Shown here piece after piece: positions 1 to 64,000 of a stretch of 64,000 bases of DNA. Numbering within the stretch: position 1 is the stretch's first letter; every line of letters begins with the position of its first letter. The stretch covers positions 220,658,001 to 220,722,000 of the forward strand of contig OZ024742.1 in NCBI GenBank assembly GCA_964016885.1, read 5' to 3'. A program made the translations under genes and the position numbers. The DNA is from Eledone cirrhosa (Eukaryota). The notes beneath the pieces were generated by a model. The model made no database searches, was not told where the DNA came from, and saw nothing but the letters and a program-made list of their open reading frames with translations.

Positions 1-39
1 ATATACCTCCCGCCCTTCCTCCTTCATTCACCCCAATGT

Positions 40-215
40 TAAGTCTGTTCTAAGCTGAAGGCTCATCAGGCCAGTGTTTATCCCTAGTTTTCTTGGTATT
101 AAGCACTCCCTGGATAGGACACCAGTCTATCATAGGTTTAACTTTCTAGCTACTGCTGGTACTCACTGTCAGCTGAGTACACTGGAGCAACATGAAATAA
201 AGTGTTTTGCACCCC
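40..215 (-). mobile_element. SINE fragment
   Basis: Shares the block agctgagtacactggagcaacatgaaataaagtgt with 17335-17375, where it adjoins a reverse tRNA B-box; boundaries approximate. Confidence 0.5.
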
Positions 216-459
216 AATGTCGCAATGTGCCAATTATGTATCTTCTACAAGGTGATTTGACTTGCTAGAAAGAACAGAATAATCTCACTCATATTATGCT
301 CTACCATATTAAAAAGATATGAACATACATTGGATAATGTGGTATTGGGCTTCTACATATGATTTGGTGAACAAGAACAACAAAGACGATAATGTAAACA
401 ACCACAACAGCGTCATTCATCCTGCAGTGTTTCTGTGTTTGCCAGCACATGAAAATATA

Positions 460-605
460 TCTTCTTCACCCACTTATTCCCGAGAGGGTCATGGGAGCAA
501 AGTCCTCAAACACTTCTTTCAACGGGGCCTGTCAGAATCAACTGTCTCCAATTGATCCAGCAGTATCCCTAAGCAAGACCAGCTGAGCTCAAATGTTATT
601 CAGTT
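460..605 (-). mobile_element. 3' end of RTE LINE family B
   Basis: cttcttcacccacttattcccgagagggtcatgggagcaaagtcc matches the family-B 3' terminus at 38105-38160 and, reversed, at 16330-16370. Confidence 0.6.
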
Positions 606-1134
606 ATCTTACACATGGTCTACATCTGGGTTTACTGCAAGTTAGTTTTGCTTGTAAAATCTGTCCAGTGATTCTTTCCTCAGACATTCTAACCACATGC
701 CCATAGTATCAATTACTTCAGAGCAAGCATCTGTAGTTTACCAAGGACAATGTAAACCCACACCTATTTTGATGTACTTTAACAACAACGAGAAACTGTT
801 TCACAGAGCCAGGAGAAATAAGATCGTACTGTCAGTGCTACACTAGTCCAAAACAATCATCATATAGGGAAGATACAGAATTGATCATGTTTATGTTATC
901 TGTAGAGAACTTACATAAGTTAACAAAACTCAAGTCTCCTATCTTGATTTAGGAGTTTCATAAATTTGATAGCCTATTTTACTCAAGGTCAGATGTGTTC
1001 AACAGTAGAAAATGATAGCAACCTATACATATTTAATCCCAACATAGAAATTAGTTGACAGAGATTAATAAATGTTGTTTACAGAGAAACATTAAATTAA
1101 TCAGTGTTGCAGCATTTATTTTAGCAGAAATATG

Positions 1135-1340
1135 GTTTCTGATTTAGACACAAGGTCAACAATTTTGGGGTAGGAGTAAGTTGATTAAATCAAACCCTGT
1201 GCATTACTGATACTTTATTTTATCGACCCCATAAAAACGAAAGACGAAGCTAACCTTGGTGGGATTTGAACTCAGAATGTAAAGGGACATAAATGTATAC
1301 TGCGAAGCATGGTGTCTGAAGCTCTATTGGTACTGCCATT
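1135..1340 (-). mobile_element. tRNA-derived SINE
   Basis: Reverse B-box (gggatttgaactcag) plus the shared body tactttattttatcgacccc seen in the other SINE copies. Confidence 0.75.
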
Positions 1341-1756
1341 CCAGTGTCATATTTTGATAGAAATACACCATCAGAATACAATTCCTGCTTAAATGCTTTC
1401 TATTTCTATTGGATGATACAAATATGAAACATGACAGTAAACTTTGTAAATCTGGATGGTAAGAAACTCTCAGGAGAGTTGGACAACAGAAGGTCTTCAG
1501 AGGAGAAACATTCCCTCAAGCAAGTATTTCAGCTCTAAACTAGGAACATGTAGTATAGCTCCATGCAAAATACATCGCTATGCAACAATTCATATGTAAA
1601 ATATTCAAGATTCTCATTAGTAAGCTGGGCAACAAACATTACCTGATATTTATTTATTTAATCAATTTAAACATCCATATAGTGTTAGCAAGCCATGACA
1701 GACTAAGGGAAGTATCTAGTACTTCTTACTGTTGAGAAACAAAAAACAATATATAC

Positions 1757-4735
1757 AGACAGATTCTATGAGACATTGATGCTCACTACCTCCCAAATAA
1801 CCGACAGTGACTACATAATTATTGCTGGCGACCTAAATGGTCACATTGGACAACATTGTGATGGCTATGACAGAATCCATGGAGGCTATGGGTTTGGTAC
1901 TAGAAATGAGGAAGGCTCCAGAATCCTGGAATTCTCTGACGCAAATAACCTAACTATATGTAACACTAACTTCAAAAAACGAGACAATCACTTGATCACC
2001 TATAGATCAGGGGAATACGCCAGTCAGATAGATTATATCCTTACCAGAAGACGTGATAGAGTGTCTGTTGTAAACACTAAATCCCTCCCCTATGAAGAAT
2101 GCACCTCCCAACATACTCATAGTCAGCGACCTCATAGTCAGGACAAGACGTACTCGACAACAGAGGAGGACTATCCTCAGGAGAAAAATATGGAAGCTAA
2201 AGGACCCCACAGCCAGTAATAAATTTAAAAGCATATTACTTGATGCTTTTGACAGTAAGGAAGAGTAATTAGAGTCGTACAATATAGAGGAACAGTGGGA
2301 ATTCCTGAAAGCTAACCTGCTGAAGGCGGCAGATGAAGTCTGTGGCTGGAGCAAGCCTATAGGCAGGAGGAGAGTAACGTGGTGGTGGAACAGTAAGGTG
2401 GAGGAGTCAATTAAGGCCAAAAAGCAGGCTTGGAAGGTATGGCGGGATGGGGGAAGTAGAGAAGACTATCAAGTGGCCAGGAGGGAAGCTAGGAGACAAG
2501 TGTACTTCGCAAGAAGGGAAGCAGAGGAAAGAAAGTTCAAGCATGTTCTACAATGCAAGGACCAAAAACGTGAGGTGTTCAGGATTGCGAGGCAATGTGT
2601 CAAGGAAAACCGTGATATTGTCAGGGAGAAGTGTGTCCTTAATGATGATGGTGTACTTGCCATCACTGACGCTGATAAGAAGGTAGCTTGGAAGTGTCAC
2701 TACGAAAGGCTACTAAATGAAGAGAATAAATGGGAGAAAGACAGTCTCCCCCACATCGAGCCAATAGAGAAACCAGCAGTGCTAGTTGAAGGTGGTATAA
2801 TAAGTAAGGCAATCAAAGATATGAAGACGGGTAAGGCGGCTGGGCCTTCGGAAATAGTTGCTGAAATGCTGAAAGCATCTGGAACGGTGGGACACACTAT
2901 GGTCACCCGGATAGTAAACCAAGTCATACAGAATGGGGTCGTTTCGAAGGACTGGCGTAGCAGCATCATCATTAACTGCTACAAGGGTAAAGGCGATGTC
3001 CTAGATAGGGGTAACTATAGAGGCATTAAATTAATCGATCAGGTCATGAATGTCACAGAAAAAGTAACAGCGCAACTAATCAGAGAGCGAATTGATCTAG
3101 ATGAAATGCAGTTCGGGTTTGTGTCAGGTAAAAGTACCACAGACGCTCTTTTTATTGTACGACAACTACAGGAGAAGTACCTAGCTAAAAATAAACCCCT
3201 ATACTTAGCTTTTGTTGACTTGGAGAAAGCCTTTGACAGAGTCCCCCGCTCCATTATCTGGTGGGCTCTTAGAAAACTAGGTGTTGATGAATGGCTTGTG
3301 AGAGTTACACAAGCCATGATTAAAGAAACAGTCAGCAAGGTTAGAATTAACAACGAATATAATGAAGAGTTTAGCGTAAAAGTTGGTGTTCATCAGGGCT
3401 CCGTTCTTAGCCCCCTACTATTTATTATTGCCCTTCAGGCTATAGCAGAGGAGTTCAAGACCGGCTGCCCATGAGAACTCCTATATGCAGATGATCTAAC
3501 GCTCATAGCTGAATCAATGGCTGAACTAGAGAAGAAATTCCAAACATGGTAGCATGGCCTAGAATCAAAAGGCCTTAAAATTAACCTGTCTAAGACTAAA
3601 GTTCTAGTTTGTAGGAAGGAAAATAGGGCACCGGTCCCATCTGGGAAATGGCCATGCTCAGTGTGTAGGAAAGGAGTAGGCAGAAACTCCATCTTATGTC
3701 CCAAATGCAAAGTATGGGTGCATAAAAGATGTAGTGGGATCACAGGTAAGCTAAGAATATAGATTTTATATGTAGCTGGTGCTCTGGTGCAATAAGTAGC
3801 AGCAAGTGCCCACAGAATACTAGCTCATTCCATTGCACAGATGGTTCTATAGAAATAGTGGACACCTTCCGTTACCTGGGTGACAAAATCAGCAGTGGTG
3901 GAGGGTGCTCTAAAAGTACAGTAGCTAGAGTCAGAACAGGATGGAAAAAGTTCAGAGAGCTTATACTACTATTGGCCGCTAAAGGGTTCTCTCTAAAAAT
4001 GAAAGGCAGGCTGTATGATGCCTGCATACGAACAGCAATGTTACATGGCAGTGAGACCTGGGCATTGTGTGCAGACTGGAGAGGAACGAAGCTTGCATGC
4101 TCCGCTGTATGTGTAATAGTAATATACATGAATGGCAAAGCATAAACGAACTAAGGGAGAAATTAGGAATAAGAGGGATCAGATATTGTTTACTCGAGAG
4201 AAGACTACATTGGTACGGTCACGTGATGCGCATGAAAGACGACAGCTGTATAAAAAAGTGCAGGGCGATAAAATAGACGGTAGCCAAGGAGTAGGCAGAC
4301 CCAGAAAAACCTGGGACGACTTGATAAATTCCGACCTCACACACTTACACCTCTCCAAGACAATGTCACTGGCGCTACACAGTAATACAGAAGACCCGTC
4401 TTGCCTAAGTACAAAGCGAAACCTACAGTCAATAGGTACCTCTAACAAAAATACACCCCCGTCCCACTACCCCTACCCCTTTCAATGTAAAGTTATGTTG
4501 GTACCACAACATCCAGTCCGAAACAAATGAGGGTGTAGGTGTCACGACAAAAAACACAGTCCACGCTGTAATGTGGCCGTGTAGGTAACACAGTAAAAAC
4601 CTCCCAGTCCACACTGTAAACGTGGTTGGTGTTAGGAAGGGCATCCAGCCTTAGAAAACCCGCCAGACAGTCCTATACGAGCAAGACAACCAATCTTGCC
4701 TCAAGTGGGAAAATTCCCGTCCAAACCCATATATA
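1757..4735 (+). mobile_element. Degenerate RTE-clade LINE (family A): APE endonuclease C-half, RT, PHD-like Cys finger, 3' UTR
   Basis: GDLNGHIG and SQIDYIL (APE); AFVDLEKAFDRVPR, GVHQGSVLSP and YADD at 3484-3495 (RT); RTE tail RRLHWYGHVMRM..GRPRKTW; several stops and frameshifts. Confidence 0.93.
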
Positions 4736-5284
4736 CCAATATATACTTACATAAGGAATTCAATTCAGTTCCATGAATTGTATTTGTTGTTCAATTTACA
4801 GTACTGATATGTTCTTGTAGTACCAAATTAGAACCATGTGGATTGGCTCATTTCAAAGATTTAAGTCATTAATATGGACACACACAGTACAGGTGAGAAA
4901 GGATACAAACTGTCCATCTCTCAGTTGTTTGTTCAGTACCTTACTGATTTTGTTGTTCTCTCTCTCTCTCTCTATATATATATATAATATATGTGTGTGT
5001 ATGTGTGTAACAAAAGGCCGATAATTTTTTAAAAGCTGGTAAAATGCAGTAGAAAAATACGAAGGGTAAATGATGACAAATGAAACAAAACAAAACAAAG
5101 TAATGTTTTACCAGAGTATTTTAGCATTATATTTCAGAGCTATTACTCACTTTTCAGATGTGAAGCTGAAACAGTCCAAGACAAAACAAAACGAGCTATC
5201 AAACTTTTCTCCCCTAACTGGTCTATGTGTTTGAAAAACACATGCATAGAGTTGCTACAGTAACCATTCATGTATTTCTGACCT

Positions 5285-6050
5285 ATTATTTATCTCTGGT
5301 TTTATTCATCTGATGAAAATGGTCTCTTTAACCCTTAAATTGCCAATATACCTTTCAGTCACCTCTATGGTGATCTCAATGTCTTGGCTGGGGCATCAAG
5401 ATGCTTTTTAATAAAAGAAGCTCTCATTGTTATGTGTTCCTTGATCGATTGTGTAGCCTCCTTATGGTACTTTTGATGTATGGGGAGATACATTTTTTGC
5501 ACATGATCTTATAGACCACATATGATCTCAAACATACTTCTGCATTGTTGACAGGACAATTAGAAAGTGTGAATATATCACTGTATTTAGGTTGGTGTCT
5601 GTGGAGGGTACTGGGTCTGCCAGCCATATATTCAATCCCTCCCTAGAGATGGCTTGACTGATGGCAGCTGTAGTCTTCTCATTGAAATATGGCAGCTTTA
5701 GGTAGCATATGTTATCCTTAGGGGCACATGTCCTCCTTGTTCTTTTAATTGTTGCTGCCTTAGCATTTCGGTGTTTGGTGAAAGAAGTAGGGTGGCTGGT
5801 TTCAGTAAGAACTCTTTGGAATTCCACCGTGCTGGTATGTCTGTTGCTACCCCCGCTACATCTGTTGCATACTCAGAAGATCTCTTCCCTTATATAGGCA
5901 ATTTTAGTTCTGTAGGGAAGGGCAGAGTCATGGTGTACGAAAATGTTTCTGCAGGCATCCTTCCTGTATAAATTGGTGTATATAGATCCCTCCTCTGAGA
6001 CTCATGGTATAAAGTCAAGTAGAGAGAGGGATCCAGTGGTGTCTGGATGT
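5285..6050 (-). mobile_element. Penelope-like element 3' fragment (RT thumb/linker and GIY-YIG endonuclease)
   Basis: YLKLPYFNEK linker and VVYKIMCKKCISPYIKSTIRRLHNR (degenerate GIY-YIG); frameshifted. Confidence 0.8.
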
Positions 6051-6389
6051 TCAACCTAAAATTTTACATGTGCATCTATGTTTTGAAAGGTATTGTAAAT
6101 CTTGACAGCTTCTTCATGTAATGAAGTGAGCATATTAAACCTCTTAAAGGAGATGGTACAGGATCGAGATCTCTAGCAATATGGCTGTACTGCAGAAACC
6201 TGCCTTCCCATGAACACATGATGAAATAAACATGTAGAGAACACAAGTCTCTACCAATCCTCTCCCTACCTTTCTCTTGTCTTAATACCTTGTCTTCACC
6301 AACTAAATATCCCACTCATCTCATCCATGTCCAACTTATATACTTGTTTTCCTCCCCTCTTCACAACTACACTTTCACAATACAGTTGC

Positions 6390-6652
6390 CATGACAAAAA
6401 AAAAACAGAACACTTAGTTCACCCTGTATGGCAATCTGGTGCCACAACAACAAAAGCATTCAGTCCACTCTGTAATGTGGTCATACTGGTAACATGACAA
6501 GAGGCACCACCCACTCCACTCTGTACAGTGGTCGTGTTGGTGACACAAGAGGCTTCTAGTCCACCCTGTATAGTGGTCATGCTAGTGACATGACAAAAAG
6601 CACCAAGTCCACCCTGTAAAGTGGTTGTGCTGATGACACAACAAAAAGCACC
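6390..6652 (+). repeat. Minisatellite, about 45-50 bp unit, about 5 copies
   Basis: Recurrent gtccac(c/t)ctgta(a)agtggtc(g/a)tgctggtgaca..aaaagcac; same motif as the RTE 3' UTR at 4540-4625. Confidence 0.75.
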
Positions 6653-7109
6653 TTACTCTCCTTCAACCTTCTGAAAAAAGGTATAGCGTGAAATATTATC
6701 TAATAACTTTTCCCACTTCTCTCATGTTCTCAAGTGACCTCTCTTTCCTTTTACTCTGCTTTTCTTCCTCTATCTCTTGCCTCCTTTTTTTGTCTCATTC
6801 TATCTATTTCTCATCACCCCCACTTCCTTGACCTTATGCCACCGACACGTTGTCCCATCGCATTCTACTGCTAACCTTCCTGCTATCCACTTTGCTCAGG
6901 ATTAACATCCAAATTAATTAAGTAATTTTTTTCTCTCTTCTTCATGGCTAAGTTAATTTGCACATTTTTTGTTTTCAGTTGAAGCACACCACCAGTACAT
7001 AATACTTTTTTCACTTTTTTTTTGTGTAATTTGTTGGAAAGACACATTCTGTTTTGTGTTACAGTATTGCAAGCCTGTGTGAGCTGGAGGGAACAGTATC
7101 AACTTTAAA

Positions 7110-7271
7110 GCACTAAAACCATAAGGATCTTCCAGTAGTTGATGATGGGCTTCTGCACAGTTTCCACCTATCAAATTTCACTCATAAGGCATTAGTCAAG
7201 CAGTAGCTACAGTAAACATTTACACAAGGTACTATGCAGTGAAATTAAACCCCAAACCACATGATTGTAAG
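7110..7271 (-). mobile_element. SINE (second family)
   Basis: cagtttccacctatcaaatttcactcataaggcattagtc..gcagtgaaattaaacccc; homologous to 14435-14575. Confidence 0.6.
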
Positions 7272-7563
7272 CAGTGATTCTCAACGTGGTCCAGGTGGAC
7301 CACTGGTGGTCCACATAGCATTTCTAGTGGTCCACAGAGAATTCGTAGCCATTTCACAAAACTGTAACTAATATAATATTTTGTTTAATTACACACATGT
7401 CCATTATATTTGAAAATTTCGAGTTCACAGCTCTGATACTATAGGCATGTGGTTAGAATGTCTCTAGCAGTTCTATTACAAAAGATTTAAAAGTTTAGGT
7501 GGTCCACAGGAAAAAATTACTTATTTTGGTGGTCCACAGCGAAAAATAAGTTGAGAACCCCTG
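7272..7563. mobile_element. hAT (Charlie-like) MITE
   Basis: TIRs cagtgattctcaac / gttgagaacccctg and repeated subterminal gtggtccac motifs; TSD degraded. Confidence 0.8.
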
Positions 7564-8411
7564 ATGTAGAATACCCTTAAAGGTCTGGCTCTAAACTTTG
7601 GAATTCAAGAAAAAAAAAAATGAACCAGAGGAATAGAATGTACTTTCAGATCCCCAAACTCTTGCACCAGGAACTTATAAAACAACAGTTAGGCATCTAA
7701 AGGCTCACAATTATATAAGTGCCTACCAAAGTAGATAAATATTTAGATGGAAAGACAATTAAGTGCAGTATATGTGTATAATTATCTTTAACTTAATCAT
7801 TTGTATATCCATTTGTGTTTGCTTCACTCTTATCGTTTGTTGTTGCTACTGTTGTTGTTTTTGTTCTTATTGTAGTTTCTTTGTTTTCTGTTTAGAATTC
7901 TCCCATACTATTTTTTTAACAAAATGTTTTGTCATGTTTTTAAATTTCATTGTTGTAACTGTGAAGTTCCTGATAAGACAAAGTACAGGTAACCTTTTAA
8001 ATCTTACATGTACATTGAATCTTGGCAAACAAACAGATACAGCAAGATTTCATTCTTTCATTTTTTTTTTTGTTCAAATACATTTTTACACAAACACATG
8101 CAGTTAAAAAAACATTTTTGGGTGTTACTAGACTGGTGAGCCTGAATATGGTAACATATTTCTGTACTTGTTTTCTAGATTTGCTAATGAAAATATTGGT
8201 AATCAATTAATGTTTTCTTTTACCACATATTTAAATAAACTTTTGCCATGTTTTCACCTACATAACTGTCTAATTATTATGTGAGTGATGTTTCATTCAA
8301 GTTTATTTTTAAATGTAATACGTTCCGATCAATATTTCCCAACTGGGTGGTTATCAGTGGGAAGCATATCCCCCATTTGTAAAAACAATTATTCCAACAG
8401 AAACTACCAAA

Positions 8412-9640
8412 CATCATTATCATCATCACCGTTTTACGTCCATTCTTCCACGCTAGCATGGGTTAAACGGGTTTTCCTGAGGTGGGCAGTGCCCGGTCGG
8501 CTCACCTTGTTTTGCTCATACAGGAACTGATTCTGGCTTGATTTCTACAGCTGGATGCCCTTCCTAACACCAACCTCATTTACAGTGAGTACTGGCTGCT
8601 TTTTTTCCGTGGCGCCTGCACGACCACTTTACAGTGTGGACGGCGTGCTTTTTGGTTGTGGCACCTCCATGACCACTTTGCAGTGGGAGGGGTTGGGGGT
8701 ATATTGTCTATATGCTTCAGCTTCAGCTTGTACCCATGGGAAGTCAGGTCTTCTGTGTTACCTACTGCATGACACCAAAGGTCATGGTCCTGTGTCATTG
8801 CCTTTGAGAGGTGCAATTGGGTAAGGTTGGCTTTTATTGCCTCATCCCAGGTCTTCTTGGGTTTCCCCACTCCACGGCTTCCATCGACTTCTAGTGCTCT
8901 GCACCTTTTTATGCAGCTGTCATCCTTCATACGCATCACATGTCCATACCAACGTAACCTTCTCTCCTGCACACAGCATTTGATTCCTCTTATGCTCAGT
9001 TTCTCTCTCAATTCATTTATGCTTTGCCGTTCATGTATATTACTATTACACAACCATTGGAGCATGCAAGCTTCGTTTCTTTCTAATCTACGCAAGTCTT
9101 CTACACACAATGCCCAGGTCTTACTACCATGTAACATTGCTGTTTGTATGCATGCATCATACAGTCTTCCTTTCATTCTGAGGGCAAACCCTTTTGTAGC
9201 TAGCAGTGGCAGTAGCTCCCTGAACTTCTTCCATCCCGTTCTTATCCTGGTTACTGTACTTTCCGAACACCCACCTCTGCTGCTAATTCGGTCACCTAGG
9301 TAGCAGAAGCTGTCTACTGTTTCTACAGAGCCCTCCCAGAGTTTGGTGGTGCTTGTTTCCTGTGGCCTTTTGCTGTCTGCTGTCCTGGTGCAGCTGCTAC
9401 ATGTAAAGCCTACATTCTTAGTTAAGCTTCCTGAGATCCCACTACATCTCTTGTGTACTCATTGTTTGCATTTGGGGCAGAGGATGGAGTTCCTACCTAC
9501 ACCTTTCCTACATACTGAGCAAGGCCATTTCCCTGAGGGGATCTGGGTTCTGTTTTCTCGTTTATTTACGAGGACCTTAGTTTTTGTCATGTTGACTTTG
9601 AGACCCTTTCTTTCTAGTCCCTGCTCCCATGTTTGAAAAT
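8412..9640 (-). mobile_element. RTE family A LINE 3' part with short (ATG)n tail
   Basis: ORF 8580-9176 KGRLYDACIQTAMLHGS..RRLRWYGHVMRM; Cys finger upstream; 3' UTR motif ttaggaagggcatccagc. Confidence 0.9.
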
Positions 9641-9704
9641 ATATCCTAATTTTTAAAAAATTGTTGCTATGAAATTGTGAATGTAATAAAGTATATTATA
9701 TAAT

Positions 9705-9870
9705 TGTTTCTACTTTTGGCACAAGGCCAGCAATTACTTTATGTTATCGACCCCGTAAGGATGAAAGGCAAAGCTAACCTCGGCGGGATTTGAACACAGA
9801 TTGGAAAGGGCCGTAACTCCATGCATCAAAGCATGGCGTCCGACCCTCTACTGATACTGCCAATCCACCA
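9705..9870 (-). mobile_element. tRNA-derived SINE
   Basis: Reverse of ggtggattggcagtatcagtagagggtcggacgccatgc..gttcaaatcccgcc (A and B boxes). Confidence 0.85.
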
Positions 9871-11744
9871 GTAAGTATATTATGTAATGATGTTGAAATG
9901 AAAACCAAATATCTGTTGTTTAAATAACAGTAATATTTGGAAATTGGGAAAGAATAACAAAAAAATGACTGATAAGTTTCACCAAGCCAGTACATTGTGG
10001 TAAGAAATATATAAAGGGCAAAGGATGACAAATAAAATAAAACAAAGTAATGTTTTACTTAATATATTTCAACATGATATTTTAGGCCTGTTGTCCTCTA
10101 TTCAAATGTGAAATGAAAATGGTTTAAAACAAAAAAAGAATGATCGTTGTGTTCTTCCCCAACAAAAAATATAAACACAGATGAAAGAATGATAAAAATA
10201 CCACAAAAAATATATAAACACACATGTATCAGTAATGAAACAACATTATTGTTTAAAATTTAAATTTTGCATACTCCATAGGGAAAATACAGTTTAAAAG
10301 AAGTTTACTTTGATAATAACATATTGAAATTAACTCCGCCATTTTATTCAGCATATCAAATGTCGACATTAAGACAAACAGAAAAATTATTTTAAAAACT
10401 ATTTCAAGAACTGATCAGTATATCATGAAATCATCAATATTATATCCACACATATTTGGACAATGAAGATGCATTAGACTTTTGCAAATGTCTAACACAA
10501 TGAGTCCATTAAGTATGTCTATTTTTTTTATAAGTTCTTGGTTATCTTGTGATATTTTTTGATTTGAAAATCACACCTTGTAGTGTTGTTTCAGAATATT
10601 GATTTATCAATGGTAGCTGGCCATTAGTGTGGTATATGACACATTCCTACAGAAGACATTGGTTTTGCCTTTTGCCATTGTGTGCAGTTGCATTATGTTC
10701 AATGCTGGGGATAGGGTAGTAGCCTGTCCTTCCAAAGAGATGCTTGACCATCTCTTGCTGTTGAGATTGTTATTTGTCAGATCTATCTTGAGATTGTAAT
10801 TTTTTTTGCCTGTGTTTCTAGATGTGTCTTGCTTTTATAGCATGTTTTTGGGAGTATGACTGTTACAAGTAGCATAAAAAATGGCATTTCATTTTGGAAT
10901 CATTTCATTATTTGCTATTAAACCATGTGTGATGTGATGTGTCTATATTTGATTTAACTTTGAAATTGCGTTTTTTCTTTCATTTTGTATTTTTAAATGA
11001 TGATAGTTGTATTCCTGGGTCAGACAGGTTCTCAGTGAAAATGATAACTGGCACAGTTACAAATGGAAAGAAAAAGTGTGTAAGGAATACTCCACCACTC
11101 ACATTATAATAAAAGGAAAAGGTAGTTCAAATGATCAAACTAACACATTATTATCTTATTTTACAGGGTTGTATGATGATGTTATGACTGCTCACATGAT
11201 TTAGCATGGGTTAGTAAAGTGGAAAATGCAGGTTTAGCAATTTTTGTAATGTGGTCAAAGCATGAAGTGTCAAAAATCAGCTTACCAAACTTAAGTTAAA
11301 AATATTTTGTTTAGGAGAGCTGACCTAGGGTGCTAAATACTTAAGCACTGGCTCTGATTCCAACCCTACATGGACCACCATCTTCTTTCTTACCAGTAAC
11401 ACATGAAAACATCCACCATCACATCCATCAACATATTACACACACATAACAAAAATACTAGAAAATATCCATAACAATTCTACAATATTTACAACACATA
11501 GAAGACATTGTACAGAAAGCAAAACATTATATATAATCTAGATGGAGTGTGAGGCTTGACATTAGTTAGTTCAACAGAGAAATGATATTCCAGCACAAGC
11601 AATATATTACATCCATCATCTGTTATGCTAATCTTGCCTAAGATCCTAACCATTTCACAACAAATTACAAACAGCCCATTTCACATTATCACAGACTGTA
11701 CACATGCCACTTACAGACTACCTACATGGTTAAATAAAAATATG

Positions 11745-11920
11745 AAGTTTCTCTGAGGACACCTAACTCGCTAGAAATAGCAGTTGACTCTTATCATCTT
11801 AAAAAAAAGGAAGCACATCATTGGACAGTGTATTCCAGGACAAACAAAGCCAAGATGATCAGGGCTGGAACGCCTGTGATCATGTCTGCTCAATCAGAGC
11901 TAAGCAAGAAGAACAACAAC
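11745..11920 (+). repeat. Dispersed SINE-like repeat (related copies near 250-380, 13135-13310 and reversed near 14810-14910)
   Basis: Shared core (t)gac(c/t)tg(c/t)tagaaata(g/a)ca..aatctc. Confidence 0.5.
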
Positions 11921-12184
11921 ATAGATACTAAACTGGAAGACAATCAGGATACAATTTTTTGATATAACAGTCCCTGCAACTACATGTCCAATTATCTCCA
12001 AACAGATAAATATACATCCCCACCCCACCTCAATCTATTACAACACCATTCTAAAGACCTGATCCCCCTCTTAGTCTAGACTTGTGGTTCTCAATTTTTT
12101 TTTACTACATAGTGCACTGGAGTTCGGTTAGGAAATTAATGATGCACTTTGTATGGAAAATTAAAAAAAAAAGCTTAAAATATA

Positions 12185-12835
12185 AGGTTGGATTCTGAGC
12201 ACTTTCAGGTCAAGAGACCGGGAAACCATGTTGGTCCTTTGGAGAACTTTTGTCCTCAGCCAACTAGACTATCACTCTCAGCTGTGGTTACCACACAGTG
12301 TCAAACTAACCATAGAACTTGAAGCAATTCAATGAAGCTACATCAAAAGGAATCACTCAATGAAGGAGTTGAGCTACTGGGAGAGGCTGAAAGAACTAGA
12401 ACAAAGATGGGAGAGATATGCAGTGATATATGTATGGAAGATCCTGGAAGAGCTAGCACCAAAACTTGGAATTGAGAGCTGGATCAACTCTCGAACAGAA
12501 TGCCATTGTATAGTGCTAATGGTCTCATCCTTCACATCAAGAATAAAGACAAGATACTACAATAGCCTAGGGTTCAAAGGGCCTTAGTTCTTTAATAAGC
12601 TGCCAAAAAATCTGAGAGATCTACATGGTGTGCATGTAGATGTTTTCAGGAAACATCTTGACATTCTGCTGACCAAGATCCTTGATGAACCCACAGCACA
12701 AATAAGGGTGGCAGAAACAGACTCCCTCTTAGATCAATGGCCAACCAAAGAAGACTGGCGATAGAAAGTGTATCTCAATGGCAGTACCCCAGCATGGCTT
12801 CAGCCAGTTGGCTGGAACAGGTAAAAGAGTAAAAG
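12185..12835 (+). mobile_element. CR1-like LINE 3' fragment
   Basis: Translates WILSTFRSRD..LDY.SQLW.P..LEAIQ..LSYWERLKEL..FNKLP; same family as 37255-37955. Confidence 0.8.
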
Positions 12836-13497
12836 AGTAAATTAAGAAAAAAATATTGAAAACTATTTGTTACCACATTTCACTAACCATATTTGTGTCT
12901 AACAAAATTATGAATAGCATGTTTTTCAAATACCTATGCATTAGCATAGATTTTTTAAATTTTCTAGATATCCCTTCTGCTGTAGCACTCTACTATTTGA
13001 GAAACACTGGTGTAGACAAACTAAAGAGATATATACACACAGAAATAACATTGGGATGTGATGCACATGACTACTGCATTCTGGTGTGTCTAGTTTGCCA
13101 ACACCAGTTGTACAAGGTGAGCCAATCAATAAGGGAACCTTTATGTGGTTACTTGACCTGTTAGAAATAACAACTTAAATCTCCCCGCTGTAGTTTTAAA
13201 TAAGAAAATATTAGATAGTACAGTCCAAAACATACTCCTTAAATATGGAAGATCAGGATTTGAATGCTTTGATTATAGGTTTGCTTGATCAAGGTTGATC
13301 TGGGGTTAAACATGCAGACAGAGGAAATGCAACAAGCCTAGACAACCACAATGTGTCCCATATGATGTCACAATCATTAACAATCTGTTACAATTGTAAA
13401 ACTAATAGTAAAGACTAAATAAGAGAAGAGTTTTCCCATTATCTTCTTTAGTTTTATGGGACATCAAGTCAGAACTACAATTTAATTAAACATTTCC

Positions 13498-13750
13498 CAG
13501 TGCTGGACTTACCTATAAACTAAATAAGCTATAGCTTGGGGCCACACACCTTCAGAGGCCCAATTTTTTTAATATATCATTTTATCATTAGATTTTATTC
13601 TTTAACACTAAATCATCAAAACCTATATATAATATATATATTTATTCTTTATCATTAATATTAATATAAAAAATAATAGCTATATTTTTTTAGAGAAGAG
13701 CTTTAAATTTTATATAGCTTAGTGCCTCAGCAGGTGAAAGTCTGGCCCTG
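13498..13750. mobile_element. hAT-type MITE
   Basis: Imperfect TIRs cagtgctggactt / aagtctggccctg; flanks acatttcc / agttttcc match 6 of 8. Confidence 0.55.
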
Positions 13751-14434
13751 AGTTTTCCCTCTACTGAGAAGGTGTATTATACTTGCATATAATAGCTATT
13801 TATAACTAGGTGAGTTTAGTGGTTTTGTGAAGGACATAATTAAAAACTAGTGTCGAGATATGAACTGTTGAACCATTAACCAACAATCCATCTGTAATTT
13901 AGGACCAAGATTTATATAAAAATTCATTTATAAATCTTAGAGAATGAAAATATACACACAGATAATATATACGATATCTAATTACATAAATATATAGAAT
14001 CAAAATGAGAGAAAATAATTCAACACTAAGTGTGTCAATTGGTTACACCCCTGTTATACTTTTTGAGGTAAGCCAACATGCTTGCAGCATTACTGCAGGT
14101 AATAGTGAGGCTAAGATACTGTAATAATCAAGCACCTTCGAGGGCATCACCTGACAGCTCAGTACGATTTAAATAAATATTCAATATATATTTAATTAGA
14201 AGTTCATAATTTTCTTCATCAAGCCTTTTGTGAAAAAGTTTCATTCATTATAGATTTCCTATGAACCAATCATTGGTTCACTTCATTTTTAATGGTGAGA
14301 ATGAAAAAGAAGTGTCTGTAAAACTTTGGCAGAATATATACTATAAAATAATTTCATTCAAAGTAACAGCTTTACCAACATTTTGTCCACTGATGTGTAT
14401 ATATTTCATCAATATACACATACACAAATATACA

Positions 14435-14575
14435 ACAGGCTATGACACAGTTTCTGCCAACCAAATTTCATTGACAAGGCATTGGTTAACCAGAGGCTGC
14501 AGTAGAAGATACTTATGCAAAATGCTGTGCTCTGTATTGAACTCAGAATAACATAGTTGTGAAGGGAAGTTTTTA
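14435..14575 (-). mobile_element. SINE (second family)
   Basis: cagtttctgccaaccaaatttcattgacaaggcattgg..attgaactcag, homologous to 7110-7271. Confidence 0.55.
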
Positions 14576-16094
14576 TAGATATCACTGTACCTTTTATGTA
14601 GTGTGCTGAGGGGAAATCATCCAAGACCCATTCCTTCCCTGGCTAGTGACTTTGGTTAAAAATTTTAAGTACATGACAAGAATCAGTGAAATAAAACATT
14701 TTGATCAGTAGTGAAAGTGTTAATGACTCAGTACATAGAAACAAGAAATGCCCTTTAACCTATAAAATATTAAGGTATTATCTCCAAAGTCTTTGTCCTT
14801 ATGTTGTTAACTCTTGATCTTGCTCCAATTGAACATGTATGGCATGATTTGAGGGAGATTTGGTTGTTTTGTTCTACCAGATAAAGCAACCACATAGAGA
14901 CTTCTTTGGTAAGATAAGAAATTATCTCCACAGAGACCATCCAACCTAAAGCTACTGGCTACAACTGAAAGTCACAGGTATGAGACACAAATAATTAGAG
15001 TAACTCAATTATGTCGACATTGAAAATGGATGTAAAATCTTAAAAAGTTATGAACAGATTGATAGAATATGATAAAAAAGACTTTTTATTGAATCACCAA
15101 AAGAATTAACAAGGTATTTATCGATGTTTTGATAGAGTATTTTTTTTAATGTTGAATCTAAGGAAGAAGAATGTTGGTGGAATTTGTGAGAACCCTTTTA
15201 GATTAGAAATGTAAACAGTATCAACGAAATCTGCCAGGAATTGCAACTGGGAGATAGTATTACCAGTTAGGAAGACCAATGGAAACATTGTTTCTTTGGT
15301 CCGATCTGACCAGATCCAATCCAATCTACTCAGCGAATGAGGTCTGGGATCTTGTAATTCAGATATAACTAATCAATGAAAATGCTGTGGTTTAATGTGG
15401 AATTTGAAGAATGTTAAAGGTCAGCATTTAGGGAGAATACATAAGGTAAGGAGCTTTATAGAAGAGCAGTGTTTGGAATGAAGGACAGCATGTAATATAT
15501 TCAAGTGATATTAAAAGAAATACAGCATAGGAGATAAACAACAGAATAGCAGGTGAAAAAAAAAAAGATTTGTAAAACGTGGGGTGAAGCCTAGTTTCTG
15601 AATAACAAAACCACTATTGCAGCTATAGAAGAGAGGGTTTAGTAATAACTATGCACCAAAAATTAAAGTTTTCAGTTAAGAGAATAAATATGGGTATGGA
15701 ATTTCTTCTAAATTTATTTTACAATGATAGAATTAAATGTACCATTCCACACGTCTGGACAGAACTTGAAAATAGAGGAGAATTTGAGAATTAAACAGAA
15801 CCAATGGTTGCTTTTGGTTATATAGTTATTGGTGCTAAAGAAAACAGACAATTCTTCTTGGATAGAATTTGTTAATGATAAGAATATGAAATTTTATAGA
15901 AGCTATGACAGACAGTCACATTTAAACTGTGTAGTGAAGTTGTGAAATGATCATAAATAGCTGTGTGATTTTTCATTTCTAAAATATGTCCAGGTTGGAT
16001 TTAGAGTTATTACCAGTTTGCTAAATCTCTTTTGGAAGATATAGTTAAGGGCCTTATGAATGGAAGAGAGGATGTTGTCTATTCAGTTTGATGT

Positions 16095-16370
16095 TAGAAT
16101 GTCTCAGGACAGAATCAACAGGCAGGAGACCCAGAGCAAGAATGTCTCAAGAAAGAATCACTGGACAGATTTTACGGGCAAAACCAACAGGCAGGAGATC
16201 CAGGGGTAGACTGCAAACAAGATGGTTGAATAACATTCATGAGCTCGGCTGGTTTCACTTGGTGATCCAGCTGGATCAATTGGAGACAATGCTTCTGAGA
16301 GGACTTGCTGTAATGAGTGTTTGAGGACTCTGCTCCCATGATATTCTCAGGAATAAGTGGGCGAAGAAAA
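16095..16370 (+). mobile_element. RTE family B 3' end
   Basis: ERITGQILRAKPTGRRSRGRLQTRWLNNI (RTE GRP-type tail); ends gaataagtgggcgaagaa. Confidence 0.8.
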
Positions 16371-16674
16371 ATATATTTAACTTTGTTCTTTGTAGAAGAG
16401 GATTATTGACATGAATGCAGTATATTATAAACATTAGTCATTATATATAAGCCGGATGGTCTAAATTAAACTGTTTCTATGGTTGAATCAAAATGGATAT
16501 TTAAACTCTTGTGTGTTATATTTATAAGGTTCCATGAATTCTATTTTTATGAGCAACATCATGATTATATCTTACTACTGAATTTTTGTTATTATAAATG
16601 CAAACGAAATTTCTTTCTATAATATTACAAATTACAATTTTAATCTTCGGTATTGAGTGCTTTTTCTCACCTCC

Positions 16675-16710
<36 letters not shown>

Positions 16711-17045
16711 CAAACATATATACACACACACACACATGTACACTGTATGTGTATGTGAATGCACTCTAAGATGGAAAAAGACGCGGCTCAGGGGAGATAA
16801 TGCTGAAAAAAAGGACGGCCATAAATTAGCTAAACCAACATTAGTTGAAGTAAATATGTATACATACACCGATACGGCGTATATATACGTGGAATATATA
16901 TCGCAGTTTCCATTCTCGATTAAAGCAATTTCCCTTTATTATAGTCGATAATTCTCATAAGATTATAAGCCTAATATTTGTCAAATAAATATCGATAGTT
17001 CAGATCATCCAGTAGAATTGCCACTGTCCATTCTGCAAAAATCAC

Positions 17046-17060
17046 CAACCGGAAGTGACA
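17046..17060. promoter_or_regulatory. ETS/GABP-type motif ACCGGAAGTG
   Basis: Full-consensus motif in non-repeat DNA; CRE-like gacgtcac near 17179; function untested. Confidence 0.3.
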
Positions 17061-17329
17061 CCTCCTAGGTCAATGATTGAAAATGGATTTATTTCGATAG
17101 TTTAAATAAATAGTGGTTCTATTATAAATAAGAAAGAAATCATAATTGAATTTATTTTAATTATGCAGCATTCTTCGGACGTCACTTCATTTTTTATGTT
17201 ACAGATTCAATATTCTTAGATATAGTTTATCCTTCGTTTAAACAAACATGCTGGTACGGATAAAAAAAAAAACATCCTCACATACATTAATTATTTGGTA
17301 ATATGTATACAGTGGCGTCGCAACTAATT

Positions 17330-17470
17330 TCTACAGTTGAGTGAATCGGAGCAACGTGAAATAAAGTGTCTTGTTCAAGAACACAACACATCATTCGGTC
17401 CTGGAATCGAACTCACAACCTTACGATTTACGATTGTGAGTCCAACAATCCAACCAATAAGCTAAGCTGT
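17330..17470 (-). mobile_element. SINE
   Basis: Reverse B-box ggaatcgaactcac plus body shared with 40-215. Confidence 0.65.
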
Positions 17471-18001
17471 ATCGGCCTTTGCATTTCCCTTGGATAACAT
17501 GAGTGGTGTTAGTCGTGACAGGCCTAGCAAGCCGGCGATGGAAAATAAACCTGCTAATAAAAAATAAATAGAAGGCTTCGTTCTGGACACGACCTGGAGT
17601 TGAATGAGGATGTTTATACACCAACTGATACAAGTTGGGAGTTTATTTATTTATTTTTAGAAAGAGCAAGGGAGTGAAATTAAAGAAAATATAATTAATG
17701 TTAGAAAACTGGTCAAATTCTAAAAGAGCAGAAAGGTTCTTCAATGAAATGTATTTAACCCAATTTTGTTTGCGTTAATTTGGTGGGGGATTAAAAAATT
17801 GTTTTTGTTTCTTTTATGTATGTATGTGTACTCGTAACTCCTGATGGAATCATAAAGGTGCCGTAATGATGAGAAATGTCTTGAGCATTTTAAAGCTAGC
17901 AGAGCCCATCTCTCTCCATGTCTGAACACAGCCAGTTTCTTCTAGGAGAGGAGATACGGTGTTAGAAATGAAGTGAGAAAGAAATATAGAGGAAGAATGG
18001 A

Positions 18002-18060
18002 CCCAGTACTGGACTGGTACTTTTTTTTTTCGACCTTGAAAAGATGAAAGGCAAAGTTGA
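18002..18060 (-). mobile_element. SINE body fragment abutting the Churchill stop codon
   Basis: Minus strand reads tcaactttgcctttcatc..ggtcga..aaagtaccagt, the body motif of the SINEs at 22338 and 35401. Confidence 0.7.
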
Positions 18061-18061
18061 A

Positions 18062-18400
18062 TTAGAAGAGCGATCTCTGTCGGTCATCGTAAGGTAGGAC
18101 CGAACGTTGGTCTTCGGCTTCACCACACAACGCACAGCACATGGTATACACCATGTAGCCATCTTCGACAGTGAAAGAATATTCATGGCTAGCAATGATG
18201 TGTCCACAATTTGGACAAACGTGTTGGTATGTAATTAATTCCAGCCCACTTTCATCTTCGGAGCGGAACTTGTCTTGTATAGAGAGATTGCCAAGTTCTT
18301 GGCACTGAGCACATCGGGAGAAGTTGAGTAAATACGAACCATCTTCCAAACACATTGTATCTCTGCACGGAAACTCCTCTTTTACACATTGGACACACAT
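18062..18400 (-). CDS. CHURC1: Protein Churchill (zinc-binding), 112 aa, uninterrupted CDS
   Basis: MCxxCV..EFPxR..CLE.GSYLLNF..CxxC..ITYxHxCxNCxHIIAxHEYSF..YTMxCxLCG.AED..SVLP is colinear with vertebrate Churchill as I recall it; ATG to TAA intact. Confidence 0.95.
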   Translation of the reverse strand: MCVQCVKEEFPCRDTMCLEDGSYLLNFSRCAQCQELGNLSIQDKFRSEDESGLELITYQHVCPNCGHIIASHEYSFTVEDGYMVYTMCCALCGEAEDQRSVLPYDDRQRSLF

Positions 18401-19039
18401 AATTCCGTTTTCTTTTAGGGTTTAAAGCCAACACAAAAGCAATAATACTTAGTTTTAAATGATACTGACGTAGATAATCAGTATATTACACGGATGCAGA
18501 TAATCAAAATTATTTGATTTAATAAGTAGGAGGGAAATGAAGAAAGAAACCTGTGGTGTTTTCAATAAAAATTCAGATTATCAACAAGGTTTAGATAATT
18601 CATAAAACAATATCAGATTACCAGCATGGTAATTCATAAAACAATTGCTTGGTCATTTTAGTTACCCAACTTCCTGTAAATTTCCTGAAAGTCGCAATAT
18701 CTTAATGAAATTAAATGTGCAATCACAAGTTGGGATGTTGTTCACTTTACCTGACAGGTGAGAAACAGAAAGAAGGAAGGGGAACGACTCGGTGATGGAG
18801 CAAAGAAACGGTAAACTGATGCGCAATTAATTTATCATGACGGAGAATACAGCTTTACATACTTTCTGTTGGTGTTGATGTAGATATATATGGTAAACAC
18901 ACTCGTAATCAAGGCAATATATGAATAAATGAGGAATTCAATAATCTTCATATATTGTAACTTAGTTGTTTCCCAGCATCACTGCCATTTCAACAATGTT
19001 CCTAAAGCTATGCTTCAAAATTAGTAAATATTTTTTTCC

Positions 19040-19445
19040 TTTTTCTTCATCTGATAGAAACCGGTGTTTGCACCGAATTTTAGTTCCTGCGAACAAAAGA
19101 AATATAGTTACCTCCCATGAACAAGCATATTTTATTTATTCTGTTTTTGAAAAAAATCAATTAGAGTTAAATGAAATTAGTGTTGTGATGCGCGAAAATA
19201 AAATAATTATTAATAAAATTAACAATAATAGCATACAGTTTCCATCTTTTTTTCATCTGATATGAACTGGTGTTTGCACCGAATTTTCGTTCCTGCGAAT
19301 AAAAGAAACAAGGGGTTACCTCCCATGAACAAGTATATTTCTTTAATTTCAATTATTAATTTTTTGATTTTAGAAAAAATAAATTAGAGCTAAATGAAAT
19401 TAGCGATGTGGTGCGTTTCCCCCCAAACAATTATTAATAAAATTC
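19040..19445 (+). repeat. Diverged tandem duplication, about 200 bp x2
   Basis: ttcatctgata..ggtgtttgcaccgaatttt.gttcctgcgaa.aaaagaaa..gttacctcccatgaacaag occurs near 19046 and near 19252. Confidence 0.8.
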
Positions 19446-20014
19446 CTAAAAATAAATTGTTTTTGTGGCACGAGGAGACAAGATTTCTAACGTTTTGGAT
19501 AGGGTTCCTTTTTAGAAGAAACGTGCTTAGAGGAAAGTGAACTCCTGTACATTCTTTTACACATGTTATTGGTTTCATATATTAGTACATTTGTGAAAGA
19601 TTTAGAATCAATTGAATCGACTCCGACCTGCTTAAAGAATGAAAACCCATGCTAATCTTGATAGTTTTAATAATTTAGACAAAATTTAAGCATTTGTTAA
19701 AGATATTTTATTTAGGTGAATATTATAAAATATTATTTATCAGCGATAAATGAGTTATGTAGCAGTGTACAAATCAGTTCAGTCAGGGTCCCTAGTTCTG
19801 GTTAACTACAGAAAACACAAAACAACATAACAATAAGATTATGAAAAAAAAAGTTAAAATATTGAAAGCTACCACCATATGATAACCTTCGATGGTGTTT
19901 GTGCCAGTTGCATTTATAGCAATCAAACAAATTAATCTAAACCACCTCTCACTTGCCTTGTTAAAAACAACAATCATTACACTCTACCAAGTGTTTTTGT
20001 GAACGGGTATGTGT

Positions 20015-20372
20015 TTAGAATGTCTAAAGAAAGAATCACTGGAAAAGGAAAGAATCACTGGACAGATTTTGCAGGCAAAACCAGCCGGCAGGAGATCCAC
20101 GGGTAGACACTGAGCAAGCGGGTTGAATAACATCCATGAACTTGGCTGGTCTCGCTTGGGGATCCAGCTGGATCAATTGGAGTTGATTGGTTCAGACAGG
20201 CCCATACAACACTCCCAGGAATAAGTGTGAGAAGAAGAAGAAGAAGAAGAAGAAGAAGAAGAAGAAGAAGAAGAAGAAGAAGAAGAAGAAGAAGAAGAAG
20301 AAGAAGAAGAAGAAGGTGAAGAAGAAGAAGAAGGTGAAGAAGAAGAAGAAGAAGAAGGTGAAGAAGAAGAAG
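20015..20372 (+). mobile_element. RTE family B 3' end with expanded (GAA)n tail (20229-20372)
   Basis: Same sequence as 16140-16365, followed by a long GAA tract. Confidence 0.8.
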
Positions 20373-20880
20373 AGCAGTTTTTATCTGCTTGGTGGCCATG
20401 GTAAAAGAGGTCGTATGGTGGATGTGCCTGAAAGGGTTGAAGACGGACATGTTCCTCTTCAGTGACGCTCTCATTAACTTTTTCAGGTTTCACCTGAAAA
20501 GGAAGATCAGGGAGGAGGGGGAAGTGCTGCCTTCCAGCCAGTTTGTTGAAAGGTGGGTAAGAGAGGCAAGAATGCCTTGTGTGAATGGGCCTGCTCTGAG
20601 CATGTGCCTGTAGCATTGTAGGAGAAAAACTGTGAGAGGGTGCTTGCCCTAGCGGTCAGGTTAACCGTGGCTTCTATGGGCTTTCTCCATGAGTAACCCT
20701 CGGTAGTCTCCCCTCTATTGGGGATTTTTCCTTTGTTTCCATTTTTTTGTTACATCTTTTGTTTTCATCTCCTTTTGTTTTACTCATATTTGTACGATCC
20801 TGTACCGTTCTGTGCTGTCCTTAATGTATTTTTTTTTGTAAACCCTTTGTGGTCAATAAAGAAATCATTATTATTATTAT
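20373..20880 (+). mobile_element. Tx1/L1-like LINE 3' fragment with (TTA)n tail
   Basis: MVKEVVWWMCLKGLKTD..RWVREARM..VNGPALS is homologous to 33995-34208; ends caataaagaaatcattattatt. Confidence 0.85.
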
Positions 20881-21455
20881 TTTCTTGGAGTCTCAGTCAT
20901 TGATATTATTTAACTGGAAAGTGTGTACAAATGAACATCAAGCCACTACCTGCAGATATTCAGATGTATCGGAGGGTTCTTGCTGTTCCCAGCAAGCATG
21001 TTTTTGAAGTGGTCCAAAAAAGCGGGGCTAGACTAATGTTCTTAACCATCCCTGAAAACTCTTCAGGGTAGTGCTTAGTGCTCCAATGACAATCAGGACG
21101 ACCTAGAGCTCATGGCAGTCTCAAATCCTTTTAAATTCCCATTTTAAATGCTGGTGTTGGTTAATTTTCTCCTCATTTTCTTGCACTTTTGTGTCAAAGA
21201 GGCAGGCTACATATACAATCAGGCATAATCATTTTTCTTTGTCAAAAACCACCAGGTCAGGCCAGTTGTGTTCTAATTTCTTGTCTGTCTGTATCCCGAG
21301 ATCCCATAGCACCTCCACTCAATCGTTTTCTATCACCACATCTGGCTTATGCTCATACCACCTCTCTGGTAAATGATTTATTATATATAAATGCCAGTGA
21401 ATCACCTTTCCTATTATATTGTGCCTCCATCCTTTATAGCGTATCTAGGCTAGGT
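20881..21455 (-). mobile_element. R4/Dong-clade non-LTR retrotransposon 3' fragment (restriction-like endonuclease)
   Basis: My translation: RHNIIGKVIHWHL..WYEHKPDVVIEND..VLWDLGIQTDKKLEHNWPDLVVFDKEK..IVIGAL..LQKTCLLGTAR; ends in (TAA)n. Confidence 0.85.
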
Positions 21456-21484
21456 ATTTACACTCAGATACGATGTGAGCCACA

Positions 21485-22303
21485 GTTCCCTCTCACCAAC
21501 TTTTTCAAGTTTCACTTGGAAAGGAAGGTGAGGGTGGAGAGAGAAGTGCTGCCCCCCTCCCCGTACATTTGTTGAAAGGTGGGTGAATGTGGCGAGAATG
21601 GCCCATGTGAGTGGGCTTACTCTGATCATACGCCTGTAGGTAGGTAAATCTGAGGAGGAGAGGGGTGCCCTTCCCGGGTGCTTTCGAAGCGTCGGGTCGT
21701 TCAGGATTGGTGGGGTACCTGAGTGAACCCTGGGTGGTCATCCCTCCTATTGGGGAATTTTTCTTGTATTTTCTTGTTACTTTGTTATTGTTATTTATAT
21801 TGTTTACATGTTGTATATGTACGAGGGCAATCCCAAAAGTAAGGTCTCCTTCCGCTATTGCAACTTCCAATATTGTAACTTTTCCGTTAAAATCCTGTGG
21901 ATGGTGCTTCGGGAAACCTCAGGAACCAAAATGCAGAGAGCATCCAGAGTGATCCGCCCATCTTTATGCATGTTTTCCTCGGAAGGAGATCTTACTTTTG
22001 GGATTGCCCTCTATATAATAACTGTGCAAAATTCGCACTTGGCGGTAGCGTTCAACGGGAGCTCCATTCTCAACAGCTGCCAAACCAAGATTGAGCATCA
22101 CAGTGAAGCGCGCGCATGCTTGTTTGGGAGTGAAGGAAGCACTAATCACAACAGTGTTGCCAACAGCCGTATGAACAGTTTCTCTGTGTCCTCATCGCTT
22201 TGGAGACCTGACTTTTGGGATTACCCTCGTATATGTAAACCCCCACTGTCCCAGTCTTTTGTATTGTCCCCTATATGTTGGCCCTTGTGGCCAATAAATG
22301 AAA

Positions 22304-22338
<35 letters not shown>
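21485..22338 (+). mobile_element. Tx1/L1-like LINE 3' fragment interrupted by a mariner MITE, (ATT)n tail
   Basis: FFKFHLERKVRVEREVL; 3' UTR cctattgggga and gtggccaataaatgaaatc(att)n as in the other copies. Confidence 0.85.
21822..22229. mobile_element. Tc1/mariner MITE with TA target duplication and an extra internal TIR
   Basis: ta|cgagggcaatcccaaaagtaaggtctcc ... ggagacctgacttttgggattaccctcg|ta; third TIR copy at 21985-22011. Confidence 0.9.
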
Positions 22339-22695
22339 GGTGGATTGGCAGTATCGGTAGAGGGTCGGACGCCATGCTTTGACGCATAGAGTTACGGCCC
22401 TTGCCATTCTGAGTTCAAATCCTTTGCCTTTCATCCTTACGGGGTTGATAAAATAAAGTACCAGTAATGCACTGGGTAATTGCTGGCCTTGTGCCAAAAG
22501 TAGAAACAATTATTATTATTATTACGGCTCTTTATGTGCTGAGTTCAAATCCCGCCGAGATTAGCTTTGCCTTTCATTTTTACGGGGTCAATGAATAAAG
22601 TACCAGTAATGCACTGGGGTTGATTTAATCAATTTTCCCTTCTCCTAAAATTGCTGGCCTTGTGCCTAAAGTAGAAACAGTTATTATTATTATTT
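22338..22695 (+). mobile_element. Two tandem tRNA-derived SINEs with (ATT) tails
   Basis: A box tggcagtatcggtag, B box gagttcaaatcc; second, 5'-truncated copy starts near 22525. Confidence 0.85.
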
Positions 22696-22699
22696 CCAA

Positions 22700-23915
22700 T
22701 GTAAAGAGTGTTGGGTCCAGGCAGACAAACTCGTAACTCGAGAAAAAACCTGGGTCACTATAAACGTCCCCAGCAAAGGAGAGAAGAATGGTAAAGTATT
22801 GGTCCATCTCAGTGCAATCTCACAGAGCTGTGACAGCCTCTGAAGGTCAGCTTAGGACTGCACTGAAGTGAATCATTCATGACATCGAAGATATAGCAAG
22901 GGCCCAACAATATGGGGGCATCTTGGTGCTCTTCAAATCTGAGGCCCTTGCTATTAAGCATTCTGTGGCCCCTTGCATGACTGAGCAGATAATTTTATAT
23001 CCGTCCTACATGGGAAGGAGGATAGTGCAGGCTCGTATACTCCAGATTCCATTGGGACTAGACCCATGGTGGCTCTTGGCATGTGTTTCACCAGAGGCCC
23101 TGGGCACCATCCCCGATGCCAAGTTAAAAAAAAAAAGAGAAGTGGTCAGGGACTACTATGAAGATTCTTCTCCATATCAAACCTGAAGACATTAAAAATG
23201 TCCCTGACCACATAAAATTACTGGACGAACATGAAATTCAGATAATTACTGACGGCAAGTACCCTCACTGTTACAAGTGTGGTGAAACCATACATCTGTG
23301 AGCCTTTTGTCATCATCTGACAACTGCAGGGGGTTGCAGACCTCCTTTGCTGTCAACATCAGGGCTTCAAATACAACAGCCAACAACAACAGCACCAGCA
23401 CCAAAGTCTTCTGCAGCAAACCAGCCATAGCACCAGCAAAACCAACAACAACCACAGAACCACCGCCACAAACAACAAAAACAACAAGGACATCAAGAAC
23501 ACCCATGGGGCACCCCGAAGAAGCTCTCCCGCTCCCCCCTATCGAACACACACATACACATACATTGAAACATACACACTCAAACACACACACCTTCTTC
23601 ATCACTGAGCAAAGATGATGAGGAACACCAAAAACCTAAAAAACAAAAAAAGAAATCTCACACATCAACACAAACAACAGCAAACAGAGAAGACACACTC
23701 GCACCAAACACAGACAGACATACTACAACACCCACCCCCGCAACAATACAACCGTCAACACAAACAACCACTAACACAAACAACTAAAAGAAAACACACA
23801 CAGCACCAACTTACAAACACAACACCTAACTTCGTGTTAGCTAGAAAATCGAACGAAAAATTACTAGACCTCAATAACACAAAGGAAGGAAATAGAAAAA
23901 GAATAGGAGGCATTT
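22700..23915 (+). mobile_element. Degenerate ORF1 (gag-like) of a Tx1/L1-like LINE
   Basis: CCHC-like knuckle CYKCGETIHL*AFC near 23268-23310; PSSSLSKDDEEHQKPKKQKKK is homologous to SSSPSNDEGEPLCPKRKKK at 30140-30200. Confidence 0.65.
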
Positions 23916-23944
23916 AGCACCTGTACCTTCAAAGTGCCAAAAAA

Positions 23945-25395
23945 CACCGCTGGTCCCTCTATTGGATCGATTTGGGTCAGACTATCTTTTTCCCATTTAT
24001 TCTCCTCATTCAGTAGTCTCTCGTAGTGACACTTCCAAGCTACCTTCTTATCAGTATCAGTGAGGGCATCATTATTATTACAGACCATCATTATTACAGA
24101 CACACTTCTCCCCGACAATATCACGGTTTTCCTTGACACATTGCCTCGCAATCCTGAACACCTCACGTTTTTGGTCCTTGCGTTGTAGAACATGCTTGAA
24201 CTTTCTTTCCTCTGCTTCCCTTCTTGCGAAGTACACTTGTCTCCTAGCTTCCCTCCTGGCCACTTGATAGTCTTCTCTACTTCCCCCATCCCGCCATACC
24301 TTCCAAGCCTGCTTTTTGGCCTTAATTGACTCCTCCACCTTACTGTTCCACCACCACGTTACTCTCCTCCTGCCTATAGGCTTGCTCCAGCCACAGACTT
24401 CATCTGCCGCCTTCAGCAGGTTAGCTTTCAGGAATTCCCACTGTTCCTCTATATTGTACGACTCTAATTACTCTTCCTTACTGTCAAAAGCATCAAGTAA
24501 TATGCTTTTAAATTTATTACTGGCTGTGGGGTCCTTTAGCTTCCATATTTTTCTCCTGAGGATAGTCCCCCTCTGTTGTCGAGTACGTCTTGTCCTGACT
24601 ATGAGGTCGCTGACTATGAGTATGTTGGGAGGTGCATTCTTCATAGGGGAGGGATTTAGTGTTTACAACAGACACTCTATCACGTCTTCTGGTAAGGATA
24701 TAATCTATCTGACTGGCGTATTCCCCTGATCTATAGGTGATCAAGTGATTGTTTCGTTTTTTGAAGTTAGTGTTACAGATAGTTAGGTTATTTGCGTCAG
24801 AGAATTCCAGGATTCTGAAGCCTCCCTCATTTCTAGTACCAAACCCATAGCCTCCATGGATTCTATCATAGCCACCACAATGTTGTCCAACATGACCATT
24901 TAGGTCGCCAGCAATAATTATGTAGTCACTGTCGGTTATTTGGGAGGTAGAGAGCATTAGCGACTCATAGAACCTGTCTTTTATAACGTCAGGTAGGCCA
25001 GATATTATTGTCACAGTAGTTCTATTTAGAACTAGTCTTATTTTAATTATTCTGTCATTCACTCTATTTACGGCAATACCTTATCTACCCATTTTTTTGC
25101 TAACATAATTCATACTCCACCCAGCCCATTGTCATTTCCCACCCAGAAAAGTTTATTACTTCGTTTTTTACCCACAATGAATCTAGCAGACCCACCCCTC
25201 CACCTAGTCTCTTGAACACAACAAGCATCAACTTCCTTATGTTCAAGCATCTCCTCAACCTCGTTTGAGCAACCTTTCAAAGTGCCTACATTCATGGTAC
25301 CAACTCTGAAGTTTTGGATTTCGTTGGGTGGGTGGGTGGAAAGGATGGGTTGGAGGTGCAGGGAGGGGTGTGGGAGATAGAATTTTGTTGTATCT
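23945..25395 (-). mobile_element. RTE family A LINE 5' half (APE endonuclease)
   Basis: MNVGTLKG..CCVQETRWRG..GDLNGHVG..SQIDYIL; near-identical to 1760-2650. Confidence 0.92.
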
Positions 25396-25399
25396 GAAA

Positions 25400-26592
25400 T
25401 AGAGAGGAGTCCTTTGATTCTCGTCCGGCAGCGGGAGGTGAATTTATCTTTATCTTTGACATTGTCATTGAGTGTTCAGATTGCTGATTTTCCTGTAAAA
25501 ACCCTCGTCATTCAACTGTTCTAAGACCATATCCTTGTAGTGGTTTTTGTCCATGATGACGATTGTTCCACCTTTGTCCGCTTCTTTTATGATTATTGAG
25601 AAGTCTCTTTGTAAGTTGTTGAGTGTAGGAATGTTGATCTGTAGGAATGCTGCATTTGTGTTTCGTCTTTGCAATATTTGATCGACATAGGCAGGTTATA
25701 TATTCTTCCAGGTGTTTGTCTCTATTTAATGGGGGCTTGAAGTTCTTTTTGTTTTTCACTAGTGATTCCTCCTCGTATTCTACACCCTGGGAGAATTCTC
25801 CTAGACGTAATTTTTGCCAAAAATCTTCTGTGTCTTTCATAAGGTTGGCTTGATTTGCTCTCGGAGTGGGTGTGAATTTCAGTCCATTTTCTAGCAGTTT
25901 GATTTCCTGTTGTGTTAGTTTCTTGGCCGATATGCTGATTATTTTTAGTTCCTTTGGGGTTTTCTTGTCCTTGCCACTTGAAGGCTGGTGTTTTTTTCTT
26001 TTTTTCCTTCATTTGGGGGGAGGCACCTTGTCCTAAAAAATAATTCCCATTTGAGATAGGGATGTTTCTGTTGTGGTGAAATATACTGTTCGCTGGCATT
26101 TCGTGTTGATAATTTTCTGAACGGTAGGATCTTATTTGGTGGTTGATATATGGGGGTCTGGTTCTTCTGCTGCTCCTTTCAGAACATGCGGAGAGGGAAA
26201 ATTCAATATTTTCCCCTTTAAGATATGGTCGGACAACGACCATTTCCGGAAATATAAAGAAGAATTCTTCATTAGAAGGTACAAACCGCTACTGAACACA
26301 CACAAAAAAAATGATATTCCATCTTCAAATAACGGGATTTCCCCCCCTTTCTCTTATCTTAAAAGAAATCGCATATTGAAAAAAGAAAAATATCCAAATA
26401 GAAGTGGATGACACCCGCACTTTCAATCATTGAAACGAAGAACAACCCTCGGAGGTACACTACCATTTCATTAACCCCCCCCCCCCAATTTATATGTGAA
26501 CTTAAATACTTGAGTAGATGTGTATACATATGTGTGTATATGTCTGTATGCATGTGTGTGTATAAATATATATGTATATATATACATGTATA

Positions 26593-26686
<94 letters not shown>

Positions 26687-26900
26687 CATACACACACACA
26701 CATGTCTGATCGAACCTATATATGAGGTCTGATAGTATATAGTTATGTAACTGCTATAGATCAGACAATATGTCAATATGGTCAACCCTCCGAAACGATC
26801 GTAAAACAATGATATGAATAGGTAAAATAACTCGACTTTATTGTTTTTATTTTCATTGTTAAATTAATACCTAATATCTGACTCTGTATCTAAGAAATGA
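25400..26900 (-). mobile_element. Penelope-like element: ORF N-part (minus) joined to an inverted GIY-YIG C-terminus/3' region (plus, from about 26170)
   Basis: Minus: LLENGLKFTPTP and IIIKEADKGGTIVIMDK. Plus: FRTCGEGKFNIFPF..RKYKEEFFIRRYKPLLN. Confidence 0.8.
26560..26700. repeat. (TA)n microsatellite (others at 27057-27116, 27425-27510, 55353-55430)
   Basis: Directly visible. Confidence 0.95.
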
Positions 26901-27050
26901 ACCCAGCGGAACACAGAACTTCTCTATGGATTTCACTGGGTTACTCGCCGTCGGATTACATTGAGCTCTATCTACGCTACAGACCCTATCACCAGAGGCA
27001 GACCACGCTGAAAAATATATATGTATATATGTATATGCATATATGAGTAG

Positions 27051-27119
<69 letters not shown>

Positions 27120-27323
27120 GGAGGTGAGTTTTATTGTAGTACAATAAAGCAATGCAGATATCGGATAAGAAGCACTCTACAGTTTGTAGGACTGGAGTAT
27201 ACATAATATATAAGATCAAAAGATGGTTAAAAGAGTTCCATGTATTTTATTATGCGCATTTCAATATGTTGATTTAAAACTGCACTATCCACAAGTGTTT
27301 TTAACCTTCATATCATGTCTTCC

Positions 27324-27394
27324 TATTTTATCTGATGAAAACACAAATGTTATTGCATGATGATATTTGTTTTTGAAATGCGCATAATAAAATA
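27324..27394 (+). ncRNA. Minimal type I hammerhead ribozyme
   Basis: Stem I tattttat/ataaaata, CUGAUGA (27332-27338), stem II aaa.acaaatgtta/tgatatttgt.ttt, GAAA (27375-27378), palindromic stem III UGCGCA, then UA. Confidence 0.85.
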
Positions 27395-27422
27395 CATGGA
27401 ACTCTTTTAACCATCTTTTGAT

Positions 27423-27513
<91 letters not shown>

Positions 27514-27553
27514 CAAAATGTTAATAAATGAAAAATCTTCTCATAATCAAAAT

Positions 27554-27622
27554 ATATATTTTATTATACATATTTCAAAGGTACTATGGTGTTTAAGTAC
27601 GTTTTCATCAGACAAAATATAT
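27554..27622 (-). ncRNA. Minimal type I hammerhead ribozyme (slightly decayed)
   Basis: Minus strand: atatattttgt CUGAUGA aaac-gtact-loop-agtac-cttt GAAA UAUGUA UA ataaaatatat; stem III is one change from palindromic UACGUA. Confidence 0.75.
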
Positions 27623-28018
27623 GATTTGATATGTGACATACCGCTACGGTTTTGATTATTCAATTCCAGTATTGGAAGTGATTTATTTCATCAAATCTCA
27701 ACGTTTTTATACCACAAATAATATGATAAACTTAAAGAAGAAAAGGACGTAGAGCAAATTAGAAATATTAGAGGGTGGGGTGCAAAGAAGAGGAAAAGGC
27801 AAGAAATAAGTAAATGAATAACTAAATGAATAAATAAATAAATAAATGGATAAATGAATAAAAGAAGAAATGAAATATATAAAAGAAAAGAGGAATAAAG
27901 ACAAAAGAGAGGGAAGATGTGGGGTGAGTAAAGAGGAAACGAAGGGGAATAAAGAACAACGAAGAAAAAGAAGAAGAAAACATGAAATAGAAGAGAATAA
28001 AAAACCGTTGTTTTCAAA

Positions 28019-28417
28019 TCTCCTTGTAATATATAACCAGCAATTTCTCTGTCTGTCTGTCCGACAGTGGAAACACGTGCGCGCGGGCGAATGTTTTTTG
28101 CGCACGCGTAGAGAGAGAGTGAGAGTGAAAGAAAGAGACAGACTACGAAAGGGGGATAGCGGAAGGGTGAGAGGGGGAATTGAGGAGTGCTACAGAAACA
28201 TATATACATTTCTGTGTGTGTGTAATATATATATATATATATATACACACACAGAAATATATACACACAGAAATATATATACATTTCTGTGTGTGTAATA
28301 TATATATATACACACACAGAAATATATATATATACACACAGAAATATAAATACATTTCTGTGTGTGTAATATATATATATACTAGTAGAAAACCACCCGG
28401 GGGCGGTTTTCTGCTAG
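28019..28417 (+). mobile_element. Non-autonomous Helitron-like unit B
   Basis: A|TC start tctccttgtaatatataaccagcaatttct (repeated at 35123); ends in a hairpin and CTAG. Confidence 0.6.
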
Positions 28418-28660
28418 TCTATATATATAAAACTGAGGTTGTCTGTCTGTCTACTAAAACGGTCGGCACACATCTCCTCCTAAACCGTACGTTCAAATTT
28501 CGGTGAAATTGCTACACTTATAAATGAAGGTCCGGCGGAGACATCGGTCAACAAGATTTTCAAATCGACCCACGCCAAGTGCAAAAATCGAATTTGTAAT
28601 GTATTGATTTTTCAGTTCAAATAGAGATGAGAGACGAGTTATTTCCCTTTTATGGCGTCA

Positions 28661-29782
28661 TCTATCTATATATTAATTTGAACAACGTCAGTATTCCGTG
28701 TGTCATAATTCTCGATTATCATTGGTTCATAGGTTTCAAACGACTCCGCCCACCTCAACGACGCCAAACTTGAATTAATACGCATAATGCCAATGAGGGA
28801 GTGAGAGGGGAGAGTAAGAAACAGAAAGGTAAAGTGAACGCTGTAACTATTACCATGTGTGCGTGTGTATGTACGTGCGCGTATGTTTGTGTGTGTGCGT
28901 GCGTGCAGCGTTCCACAGAAAGTAAAAACAATATGTGTGGGTGTGTAAGTGCACGGGTGTGTGTGTAAGTTTGCGTGCGTGTGCGCGTTTCCATGCGTGT
29001 ATGTGTGTGTACGTGGGGCGTTCCACAATCGCCACGCAGTTTATCTGTCTGTGTGCCTGTCTGTTAGTCTAACATACACAGAGTTGTGAAAGGAGTAAAT
29101 AGGGACCTTTTTTTATATTGACAGACATCTTTTATATTTATTATTGTGTCATTTTTTGACAATTGCTCGAAATGAATACTGATAATAAAATCAATTCGAC
29201 TTTATCAAACAGTGAACTACAGCGGCGACGGCGTGCAGCCAGGAATGAAGAAAAACGGGCCGAACAGCGCCATCGGAACGCCGAACTTAAGAGGCGAAGA
29301 CGTGCCGCCATGAATGAAGAGGAACTGGCTGAACAACGCCAACGAAACACTGGAGCCAATCAGTGACGGCGTGCTGCGATGGTTGAAGACGAACTGGCTG
29401 AGCATCATCTTTTATATTAATTATCTATATCTATATCTACATATAATATAAAAGATTGGAACTTCCATCATCCTTTTGAGAAACGTGGAACAACCACGTC
29501 TATGCAATGATACACGTTTTACAGTCAGGCAGAAGATGAACCATCTCCTAGAGGTCACTATTCTAGGTGGGAGCACCTAGAATTGTTCATATACTATGCA
29601 CAAACGGTACAACGAAGAATCTGGTATATCTGGAAGATTTTTTTTACTGTTTTCTTTATCACACAGACACCACGGACTCGCCTCATACTGTAACCAGACA
29701 AACATCCAATACAGTCATTTTCTCTTTTACCTGTCTTCTCTTATCATCTGTTTACCCGAGCGAAGCTGGGTACGTCAGCTAG
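28661..29782 (+). mobile_element. Internally deleted Helitron C with RepHel N- and C-terminal relics
   Basis: Inserted A|TC..CTAG|T; hairpin tacccgagcgaagctgggta; charged RRRRAA repeat ORF 29163-29366; VGAP..NGTTKNLVY C-terminal motif at 29567-29640. Confidence 0.85.
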
Positions 29783-29878
29783 TATATATAAAATTCTGTC
29801 TATCTATTTACGTTACGAATATACGACGCGTGCAAAAGTACAAAAATACGCGAACAGTTTTCGGCCCAGCAAAATTTT

Positions 29879-29881
<3 letters not shown>

Positions 29882-29936
<55 letters not shown>

Positions 29937-29953
29937 ACAACAACAACAACAGC

Positions 29954-29984
<31 letters not shown>

Positions 29985-32900
29985 CGCAAACATAACCAAA
30001 ACAAGAACAACAAACCAAACTGCAAGCACAGTCCCACCCAACCCTACTCCACTTAAAACCACTGCAAAAACACCCACAAATACAACAGCTCTCCAAAACA
30101 TACCCCTTCCAAATAACACAGACACCACAACGGACGAGGCCCTCTCATCATCACCAAGTAACGACGAGGGAGAACCTCTCTGCCCGAAAAGAAAGAAGAA
30201 AAGACACCACAAGAACAAAAAGCAACAAACATCACTACAAACATACAACCACCAACACAAACAACACAAACATTACAAACAAAAACCCCCCGCCCCGAAA
30301 ACAAAACCACGACATCACTCCAAACACAAACACCTGCAACTAAACGAAAGCTCACACAAGAACAACAGACAAAAACCAACACAACACGACAAGAACATTA
30401 CACATACATAAACAATGACAACAAAACTTTAATGGAGGTCATCTCCCACGACCCTTCGGTGAAAACCGAAGGGAAAACTTTTTCGAACTTTGAGAGACAG
30501 ACCTAATTTAAAGGTGATTAGGTTTCCTACGGACACCTATAAGTCTTTAAAGGAAAACTTTCCTAAGGACGTGGGTAATCCTTGTGTTAAACCCATTAAA
30601 CGCGTCCTTTTAAAATGTTTCCCCACCCTCACCCCAGACACCCCCGCCCCATCAGACACCCTCTCCCCACCAAACATCTCCGTCCCCACCCCGCCGGAAA
30701 CCACCACCCACCCAGACAACTCCTCCACACCCCCATGGAAATCGTGCAATCCGGAGACGAAGAGGTGAGTGATTTCTTTTCCTCTTCTTTTAACTTTTCA
30801 GCACCAACATGGCCAATATAAGAGTTGGATGTATGAATGTACGCGGCCTGGGGATGCCCTGGAAACAGGGCAAACTCTCAAACGACCTCAGGTCGCACAG
30901 TATGGATGTAGTAACCATTTGCGAGTCCAGGATCCACAGCGAGAGACAGCTGGCCCCCATCTTCGACGACTTTGATATCTACGCATCTCTCTGTCAGCCG
31001 AGAAGTGGGGGCGGGGTTGCCGTTTTGCTGCGGAAACACCTGGACCTCGTAACACAGACGATACATCTGGACCCGGAGGGTCAACTGGTGGTCCTAGACG
31101 TTGACGGTAGTGAAGGTGGAGCCTTCAGGCTGGTGGCCGCATATGCCCCATCCGGGACACCGCGGCCAGACTTCTTCAAACGTCTAGAGACTTTTCTGGG
31201 AACGTCCCGCTCCTTTCTTTTAGTAGGAGACTGGAATGGAATCCTAGATGCACGTTGGGACTATGTGGGAGCATGTCCCGATAAGGGGGGGGGGTGTAAC
31301 AGCCTCAAACAGTTAATCGGCCGATTTGACCTGGCCGATAGATATCGACTAGATTTTGATTTTCCGACTGTGCCACTGTGGACGTGGAGTAACCTCAGCG
31401 GAACATCTAGATCGTACCTAGATAGGGTTCTAATTAGAAATAAAGATAGGATCAGATCACAAACTAGTGTCCTGCATGGTCAACCTTGATAGAACCCATA
31501 GACAAGGACTCGGCTACTGGAAGCTGAACTTGTCTTTACCGACATACAAAGTCTACAGTAGACGGATTAGCACTTTAGTTAAACAGCACTTGACAGGGGC
31601 CATTGTCAACAACAGATGGTGTTACTCTCTCAAGAGGGCAGTTAGATTAGACTCGTTAGTTTTTAGTAAAGAATTAGCGTTAAATAGAAATAGGACCGAG
31701 AAGGAACTGATAGATAAAGTAGAAGAGGCAATTAGAAGTGGCAACGTAGCCAGCGTGCTAGCAACGAGAACGGCCTTGGACCAGTTCTTCGACGCAAAGC
31801 ACGAGGGCTGCGTTATCAGAAGCAAAATACGTGCTCTGGGTAACGAGGGAGCCAAAGCTGTTAGCTGGGCCCGGATGACGGAGGCAAAAAGTGGCAACAA
31901 GTCCACGATTTGGTCTTTGAAGGACCAAGACGGACGCGTGATACGTGAGCCGAAGCAGATGTGCGCGGCCTTTCAGCGGCACTTTGCTCAGCTGTTCGGG
32001 CAGGGCGGCGTGCCGGGAGGGGGTATGGATTTCGGTCCATACCTCGACGTCCTACCGCGACTCTCGGACAGCGAGGCGAAGTTCTGCGAAAAGCCGATTT
32101 CAGCCGCTGAAATAGGGGACGCGCTGAGCCAATGCGGCAAACGCAAATCTCCAGGTCTCGAGGGTCTACCCTACGAATTTTACGTAGCAATGCCGGACTT
32201 GTTCTCCGGTCTCCTGCAACTGGCAGCAGAACGGGAGAATTCCCAGTTCTGTGACCAGGGGCGTAGTCACACTAGTCAGGAAGGACGAGAATAAGGGGGA
32301 TGACATAGGCAACTTCCGGCCCATAACTCTGATAAACACAGAGTTACAGATTTTGGCCAAGGTGTTGGCAAAGAGGCTGGCGCTTGTCGTCGAAAACCTG
32401 GTGGGAGAAGCGCAGACATGCACAATTCCGACTAGGTCCATACACGACAACCTCCACCTCGTGCGATATATCATAGAGAGGGTAGGGTGTAAACCCGGCT
32501 TCGGTGGGGCCCTGATCAACTTGGATCAGTCTAAGGCTTTCGATAGGGTTGACCATCGGTACCTGGATGTGGTGCTCGAGGCGGTAGGCTTCGGACCCGT
32601 GTTCAGGGGCTGGATTGCTGCAATGCACAACAGCAACATCTGCTCAAGGGTCAAGGTGAACGGCTACCTATCGGAGCCGTTCCATATCACGCGATCTATT
32701 CGACAAGGATGCCCTCTCTCCTCCCTTCTGTACGTACTGACTCTCGAGCCACTACTGCGGAAGTTGGAGCTATTGCAGGGCATACCTCTGGAACCGGGTC
32801 TGCGGAAAGCGGCGTCGGCCTACGCCGACGACGTAACAGTAATGGTGTTGAGCACCTCGCAAATCGAGGAAGGTGGCACCTTACTGAAGGAATACGAAAG

Positions 32901-34446
32901 GTTCACAGGAGCGAAGCTGAACCGGGACAAGTCCATCGGTTTTCAGCTCAGATCGTGGAGAGGCAAACCGATGCCTTCCGATGGCGTCGTCGGACGCTGC
33001 ACGGAAGGACCGGTAAAGCTGTTTGGGATCTGGTTTGGTCTGGACCTCCAGGTGGAGAAGAACTGGAACGAGGTGACGGCCAAGGTTTTTGCACTCACCC
33101 AGAAGTGGGCCGACTGCAAACTATCCTTGAAAGGTCGAGCGGAGCTGGCGAACACTTTTATAGCGTCCGTCATCTACTACCGCTTGACCGTCGTGCCTTG
33201 TCCAGCCAAAACGCTCACCAAAATGGAGCGCGCGCTCTTCCAATTCCTTTGGAAGAAGCGGGCTCCTTTGGTGAGAAGATCCATCTGCTGCCAACACCCT
33301 TCCAACGGAGGGCTGGGGATGCCGTGGCTAACGATGCGCAAACACGCGCTCAGGCTGCGGCATCTCTACGTATTCCTCACCGGACAACCGGTGTGGGCCC
33401 CGTTCGTGAGGCGAGCTTTCCCACGACTCATCTCGCTGATTGATCTGCAGTCCTGGGTCAAGCAAAGACCGAGGAAAATGGGCGACTGGCACATCGAATG
33501 TGCTTAGGCGCTCACAGCCCTCTGGCAGGCGGACCCGGCGACCAGTGGAGACTCCATTTCGTCATTCTATAGAGGGTTGATACGCAGCAAGTGCGATGAC
33601 GCGCTCGGAGAAGCTCTGGGCGTAGAGAAAGACGAACTGGCCAGTCTGTTCGGTCGGACCTTCCGCCCGGGACCGATGGACAACTTCCAAAAGTCCCTGG
33701 CCTGGCAGTGCTACCGAGGAGCTCTACCAGTTCGAGACAAGCTCTACAGGCATGGGCGCCCGGGCAGGGACCCTTCGAAAAAGATCTGTCCGAGATGCGT
33801 GCGAGACGAAGAAACCGTCTCGCACGTATTCATACATCGCCCGGGCTTTACCGACCTCTGGGGCTATGTAGAACGACTATTGTCGCGGGTGGGACCAATC
33901 CGGTTGACCACCGAGTCCATTGTCATGATCAAACCGCCACCCTCCTTCAAAAACGAAGGAGAGGCGGTTTTCCTTTGTGTGATTGTGATAGCTATGACGA
34001 AAGAGGTTATATGGTGGACAAGGTTAAAAGGGCTGAGGTCAGACACCTATCTCTCCGGCCAACAACTGATTCTTTTTTTCAAAAACCACTTTGGAGAATA
34101 ATCAGGATGGAGAGAGAGGTGCTGTACCCCAGCAAGTTTTATGGAAGGTGGGTGAAAGTGGCAAGAATGGCCCGAGTGAATGGGCCTTCTCTCTATATCA
34201 GCCTGTAGGTTGAGGAAAAAGAGGAAGAGAGGAAAGGGGTACAAACTCTTCGTACTCCTGGAGATGGGGGTTGCACATTTTTTCGGGGGTATGTGTTACC
34301 CATATGAAATATCTCCCCCTATTGGGGAAAAAGGATTAACTTTGAAATTGCATTTGTGATAATATTATACACGTTTTTATTGTATGTAAACTTCCTCCTT
34401 TGTATTTGTCCCCTTCTTTTGTGTCCCTGTGGCTAATAAAGAAACA
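29882..34446 (+). mobile_element. 5'-truncated Tx1/L1-like LINE: ORF1 C-half and frameshifted ORF2 (APE-RT-Cys motif)
   Basis: ORF2 from ATG 30809: MNVRGL, GDWN, YLDRVL; RT FRPITLIN, DQSKAFDRV, RQGCPLS, YADD; CPRC..ET..H; aataaa at the 3' end; (CAA)n at the 5' end. Confidence 0.93.
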
Positions 34447-35122
34447 TATCTATTTACGTTACGAATATACGACGCGTGCAAAAGTACAAAAATACGCGAA
34501 CAGTTTTCGGACCAGCAAAATTTTAACCTGCAAAATTCATGAGTTCGAAGTTTCAACATTAAGCATCCATTTTCCTTCATTTCCATTAAAAAAGTCTTTT
34601 AAAACAATATTTTTATTTGAAAACAAGCCTATTTGAATACACCGTAAAACAAGCAAATATTTTGTAAAAAAAGCATTGATCTATATATATATATATAATC
34701 TCGAATAAAGCCTTATGAGATTTTCATTTAGAAGCAATGATTTTAAACGACAGGCAGATAACGCATTTTTTGTTTGTTTTTCATGTCCCTCCAATTTCTT
34801 TGTTTCAAAATAACTGATAGTTTGGTTACGCTGATCTATTTCTCTGAGACAAGTGTTGCAGTGTTTACATTTTCGATTTGTATTAATAGATTACCAGTGC
34901 AGTTTTTATCCCCAGCATCCTCTTTTGTTTTAACGTTCAGGTTATGGTTATGTTTTCTTAACTTCATAAGGCATACTGTTGGTTGAGGGAATATTAATCA
35001 AAAGTACCACATGAAAGTCTACACTGTAGACTCTACAGTTTTTAAGCCAAGAAAGGAACTTAACATTGAAACTTTAACACAGCTACTGAGCAGCTCCGAG
35101 CAACGCCGGGCTTTACTGCTAG

Positions 35123-35400
35123 TCTCCTTATAATATATAACCAGCAATTTCTATGTCTGTCTGTCCGACAGTGGAAACACGTGCGCGCGTGGTTGCTATC
35201 TCTCTCTCTCTCCAGCTATCCCTCTCTTTTAGTCTGTCTGTTTCTCTCACTCTCACTCTTTCTCTTTGTAACACACTAACATTCCTCCCCTCTATTGCTG
35301 TGACGAATGGGGAGATGGAGGAGGAGGAGAGAGTTTACTTCGTCACTTCACCTCTGCCTTTCTTTCTCTCCTCTCTCACTCCCTCATTACGTACAGACAT
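35123..35400 (+). mobile_element. Helitron-like unit B, 5' part
   Basis: First ~65 nt match 28019-28085 and start immediately after the CTAG of Helitron A. Confidence 0.65.
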
Positions 35401-35572
35401 TAGGGCGGTGGATTGGCAGAATCTGTAGAGAGTCGGACACCATGCTTCATAGCATGGAGTTACGTCCCTTTACGGTCTGAGTTCAAATATCGCCGAGGTT
35501 AACTTTGCCTTTCATCCTCACGGGGTCGATAAAATAAAGTACCAGTAATGTACTGGGTAATTGCTGGCCTTG
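35401..35572 (+). mobile_element. tRNA-derived SINE
   Basis: ggcggtggattggcagaatctgtagag..gagttcaaat..aaataaagtaccagt. Confidence 0.85.
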
Positions 35573-36474
35573 TCTATATATATAAAACTGAGGTTGTCTG
35601 TCTGTCTACTAAAACGGTCGGCACACTTCGCCTCCTAAACCGTACGTTCAAATTTCGGTGAAATTCTACACTTATAGATGAAGATCTGGCGGAGACATCG
35701 GTCAAAACAACTTTCAAATCGACCCACGCCAAGTACAAAAATCGAATTTGTAATGTATTAATTTTTCAGTTCAAATGTATAAATAGAGATAAGAGACGAG
35801 TTATTTCCCTTTTATGGTGTCATTTGCTTATCTATTTATGTTACGTATAAACGACGCGTGCAAAAGTACAAAAATACACAAACAACTTTCGGGCCAGCAA
35901 AATTTTAACCTGCAAAATTAATGAGTTCGAACTTTGAACATTAAGCTTCCATTTTGCTTCATTTCCATTAAAAAGTCTTTTAAAACAATATTTTTACTTG
36001 AAAACAAGCCTATTTGAATACACCGTAAAACAAGCAAATATTTTGTAAAAATAGCATTGATCTCTTATGAGATTTTTATTTAGAAGCGATGATTTTAAAC
36101 GACAGACAGATAACGCATTTTTTGTTTGTTTTTCATGTCCCTCCAATTTCTTTGTTTCAAAATAACTGATAGTTTGGTTACGCTGATCTATTTCTCTGAG
36201 ACAAGTGTTGCAGTGTTTACATTTTCGATTTGTGTTAATAGATTACCAGTGCAGTTTTTATCCCCAGCATCCTCTTTTGTTTTAACATTCGGGTTATTGT
36301 TATGTTTTCTTAACTTCATAAGGCATACTGTTAGTTGAGGAAATATTAATCAAAAGTACCACATGAAAGTCTACACTGTAGACTCTACAATTTTTAAGCC
36401 AAGAAAGGAACTTAACATTGAAACTTTAACACAGCTACTGAGCAGCCTCGAGCAACGCCAGGCTTTACTGCTAG
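35573..36474 (+). mobile_element. Non-autonomous Helitron A, uninterrupted copy (about 900 bp)
   Basis: TC start; 3' cctcgagcaacgccagg hairpin then CTAG|T. Confidence 0.85.
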
Positions 36475-37254
36475 TGCTAGATAAAATAAGAAATCAAAAA
36501 TCTATTTACATATATCCATGAATATCGCTTGTATTGGATTATGTTTTAGCTAATTATACTTTTATATCTAGATTATTAGGTATAAATTACTTTCTATAGC
36601 AATCACATATTTAACTTAATTACAAATTTATATAATTAATTTAGCTCATTATAGATTATTATAATTTTAAATTTTAAGGTAAGATATTCTATTAATATTT
36701 TAATACAACTTTAAAAGAATTAATCTTTAAAACGTATTTAAATAATTATTAAATATGTATTAAAATATAATACCATGCATGTATCCCCATCAATACATAT
36801 AATATATTTTGTTCATTTATTACCAAAATTAATTAATTTTAATTTAGAAATTCGCTTTATAAAAGCTTTACTATTCTTTAATTTTCATTTATTTCTTAGA
36901 ATCGAACTGTGGTTATATTTAGTCTCTATAATTTTATTTCATTTATTTAATGAATGGTTATACTTACTTCTGTATTTAATTATTTTGATATATAGTTTCC
37001 TTTTAATGATAGTCTATAAATTATTAAACTTCATATTTCATATTTAATATGTTTTAACAAGCTAGTCAAAAAGAAATTTTAACGAACAATGTAAAGAAAA
37101 GGAAGATAACTCATTCACCATATAGAAGCATTTATAACTTATCTCTACTCTCCTAGCTTTTGATGGTAAAATTACATCGCTGACACCTATAACCTGAATT
37201 TGAGAGCCTTTCCTCTTAAGGTAATTGAACTCTCTCCATTCGAAGTGGACCTTC

Positions 37255-37955
37255 TTGATTTAGTCGCTAACATTTTCTTTCTCGTTAGCTGGCCATTGAT
37301 GTAGGAGGGAGTTTGTTGCTGCTGCCTTTAGGTGACCTTCGTTCCATGCTGTGGGTTCAGTTGGGATCCTTGATAGCAGAGTGTCAAGTTGCTTCTTGAA
37401 AACGTTCACGTCCACACCATGCAGATCTCTCAATTTTCTTGGCAGCTTATTAAAGAGTTGAGGGCCTTTGAACCCCAGGCTATTGCAATATCTGTTCCTT
37501 ATTCTAGATGTGAAAGACGGGATCTTTGGCACCATACAGTGAGGTCCTGTTCGACGGTTGGTCCAGCTCTCAATGCCAAAGTTTGGTGTTAGTCGCTCTA
37601 GGATTTCCATTTGTATATCACTGCATACTTTTCCCGCCTTCGTTCCAAGGAGTAAGTTTTAGTTCTTTTAGTCTCTCCCAGTAGCTCATCTCCTTCATCG
37701 TGGCAAACCTCTTGGTGTAGCTTCATTGGAATGCTTCAAGCTCCGTGGTTAGTTTGACACTATGGGGTGACCACAGTTGGGAGCAATAGTCCAGTCAGAT
37801 TAAGACATTTGTCCTCCATAGTACCAACATGGTTTCTCTGTCTCTTGTCTTGAAAGTGCTCAAGATCCAGCCAGCGAGTCGTCTGAACATTGTCGCCATT
37901 TACATGATGAGTGAATAGAACGATGTATTATCGCTCATGTCTATCCCCAGGATTC
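37255..37955 (-). mobile_element. CR1-like LINE 3' fragment
   Basis: GIESWTNRRTG..NSLGFKGPQLFNKLP..FKKQLD; same family as 12185-12835. Confidence 0.82.
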
Positions 37956-37964
37956 GTATCGATT

Positions 37965-38837
37965 TAGAAATAGTTATATTAACTAGCGAAGAATCACCCT
38001 CCGGCAGTTTCCTGCTAGCATATGTAGTGTGCATATTGGTATTATACACTAAATAGTTTTGCATATAGATATAATATGTAAATTGAAAAGTAAATTGACA
38101 ATATCTTCTTCTTCACCCACTTATTTCTGAGAGGGCCGTGGGGGCAGAGTCCTTCTCAAACACTCCTTCCAGAGAGTGTGTCAGTAGCAAACATCTCTAA
38201 CTGATCCAGCTGCACCTGCCAAGCTCATGGATGTTATCCAACTATCTTGCTCAGGGTCTACCTCTGGGTCGCCTGCCGGTTGGTTTTGCCTGTAACCACA
38301 TGTCTATAGTATCGGAGCTATGATCTCTCAATCCAGAGAAGTAGCGGCTCTACTTGGGGTGACTCTCTGATCTCTGAGCTATGCACTTTATTAACTAAAG
38401 TTACTCCAAAGACCCTTCAGAGGAACCCTATTTCAGCAGCTTGTATTTGCCATCGTATTCTTTCGGTTATTACCCAAGATTCATAACCATAGGTAAGGGT
38501 TGGCAGGAATACCAGGAAGATAGCGAGTTTGACTTTTACACCTACCCCCCTTCTTCTGATTACTGAATGCTGAAGCTGGCACATTACTGCATCAGCTTTT
38601 GTAATTCTTGCACTTAATTCAGCCTCCTGCCTTCCATCACTCATGAACAGGGCCCCGAGATACTTGAACTTCTCTACCTGCTTCAGTGGAACTTCATTCA
38701 CGTGTATATAAATTTGAGCGACTTCTGTTCATCCATCCGTCAAACAATGTGTGTGTGTGTTTGTGTGAATGTATGTGTGAGTAAAAGGAAGGAAGGGGAT
38801 ACACACACATACCTAGCTAAGACTAAAGTGTTGATGA
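37965..38837 (+). repeat. Direct copy of 40797-41671 (includes an RTE family B fragment, minus)
   Basis: Colinear from tagaaatagttatatt to gactaaagtgttgatga. Confidence 0.92.
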
Positions 38838-39559
38838 TAAATGAAGGTGTAGCATTTGTTATTCTCTGAATTGATTATAGAAAGTCACAATTTTACTTAT
38901 CACCTATGCATTACACCTTTTGAAAACTTCCTGGTTTTTTAATTGCTTCTCTTAAAACCTGACTAAGACCTTGCTGACAATGTGTGCGCTTATAATCATA
39001 TGCCTAAAAAAGACTTCTTTCGTATACTTGAAAAGAAAAATTTGAAAAAAATGCTCTTGTATATTTCTGCTCTAATATCACTGCAAACAATATGTCTACA
39101 AAAGCAAGAGACATTAATGTATATATTTTTTTAAACAATCTATTGGCCTTTGTCAAAAATATTTACAATACTGTGAAACACTTGAATTTAGTAGCATTTT
39201 CAGCTGATATAAAGATGGAATTTTGCCAATAAAAATTTAAATAATTCACATAGTTGAATGCTGAAAAATTATTGCATCAATAGTCTAACTTCCATAATCC
39301 AAAATCACACAAAGGTGCTGTAAACAAAGATGGGGTGAATGAATTTTATACTAGACTTTATCAAATACAGCAGTTAAGGCTTTCCACTTGAAACACGACA
39401 ATATCCCACAATGGATTTCCAATACATTGTGGGATACTTGATATGTGGGATACTTGATATATCTATAATATAAATAATCTACTTATATATTAAATATGCA
39501 CAAGATCCTGATGTCAACTGGAAGCTTGACAGTTTTATAGTTTTCTAGACAACAGTTAT

Positions 39560-40370
39560 TTTCTCCCTTCCTTTTTTTACCAATTGCCACATCTGTCTCA
39601 CCTCTGCACATCAAATTTGTTACCCACTGCCTTTTCCTCATCTATACTGACTCTGCAGCAGTGACTCCGGCATCTACTATAAATTTGAGAAAAGACAACA
39701 CCAATCACACATACCCCTGTTCTGTCATGGAGGCAGCACTCAACTAAGTCAGAGCTATCAACCCTACTCCCTACCATACAGCTGCAGATTGGATTCCCTT
39801 GTCTTTTACCTTCTACCTGACCATCCTCCCATTAAAACACACCCTCATCATAACACCTACTTTCTCCTCTCTATTACCTTCCCAGTTTTTCCACACCACC
39901 TCTTCTTTCTTCCAAAGGAGGCAGAAGTTTGACTGACCTTTTAGTAACGAGTTTGCCAATTCCAAAACACACCTAGCCAGCTACTTCACAATGCTCTCAT
40001 CCATGATGTCATACTTCTGTCTCTTTATTGAAACCACACACCATAAGCATCCCAGAATTCCAGTACATAGTCAAAAGTTTAGAAAAACTTCTGCCCACAT
40101 CATCAGCTGCATTACAGATAAACTTTGCAATGCAATATACAAAAGGTGAAGCAGGTCTCAGATTAGGTGATTGTTTTCACTAACATTTTCATACCAATCT
40201 CCACCTCATCAATGGAGGCTCTTAGTCTATCATTTTGACTTTGCCTGCTTACTCCATTGACCAGCTCACATTATCTGGAATCTCTAAATGTCACACTCAT
40301 AATGAGAAGTGATTTAGCTTTAGGTTTCACACAGCCTCATCTACATATGTTAACGAGGAATACTCCTTTT
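39560..40370 (+). mobile_element. Old Penelope-like 3' fragment (mirror near 49820-50630, minus)
   Basis: IPLSFTFY, GRSLTDLLV, CSHP*CHT and IISCITDKLCNAIY.GEAGLRLGDCF (decayed GIY-YIG). Confidence 0.7.
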
Positions 40371-40423
40371 TCCTAAAGTAATGTTTAAGTAATATATATA
40401 TGTATACACACGCACACATATTA

Positions 40424-40800
40424 TCGGTAGAGGGTTGGACGCCATGCTTTCTAGCATGATTACGTTCCTTTACGGTCTGAGTTCAAATCCCGTCGAGGTT
40501 AACTTTACCTTTCATCTTTACGGGGTCGATAAAATAAAGTACCAGTAATGTACTGGGTATTTGTTGGTCTTGTGCCAAAAATAGAAACAATTATCTGATA
40601 TTAAGGCGGTGGATTGGCAGTATCAGTAGAGCGTCAGACACAATGCCTTGCAGCATAGAGTTACAGCCCTTTCCGATCTGAGTTCAAATCCCATCGAGGT
40701 TAATTTGGAGCAGTGGAGGTTAACTTTGCCTTTCATCCTTACGGGGTTGATAAAATAAAGTACCAGTAATGCACTGGGATAATTGCTGGCCAAAAGTAGA
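40424..40800 (+). mobile_element. Two tRNA-derived SINEs (mirror near 49390-49766)
   Basis: A/B boxes and aaataaagtaccagt body. Confidence 0.85.
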
Positions 40801-40934
40801 AATAGTTATATTATACTAGCGAAGAATCACCTTCCGGCAGTTTCCTGCTAGCATATGTAGTGGGCATATTGGTATTATACACTAAATAGTTTTGCATATA
40901 GATATAATATGTAAATTGAAAAGTAAATTGACAA

Positions 40935-41535
40935 TATCTTCTTCTTCACCCACTTATTTCTGAGAGGGCCGTGGGGGCAGAGTCCTTCTCAAACACTCCT
41001 TCCAGGGAGTGTGTCAGTAGCAAACATCTCTAACTGATCCAGCTGCACCTGCCAAGCTCATGGATGTTATCCAACTATCTTGCTCAGGGTCTACCTCTGG
41101 GTCGCTTGCCGGTTGGTTTTTGCCTGTAACCACATGTCCATAGTATCGGAGCTATGATCTCTCAATCCAGAGAAGTAGCGGCTCTACTTGGAGTGACTCT
41201 CTGATCTCTGAGCTATGCACTTTATTGACTAAAGTTACTCCAAAGACCCTTCAGAGGAACCCTATTTCAGCAGCTTGTATTTGCCATCGTATTCTTTCGG
41301 TCATTACCCAAGATTCATAACCATAGGTAAGGGTTGGCAGGAATACCAGGAAGATAGCGAGTTTGACTTTTACACCTACCCCCCTTCTTCTGATTACTGA
41401 ATGCTGAAGCTGGCACATTACTGCATCAGCTTTTGTAATTCTTACACTTAATTCAGCCTCCTGCCTTCCATCACTCATGAACAGGGCCCCGAGATACTTG
41501 AACTTCTCTACCTGCTTCAGTGGAACTTCATTCAC
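40935..41535 (-). mobile_element. RTE family B 3' fragment (copies at 38105-38700 and 48656-49255)
   Basis: LKQVEKFKYLG..LPTLTYGYESW..IQAAEIGFL. Confidence 0.85.
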
Positions 41536-41645
41536 ATGTATATAAATTTGAGCGACTTCTGTCCATCCATCCGTCAAACAATGTGTGTGTGTGTTTGTGT
41601 GAATGTATGTGTGAGTAAAAGGAAGGAAGGGGATACACACACATA

Positions 41646-42548
41646 CCTAGCTAAGACTAAAGTGTTGATGAGTAGCAAAGAGGACAAAACTCTGATTCCA
41701 TCAGGGAAATGGCCATGTTCAGTATGTAGGAAAGGAGTTGGCATAAATTCTATAAAATGTACACAATGCAGATCTTGGGTACACAAGAGATGTAGTGGGA
41801 TAGCAGGCAAACTAATAGGTAGGGAAAACTACATATGCAGTAGATGTACAGGGAAATTTGACAGTAGAAGTCGCAGTGATAGACACATTTTTCAAATGCA
41901 GGTAGGATCTATAGAGGTGGTTGAAATCTTCCAATACCTAGGTGATCAGATTAGTAAGGGAGGAGGGTGCTCCAAATCCATAGTATCTAGAATAAGGACG
42001 GGTTGGAAGAAGTTTAGGGCACTGCTTCCTCTGTTGACAAAGAAGGGTTTCTCTCTACGAATGAAAGGTCGGCTATATGATGCCTGTGTGAGATGCACAT
42101 GCTGTATAGTAGTGAGACATGGGCAGCAACTGTGGAGGATATGCGATGGCTGGAGAGAAATGAAGCAAGCATGCTCCGATTGATATGCAATATCAATGTG
42201 CGTGAATGACCAAGCATAGACGAGTTGAGAGAGAAACTGTGTATAAGAGGAATTAGTTGTAGTGTTCGGGAGAGAAGACTGCGATGGTATGGACATGTGA
42301 TGCACATGGAGGATGATCGCTGGGTAAAGAAGTGTCAAAAAATCCCAATAGAAGGAAGACGCAGTAGAGGAAGACCAAGAAAAACATGGGCGTAAGTGGT
42401 GAGAGCTGATCTCAGATCACTGAAGCTCACGGAGGAGATGACAAAGGCTTGTGACGAATGGAGAGATGCTGTGATGAATAGGACCCGTCCCACCCTTGCA
42501 CACAGGGAAAAGCAGACTTAAAATGATGATGATGATGATGATAATGAT
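41646..42548 (+). mobile_element. RTE family A 3' fragment with (ATG)n tail (mirror 47643-48545)
   Basis: KTKVL..WPCSVCRKGVG..WVHKRCSGI..FQYLGD..KGRLYDACV. Confidence 0.9.
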
Positions 42549-42704
42549 ATATATATATATATGTATATATATATGACACACACACACATATATATAATGA
42601 CACAGACACACATGTCTCTAATTTAAGAATGCCAACAAACTCATGCACACACACTGTCCTATTACCACTTAAGAGCTTTGTCCCGGGCAAACATCCCCCT
42701 CAAT

Positions 42705-43045
42705 TGTCAAGAGGCAGGTGCCTTATCTGGGACGTCACAGTTAGTGACTGTTTAGCTTCTTCCCACATCCTGGATGCAGTGGTAAGGGTGAAAGCTACAG
42801 CATTTACAGCTGAATGGAACAAAATCCTAAAATACCATCATCTGTTGGCTAACTACATTTTCCAGGCAGTGGCGTTCGAGAAGTTTGGGGGAGTCGGGCT
42901 ACTGGCAGAGAGGTTTTTATCTTCACTGGCGGCTCGCCTAACCGAGGTAACTGGTGATACTCGTGAGGGCGCTTGATTGTTCCAGCACCTCAGCCTCACC
43001 ATCACCCGAGGTAACACTGTGAGTGTGCTGACTTGCCTCAAAAAT
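42705..43045 (+). mobile_element. CRE-like non-LTR retrotransposon C-terminal restriction-like endonuclease fragment (mirror 47146-47486)
   Basis: GRCLIWDVTVSDCLASSH..AE..K..KY..FQAVAFEKFG..VTGDTRE..FQHLSLTITRGN. Confidence 0.8.
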
Positions 43046-44110
43046 TCATAGACTGGTTTCTATAGTTTAAGACATGGTATGGCAATCGGCAATCAGGAAA
43101 AATTGGGGAATGAGGGGAATTGGGTGAATCGAGGAAAATTGGGGAAAATCCGGTGAAAATCTGGAAAAATTAAGGGAAATTTGTGGAAAATCCAAGGAAG
43201 ATCAGGAAAGATGTACGGAACATCTGGGAGTATCCGTGGATGATCAGAGAATCTGGAAAATACTGAGGAATATCTGGAAAAATCCAAGAGAAATCTGGGA
43301 ATTCCAAGGAAGATCTAGAAAATTCAGGGGAAACCCCTGGGAAAAACCTCAGATTTTACCAGTTTTCCCAGCTTTCCTCAGAATTTCCCAAATTTTCCTC
43401 GGAATTTCCTTGTTTATCCTCGGACTTCCCCAGATATTCCCCTGAATTTCCAATATTTTTCTGGGAAATTCCCATATTTTTCCCGAATTCTCCAGATTTT
43501 TCAAAGATTTCTCCCGATTTTCACCCGACTTTTGCCAATTAACCCTAGATTATCCCAGATTTTCCCCCGATTTTTCCCGATTCGTTGATTTCTCCTATTG
43601 CCCGAATTCCACGAATTTCCACACCACGATTTATCCGATTTACACCGATACCCCAATTTCTACGATTTCCCCCGACTCCTGATTCCCAATTTACCTGTTT
43701 TCTCCCGGATTTTGTCCGAATCCCACGGAGTTTCCAAGATTTTCTCAGATTTTCATCGAAATTCTCAGATATTTTCGGAATATCCTAGATTTTCCCAATT
43801 ACCCAGATTTGCCTTGGAATTTTCAGATTTTACTCGGATTTTCGCAGATTTTCCTCGGAATACACCAGATTTACCTTGTTACATTATAGGCAGCAGTTTA
43901 AGAATTAATATGCACTAGGTGACAAACTATAGGCACCATACGTTAAACTATAGGGACCAGTCATTGAATTATAGGCACCAGTCTAAAAAGTAAGTGCACT
44001 ATGGGTTAAAATATAGACACCAGCCTATGAAATATAGGTTCCCGTCTATAGCATATAGGCACCATTTTATAAACAATAGGCACCATCACCATAGTTAATA
44101 CCAACTGCAA

Positions 44111-44247
44111 ATACCAACAGATGTCCCTTTTCCTTTCAAACCATTGCAATTCCCAGTGAGAGTCAGTTACGCATTGGCTATCAAGTCCCAACGTCAAACA
44201 CTGCAGGTTGTCGGTCTCCATCTAGAAGAGGGCTGTTTCTCTATGGT
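44111..44247 (+). mobile_element. Helitron Pif1-type helicase C-terminal fragment
   Basis: My translation IPTDVPFPFKPLQFPVRVSYALAIKSQRQTLQVVGLHLEEGCFS matches the RepHel motif F.F.R.QFPVR..FAMTINKSQGQTL..VG..L...CFSHG. Confidence 0.88.
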
Positions 44248-46310
44248 GACTATAGTTTATCGTCTATGCCTATGTTTGATGAAATGGTGCCTATAGTTTA
44301 AAGTAAGGTGCCTATACATTATACTTAGGTTTCTATACGTTATAGACGGGAGTTTATAGTTCAGTGGCTGGTACCTATTGTTCAACTTATTGTGCCTATA
44401 GTTTATGAAAACGTGTCTATACTTTGAGGCGGAAGCTTATTGTTCATAGGCTAGCGCCTATAGTTTAACTGGTTCATAACCTGGTGTCTATTGTTTAAAG
44501 TATGGTGCCTATAGTGTTTTGACAAGTGCTTATAGTTTATAGCTCAGTGCCTATAATTTTTCAACCGGCCTCAATTCTTTAAAGTATGGTGCCTATAGTT
44601 TATTGGCGTTTGTCTATAGTTCATAGGATGATGCCTATAATTTACCTTATGTTGTCTACAGTTTATAGGTAGGTGCATCTATGTTATAGACGGGAGCATA
44701 TACTTTATAGGCCGGTTGCTTTCTTTTTACATCTGGTGCTTATAGTTTATTGACTGATGTCTATTCTTTAACATAATGTGCCTATAATTTTTTGAGTGGA
44801 ACCTATAGTCCGTAGACAGGTGCATATAGTATAACTATGGTGTCTATAGTTTATAAAAAGGTGTCTACTCTTTAGGCGTGAGCCTATAGTTCGTGCAATA
44901 GTGCTTATACTTTAACTTATAGTACCTATAGTTTATTAACAGGTGCCTGCAGTTCATAGACTGGTGTCTACATTTTAACATACAGTGCCTATAGTTTTTA
45001 AGTCAGTTTCCTATAGTTAATAGACTGATGCCTATAGTTTATCGCATTTCATAAACTGGTGCATACTGTTTAACGTTACATTTTAGTTAGAGTCTATAGT
45101 TCATAGGCTAGTGCCTATCGTTTAACTTATGGTGCATATATTGTTTGACTGGTGCCTATTGTTCATATTGCCTATATTTTATAGACTAATGTGTATAATT
45201 CAGAAAAAAAGCCTATATTTTAATGCCCATAATTTATATAAAAAGGTGCCTATACTTTTAGACTAGAGTCTACAGTTCTTAGATTGATCCTATTGTTTAA
45301 CTTATTGTGCCCTAGTTTTAACTATATTTCCTATAATGTTGCCTATATTTTAAAGTATGGTGCCTATAGTTTATCGCCTACTGCCTATAATTCATAAACG
45401 AGTGCCTATAGTATAACATATGGTGCCTATAATTTAGAAGTAGGTGTCTGTCCAACATTCATGCCCATGGCTATATTTGAAATTATGGTGCCTATAGTTT
45501 ATAGGTAGGTGCCTGTACGTTATAGATGGTAGCGTATAGTTCATAGACTGGTGCTCACATTTTAACATGTGCCTATAATTTATCGACTTGTGTCTGTACT
45601 TTAATGTATGGTGCGCAAAGAGTTTCAACTGGTGCCTATATTTCATAGCCTGTATTCTAATATATAGAACCTACAATTTTGTCGCCAAATGGCTACAATT
45701 CCCTGGTGACTGTAGTTTAACGTAGAGAGCCTATAATTCATAGGCTTGTGTCTATAATTTAACGTATGGTACCAATATTTTATAGACTGGTGCCTATATT
45801 TTAAAGTATGGTGTCAATAGTTTGTCAGCAAGTGCCTATAAGTCATAAAGAGGTGCCTATAGTTTAACGTATTGTGCCTATAGGTTTTGTGTAGCTGCCT
45901 ATGTTTTATAGACTGTATCCTATAATTCAAGAGCTGGTGCATGTACTTTATCGACTGGTTCTATGGTTTAAAGTATGGTGCCTATAGGTTTTAGACTGGT
46001 ATCTACAGTTCATTTGTGGCCCCTATGTTTTAACGTATTGTGTCTATAGATTATCGTCTAATATCTATGATTTATAAACTGGACCCTATACTTTAACTAT
46101 GGTGATGGTGCCTATTGTTTATAAAATGGTGCCTATATGCTATAGACGGGAACCTATATTTCATAGGCTGGTGTCTATATTTTAACCCATAGTGCACTTA
46201 CTTTTTAGACTGGTGCCTATAATTCAATGACTGGTCCCTATAGTTTAACGTATGGTGCCTATAGTTTGTCACCTAGTGCATATTAATTCTTAAACTGCTG
46301 CCTATAATGT
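44248..46310 (+). repeat. Degenerate minisatellite, core tggtgcctatagttt, about 20-22 bp unit
   Basis: Dozens of diverged copies visible. Confidence 0.9.
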
Positions 46311-49300
46311 AACAAGGTAAATCTGGTGTATTCCGAGGAAAATCTGCGAAAATCCGAGTAAAATCTGAAAATTCCAAGGCAAATCTGGGTAATTGGGAAA
46401 ATCTAGGATATTCCGAAAATATCTGAGAATTTCGATGAAAATCTGAGAAAATCTTGGAAACTCCGTGGGATTCGGACAAAATCCGGGAGAAAACAGGTAA
46501 ATTGGGAATCAGGAGTCGGGGGAAATCGTAGAAATTGGGGTATCGGTGTAAATCGGATAAATCGTGGTGTGGAAATTCGTGGAATTCGGGCAATAGGAGA
46601 AATCAACGAATCGGGAAAAATCGGGGGAAAATCTGGGATAATCTAGGGTTAATTGGCAAAAGTCGGGTGAAAATCGGGAGAAATCTTTGAAAAATCTGGA
46701 GAATTCGGGAAAAATATGGGAATTTCCCAGAAAAATATTGGAAATTCAGGGGAATATCTGGGGAAGTCCGAGGATAAACAAGGAAATTCCGAGGAAAATT
46801 TGGGAAATTCTGAGGAAAGCTGGGAAAACTGGTAAAATCTGAGGTTTTTCCCAGGGGTTTCCCCTGAATTTTCTAGATCTTCCTTGGAATTCCCAGATTT
46901 CTCTTGGATTTTTCCAGATATTCCTCAGTATTTTCCAGATTCTCTGATCATCCACGGATACTCCCAGATGTTCCGTACATCTTTCCTGATCTTCCTTGGA
47001 TTTTCCACAAATTTCCCTTAATTTTTCCAGATTTTCACCGGATTTTCCCCAATTTTCCTCGATTCACCCAATTCCCCTCATTCCCCAATTTTTCCTGATT
47101 GCCGATTGCCATACCATGTCTTAAACTATAGAAACCAGTCTATGAATTTTTGAGGCAAGTCAGCACACTCACAGTGTTACCTCGGGTGATGGTGAGGCTG
47201 AGGTGCTGGAACAATCAAGCGCCCTCACGAGTATCACCAGTTACCTCGGTTAGGCGAGCCGCCAGTGAAGATAAAAACCTCTCTGCCAGTAGCCCGACTC
47301 CCCCAAACTTCTCGAACGCCACTGCCTGGAAAATGTAGTTAGCCAACAGATGATGGTATTTTAGGATTTTGTTCCATTCAGCTGTAAATGCTGTAGCTTT
47401 CACCCTTACCACTGCATCCAGGATGTGGGAAGAAGCTAAACAGTCACTAACTGTGACGTCCCAGATAAGGCACCTGCCTCTTGACAATTGAGGGGGATGT
47501 TTGCCCGGGACAAAGCTCTTAAGTGGTAATAGGACAGTGTGTGTGCATGAGTTTGTTGGCATTCTTAAATTAGAGACATGTGTGTCTGTGTCATTATATA
47601 TATGTGTGTGTGTGTCATATATATATACATATATATATATATATCATCATCATCATCATCATCATCATTTTAAGTCTGCTTTTCCCTGTGTGCAAGGGTG
47701 GGACGGGTCCTATTCATCACAGCATCTCTCCATTCGTCACAAGCCTTTGTCATCTCCTCCGTGAGCTTCAGTGATCTGAGATCAGCTCTCACCACTTACG
47801 CCCATGTTTTTCTTGGTCTTCCTCTACTGCGTCTTCCTTCTATTGGGATTTTTTGACACTTCTTTACCCAGCGATCATCCTCCATGTGCATCACATGTCC
47901 ATACCATCGCAGTCTTCTCTCCCGAACACTACAACTAATTCCTCTTATACACAGTTTCTCTCTCAACTCGTCTATGCTTGGTCATTCACGCACATTGATA
48001 TTGCATATCAATCGGAGCATGCTTGCTTCATTTCTCTCCAGCCATCGCATATCCTCCACAGTTGCTGCCCATGTCTCACTACTATACAGCATGTGCATCT
48101 CACACAGGCATCATATAGCCGACCTTTCATTCGTAGAGAGAAACCCTTCTTTGTCAACAGAGGAAGCAGTGCCCTAAACTTCTTCCAACCCGTCCTTATT
48201 CTAGATACTATGGATTTGGAGCACCCTCCTCCCTTACTAATCTGATCACCTAGGTATTGGAAGATTTCAACCACCTCTATAGATCCTACCTGCATTTGAA
48301 AAATGTGTCTATCACTGCGACTTCTACTGTCAAATTTCCCTGTACATCTACTGCATATGTAGTTTTCCCTACCTATTAGTTTGCCTGCTATCCCACTACA
48401 TCTCTTGTGTACCCAAGATCTGCATTGTGTACATTTTATAGAATTTATGCCAACTCCTTTCCTACATACTGAACATGGCCATTTCCCTGATGGAATCAGA
48501 GTTTTGTCCTCTTTGCTACTCATCAACACTTTAGTCTTAGCTAGGTATGTGTGCGTATCCCCTTCCTTCCTTTTACTCACACATACATTCACACAAACAC
48601 ACACACACATTGTTTGACGGATGGATGAACAGAAGTCGCTCAAATTTATATACATGTGAATGAAGTTCCACTGAAGCAGGTAGAGAAGTTCAAGTATCTC
48701 GGGGCCCTGTTCATGAGTGATGGAAGGCAGGAGGCTGAATTAAGTGTAAGAATTACAAAAGCTGATGCAGTAATGTGCCAGCTTCAGCATTCAGTAATCA
48801 GAAGAAGGGGGGTAGGTGTAAAAGTCAAACTCGCTATCTTCCTGGTATTCCTGCCAACCCTTACCTATGGTTATGAATCTTGGGTAATAACCGAAAGAAT
48901 ACGATGGCAAATACAAGCTGCTGAAATAGGGTTCCTCTGAAGGGTCTTTGGAGTAACTTTAGTCAATAAAGTGCATAGCTCAGAGATCAGAGAGTCACCC
49001 CAAGTAGAGCCGCTACTTCTCTGGATTGAGAGATCATAGCTCCGATACTATGGACATGTGGTTACAGGCAAAACCAACCGGCAAGCGACCCAGAGGTAGA
49101 CCCTGAGCAAGATAGTTGGATAACATCCATGAGCTTGGCAGGTGCAGCTGGATCAGTTAGAGATGTTTGCTACTGACACACTCCCTGGAAGGAGTGTTTG
49201 AGAAGGACTCTGCCCCCACGGCCCTCTCAGAAATAAGTGGGTGAAGAAGAAGATATTGTCAATTTACTTTTCAATTTACATATTATATCTATATGCAAAA

Positions 49301-51353
49301 CTATTTAGTGTATAATACCAATATGCACACTACATATGCTAGCAGGAAACTGCCGGAAGGTGATTCTTCGCTAGTATAATATAACTATTTCTACTTTTGG
49401 CCAGCAATTATCCCAGTGCATTACTGGTACTTTATTTTATCAACCCCGTAAGGATGAAAGGCAAAGTTAACCTCCACTGCTCCAAATTAACCTCGATGGG
49501 ATTTGAACTCAGATCGGAAAGGGCTGTAACTCTATGCTGCAAGGCATTGTGTCTGACGCTCTACTGATACTGCCAATCCACCGCCTTAATATCAGATAAT
49601 TGTTTCTATTTTTGGCACAAGACCAACAAATACCCAGTACATTACTGGTACTTTATTTTATCGACCCCGTAAAGATGAAAGGTAAAGTTAACCTCGACGG
49701 GATTTGAACTCAGACCGTAAAGGAACGTAATCATGCTAGAAAGCATGGCGTCCAACCCTCTACCGATAATATGTGTGCGTGTGTATACATATATATATTA
49801 CTTAAACATTACTTTAGGAAAAAGGAGTATTCCTCGTTAACATATGTAGATGAGGCTGTGTGAAACCTAAAGCTAAATCACTTCTCATTATGAGTGTGAC
49901 ATTTAGAGATTCCAGATAATGTGAGCTGGTCAATGGAGTAAGCAGGCAAAGTCAAAATGATAGACTAAGAGCCTCCATTGATGAGGTGGAGATTGGTATG
50001 AAAATGTTAGTGAAAACAATCACCTAATCTGAGACCTGCTTCACCTTTTGTATATTGCATTGCAAAGTTTATCTGTAATGCAGCTGATGATGTGGGCAGA
50101 AGTTTTTCTAAACTTTTGACTATGTACTGGAATTCTGGGATGCTTATGGTGTGTGGTTTCAATAAAGAGACAGAAGTATGACATCATGGATGAGAGCATT
50201 GTGAAGTAGCTGGCTAGGTGTGTTTTGGAATTGGCAAACTCGTTACTAAAAGGTCAGTCAAACTTCTGCCTCCTTTGGAAGAAAGAAGAGGTGGTGTGGA
50301 AAAACTGGGAAGGTAATAGAGAGGAGAAAGTAGGTGTTATGATGAGGGTGTGTTTTAATGGGAGGATGGTCAGGTAGAAGGTAAAAGACAAGGGAATCCA
50401 ATCTGCAGCTGTATGGTAGGGAGTAGGGTTGATAGCTCTGACTTAGTTGAGTGCTGCCTCCATGACAGAACAGGGGTATGTGTGATTGGTGTTGTCTTTT
50501 CTCAAATTTATAGTAGATGCCGGAGTCATTGCTGCAGAGTCAGTATAGATGAGGAAAAGGCAGTGGGTAACAAATTTGATGTGCAGAGGTGAGACAGATG
50601 TGGCAATTGGTAAAAAAAGGAAGGGAGAAAATAACTGTTGTCTAGAAAACTATAAAACTGTCAAGCTTCCAGTTGACATCAGGATCTTGTGCATATTTAA
50701 TATATAAGTAGATTATTTATATTATAGATATATCAAGTATCCCACATATCAAGTATCCCACAATGTATTGGAAATCCATTGTGGGATATTGTCGTGTTTC
50801 AAGTGGAAAGCCTTAACTGCTGTATTTGATAAAGTCTAGTATAAAATTCATTCACCCCATCTTTGTTTACAGCACCTTTGTGTGATTTTGGATTATGGAA
50901 GTTAGACTATTGATGCAATAATTTTTCAGCATTCAACTATGTGAATTATTTAAATTTTTATTGGCAAAATTCCATCTTTATATCAGCTGAAAATGCTACT
51001 AAATTCAAGTGTTTCACAGTATTGTAAATATTTTTGACAAAGGCCAATAGATTGTTTAAAAAAATATACATTAATGTCTCTTGCTTTTGTAGACATATTG
51101 CTTGCAGTGATATTAGAGCAGAAATATACAAGAGCATTTTTTTCAATTTTTTCTTTTCAAGTATACGAAAGAAGTCTTTTTTAGGCATATGATTATAAGC
51201 GCACACATTGTCAGCAAGGTCTTAGTCAGGTTTTAAGAGAAGCAATTAAAAAACCAGGAAGTCTTCAAAAGGTGTAATGCATGGGTGATAAGTAAAATCG
51301 TGACTTTCTATAATCAATTCAGAGAATAACAAATGCTACGCCTTCATTTATCA
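46093..51353 (-). repeat. Right arm of large inverted repeat
   Basis: Reverse complement of 38835-44098. Confidence 0.95.
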
Positions 51354-52069
51354 AAATACTTTGATTCCTGCTATACAATATTATTAGATTCACAATGCTC
51401 TTGAACGAAATTGTTGAGTCAGTTAGAGCAAAAGTTCTCAATGGGGGGCGTTTCGTATCTCCAGAGGAGCGTTATGCAGTGAGGGGCGTTAGGGGGCGTT
51501 TGAAACTTTAGGGGCGCTAGAAGCTCCTTTAGTTTGGTAAGTTTTATAAGTCATATTTGTAGTCTCTTAGACAGCCAGTGTGAATGGATTTGAATGAAGA
51601 AAACGAAGAAAATAAATAAAAGAAGCTTGTCAAAGAAAATCAAAAGAAATCAAAGAGAATGAAAATAGGGACTACTTCAACAGAAATGACAACAAAAAGA
51701 AGCAATGGTAGTGAACATACACACACATACATACATACATACATACACACACACATATATATACACACACAGGCCGGCGTTAGTGTTTGATGAGCTTGAG
51801 AACCCGGCCAGCAAGTGTGGTATTTAATCTCCCTAGGTAATAAAATCTGGAGACAAAATGTTTCTCCTTACCAAAAAAGAACACATAGATCATATCAACA
51901 TCCTTACACACTTAAATATAAATGCATGTATATGTACAAATGTATAAATGCATAGCTATATACATACGTAAATGTATGCATGTATATATGTATGTAGATT
52001 TATATATATATATATATAATAATGAAATGACAGGAGGCTGGATTTGTGTAAATCCTTGAAAGGTTTATT

Positions 52070-52127
52070 ATACTATGATCATTTCAATGACCGGGTTCCG
52101 TATGAATCCGGTGATATCATCAGGTAT
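52070..52127 (-). ncRNA. Minimal type I hammerhead motif
   Basis: Minus strand: atac CUGAUGA tatc-accggattc-atacg-gaacccggt-catt GAAA UGAUCA UA gtat. Confidence 0.72.
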
Positions 52128-52481
52128 TCGAAATATAATACGTGAATGTAATAGGTAAAATCCATGGGGCTGAAAATCGAGACCCGAGGGCGACCGCTAT
52201 TCTGTTCCTTCAACCTCAGCTGGTCGCCCTGGAGTGACGTGGCTAAATTTTATAGTATGCTACTACCGGTCAGATGAACGAAAACAGAAAGGATGGGAGC
52301 ATAGGTTAACGTCGATCCCATGACACAAGGTAAAAGAAAGAAAGAAAGGAAGGAGAAGAAGAGAAGTCAGGGTTAATGTCAGCTAAAAGAGGAAGGTAAC
52401 TACTACTGGTCAGATATAGGCAAGCAAGAGGGGGAAGGAAGATAAGTCTGCGGGAGGAGGAGAGGAGAGAAGGAAGGGAAG

Positions 52482-53500
52482 AGAGAAGTAGAAAAGTAAG
52501 GGTTGATGGCTACAAGAAGGAAGATAGAAAGGAAGAGGAAGAAAGGTCGATATTAATGTCAGACCACAGTCAAGCCAGGAGTGGCGCGAGAAAATTTTCA
52601 CAGGGACCCGCATCTTAGCGGAGATGAATATATTGGGAGTCAGTGTTTTACAGTGTTTAGACTTCTAGGATGAAGTTAAAAAAATTAATAATCAATATTC
52701 AATATTAAAGAGGTTAGAAAATTTAAAGTTCAACAGTTTAACAATTAATTATATAATAGTTCCGATTTGTTCTGTAATTTAAAGGTACTATTTGGCGGTT
52801 AAAACAACGGCCGCGCCCCGGGCCCCATGGCGAATTAAGCCACGCCGAGTATTTTCATTTACTGAAAGAAGGGGTAATTTATTTTTCCAAGCACTCCAGG
52901 TGAGCTCGTTCGCCAGGGAGCTGGTCGCGCCGCCATTAAAACCCACCCAACAGTCCGACAGAAAGTTGGAACTTTAAAATTTAGCTTAGAGAAGTAAAAG
53001 AGTAATGGTTGATAGCTACAAGAAGGAAGATAGAAAGAGAGAGGAAGGAAGGTCGATATTAATGTCACACCACAGTCGGGCCAGGAGTGGCGCGACAAAA
53101 TTTTCACAGGGACTCGCATCTTAGCAGAGGTGAATATATTGGGGGTCAGTGTGTTACAATGTTTAGACTTATAGGATGAAGTTAAAAAATTAATAAATTA
53201 ATAATCAATATTCCATATTAAAGAGGTTAGAAAATTTAAAGCTCAACAGTTTCAGGTTGATATATATAATAGCTCCGATTTGTTCTGTAATTTAAAGGTA
53301 CTATTTGGCGGTTAAAACACCGGCCGCGCCCCGGGCCCCATGGCTAATTAAGCCACGCCGAGTATTTTCATTTACCGAAAGAAGGGGAATTTATTTTTCC
53401 AAGCACTCCAGGTGAGCCCGTTCGCCAGGGAGCTGGTCGCGCCGCCGCTAAAACCCACCCAACGGTCCGACAGAAAGTTGGAACTTTAGAATTTTGCTTA
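52482..53500. repeat. Internal tandem duplication, about 510 bp x2
   Basis: 52482-52987 is colinear with 52988-53500. Confidence 0.9.
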
Positions 53501-54853
53501 ACTCTATCGGATGAAGTTGAAAGAATTCAGAATAACATTATAAAACTAAGGAGTAAGAGGATTGAGAATTGAACAAACAGAAAATTGAAGATTAGACATT
53601 CAAATAACTTCTATGAGGTTTTGGGTTGCGGGGTTTAATTAAATAGTCTTTTATGAAGAAACGTTAATTGTATTATGTAGATCTGTAATTTATCCTAGTG
53701 GGATGTAGAGTACGGGATATAGTCGTGTAATGTTTAATTTTTGTTCTCAGGAGGAGACATTCTAGTGTCGTGTGCTAATGGGTACAGGTCCCAATGTGAG
53801 GAGTAGAAATACATGGATACATAGAAGTGGAATACGTGGAAGAGCTAATGGGTACAGGTCCCAATGTGAGGGGTAGAAATACATGGATACATAGAAGTGG
53901 AATATGTGGAAGAGCACATTGGTACAGCAGAGGTATAAATATATAAACATATCAATATATAGGTATAAACATGTAAATAAACCAACAAGAGTGGTGTTGG
54001 AGTAAGATGGAGAAATCAGGACATTAATACAGCAAACAAAGATGTGAAGATATAGATAAACAAACAATAGTCGTTGTCTAGTAAATGTAGAGTTCAAGAG
54101 ACAGGAGAAATACAATATAGTTCAGGTTGCGGTATTAATGTTCCCAGGGGGAAATATTCCAGTGACGTGTGCTGAGGGTACACACGAGTAAAAGTCCGAA
54201 TAAGGGAAGTAGAAAGTACATGGGTGTATAGAGGTAGAATACGTGGAGGAGCATTAATACAGCAAATAAAAATGTAAAGATATAAATAAACAAACAAGAG
54301 TCGTTGTCTATTAAATGGAGAGTTCAAGACACAGGAGAAATACAATATAGTTCAAGTTGCAGTCAGATAATGCATATAGATGTGGAAACAGTGCGTGTTC
54401 GAGTCTGGGAGTTCAGTGTGAGTTATACATGCCCAGAAGTATAGGGTAGCCATTTAGTTAATTCAGTGCAGTACAATACATGTTATGGTCCAGTCCGTGG
54501 AGTTTCGTCGAAGTTCGGATATTCTGTGAGGGGAGTAGCAAAGGGCCAGGCGAAAGCACCGGGTAGCCAAAGTTCGAATTGTGGTTAGATATATTCAGTC
54601 CCATGCCGCTGTTGATTATTACATTTTGAAGTGCTCAACATTTCAGGAGCGTTATTTATTCAGGTTTGAGGTTCACCACTGTATAGAGCTGGTCTATTCC
54701 GTATGGTCAATCGTAATGCAATAATGTAGAGAGTACTCAACGTAAAGCAGTTCAACCGTCTTTGTTTTTGTAGTTGGTGGTGCTATTACGGAGTTAAATA
54801 TTATAATGAAATGACAGGAGGCTGGATTTGTGTAAATCCTTGAAAGGTTTATT

Positions 54854-54911
54854 ATACTATGATCATTTCAATGACCGGGTTCCGTATGAATCCGGTGATA
54901 TCATCAGGTAT
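54854..54911 (-). ncRNA. Minimal type I hammerhead motif
   Basis: Identical to 52070-52127. Confidence 0.72.
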
Positions 54912-55096
54912 TCGAAATATAATACGTGAATGTAATAGGTAAAATCCATGGGGCTGAAAATCGAGACCCGAGGGCGACCGCTATTCTGTTCCTTCAACCT
55001 CAGCCGGTCGCCCTGGAGTGACGTGGCTAAATTTTATAGGGTCTCGATTTTCAGCCCCATGGATTTTACCTATTACATTCACGTATTATATTTCGA

Positions 55097-55154
55097 ATAC
55101 CTGATGATATCACCGGATTCATACGGAACCCGGTCATTGAAATGATCATAGTAT
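55097..55154 (+). ncRNA. Minimal type I hammerhead motif (inverted copy)
   Basis: CUGAUGA 55101-55107, GAAA 55139-55142, palindromic UGAUCA, UA, stem I atac/gtat. Confidence 0.72.
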
Positions 55155-55348
55155 AATAAACCTTTCAAGGATTTACACAAATCCAGCCTCCTGTCATTTC
55201 ATTATAATATTTAACTCCGTAATAGCACCACCAACTACAAAAACAAAGACGGTTGAACTGCTTTACGTTGAGTACTCTCTACATTATTGCATTACGATTG
55301 ACCATACGGAATAGACCAGCTCTATACAGTGGTGAACCTCAAACCTGA

Positions 55349-55433
<85 letters not shown>

Positions 55434-55880
55434 CTTGTAGTGCACCTCCGTGCACTACAAGACAACATGAGAGAACGGTTTTTCGACCTTTTGCAGATGG
55501 ATATCCCAATGTGGATAGCAGATCTCTTCATAGCTAACGTCGACGATTTGGACGCTAAATTTCAGGAAGAATTAATTGAACTTCAGACAGATGACGTTAT
55601 CAAAATAAAATTTTCCAAAATAGGTGAACCTCTTTTTTGGATGCAAGAGGAAATTCAGCGTCGATTTCCACTCCTACATGCAGAGGCTAAGAGATTTGCT
55701 TTGCCTTTTCCTAGCTGATACTTAGTCGAGAGGGGGTTTGGCGCTGTTTCCAGACTGCATAGCAAGGCTCGCAACCGCTACAATGTGATTGCACGTGGAG
55801 ATCTCCGGTTACATCTTACGAAAATCCAGCCTGACGTCAAAGAGTTAGCTAAACTCCATGAAGCTCAAGGATTCCATTGA
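55434..55880 (+). pseudogene. hAT transposase C-terminal (dimerisation) fragment
   Basis: FQEELIELQ..FW..PFPS*YLVERGFGAV..KARNR..RGDLRLHLT..PDVKEL..HEAQGFH*; one internal stop. Confidence 0.88.
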
Positions 55881-57018
55881 AACGAGGTCAAAGTAAGTCG
55901 ATTTTTTTATCTGTAGTTTCAGTCTGACTGGACTGGAAACCATCTACTACAATTCACTTACCCATTTGTTGTATATATTTTACGGTTTACTAATGAATAT
56001 ACCCTCTTACATGGTCATGAATATATCCTCTTCCGTGGTCTCTAAGTTCACAAAGCGGAGGGGACATCAAGTTAGATATCAACATTTATTCTGTCCGTTT
56101 CATTAAAGGAAAAATTGGAAAGCTTTGAAATAATACAATTGCCACTTTCTTCCAGATAAGAGCACTCTTTGGATAGACAGAGTTACTCTTGTATAAATGT
56201 TCAAAATAGCTGGTATCGTCTGGTGGGAATATAGCAAATTCAACTGGTCCTTATTCATAAAAAAGAACATTTATGTTCCTTTTTTGAAATTTATATACTT
56301 CCATTCAAGGATGTATTTATACTTTTAACTGCCTGCAATGGTATCTTTGGAATATCGTTAATCATTATTTTAGTAATCTACTGATATCAAAATCAGTAAT
56401 ATATTGAAAAATGGAAAAATAGGGTACCGGGGCGTTTCGTGATTTCGAAGGGCAAAAGGGGGCGTTTGGCCGAAATGGGTTGAGAACCTTTGAGTTAGAG
56501 TAAAGTTTATCACCTTTTTATGCAGCGGTCATCCTTCGGGTGAATTTCTGCTAGCATGTGTAGTGTGTATATTGATATTATATGCAGGTGTATATACATG
56601 TAGATATGATACATCAAATAAAATCGTAATTGACAATATATAATTCATAGAAATTGAACGAAGACTGCGTTACACTGTCTTATTTAATCAGTAACGTAAT
56701 CCATGATACATTAAAAAAGACGATATCTAATATATATTTGTGAAATGGGTGGTGGTTGAAATTCAGTCGTGCACGGTTAAATGGTAGTAGACGTGGTCGG
56801 ACGGACATGAAAATTTACACATCTATGTAAAAAGTGCCAAGGAAGCAAATCTCTAACTTGAAAAATGTGGTCCCTGGGGCCCCAAAACGGTCTATTTACT
56901 ATCGCGTTCGGTGAGTTATTTCCAGCATGTTCTAATACTTGGATGAGTTATTTACAATTTCATACAAATAAAGCAGTAAATAAAGGATTATGAGTTCATG
57001 CAATTGACTTATGTTTCG

Positions 57019-57056
<38 letters not shown>

Positions 57057-57613
57057 GAAAACGCTTTAATAAAAAAAAATATAAACTGTAATGTATGTAT
57101 GCATGTATTTATGTGTTTATATGAGCGGGGATATGCAAGTAAATCTTACTTTGTGGACAGCTGCCCCTTAGCATAATATTCATGCTAGAACAGCATATAT
57201 TTGAAAGTTTTCAGGGAGTTGAATTACTGATTTTGGATCGGCAGCTTTAGCTTTGAAAAAATGAAATGTGCAGTGTAAACATTTTTTATTATTCCTCCGG
57301 GGATGAATCTTCTCTGCATTTTTCCATCTCTTTCTTTCTCTCTGGAAGAAATCAGCCGTAGTAAGACCTAAAAAAATGGTTAGATACACCATGACGCACC
57401 GTGCATCACGGTGGAGTTGAAAAGCAGACTCAGAACATGGCGTTGTGTGGGGGTGGCTCGCAGCCCAATGTTCCAGGGGGAGAAAAAGAAGAAGAAGAAG
57501 GTGTGAGCTGGAGTCCTATCAAATATGTAGGTTGTGTCTTAAATTGAAGGTTTAGTAGAAACAATTCATGTATAGTTTTGTACTTTTCTTTTTGTCATTC
57601 ATATATAAACAAA

Positions 57614-58236
57614 TCTACTATATAAATTGGAAGTGGTCGGACGTTGTATATGTAGGTGTAGTCGGATAAACATCGAAACGGCGAAAATTCGATGCAGCGA
57701 AAATTAACACAGTTATGCAGAATGACCCGAGGAGGCGTTGGGTCGACTTTCAAGCTACAAGCTTCCATGGTTACGGAGAAAATCGATGAAACAGGAATTT
57801 CCCATTCAAATTGAACTGAGAGTAATCTGTGAACGCAGAAATAAATATTTCGAGAAACGTTGCAACCGAACGAAAACAGGAAGACGATATTTTGGTTCGT
57901 GAAGACGTTCCCTGGCAATGAACGGGAAAAAAGCGAGGATAATACGTCGTTATGTGGAGCGTAAAGAACAATTTCATGCAAAGACAAGACCAAATTTATG
58001 GTATAAATGGAGTCGTTAGACTAATATTCTATTTAAAATAACAGAATGATTTCCAGCACCGGAGTTTAAGAATGATGTAAATAAAATTGAAAGCGAAAAT
58101 GACAGAGGTTATTAAAATAGTAAAAGTAAATAGTGAAGATTTAGGCCAGTACATACGTATGCGCCGACGGACATACACATACATACGCACACACAAATAC
58201 ACCCCCCACACACACGAACACACACACACACACACG

Positions 58237-58271
<35 letters not shown>

Positions 58272-58715
58272 ACGCACGCGCGTATGTATAAAACTTATGC
58301 ATTTCTACAGTATTTTCACCAAACTTAAGACATAGGTTACTTATGGATTACTCCGGATGGTCATGGGCACTGTCATTTTTCCAGATATTGATAGGGCCCT
58401 CCGGCAGATAACCCCTTTAACCACTTTAAACACTTCCTTGGAGTCGACTGAAGCACTGCAGTGCAATGCAACAAAACGTCATAAGTTCTGGAGTTCACAA
58501 AACTTGACACATGGGCTACGTTTGTCCTACAGATGAATGTGAACTCTCAGAATTGACACATATTGGGTAGGGGACCCCTGGGGGCAGGAACCCCCTTTTG
58601 GAAAAAGCCGATGATTTTGTAAAAGTATAGTTTTCGAAGCAGCACTGAAGTATTGACATAAATGGTATACACAACTGCTATTTAATATCCGAGCAACGCC
58701 GGGTACCTCTGCTAG
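57614..58715 (+). mobile_element. Non-autonomous Helitron
   Basis: A|TCTACTATATAAA start; 3' hairpin ccgagcaacgccggg then CTAG|T; CpG-rich interior. The 5' end is less certain. Confidence 0.75.
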
Positions 58716-58989
58716 TTATATATAAACTGCATTAGGAGAAAATTATTGACAGAAAATTTGTATGTTTATTTAAGCGATGGCCAACCGGAAGTGTTGACAT
58801 TTCAGAAATTTTAAAGAAGTAAATCTTTAAATAAACAAAATATATTTAATCAACAGCCACAAAATTTAGTAGATAAATTATGTAATATTCATTCATTATT
58901 TATTCAAAGTAATCCAACTTATTTTACTAATGGGATAAAAAATTATAAACTGTATGCAGTCCCATGCTCCTTACTTTATTATATTTTAG

Positions 58990-60925
58990 ATTGAAGCATG
59001 CAAGCTTCATTACTTTCTAATCTATGAAAGTCTTCTGCACACAATGCCCAGGTCTCACTACCATGCAACATTGCTGTTCGTATGTTTGCATCATACAGTC
59101 TGCCTTTCATTTTGAGGGAAAAGCCTTTTGCAGCTAGCAGTGGTAGTAGCTCCCTGAACTTCTTCCATCCTATTCTTACCCTGGCTACTGTACTTTCAGG
59201 ACACCCACCTCCACTGCTAATTCAGTCACCCAGATAGTGATTGTTTCCTGTGGTAGTTAGCTGCTTACTGTCTCGGTGCAACAGTTACATGTAAAGTCTA
59301 CATTCTTATCTAAACTTCCTGAGATCCCGCTACATCTCTTATGTACCTATAGTTTGCATTTGGGGCAGAGGATGGAATTTCTACCTACACCTTTCCTACA
59401 AACTAAGCAAGGCTATTTCTGTGAGGGGATCTGAGTTCTGTTTTTTTTCCTACTTACTAGCACCTTAGTCTTTGTCAGATTGACTTTGAGACCCCTTCTT
59501 TCTAGGCCCTGCTTCCATGTTTGGAATTTTTCTCTAGTTCCACCATAAATTCAGCTATAAGTGTAAGATCATCTGCGTGCAGAAGCTCCCATGGGCATCC
59601 GGTCTTAAACTCCTCTGTTATAGCCTGCAATATGATAATAAACAGGAGAGGGCTAAGCCCTAGTGGATGCTAACCTGTATGCTAAATTCCTTGCTATAGT
59701 CCAACACTAACACAAACCACTATTATCACACCATACTAACACAGATACATCTAACAAATTACACTAACACACACCACCAATACCACAGCATACTAGCCAT
59801 ACTAATACACACCATACTAATACACACTACCTATAGAGGTATCAGCTTTATACCTGTATAGTTTCCTCTATCTAGTGCATATCCTTTATGCTTGTAACAG
59901 TTGACAATGCTGCTGCTGTGCTAATCATTTGGTATGATATCATCTAGTATTACCTGGTTAACAACACGTGTGGTTATTGTATAACCTACCGTCCCAGATA
60001 CTTTTAGCATCTCTGCAGCTATACCTAATGGACCGGTTGCTTTCCCAGTCTTCATATCCTTAATTGCCTTACTTACTACACCGATGCTGAATTGTTGGGC
60101 CCTCTATGGGGTTTACTTGGGGTAGGGTCTCTTTCTCCCATGCATTTTCCTCATTCAGTAATTTTTCAAAGTGGCTCTTCCATGCAGCTTTCTTCTTGGC
60201 ACTTGTGAGGGCAAGTGCACCTTTATCATCCAGGACACACATTCTCACCAATGACATCACAATTTTCTCTAACACACTGCCTCGCAATCCTAAACACCTC
60301 CTGTTTCTGGTCATCACATTGAAAAACATGCTTGAATTTTTTATCCTCCACTTCCCTTCTTGCTAAGTATACTTGTTGCCTAGCTTCCCTCCTGATCTCT
60401 ATGTAGTGTATCCTACTTCCTCCGTTCTTCCATTGTTTCCATCCCTGTCTCTTGGCCTTATTTGCCCCATCTACCTTATTGTTCCACCATCAAGTTGCTC
60501 TCCTTCTCCCTGTAGTCTTGCTTCAACCACAAATCTCGTCTGTCGCCTTTAGTACATTATCTTTTAGGAACTCCCAGTTCTGTATTGGATGTCTCTGTTC
60601 TTCTTTACTGTCATAGGTGTCAAGTACGATATCTTTAAACCTGTTACTGGCTGAAGGGTCTTTCAGCTTCTAAATCTTACTTCTCCATTTGCCTTCTGTT
60701 TCCAAGTAACTCTAGTTCTGACAATGGGGTTGCTGACAACTAAGTTATGTTGGGAGGTACATTCCTCACCAGAGAAGGCTTTTGTGCTTACAACCGTCCA
60801 CCTATCTCATCCTCTGATAAGGATAAATTCTATCTGACTAGAATGCACCCTTGATCTAAAGATGATCAGGAGGTTGTCGGGTTTTCTGAAGTTTGTGTTA
60901 CATACCGACATGTCATTGGCATCAA
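58990..60925 (-). mobile_element. Degenerate RTE family A LINE
   Basis: AWKSHFEKLLNEENAWEK; reverse of GCPWELL.ADDL near 59565-59600; Cys finger; interrupted by satellite. Confidence 0.88.
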
Positions 60926-63530
60926 TACAGAGAACACTAAAACATTATACTAACACAAACAAAACCTGTAAAACACCATGTTAACAACGATCAACACTAT
61001 CACACCATACTAACACAAACCAACACTAGCACACCTTACTAAAACACAGACAACACAAACACACCATACTAACACACCCCCACTAACACCCTCAACTAAT
61101 AAAGACCAATATTAACAAAACATACTAATGCAGACAAACATCAACACACCATACTAACAACACAGACCAACAATAACTCACCATACTAATATTGAAAACA
61201 TCAACATACCATACTAACACAGACAAGACTAAAAAACAATACTAACACAGACCACCACTTACACACTATATAGAAACAGATCAACACTAACATACCATAC
61301 TAACACAACATCACTAACATACCATACTAACACGCTCCAATGCTAACACACTATAGTAACATAGACCGCTAGTAATACACCATACCAACACAGACAACAC
61401 TAACACGACTTATTAAAGTACACAACCACTACAACTCCATTCTAACAATACAGACAATGCTAACGCACCATACTAATCAACATTAAGACACCACAGTAAT
61501 AGAAACTACCACACTATACTAACACACACCATCACTGATACACCATACTAATATACACCATTGCTAACACACCATACTAAGAGAGACAACATTAACACAC
61601 TGTATCAACACACACCACCACTAAGCCACCATACTAACACAGACAACTACTAACACACCATACTAACAACCACCACGTCTAACACACCATACTAACAAAG
61701 ACCACTTCTAACAAACCATACTAACACAGACAACCACTAACACACCATACTAACAAAGACCACGCCTAACACACCAAACTAATACACACCAACACTAACA
61801 CACCATACTAACACTGTAACGGAATACTCCTATGTTTTACCGGTGAAGATTCGAAACTGAATCTAAGAGTTCTCGCCTCTTGGACCACCTATTATTGGGA
61901 GTTTCCCACCATTCTTCTGTCAAGAGACAAGTATGAGAAACATACATAACATTTGACTTGTGACTCCAGGTTCTTGAGCAATGAAACACACATGGCTACT
62001 CATAAATCAACCCATATAGACATCCTTCTAGCTATAGGGTTATTATAAATACAAGTACTTAAGGAATCCACCAGAGAGACACGAAGCAGCAGTCTGTGAG
62101 AGATTATGATATAGCCATTCACTTTTACCCTTTCTCTCTCCTGGCCTTACAGGTTCTCACCTTCTCGGCCACAGACTACACCACCAGACAGTGATAACAC
62201 AGACAAGAGAAGAAAGTTCTGCTAACACTGTGAAATTTCACTTCACAAAAACCAATTTGTTTACTATGCTCTCACATCTAATATCAGCTCGGCAATTCGA
62301 CTAACTAAACGATAGACACATTCACACACATGCAGTAGGTTTACTTATGTTTTTCACTAATCTTTCGTCTTCCTGTTATTTCATGTCTATTATATTGTTG
62401 TATTGACACATGTATACATGCTAGCCCAAAGTAGTTAGCCATCAAATAATGTAGTGATAATTGCTGCCACAAGTTTATTACTTGATGCTCAATGTACCAA
62501 CAAGTGAATATTGTTATTGTAAAATAAACATTGTCAACATCAGAATTCTGGCATTATTCTTTTTATCATTCATCCTGAAAAGAATACATTTATCCATTAC
62601 AACACAGACAACTACTAACACACCATACTAACAAAGACCACGTCTAACACACCATACTAATAAAGACAACTATTAACACACCATACTAACAAAGATCATG
62701 TCTAACAAACCATAGTAACAGGGACAACACTAACACACCATACTAACACAGATCAACATTAACACACCACAGTAATGGAAACCACAACAAACACACTATA
62801 CTAACACACACCCTCATTGATACACCATACTAACATACACCATTTATAACACACCATTCTAAGAGAGACAACATTAACACACTGTATCAACACAGACAAC
62901 CACTAACACACCATACTAACACAGACAACTACTAACACACCATACTCACACAGACAACTACTAACACACCATACTAACACAGACAACCACTAACACACCA
63001 TACTAACACAGACAACCACTAACACACCATACTAACACAGACAACTACTAACACACCATACTAACACAACAACCACTAACACACCATATTAACACACACC
63101 AACACTAACACAGACAACACTAACACACCATACTAATACACACTACCACTAACACAGACACAAGTAACACATTATTTACACAGACGACACAAACACATCA
63201 TACTACACACCATATTAACACACAATACTAGCACAAATGAACAATAACACACCATATTAACACAGACCACAACTAACATACTATTCTACTAAGATAGACC
63301 ATCACTAACACACCATACAAACTAACACTCCAGAGAACACAAACACAATACTAACATAGACCTCTATTAACAGATTATACTACCACAGACCACCACTAAC
63401 ACACAATACTAGCATAGACACACCATGTTGACACAGACCAATACTCACACTCCATACTAACACACACAACATTAATACATCTTACTAACACGGACAACAT
63501 AAACATACAATAATAGCACAGACCAACACT
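60926..63530 (+). repeat. AC-rich minisatellite (cacaccatactaacacagacaac(c/t)actaa, about 27-29 bp); short block also at 59700-59830
   Basis: Directly visible tandem units. Confidence 0.93.
61815..62601 (+). mobile_element. Solo LTR (787 bp)
   Basis: TGTAA..TTACA termini, 4 bp TSD acac, TATA-like tataaat near 62044, aataaa near 62523. Confidence 0.85.
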
Positions 63531-63913
63531 TGTAGTGAAATCTGTCTACGCCTTAAACCTTGGGTGACACCTGAAGGTCAAACTCTAGGTCACCACCCTT
63601 TTGGTGTGAACAGGTTCATGCGTGGGATATCCCCTCAAGGTGGGAGACAGAAAGCCACAGGTATATAAAGCCTATATTTTCCCACCTTAGATACAAAGAG
63701 ATCGGAGCATTACGCTAGCAACAAGCTATGTAAAGATTCCCTCAAAATCGCGAAACGCCCCTACCCTATTTTTCAATATACTACTGATTTTGATATCAGT
63801 CGATTACTAAAAAATTTAAAGAAAAGTGATTTTTCTCTTTGTCGAATAAATAAATACACAATCAAGTCTAACAATCATTTTATTTAATGCAATAATTTAG
63901 TAAATTTCCTACA
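63531..63913 (+). mobile_element. Possible LTR (383 bp)
   Basis: TGTAG..CTACA termini, tatataaa near 63663, aataaa near 63845; no TSD or PBS seen. Confidence 0.45.
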
Positions 63914-64000
63914 ACGTCAATATTTTGAGGAGCGGATCTTTCCACGTCTGTTCATGTCCGTGGTCCAAAAAGAAAGAGTGAACCTGTGGCTGTGTCCGGG

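Follow-up and report, generated by a model that had tools for sequence, protein, structure and literature searches.

The locus examined here raises the question of how an insertion that carries three hammerhead ribozyme motifs and no evident protein-coding capacity has spread in the genome of Eledone cirrhosa. The insertion lies in a window of 64,000 nucleotides, the whole stretch of DNA that was analysed, and its features are collected in Table 1. It is probably a retroelement of Penelope-like type that is young, abundant and without a protein of its own. Its 2.8-kb RNA is likely to be reverse-transcribed into (TA)n by an enzyme borrowed from Hydra-clade Penelope-like elements (PLEs) of the same genome, their reverse transcriptase (RT)-endonuclease.

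Table 1. Features of the insertion and of its host transposon, in window positions.
Feature	Position	Strand	Basis
hAT-type DNA transposon remnant (host)	51421..56500	+	
(TA)n target, left	52001..52018	.	
Whole insertion, long and short arm head-to-head	52019..55355	-	repeat alignment, sequence
Long arm, ~1.08 units, sense on minus	55039 to 52019	-	repeat alignment
3' pseudo-LTR copy, ends at proximal (+55) end site	52019..52255	-	
Type I minimal hammerhead, predicted cleavage after 52074	52070..52127	-	sequence pattern
Non-coding 2784-nt unit between two predicted cleavage sites	52074..54857	-	
14-bp hairpin upstream of hammerhead	52186..52231; second copy 54970-55015	-	sequence, subfamily comparison
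Internal duplication, ~510 bp (514 bp, 91%)	52482..53500	-	self-alignment
Smaller internal duplications: 2.2 x 70 bp tandem; 117 bp at 91%	53742..54363	-	
Site-2 stem-loop (GCUC...GUUGAGCRCUU), just past distal end site; candidate docking element	54629..54650	-	
Site-1 stem-loop (ACUC...GUUGAGU), just past proximal end site; candidate docking element	54730..54794	-	sequence, fold, Hydra-like counterparts
5' pseudo-LTR copy: 5'-truncated upstream partial unit and unit start	54803..55039	-	
Type I minimal hammerhead, predicted cleavage after 54858	54854..54911	-	sequence pattern
Inverted short arm, ends at distal (+200) end site	55039..55355	+	repeat alignment
Third hammerhead, inside inverted arm	55097..55154	+	sequence pattern
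(TA)n target, right	55349..55431	.	
Candidate transposase C-terminal remnant in right flank	~55434-55877		Atlas lead

The overall architecture is that of Penelope pseudo-LTRs, as a sequence-only reading of the window had claimed: partial tandems with a variable 5' truncation form direct pseudo-LTRs in the family, an inverted arm is present at the 5' end, and a hammerhead lies in the pseudo-LTR. The repeats proved to be as that reading gave them. The direct repeats (237 bp, 2784 nt apart) differ at a single site, T at 52221 versus C at 55005, and the inverted arm reproduces 54653-54969 in reverse complement without a mismatch (317 bp, 100%), its 5' end falling at the foot of the upstream hairpin. 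The (TA)n targeting proposed there also stands, (TA)n flanking this insertion on both sides and being found at the ends of all 20 loci mapped in the family. Nesting in a hAT transposon is borne out by 13-bp terminal inverted repeats (51429-51441 and 56480-56492; 2 matches versus 0.01 expected) and by AGTTAGAG, an 8-bp target duplication that was read from the sequence at 51421-51428 and 56493-56500. Pfam gave no hAT family match in the host remnant; a hAT-dimerisation-like frame in the right flank belongs to an Atlas cluster in which 24% of members carry PF05699 (score 0.93, recognition below threshold), and presumably resembles the C-termini of Buster/Charlie transposases.

The insertion belongs to an abundant family. 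All 40 scored matches to the repeat, out of 1,634 candidates, are ~100% identical, and 20 other copies match the whole interior at 95-99% (40 scored of 1,738 candidates). With 5,545 genomic matches to the hammerhead pattern, versus 0 in the control, the element is not single-copy, and the earlier proposal of a young, multi-copy, non-autonomous family is upheld. Unit length is ~2800 nt in most sister copies, 2211 nt in subfamily B, including a SINE-like insert of ~175 nt, and ~2.0 kb in subfamily C; B and C align at 66-70% over 1.6-1.8 kb. The longest stop-free frames of the three subfamilies span 84-119 codons. Since the older subfamilies (~2.0-2.2 kb) are colinear with the window element and likewise non-coding, the lineage has long been amplified without a protein of its own, and the non-coding unit has spread as a discrete family in several waves. 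No description of the family, or of the stem-loop motif discussed below, was found in the literature outside subscription journals, Repbase and Dfam; supplementary files of Craig et al. 2021 (PMC8557442), which list Hydra families and hammerheads, may bear on its novelty.

The interior had been described as lacking an RT or GIY-YIG ORF and as internally duplicated, and both statements hold (Table 1): no stop-free frame of the unit exceeds 119 codons, and no PLE protein tested matches it. The peptide DKLQIYIIQLTFLHKRL, which had been proposed as a faint PLE N-terminal relic, is present in the sequence, however it matched none of the PLE proteins tested, BLASTP against a Poseidon-like N-terminus gave no alignment, and its frame, by reading, is shifted in subfamilies B and C; the relic is not retained. 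TBLASTN with ORFs of at least 300 aa from 50 GIY-YIG loci found nothing significant (best E 0.069), nor did a comparison confined to the three sense frames of the unit and the protein of H2, rather than H1, two Hydra-like families of this genome (best E 0.079). A reading of the interior as PLE coding sequence in decay, and of the copies as ordinary dead Penelope elements, is scarcely credible. Part of the unit may descend from a long-ago ORF, and the best of six comparisons aligns a duplicated interior stretch with a conserved Hydra peptide at 10 of 17 residues (E 0.079), but the copies, 97-99% identical, are equally non-coding and were thus amplified after any coding loss, the three subfamilies are colinear and non-coding, and none of these searches gave a significant protein match, let alone an alignment to a PLE ORF throughout the interior. 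As a description of current behaviour this reading is largely refuted. A conserved motif of ~57 nt sits in each ~510-bp copy of the large duplication (near 52848-52920 and 53360-53432); it is present in duplicate in the older subfamilies too, and 19 of 30 loci fetched with it contain the hammerhead pattern. No structure is claimed for this motif, since shuffled sequences fold as well as it does (z -0.65 to +1.3) and the changes that look compensatory are located at CpG sites.

The three hammerheads are identical type I minimal motifs with a palindromic stem III (UGAUCA), as had been reported, with CUGAUGA at -52123, -54907 and +55101, a 4-bp stem I and a U on either side of the stem II base. 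Across the family, stem I has 3-4 bp and stem II is long and interrupted. An Rfam scan did not detect them, none of its 54 matches at E<=1 being to a hammerhead. The two predicted minus-strand cleavage points lie 2784 nt apart, and the predicted release of a 2784-nt RNA by the co-oriented hammerheads is arithmetically right. The short stem I, long stem II and palindromic stem III are shared with the minimal hammerheads of metazoan PLEs (Cervera and de la Pena 2014, PMC4209133), which are predicted to work as dimers with low activity; in contrast to these, a U-U replaces the usual G10.1-C11.1 pair, a trait common to many families in this genome. This mismatch had been raised as a caveat. Counts for U-U at the stem II base are 47,647 versus 892 in this genome, and because U...U flanks stem II in ~47,000 genomic motifs of several families, autonomous ones included, it is no mark of a defective copy. 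Between subfamilies with bodies that are 30-40% different the hammerhead has hardly changed, its exact pattern being kept in 14 of 20 B and C loci that were found via the body, and the hairpin upstream of it has changed on both sides in 4 of 14 pairs across subfamilies. Folding predicts a monomer with its core paired off; the hammerhead would be inactive alone and would need pairing through its 8-nt palindrome and/or help from protein.

The ends of the copies distinguish between modes of spread. The 20 loci mapped, from ~1,700 candidate full-length loci, are all circular permutations of one unit, and they stop almost only ~55 and ~200 nt past the predicted cleavage point. Fifteen of them, like the window element, bear an inverted 5'-truncated copy at the 5' end, and 14 of these 15 pair one end at +57-64 with one at +205-207 (unit numbering). 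In a position-ordered sample the short/long pairing recurred in 10 of 13 two-armed loci, the others having two short ends (1) or a disrupted short end (2). The tail extension of ~150 bp, not 30-40, is confined to one end. One arm (locus L031) ends inside the unit, none of the 15 second arms stops at the cleavage site, and no array of two or more units occurs among the 20 full-length loci, the longest reaching ~1.8 units; since most candidates lie outside this sample, master arrays may nevertheless exist.

Co-oriented type I hammerheads with palindromic stem III bound the unit, and a giant tandem retrozyme, replicating from RNA to RNA as a circle like the animal retrozymes of 200-400 nt, might be imagined from them. 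This is very improbable, given the lack of arrays, the fixed ends away from the cut, the head-to-head arms and the minimal-type hammerhead. The retrozyme-like unit suggested earlier instead behaves like Penelope. Reported animal retrozyme units are tandem repeats of 51-972 bp, in a search of periods up to 1000 (Li et al. 2026, bioRxiv 10.64898/2026.07.22.740005), and retrozymes are recognised by tandem units of <1 kb and by a canonical hammerhead with a 6-bp stem I, a 4-bp stem II and loop-loop contacts, whereas this family has units of 2.0-2.8 kb, at most ~1.8 of them at any of 20 loci, and other stem lengths. Animal non-LTR retrozymes (Cervera and de la Pena 2020, PMC7229834; also Li et al. 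2026) share with the family a non-coding nature, a type I hammerhead and a proposed dependence on PLEs; the family differs in units three to ten times longer, dispersed rather than arrayed copies, the minimal-type hammerhead and PLE-style ends.

Of particular interest is that each family end directly precedes a stem-loop motif (sites 1 and 2) that also lies 5' of the ORF in Hydra-like Penelope families, whose loci were compared with the family termini by pattern and alignment. Site 2 aligns without gaps across subfamilies A, B and C and H1, one B copy and H1 being identical, by reading, at 19 of 22 nt. The motif pattern is found in 19 of 20 family loci and 23 of 30 Hydra-like loci, versus 1 of 50 GIY-YIG loci, and the motif followed by a K-D/N-I-P start has 776 matches versus 2 in the control, with at least six distinct Hydra-like families among the matches listed. 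Its hairpins show no excess of stability over shuffled sequences (z -1.7 to +0.2). These sequence similarities suggest that both stem-loops are likely docking elements for an enzyme. Family H2 ends directly before both motifs, as Hydra-like families of this genome do with two end sites and a motif after each, and it shares with the window element the stem II register with a C-C mismatch, then AAUAAA, plus the upstream hairpin. H2 is young (pLTR pairs 99-100%), with no uninterrupted ORF in the 7 loci scanned; the intact ORFs (745 aa) are those of H1, which has a less similar hammerhead. As read from their translations, both fit the Hydra clade in a C-terminal GIY-YIG without CCHH, a hammerhead and (TA)n, and, by the description in PMC8557442, in the CxCX5C linker and DKT of both and the RWK-like motif of H1, which reads RWR.

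An autonomous partner sharing the repeat had been named as something to search for, with no mention of the Hydra clade or of the motif beside the ends. What is shared with Hydra-like families amounts to motifs of ~20 nt and hammerhead details; a long alignment was not found, BLASTN and a profile search yielding only inserted family copies in the Neptune-like and Poseidon-like loci and no autonomous element with long terminal similarity. A Neptune-like or Poseidon-like partner is improbable, even though both kinds include young families that target (TA)n and have long ORFs. Neptune-like N1, which has the same U...U at stem II and a common 14-nt AT-rich string ~40-60 nt past the cut, was proposed on that string and rejected: the site motif occurs in 0 of 30 N1 loci, and N1 ends at ~+125 and ~+172 (30 loci read). 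The Poseidon-like candidate has the motif in 1 of 30 loci and no terminal similarity, and stem III palindromes in these groups are 4 or 2 nt, not 6. The family is best described as non-autonomous and Penelope-like, and the sequences point to mobilisation, probably, by Hydra-clade enzymes. In the available parts of PMC8557442, Hydra-clade PLEs share (TA)n, a hammerhead near the 3' end, partial tandems and inverted arms, and no mention of the stem-loop motif or of a non-autonomous Hydra dependant was found there; compared with them, the window element has no ORF, a non-coding unit of 2.0-2.8 kb in its family, and likeness limited to short motifs.

Under mobilisation by a Hydra-clade enzyme, the unit would be transcribed into RNA, and the borrowed enzyme, probably dimeric, would dock on both motifs and start cDNA a few bases 5' of each, once per nicked target strand; the two starts would yield a short-ended and a long-ended arm, joined head-to-head. 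A precedent is Poseidon PAc of Anolis (Frangieh et al. 2024, PMC11167929), in which initiation at two internal sites 3' of the cut, on both strands, defines the two genomic ends, the predicted binding region extends 3' of them, targets are AT-rich and both strands are extended. PAc differs in being autonomous, with starts inside the ORF in an AC-rich stem-loop and a tail of 30-40 bp, versus ~150 bp and ends 5' of a repeated motif in this family. Head-to-head arms are also explained by an antisense self-priming model (PMC3846280).

No inserted 3' tail contains the distal motif, so that full-length long-ended copies would seem to need a template in which this motif follows the whole unit. The template might be a circle, cut by the hammerhead and re-ligated; a rare master array of at least two units or a template jump at the cut might also serve. 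It falls somewhat short of an even chance that the copies derive from uncleaved read-through RNA of rare tandem master loci, with no circle and the hammerhead a passenger or acting elsewhere. The one PLE system available in vitro could do without hammerhead cleavage: mutants had no effect on insertion, the substrate was mainly unprocessed RNA, and none of the reads ended at the cut (PMC11167929); the predicted occlusion of the monomer core fits this, as does the lack of copies reaching two units, which endless rolling-circle copying would permit, while the lack of second arms stopping at the cut is equally compatible with a circle. Against read-through, no array was found among the 20 loci mapped, although the distal end is present on 8 of 20 long arms, and the hammerhead has stayed nearly invariant while the bodies diverged. 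The tentative and rather unlikely fuller account is a lineage of RNA parasites, several kilobases long and without protein genes, that has long lived on Hydra-clade Penelope and replicates via a hammerhead-made 2.8-kb circle. A dimeric borrowed enzyme would dock on two copies of the conserved stem-loop, which would serve Hydra elements in general as a recognition signal, and a single RNA would template the start of both strands. If true, this would account for the pairing of one short with one long end, for the tail and for partial tandems longer than a unit, and would give Penelope hammerheads a defined job.

Mobilisation in trans has parallels, pLTRs being known to permit it (PMC3846280). 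Protein-free or unrelated sequence is mobilised in trans between pLTRs in direct and inverted arrangement in Chlamys MRC1 (PMC8557442) and Adineta vaga cargo (PMC3846280). However, Chlamys PLEs mostly lack hammerheads and their non-autonomous forms are generally parent-like at the 3' end, and the Adineta vaga cargo represents isolated events, whereas the present family is a hammerhead-bearing lineage amplified in successive waves.

Several-kilobase non-autonomous hammerhead PLE families thus exist, and retrozyme screens limited to tandem repeats of <1 kb would miss them. The family bears on the origin of PLE partial tandems, inverted arms and tails and on the role of the hammerhead, and its sequences make the case that a circle, template jumping or an array not yet seen is required for the long-ended copies. 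Because a family without a protein of its own retains just what the enzyme and the RNA cycle require, its conserved parts point to cis-signals, namely the hammerhead, the upstream hairpin and the stem-loop beside each end that is common to at least six Hydra-like families. If the enzyme is indeed borrowed, the element would offer a handle on how Hydra-type Penelope elements replicate.

The element works like a Penelope element (PLE): the Penelope pseudo-LTR architecture proposed in the sequence-only reading stands, with the structural features of Penelope elements present and the ORF of an autonomous PLE absent. The likeness to retrozymes does not stand, as the element differs in size, array and hammerhead type from the animal retrozymes outlined in PMC7229834 and bioRxiv 10.64898/2026.07.22.740005. 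The direct repeats with one difference and the inverted copy were recovered at the expected positions (table below), and every repeat copy carries an identical type I minimal hammerhead with the anticipated palindromic stem III. This motif runs from a short stem I through CUGAUGA, a long interrupted stem II whose base is bordered by U and U, GAAA and the palindrome UGAUCA to a UA cleavage site; an Rfam scan did not detect the hammerhead motifs of the window. The interior contains no frame longer than 119 codons, in agreement with its description as non-coding. The insertion target is a (TA)n run within a hAT-type remnant, the borders of which bear out the suggested nesting, and the protein evidence for its hAT identity is a lead only.

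Positions of the element and of other repeat features in the window
Feature	Window positions	Orientation or relation	Remarks
Direct repeats, 237 bp	52019-52255 and 54803-55039	minus sense	1 differing site, spacing 2784 bp
Inverted copy	55039-55355	opposite to 54653-54969	perfect match
Predicted hammerhead cuts	after 52074 and after 54858
Interior motif, ~57 nt	52848-52920 and 53360-53432		duplicated in all three subfamilies
hAT-type host remnant			13-bp TIRs and 8-bp target duplication define borders
Short palindrome	55433-55463	right behind right-hand (TA)n	within hAT remnant
Relatives of SINE-like repeat	49412-49730
27-kb hammerheads	27115-27430, 27560-27620		members of other (TA)n families
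Hammerhead pair	27137-27426	head-to-head insertion	one short and one long end; stem-loop motif at 27170-27197
Nested inverted repeats (~39400-50760)	43094-43501 vs 46690-47097; 42552-42613 vs 47578-47646; 39428-39460 vs 50730-50762		around 21-bp tandem arrays

Searches with the repeat and the interior showed the element to be multi-copy. The repeat gave 1,634 candidate genomic places, with 40/40 scored being full length and ~100% identical, and the interior gave 1,738 candidates (40 scored), with 20 copies besides the window covering all of it at 95-99%. The pattern CTGATGA-N12-40-GAAATGATCATA has 5,545 matches, which count motifs of the entire lineage and not insertions, against 0 for the reversed control. 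All 20 near-full loci that were mapped are circular permutations of one ~2800-nt unit. They span 1 to ~1.8 units, begin at random 5′ positions and are flanked by (TA)n. Apart from one internal end (L031), the 3′ ends lie at unit positions 57-64 or 205-207, and both sites are AT-rich, making the exact junction uncertain by a few bases. A second, inverted arm is present in 15 of the 20, and a short end (site 1) is paired with a long end (site 2) in 14 of these 15, likewise in the window. In a second sample, 30 loci in chromosome order, the majority are short insertions made up of two 3′ ends in head-to-head orientation; the two-armed loci combine short and long ends in 10/13 cases and two short ends in 1/13, with the short arm disrupted in 2/13. 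Locus L041 has a ~23-bp inverted repeat outside both (TA)n runs, and perhaps landed in the middle of a different head-to-head element.

The chromosome-order sample (30 loci) also contains relatives at 76-99%. Subfamilies B (87-95% among copies; unit of 2211 nt in L161, SINE-like insert included) and C (79-90% among copies; ~2.0 kb) align with each other at 66-70% over 1.6-1.8 kb, and both are colinear with the window's unit, matching it at 59-90% in blocks. No ORF was found in the window's unit, B or C, both ends are kept in yet older short copies, and the lineage is long-lived and non-coding. The SINE-like repeat (~175 nt, with short target duplications) lies at a different position in each of three copies of the lineage, L161, L137 and L157, is apparently also present in L171, and presumably resembles one from octopus genomes. 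The ~57-nt interior motif has 1,080 genome matches against 0 for the control, and opens with a stem resembling the putative docking motif discussed below.

The hammerhead is nearly invariant between subfamilies in a set partly selected by the hammerhead pattern, and 14/20 B and C loci selected via the body carry the exact pattern. A 14-bp hairpin upstream shows both-side changes in four pairs across subfamilies. Over the whole structure, 94% of cells pair and the covariation score was reached by 0/500 shuffles, a control that ignores relatedness, applied to a structure derived from the tested sequences themselves. A pattern requiring U at both sides of stem II has 47,647 matches against 892 for the control, with at least six unrelated families among the matches listed, and U-U also occurs in an autonomous Neptune-like family; the mismatch, earlier raised as a caveat, is therefore not a private lesion of this copy. 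More than half of the listed matches belong to a very abundant short hammerhead family whose stem II measures ~12 nt and whose copies frequently lie close together as inverted pairs. In the predicted lowest-energy fold of the monomer the palindrome pairs with the catalytic core, which agrees with the models outlined in PMC4209133 and PMC11167929 that invoke dimers or help from a protein.

L252 was reached through a hammerhead whose palindrome is 6 nt long; its RT plus GIY-YIG frame carries the Hydra features listed in PMC8557442, and its family, H1, has many 745-aa frames. The motif GCTCC-N5-TGTYGAGYRCTT is found ungapped in H1 and all three subfamilies immediately past the distal end, and the proximal end is followed by a related ACTC...GAGT stem; by direct reading of the sequence, the stem opens with an A-U pair at site 1 and with a G-C pair at site 2. 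The site motif pattern is present in 19/20 family loci and 23/30 H1 loci, from which it was built, and in 0/30 Neptune-like, 1/30 Poseidon-like and 1/50 GIY-YIG loci, the only counts that serve as controls. The Neptune-like and Poseidon-like families here are young and (TA)n-targeting; with these motif counts and no terminal similarity to the element, they are unlikely partners. A looser form of the motif has 4 window matches against 0.33 expected, one of them within the 27-kb hammerhead pair. Followed by a K-D/N-I-P start, the motif has 776 matches against 2; the matches listed come from at least six distinct families, five of which played no part in motif design. The closest Hydra-like family, H2, is young. 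Its stem II has the element's register, including the C-C mismatch, its stem I is followed by AAUAAA, and its upstream hairpin is placed as in the element; H2 ends proximally near +55 and distally immediately before the motif. No uninterrupted H2 ORF was found in the seven loci scanned (eight fetched), so that more than one of the Hydra-like families could be the partner. In three H2 loci (L319, L326 and L327) there are instead two long frames that overlap; the break falls in the RT-endonuclease linker close to a G run whose length varies, and may be real or an assembly artefact.

The faint PLE N-terminal relic proposed for the interior was dropped. No alignment was obtained between the peptide and the N-terminal end of a Poseidon-like ORF of 905 aa, and the long ORFs of 50 GIY-YIG loci, used as TBLASTN queries, gave no significant match. 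The three sense frames gave a faint best E of 0.079 against both halves of H2, a hit that would still allow a small portion of the unit to descend from ancient coding sequence.

The hammerhead motifs at 27 kb, also noted as lying in (TA)n, were assigned to other families, and the head-to-head pair there is probably also Hydra-type. The young Neptune-like family N1 (L211 4852-6188 and 8963-9727; L183) has copies 99% identical and a 4.2-kb unit, and where its N-terminal ORF and RT-EN frame overlap there is a heptamer, U UUU UUA, which points to a -1 frameshift; Fig. 1 of PMC8557442 notes a frameshifted ORF1 as optional. Other Neptune-like families (L081 ~1450-1480; L093) have a variant hammerhead core of the U3-A8 type described in PMC4209133. 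The nested inverted repeats around 21-bp arrays suggest a large foldback-type element.

As outlined in PMC11167929, a PLE protein cuts both strands of AT-rich DNA by nicking, cDNA is begun at two internal positions of the RNA which correspond to the two genomic ends, and RNA 3′ of these sites is required; PMC3846280 describes pseudo-LTRs as sufficient for mobilisation in trans. The two stem-loops would be docking signals, one for each end, and the short-plus-long end rule would follow if a single event used both. Because an inserted copy stops short of the distal motif, the motif is missing from its 3′ tail, and no locus with two full units is among the 20 mapped; the distal-ended long arms (8/20) would therefore call for a circular template, for a template jump over the hammerhead cut, or for a master array beyond the 20 mapped loci. 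The cut is the end point of none of the second arms (0/15), so a plain linear cleaved monomer would not be the usual template, and six of these arms, plus the window's, stop within ~40 nt of the foot of the upstream hairpin, which may be a pause site. That a dimeric enzyme copies a hammerhead-generated circle seems rather doubtful. Against the circle, cleavage is described as dispensable in vitro for PAc, the Poseidon element of Anolis (PMC11167929), copies longer than two units are absent from the 20 mapped loci, and an antisense self-priming model exists as an alternative.

No description of the short motif was found in the literature searched, repeat databases and supplements lying outside that search. 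Non-autonomous PLEs are already known as a class; what is new here is a multi-kilobase, hammerhead-bearing, wave-amplified non-autonomous PLE whose link to the Hydra clade is a short motif.
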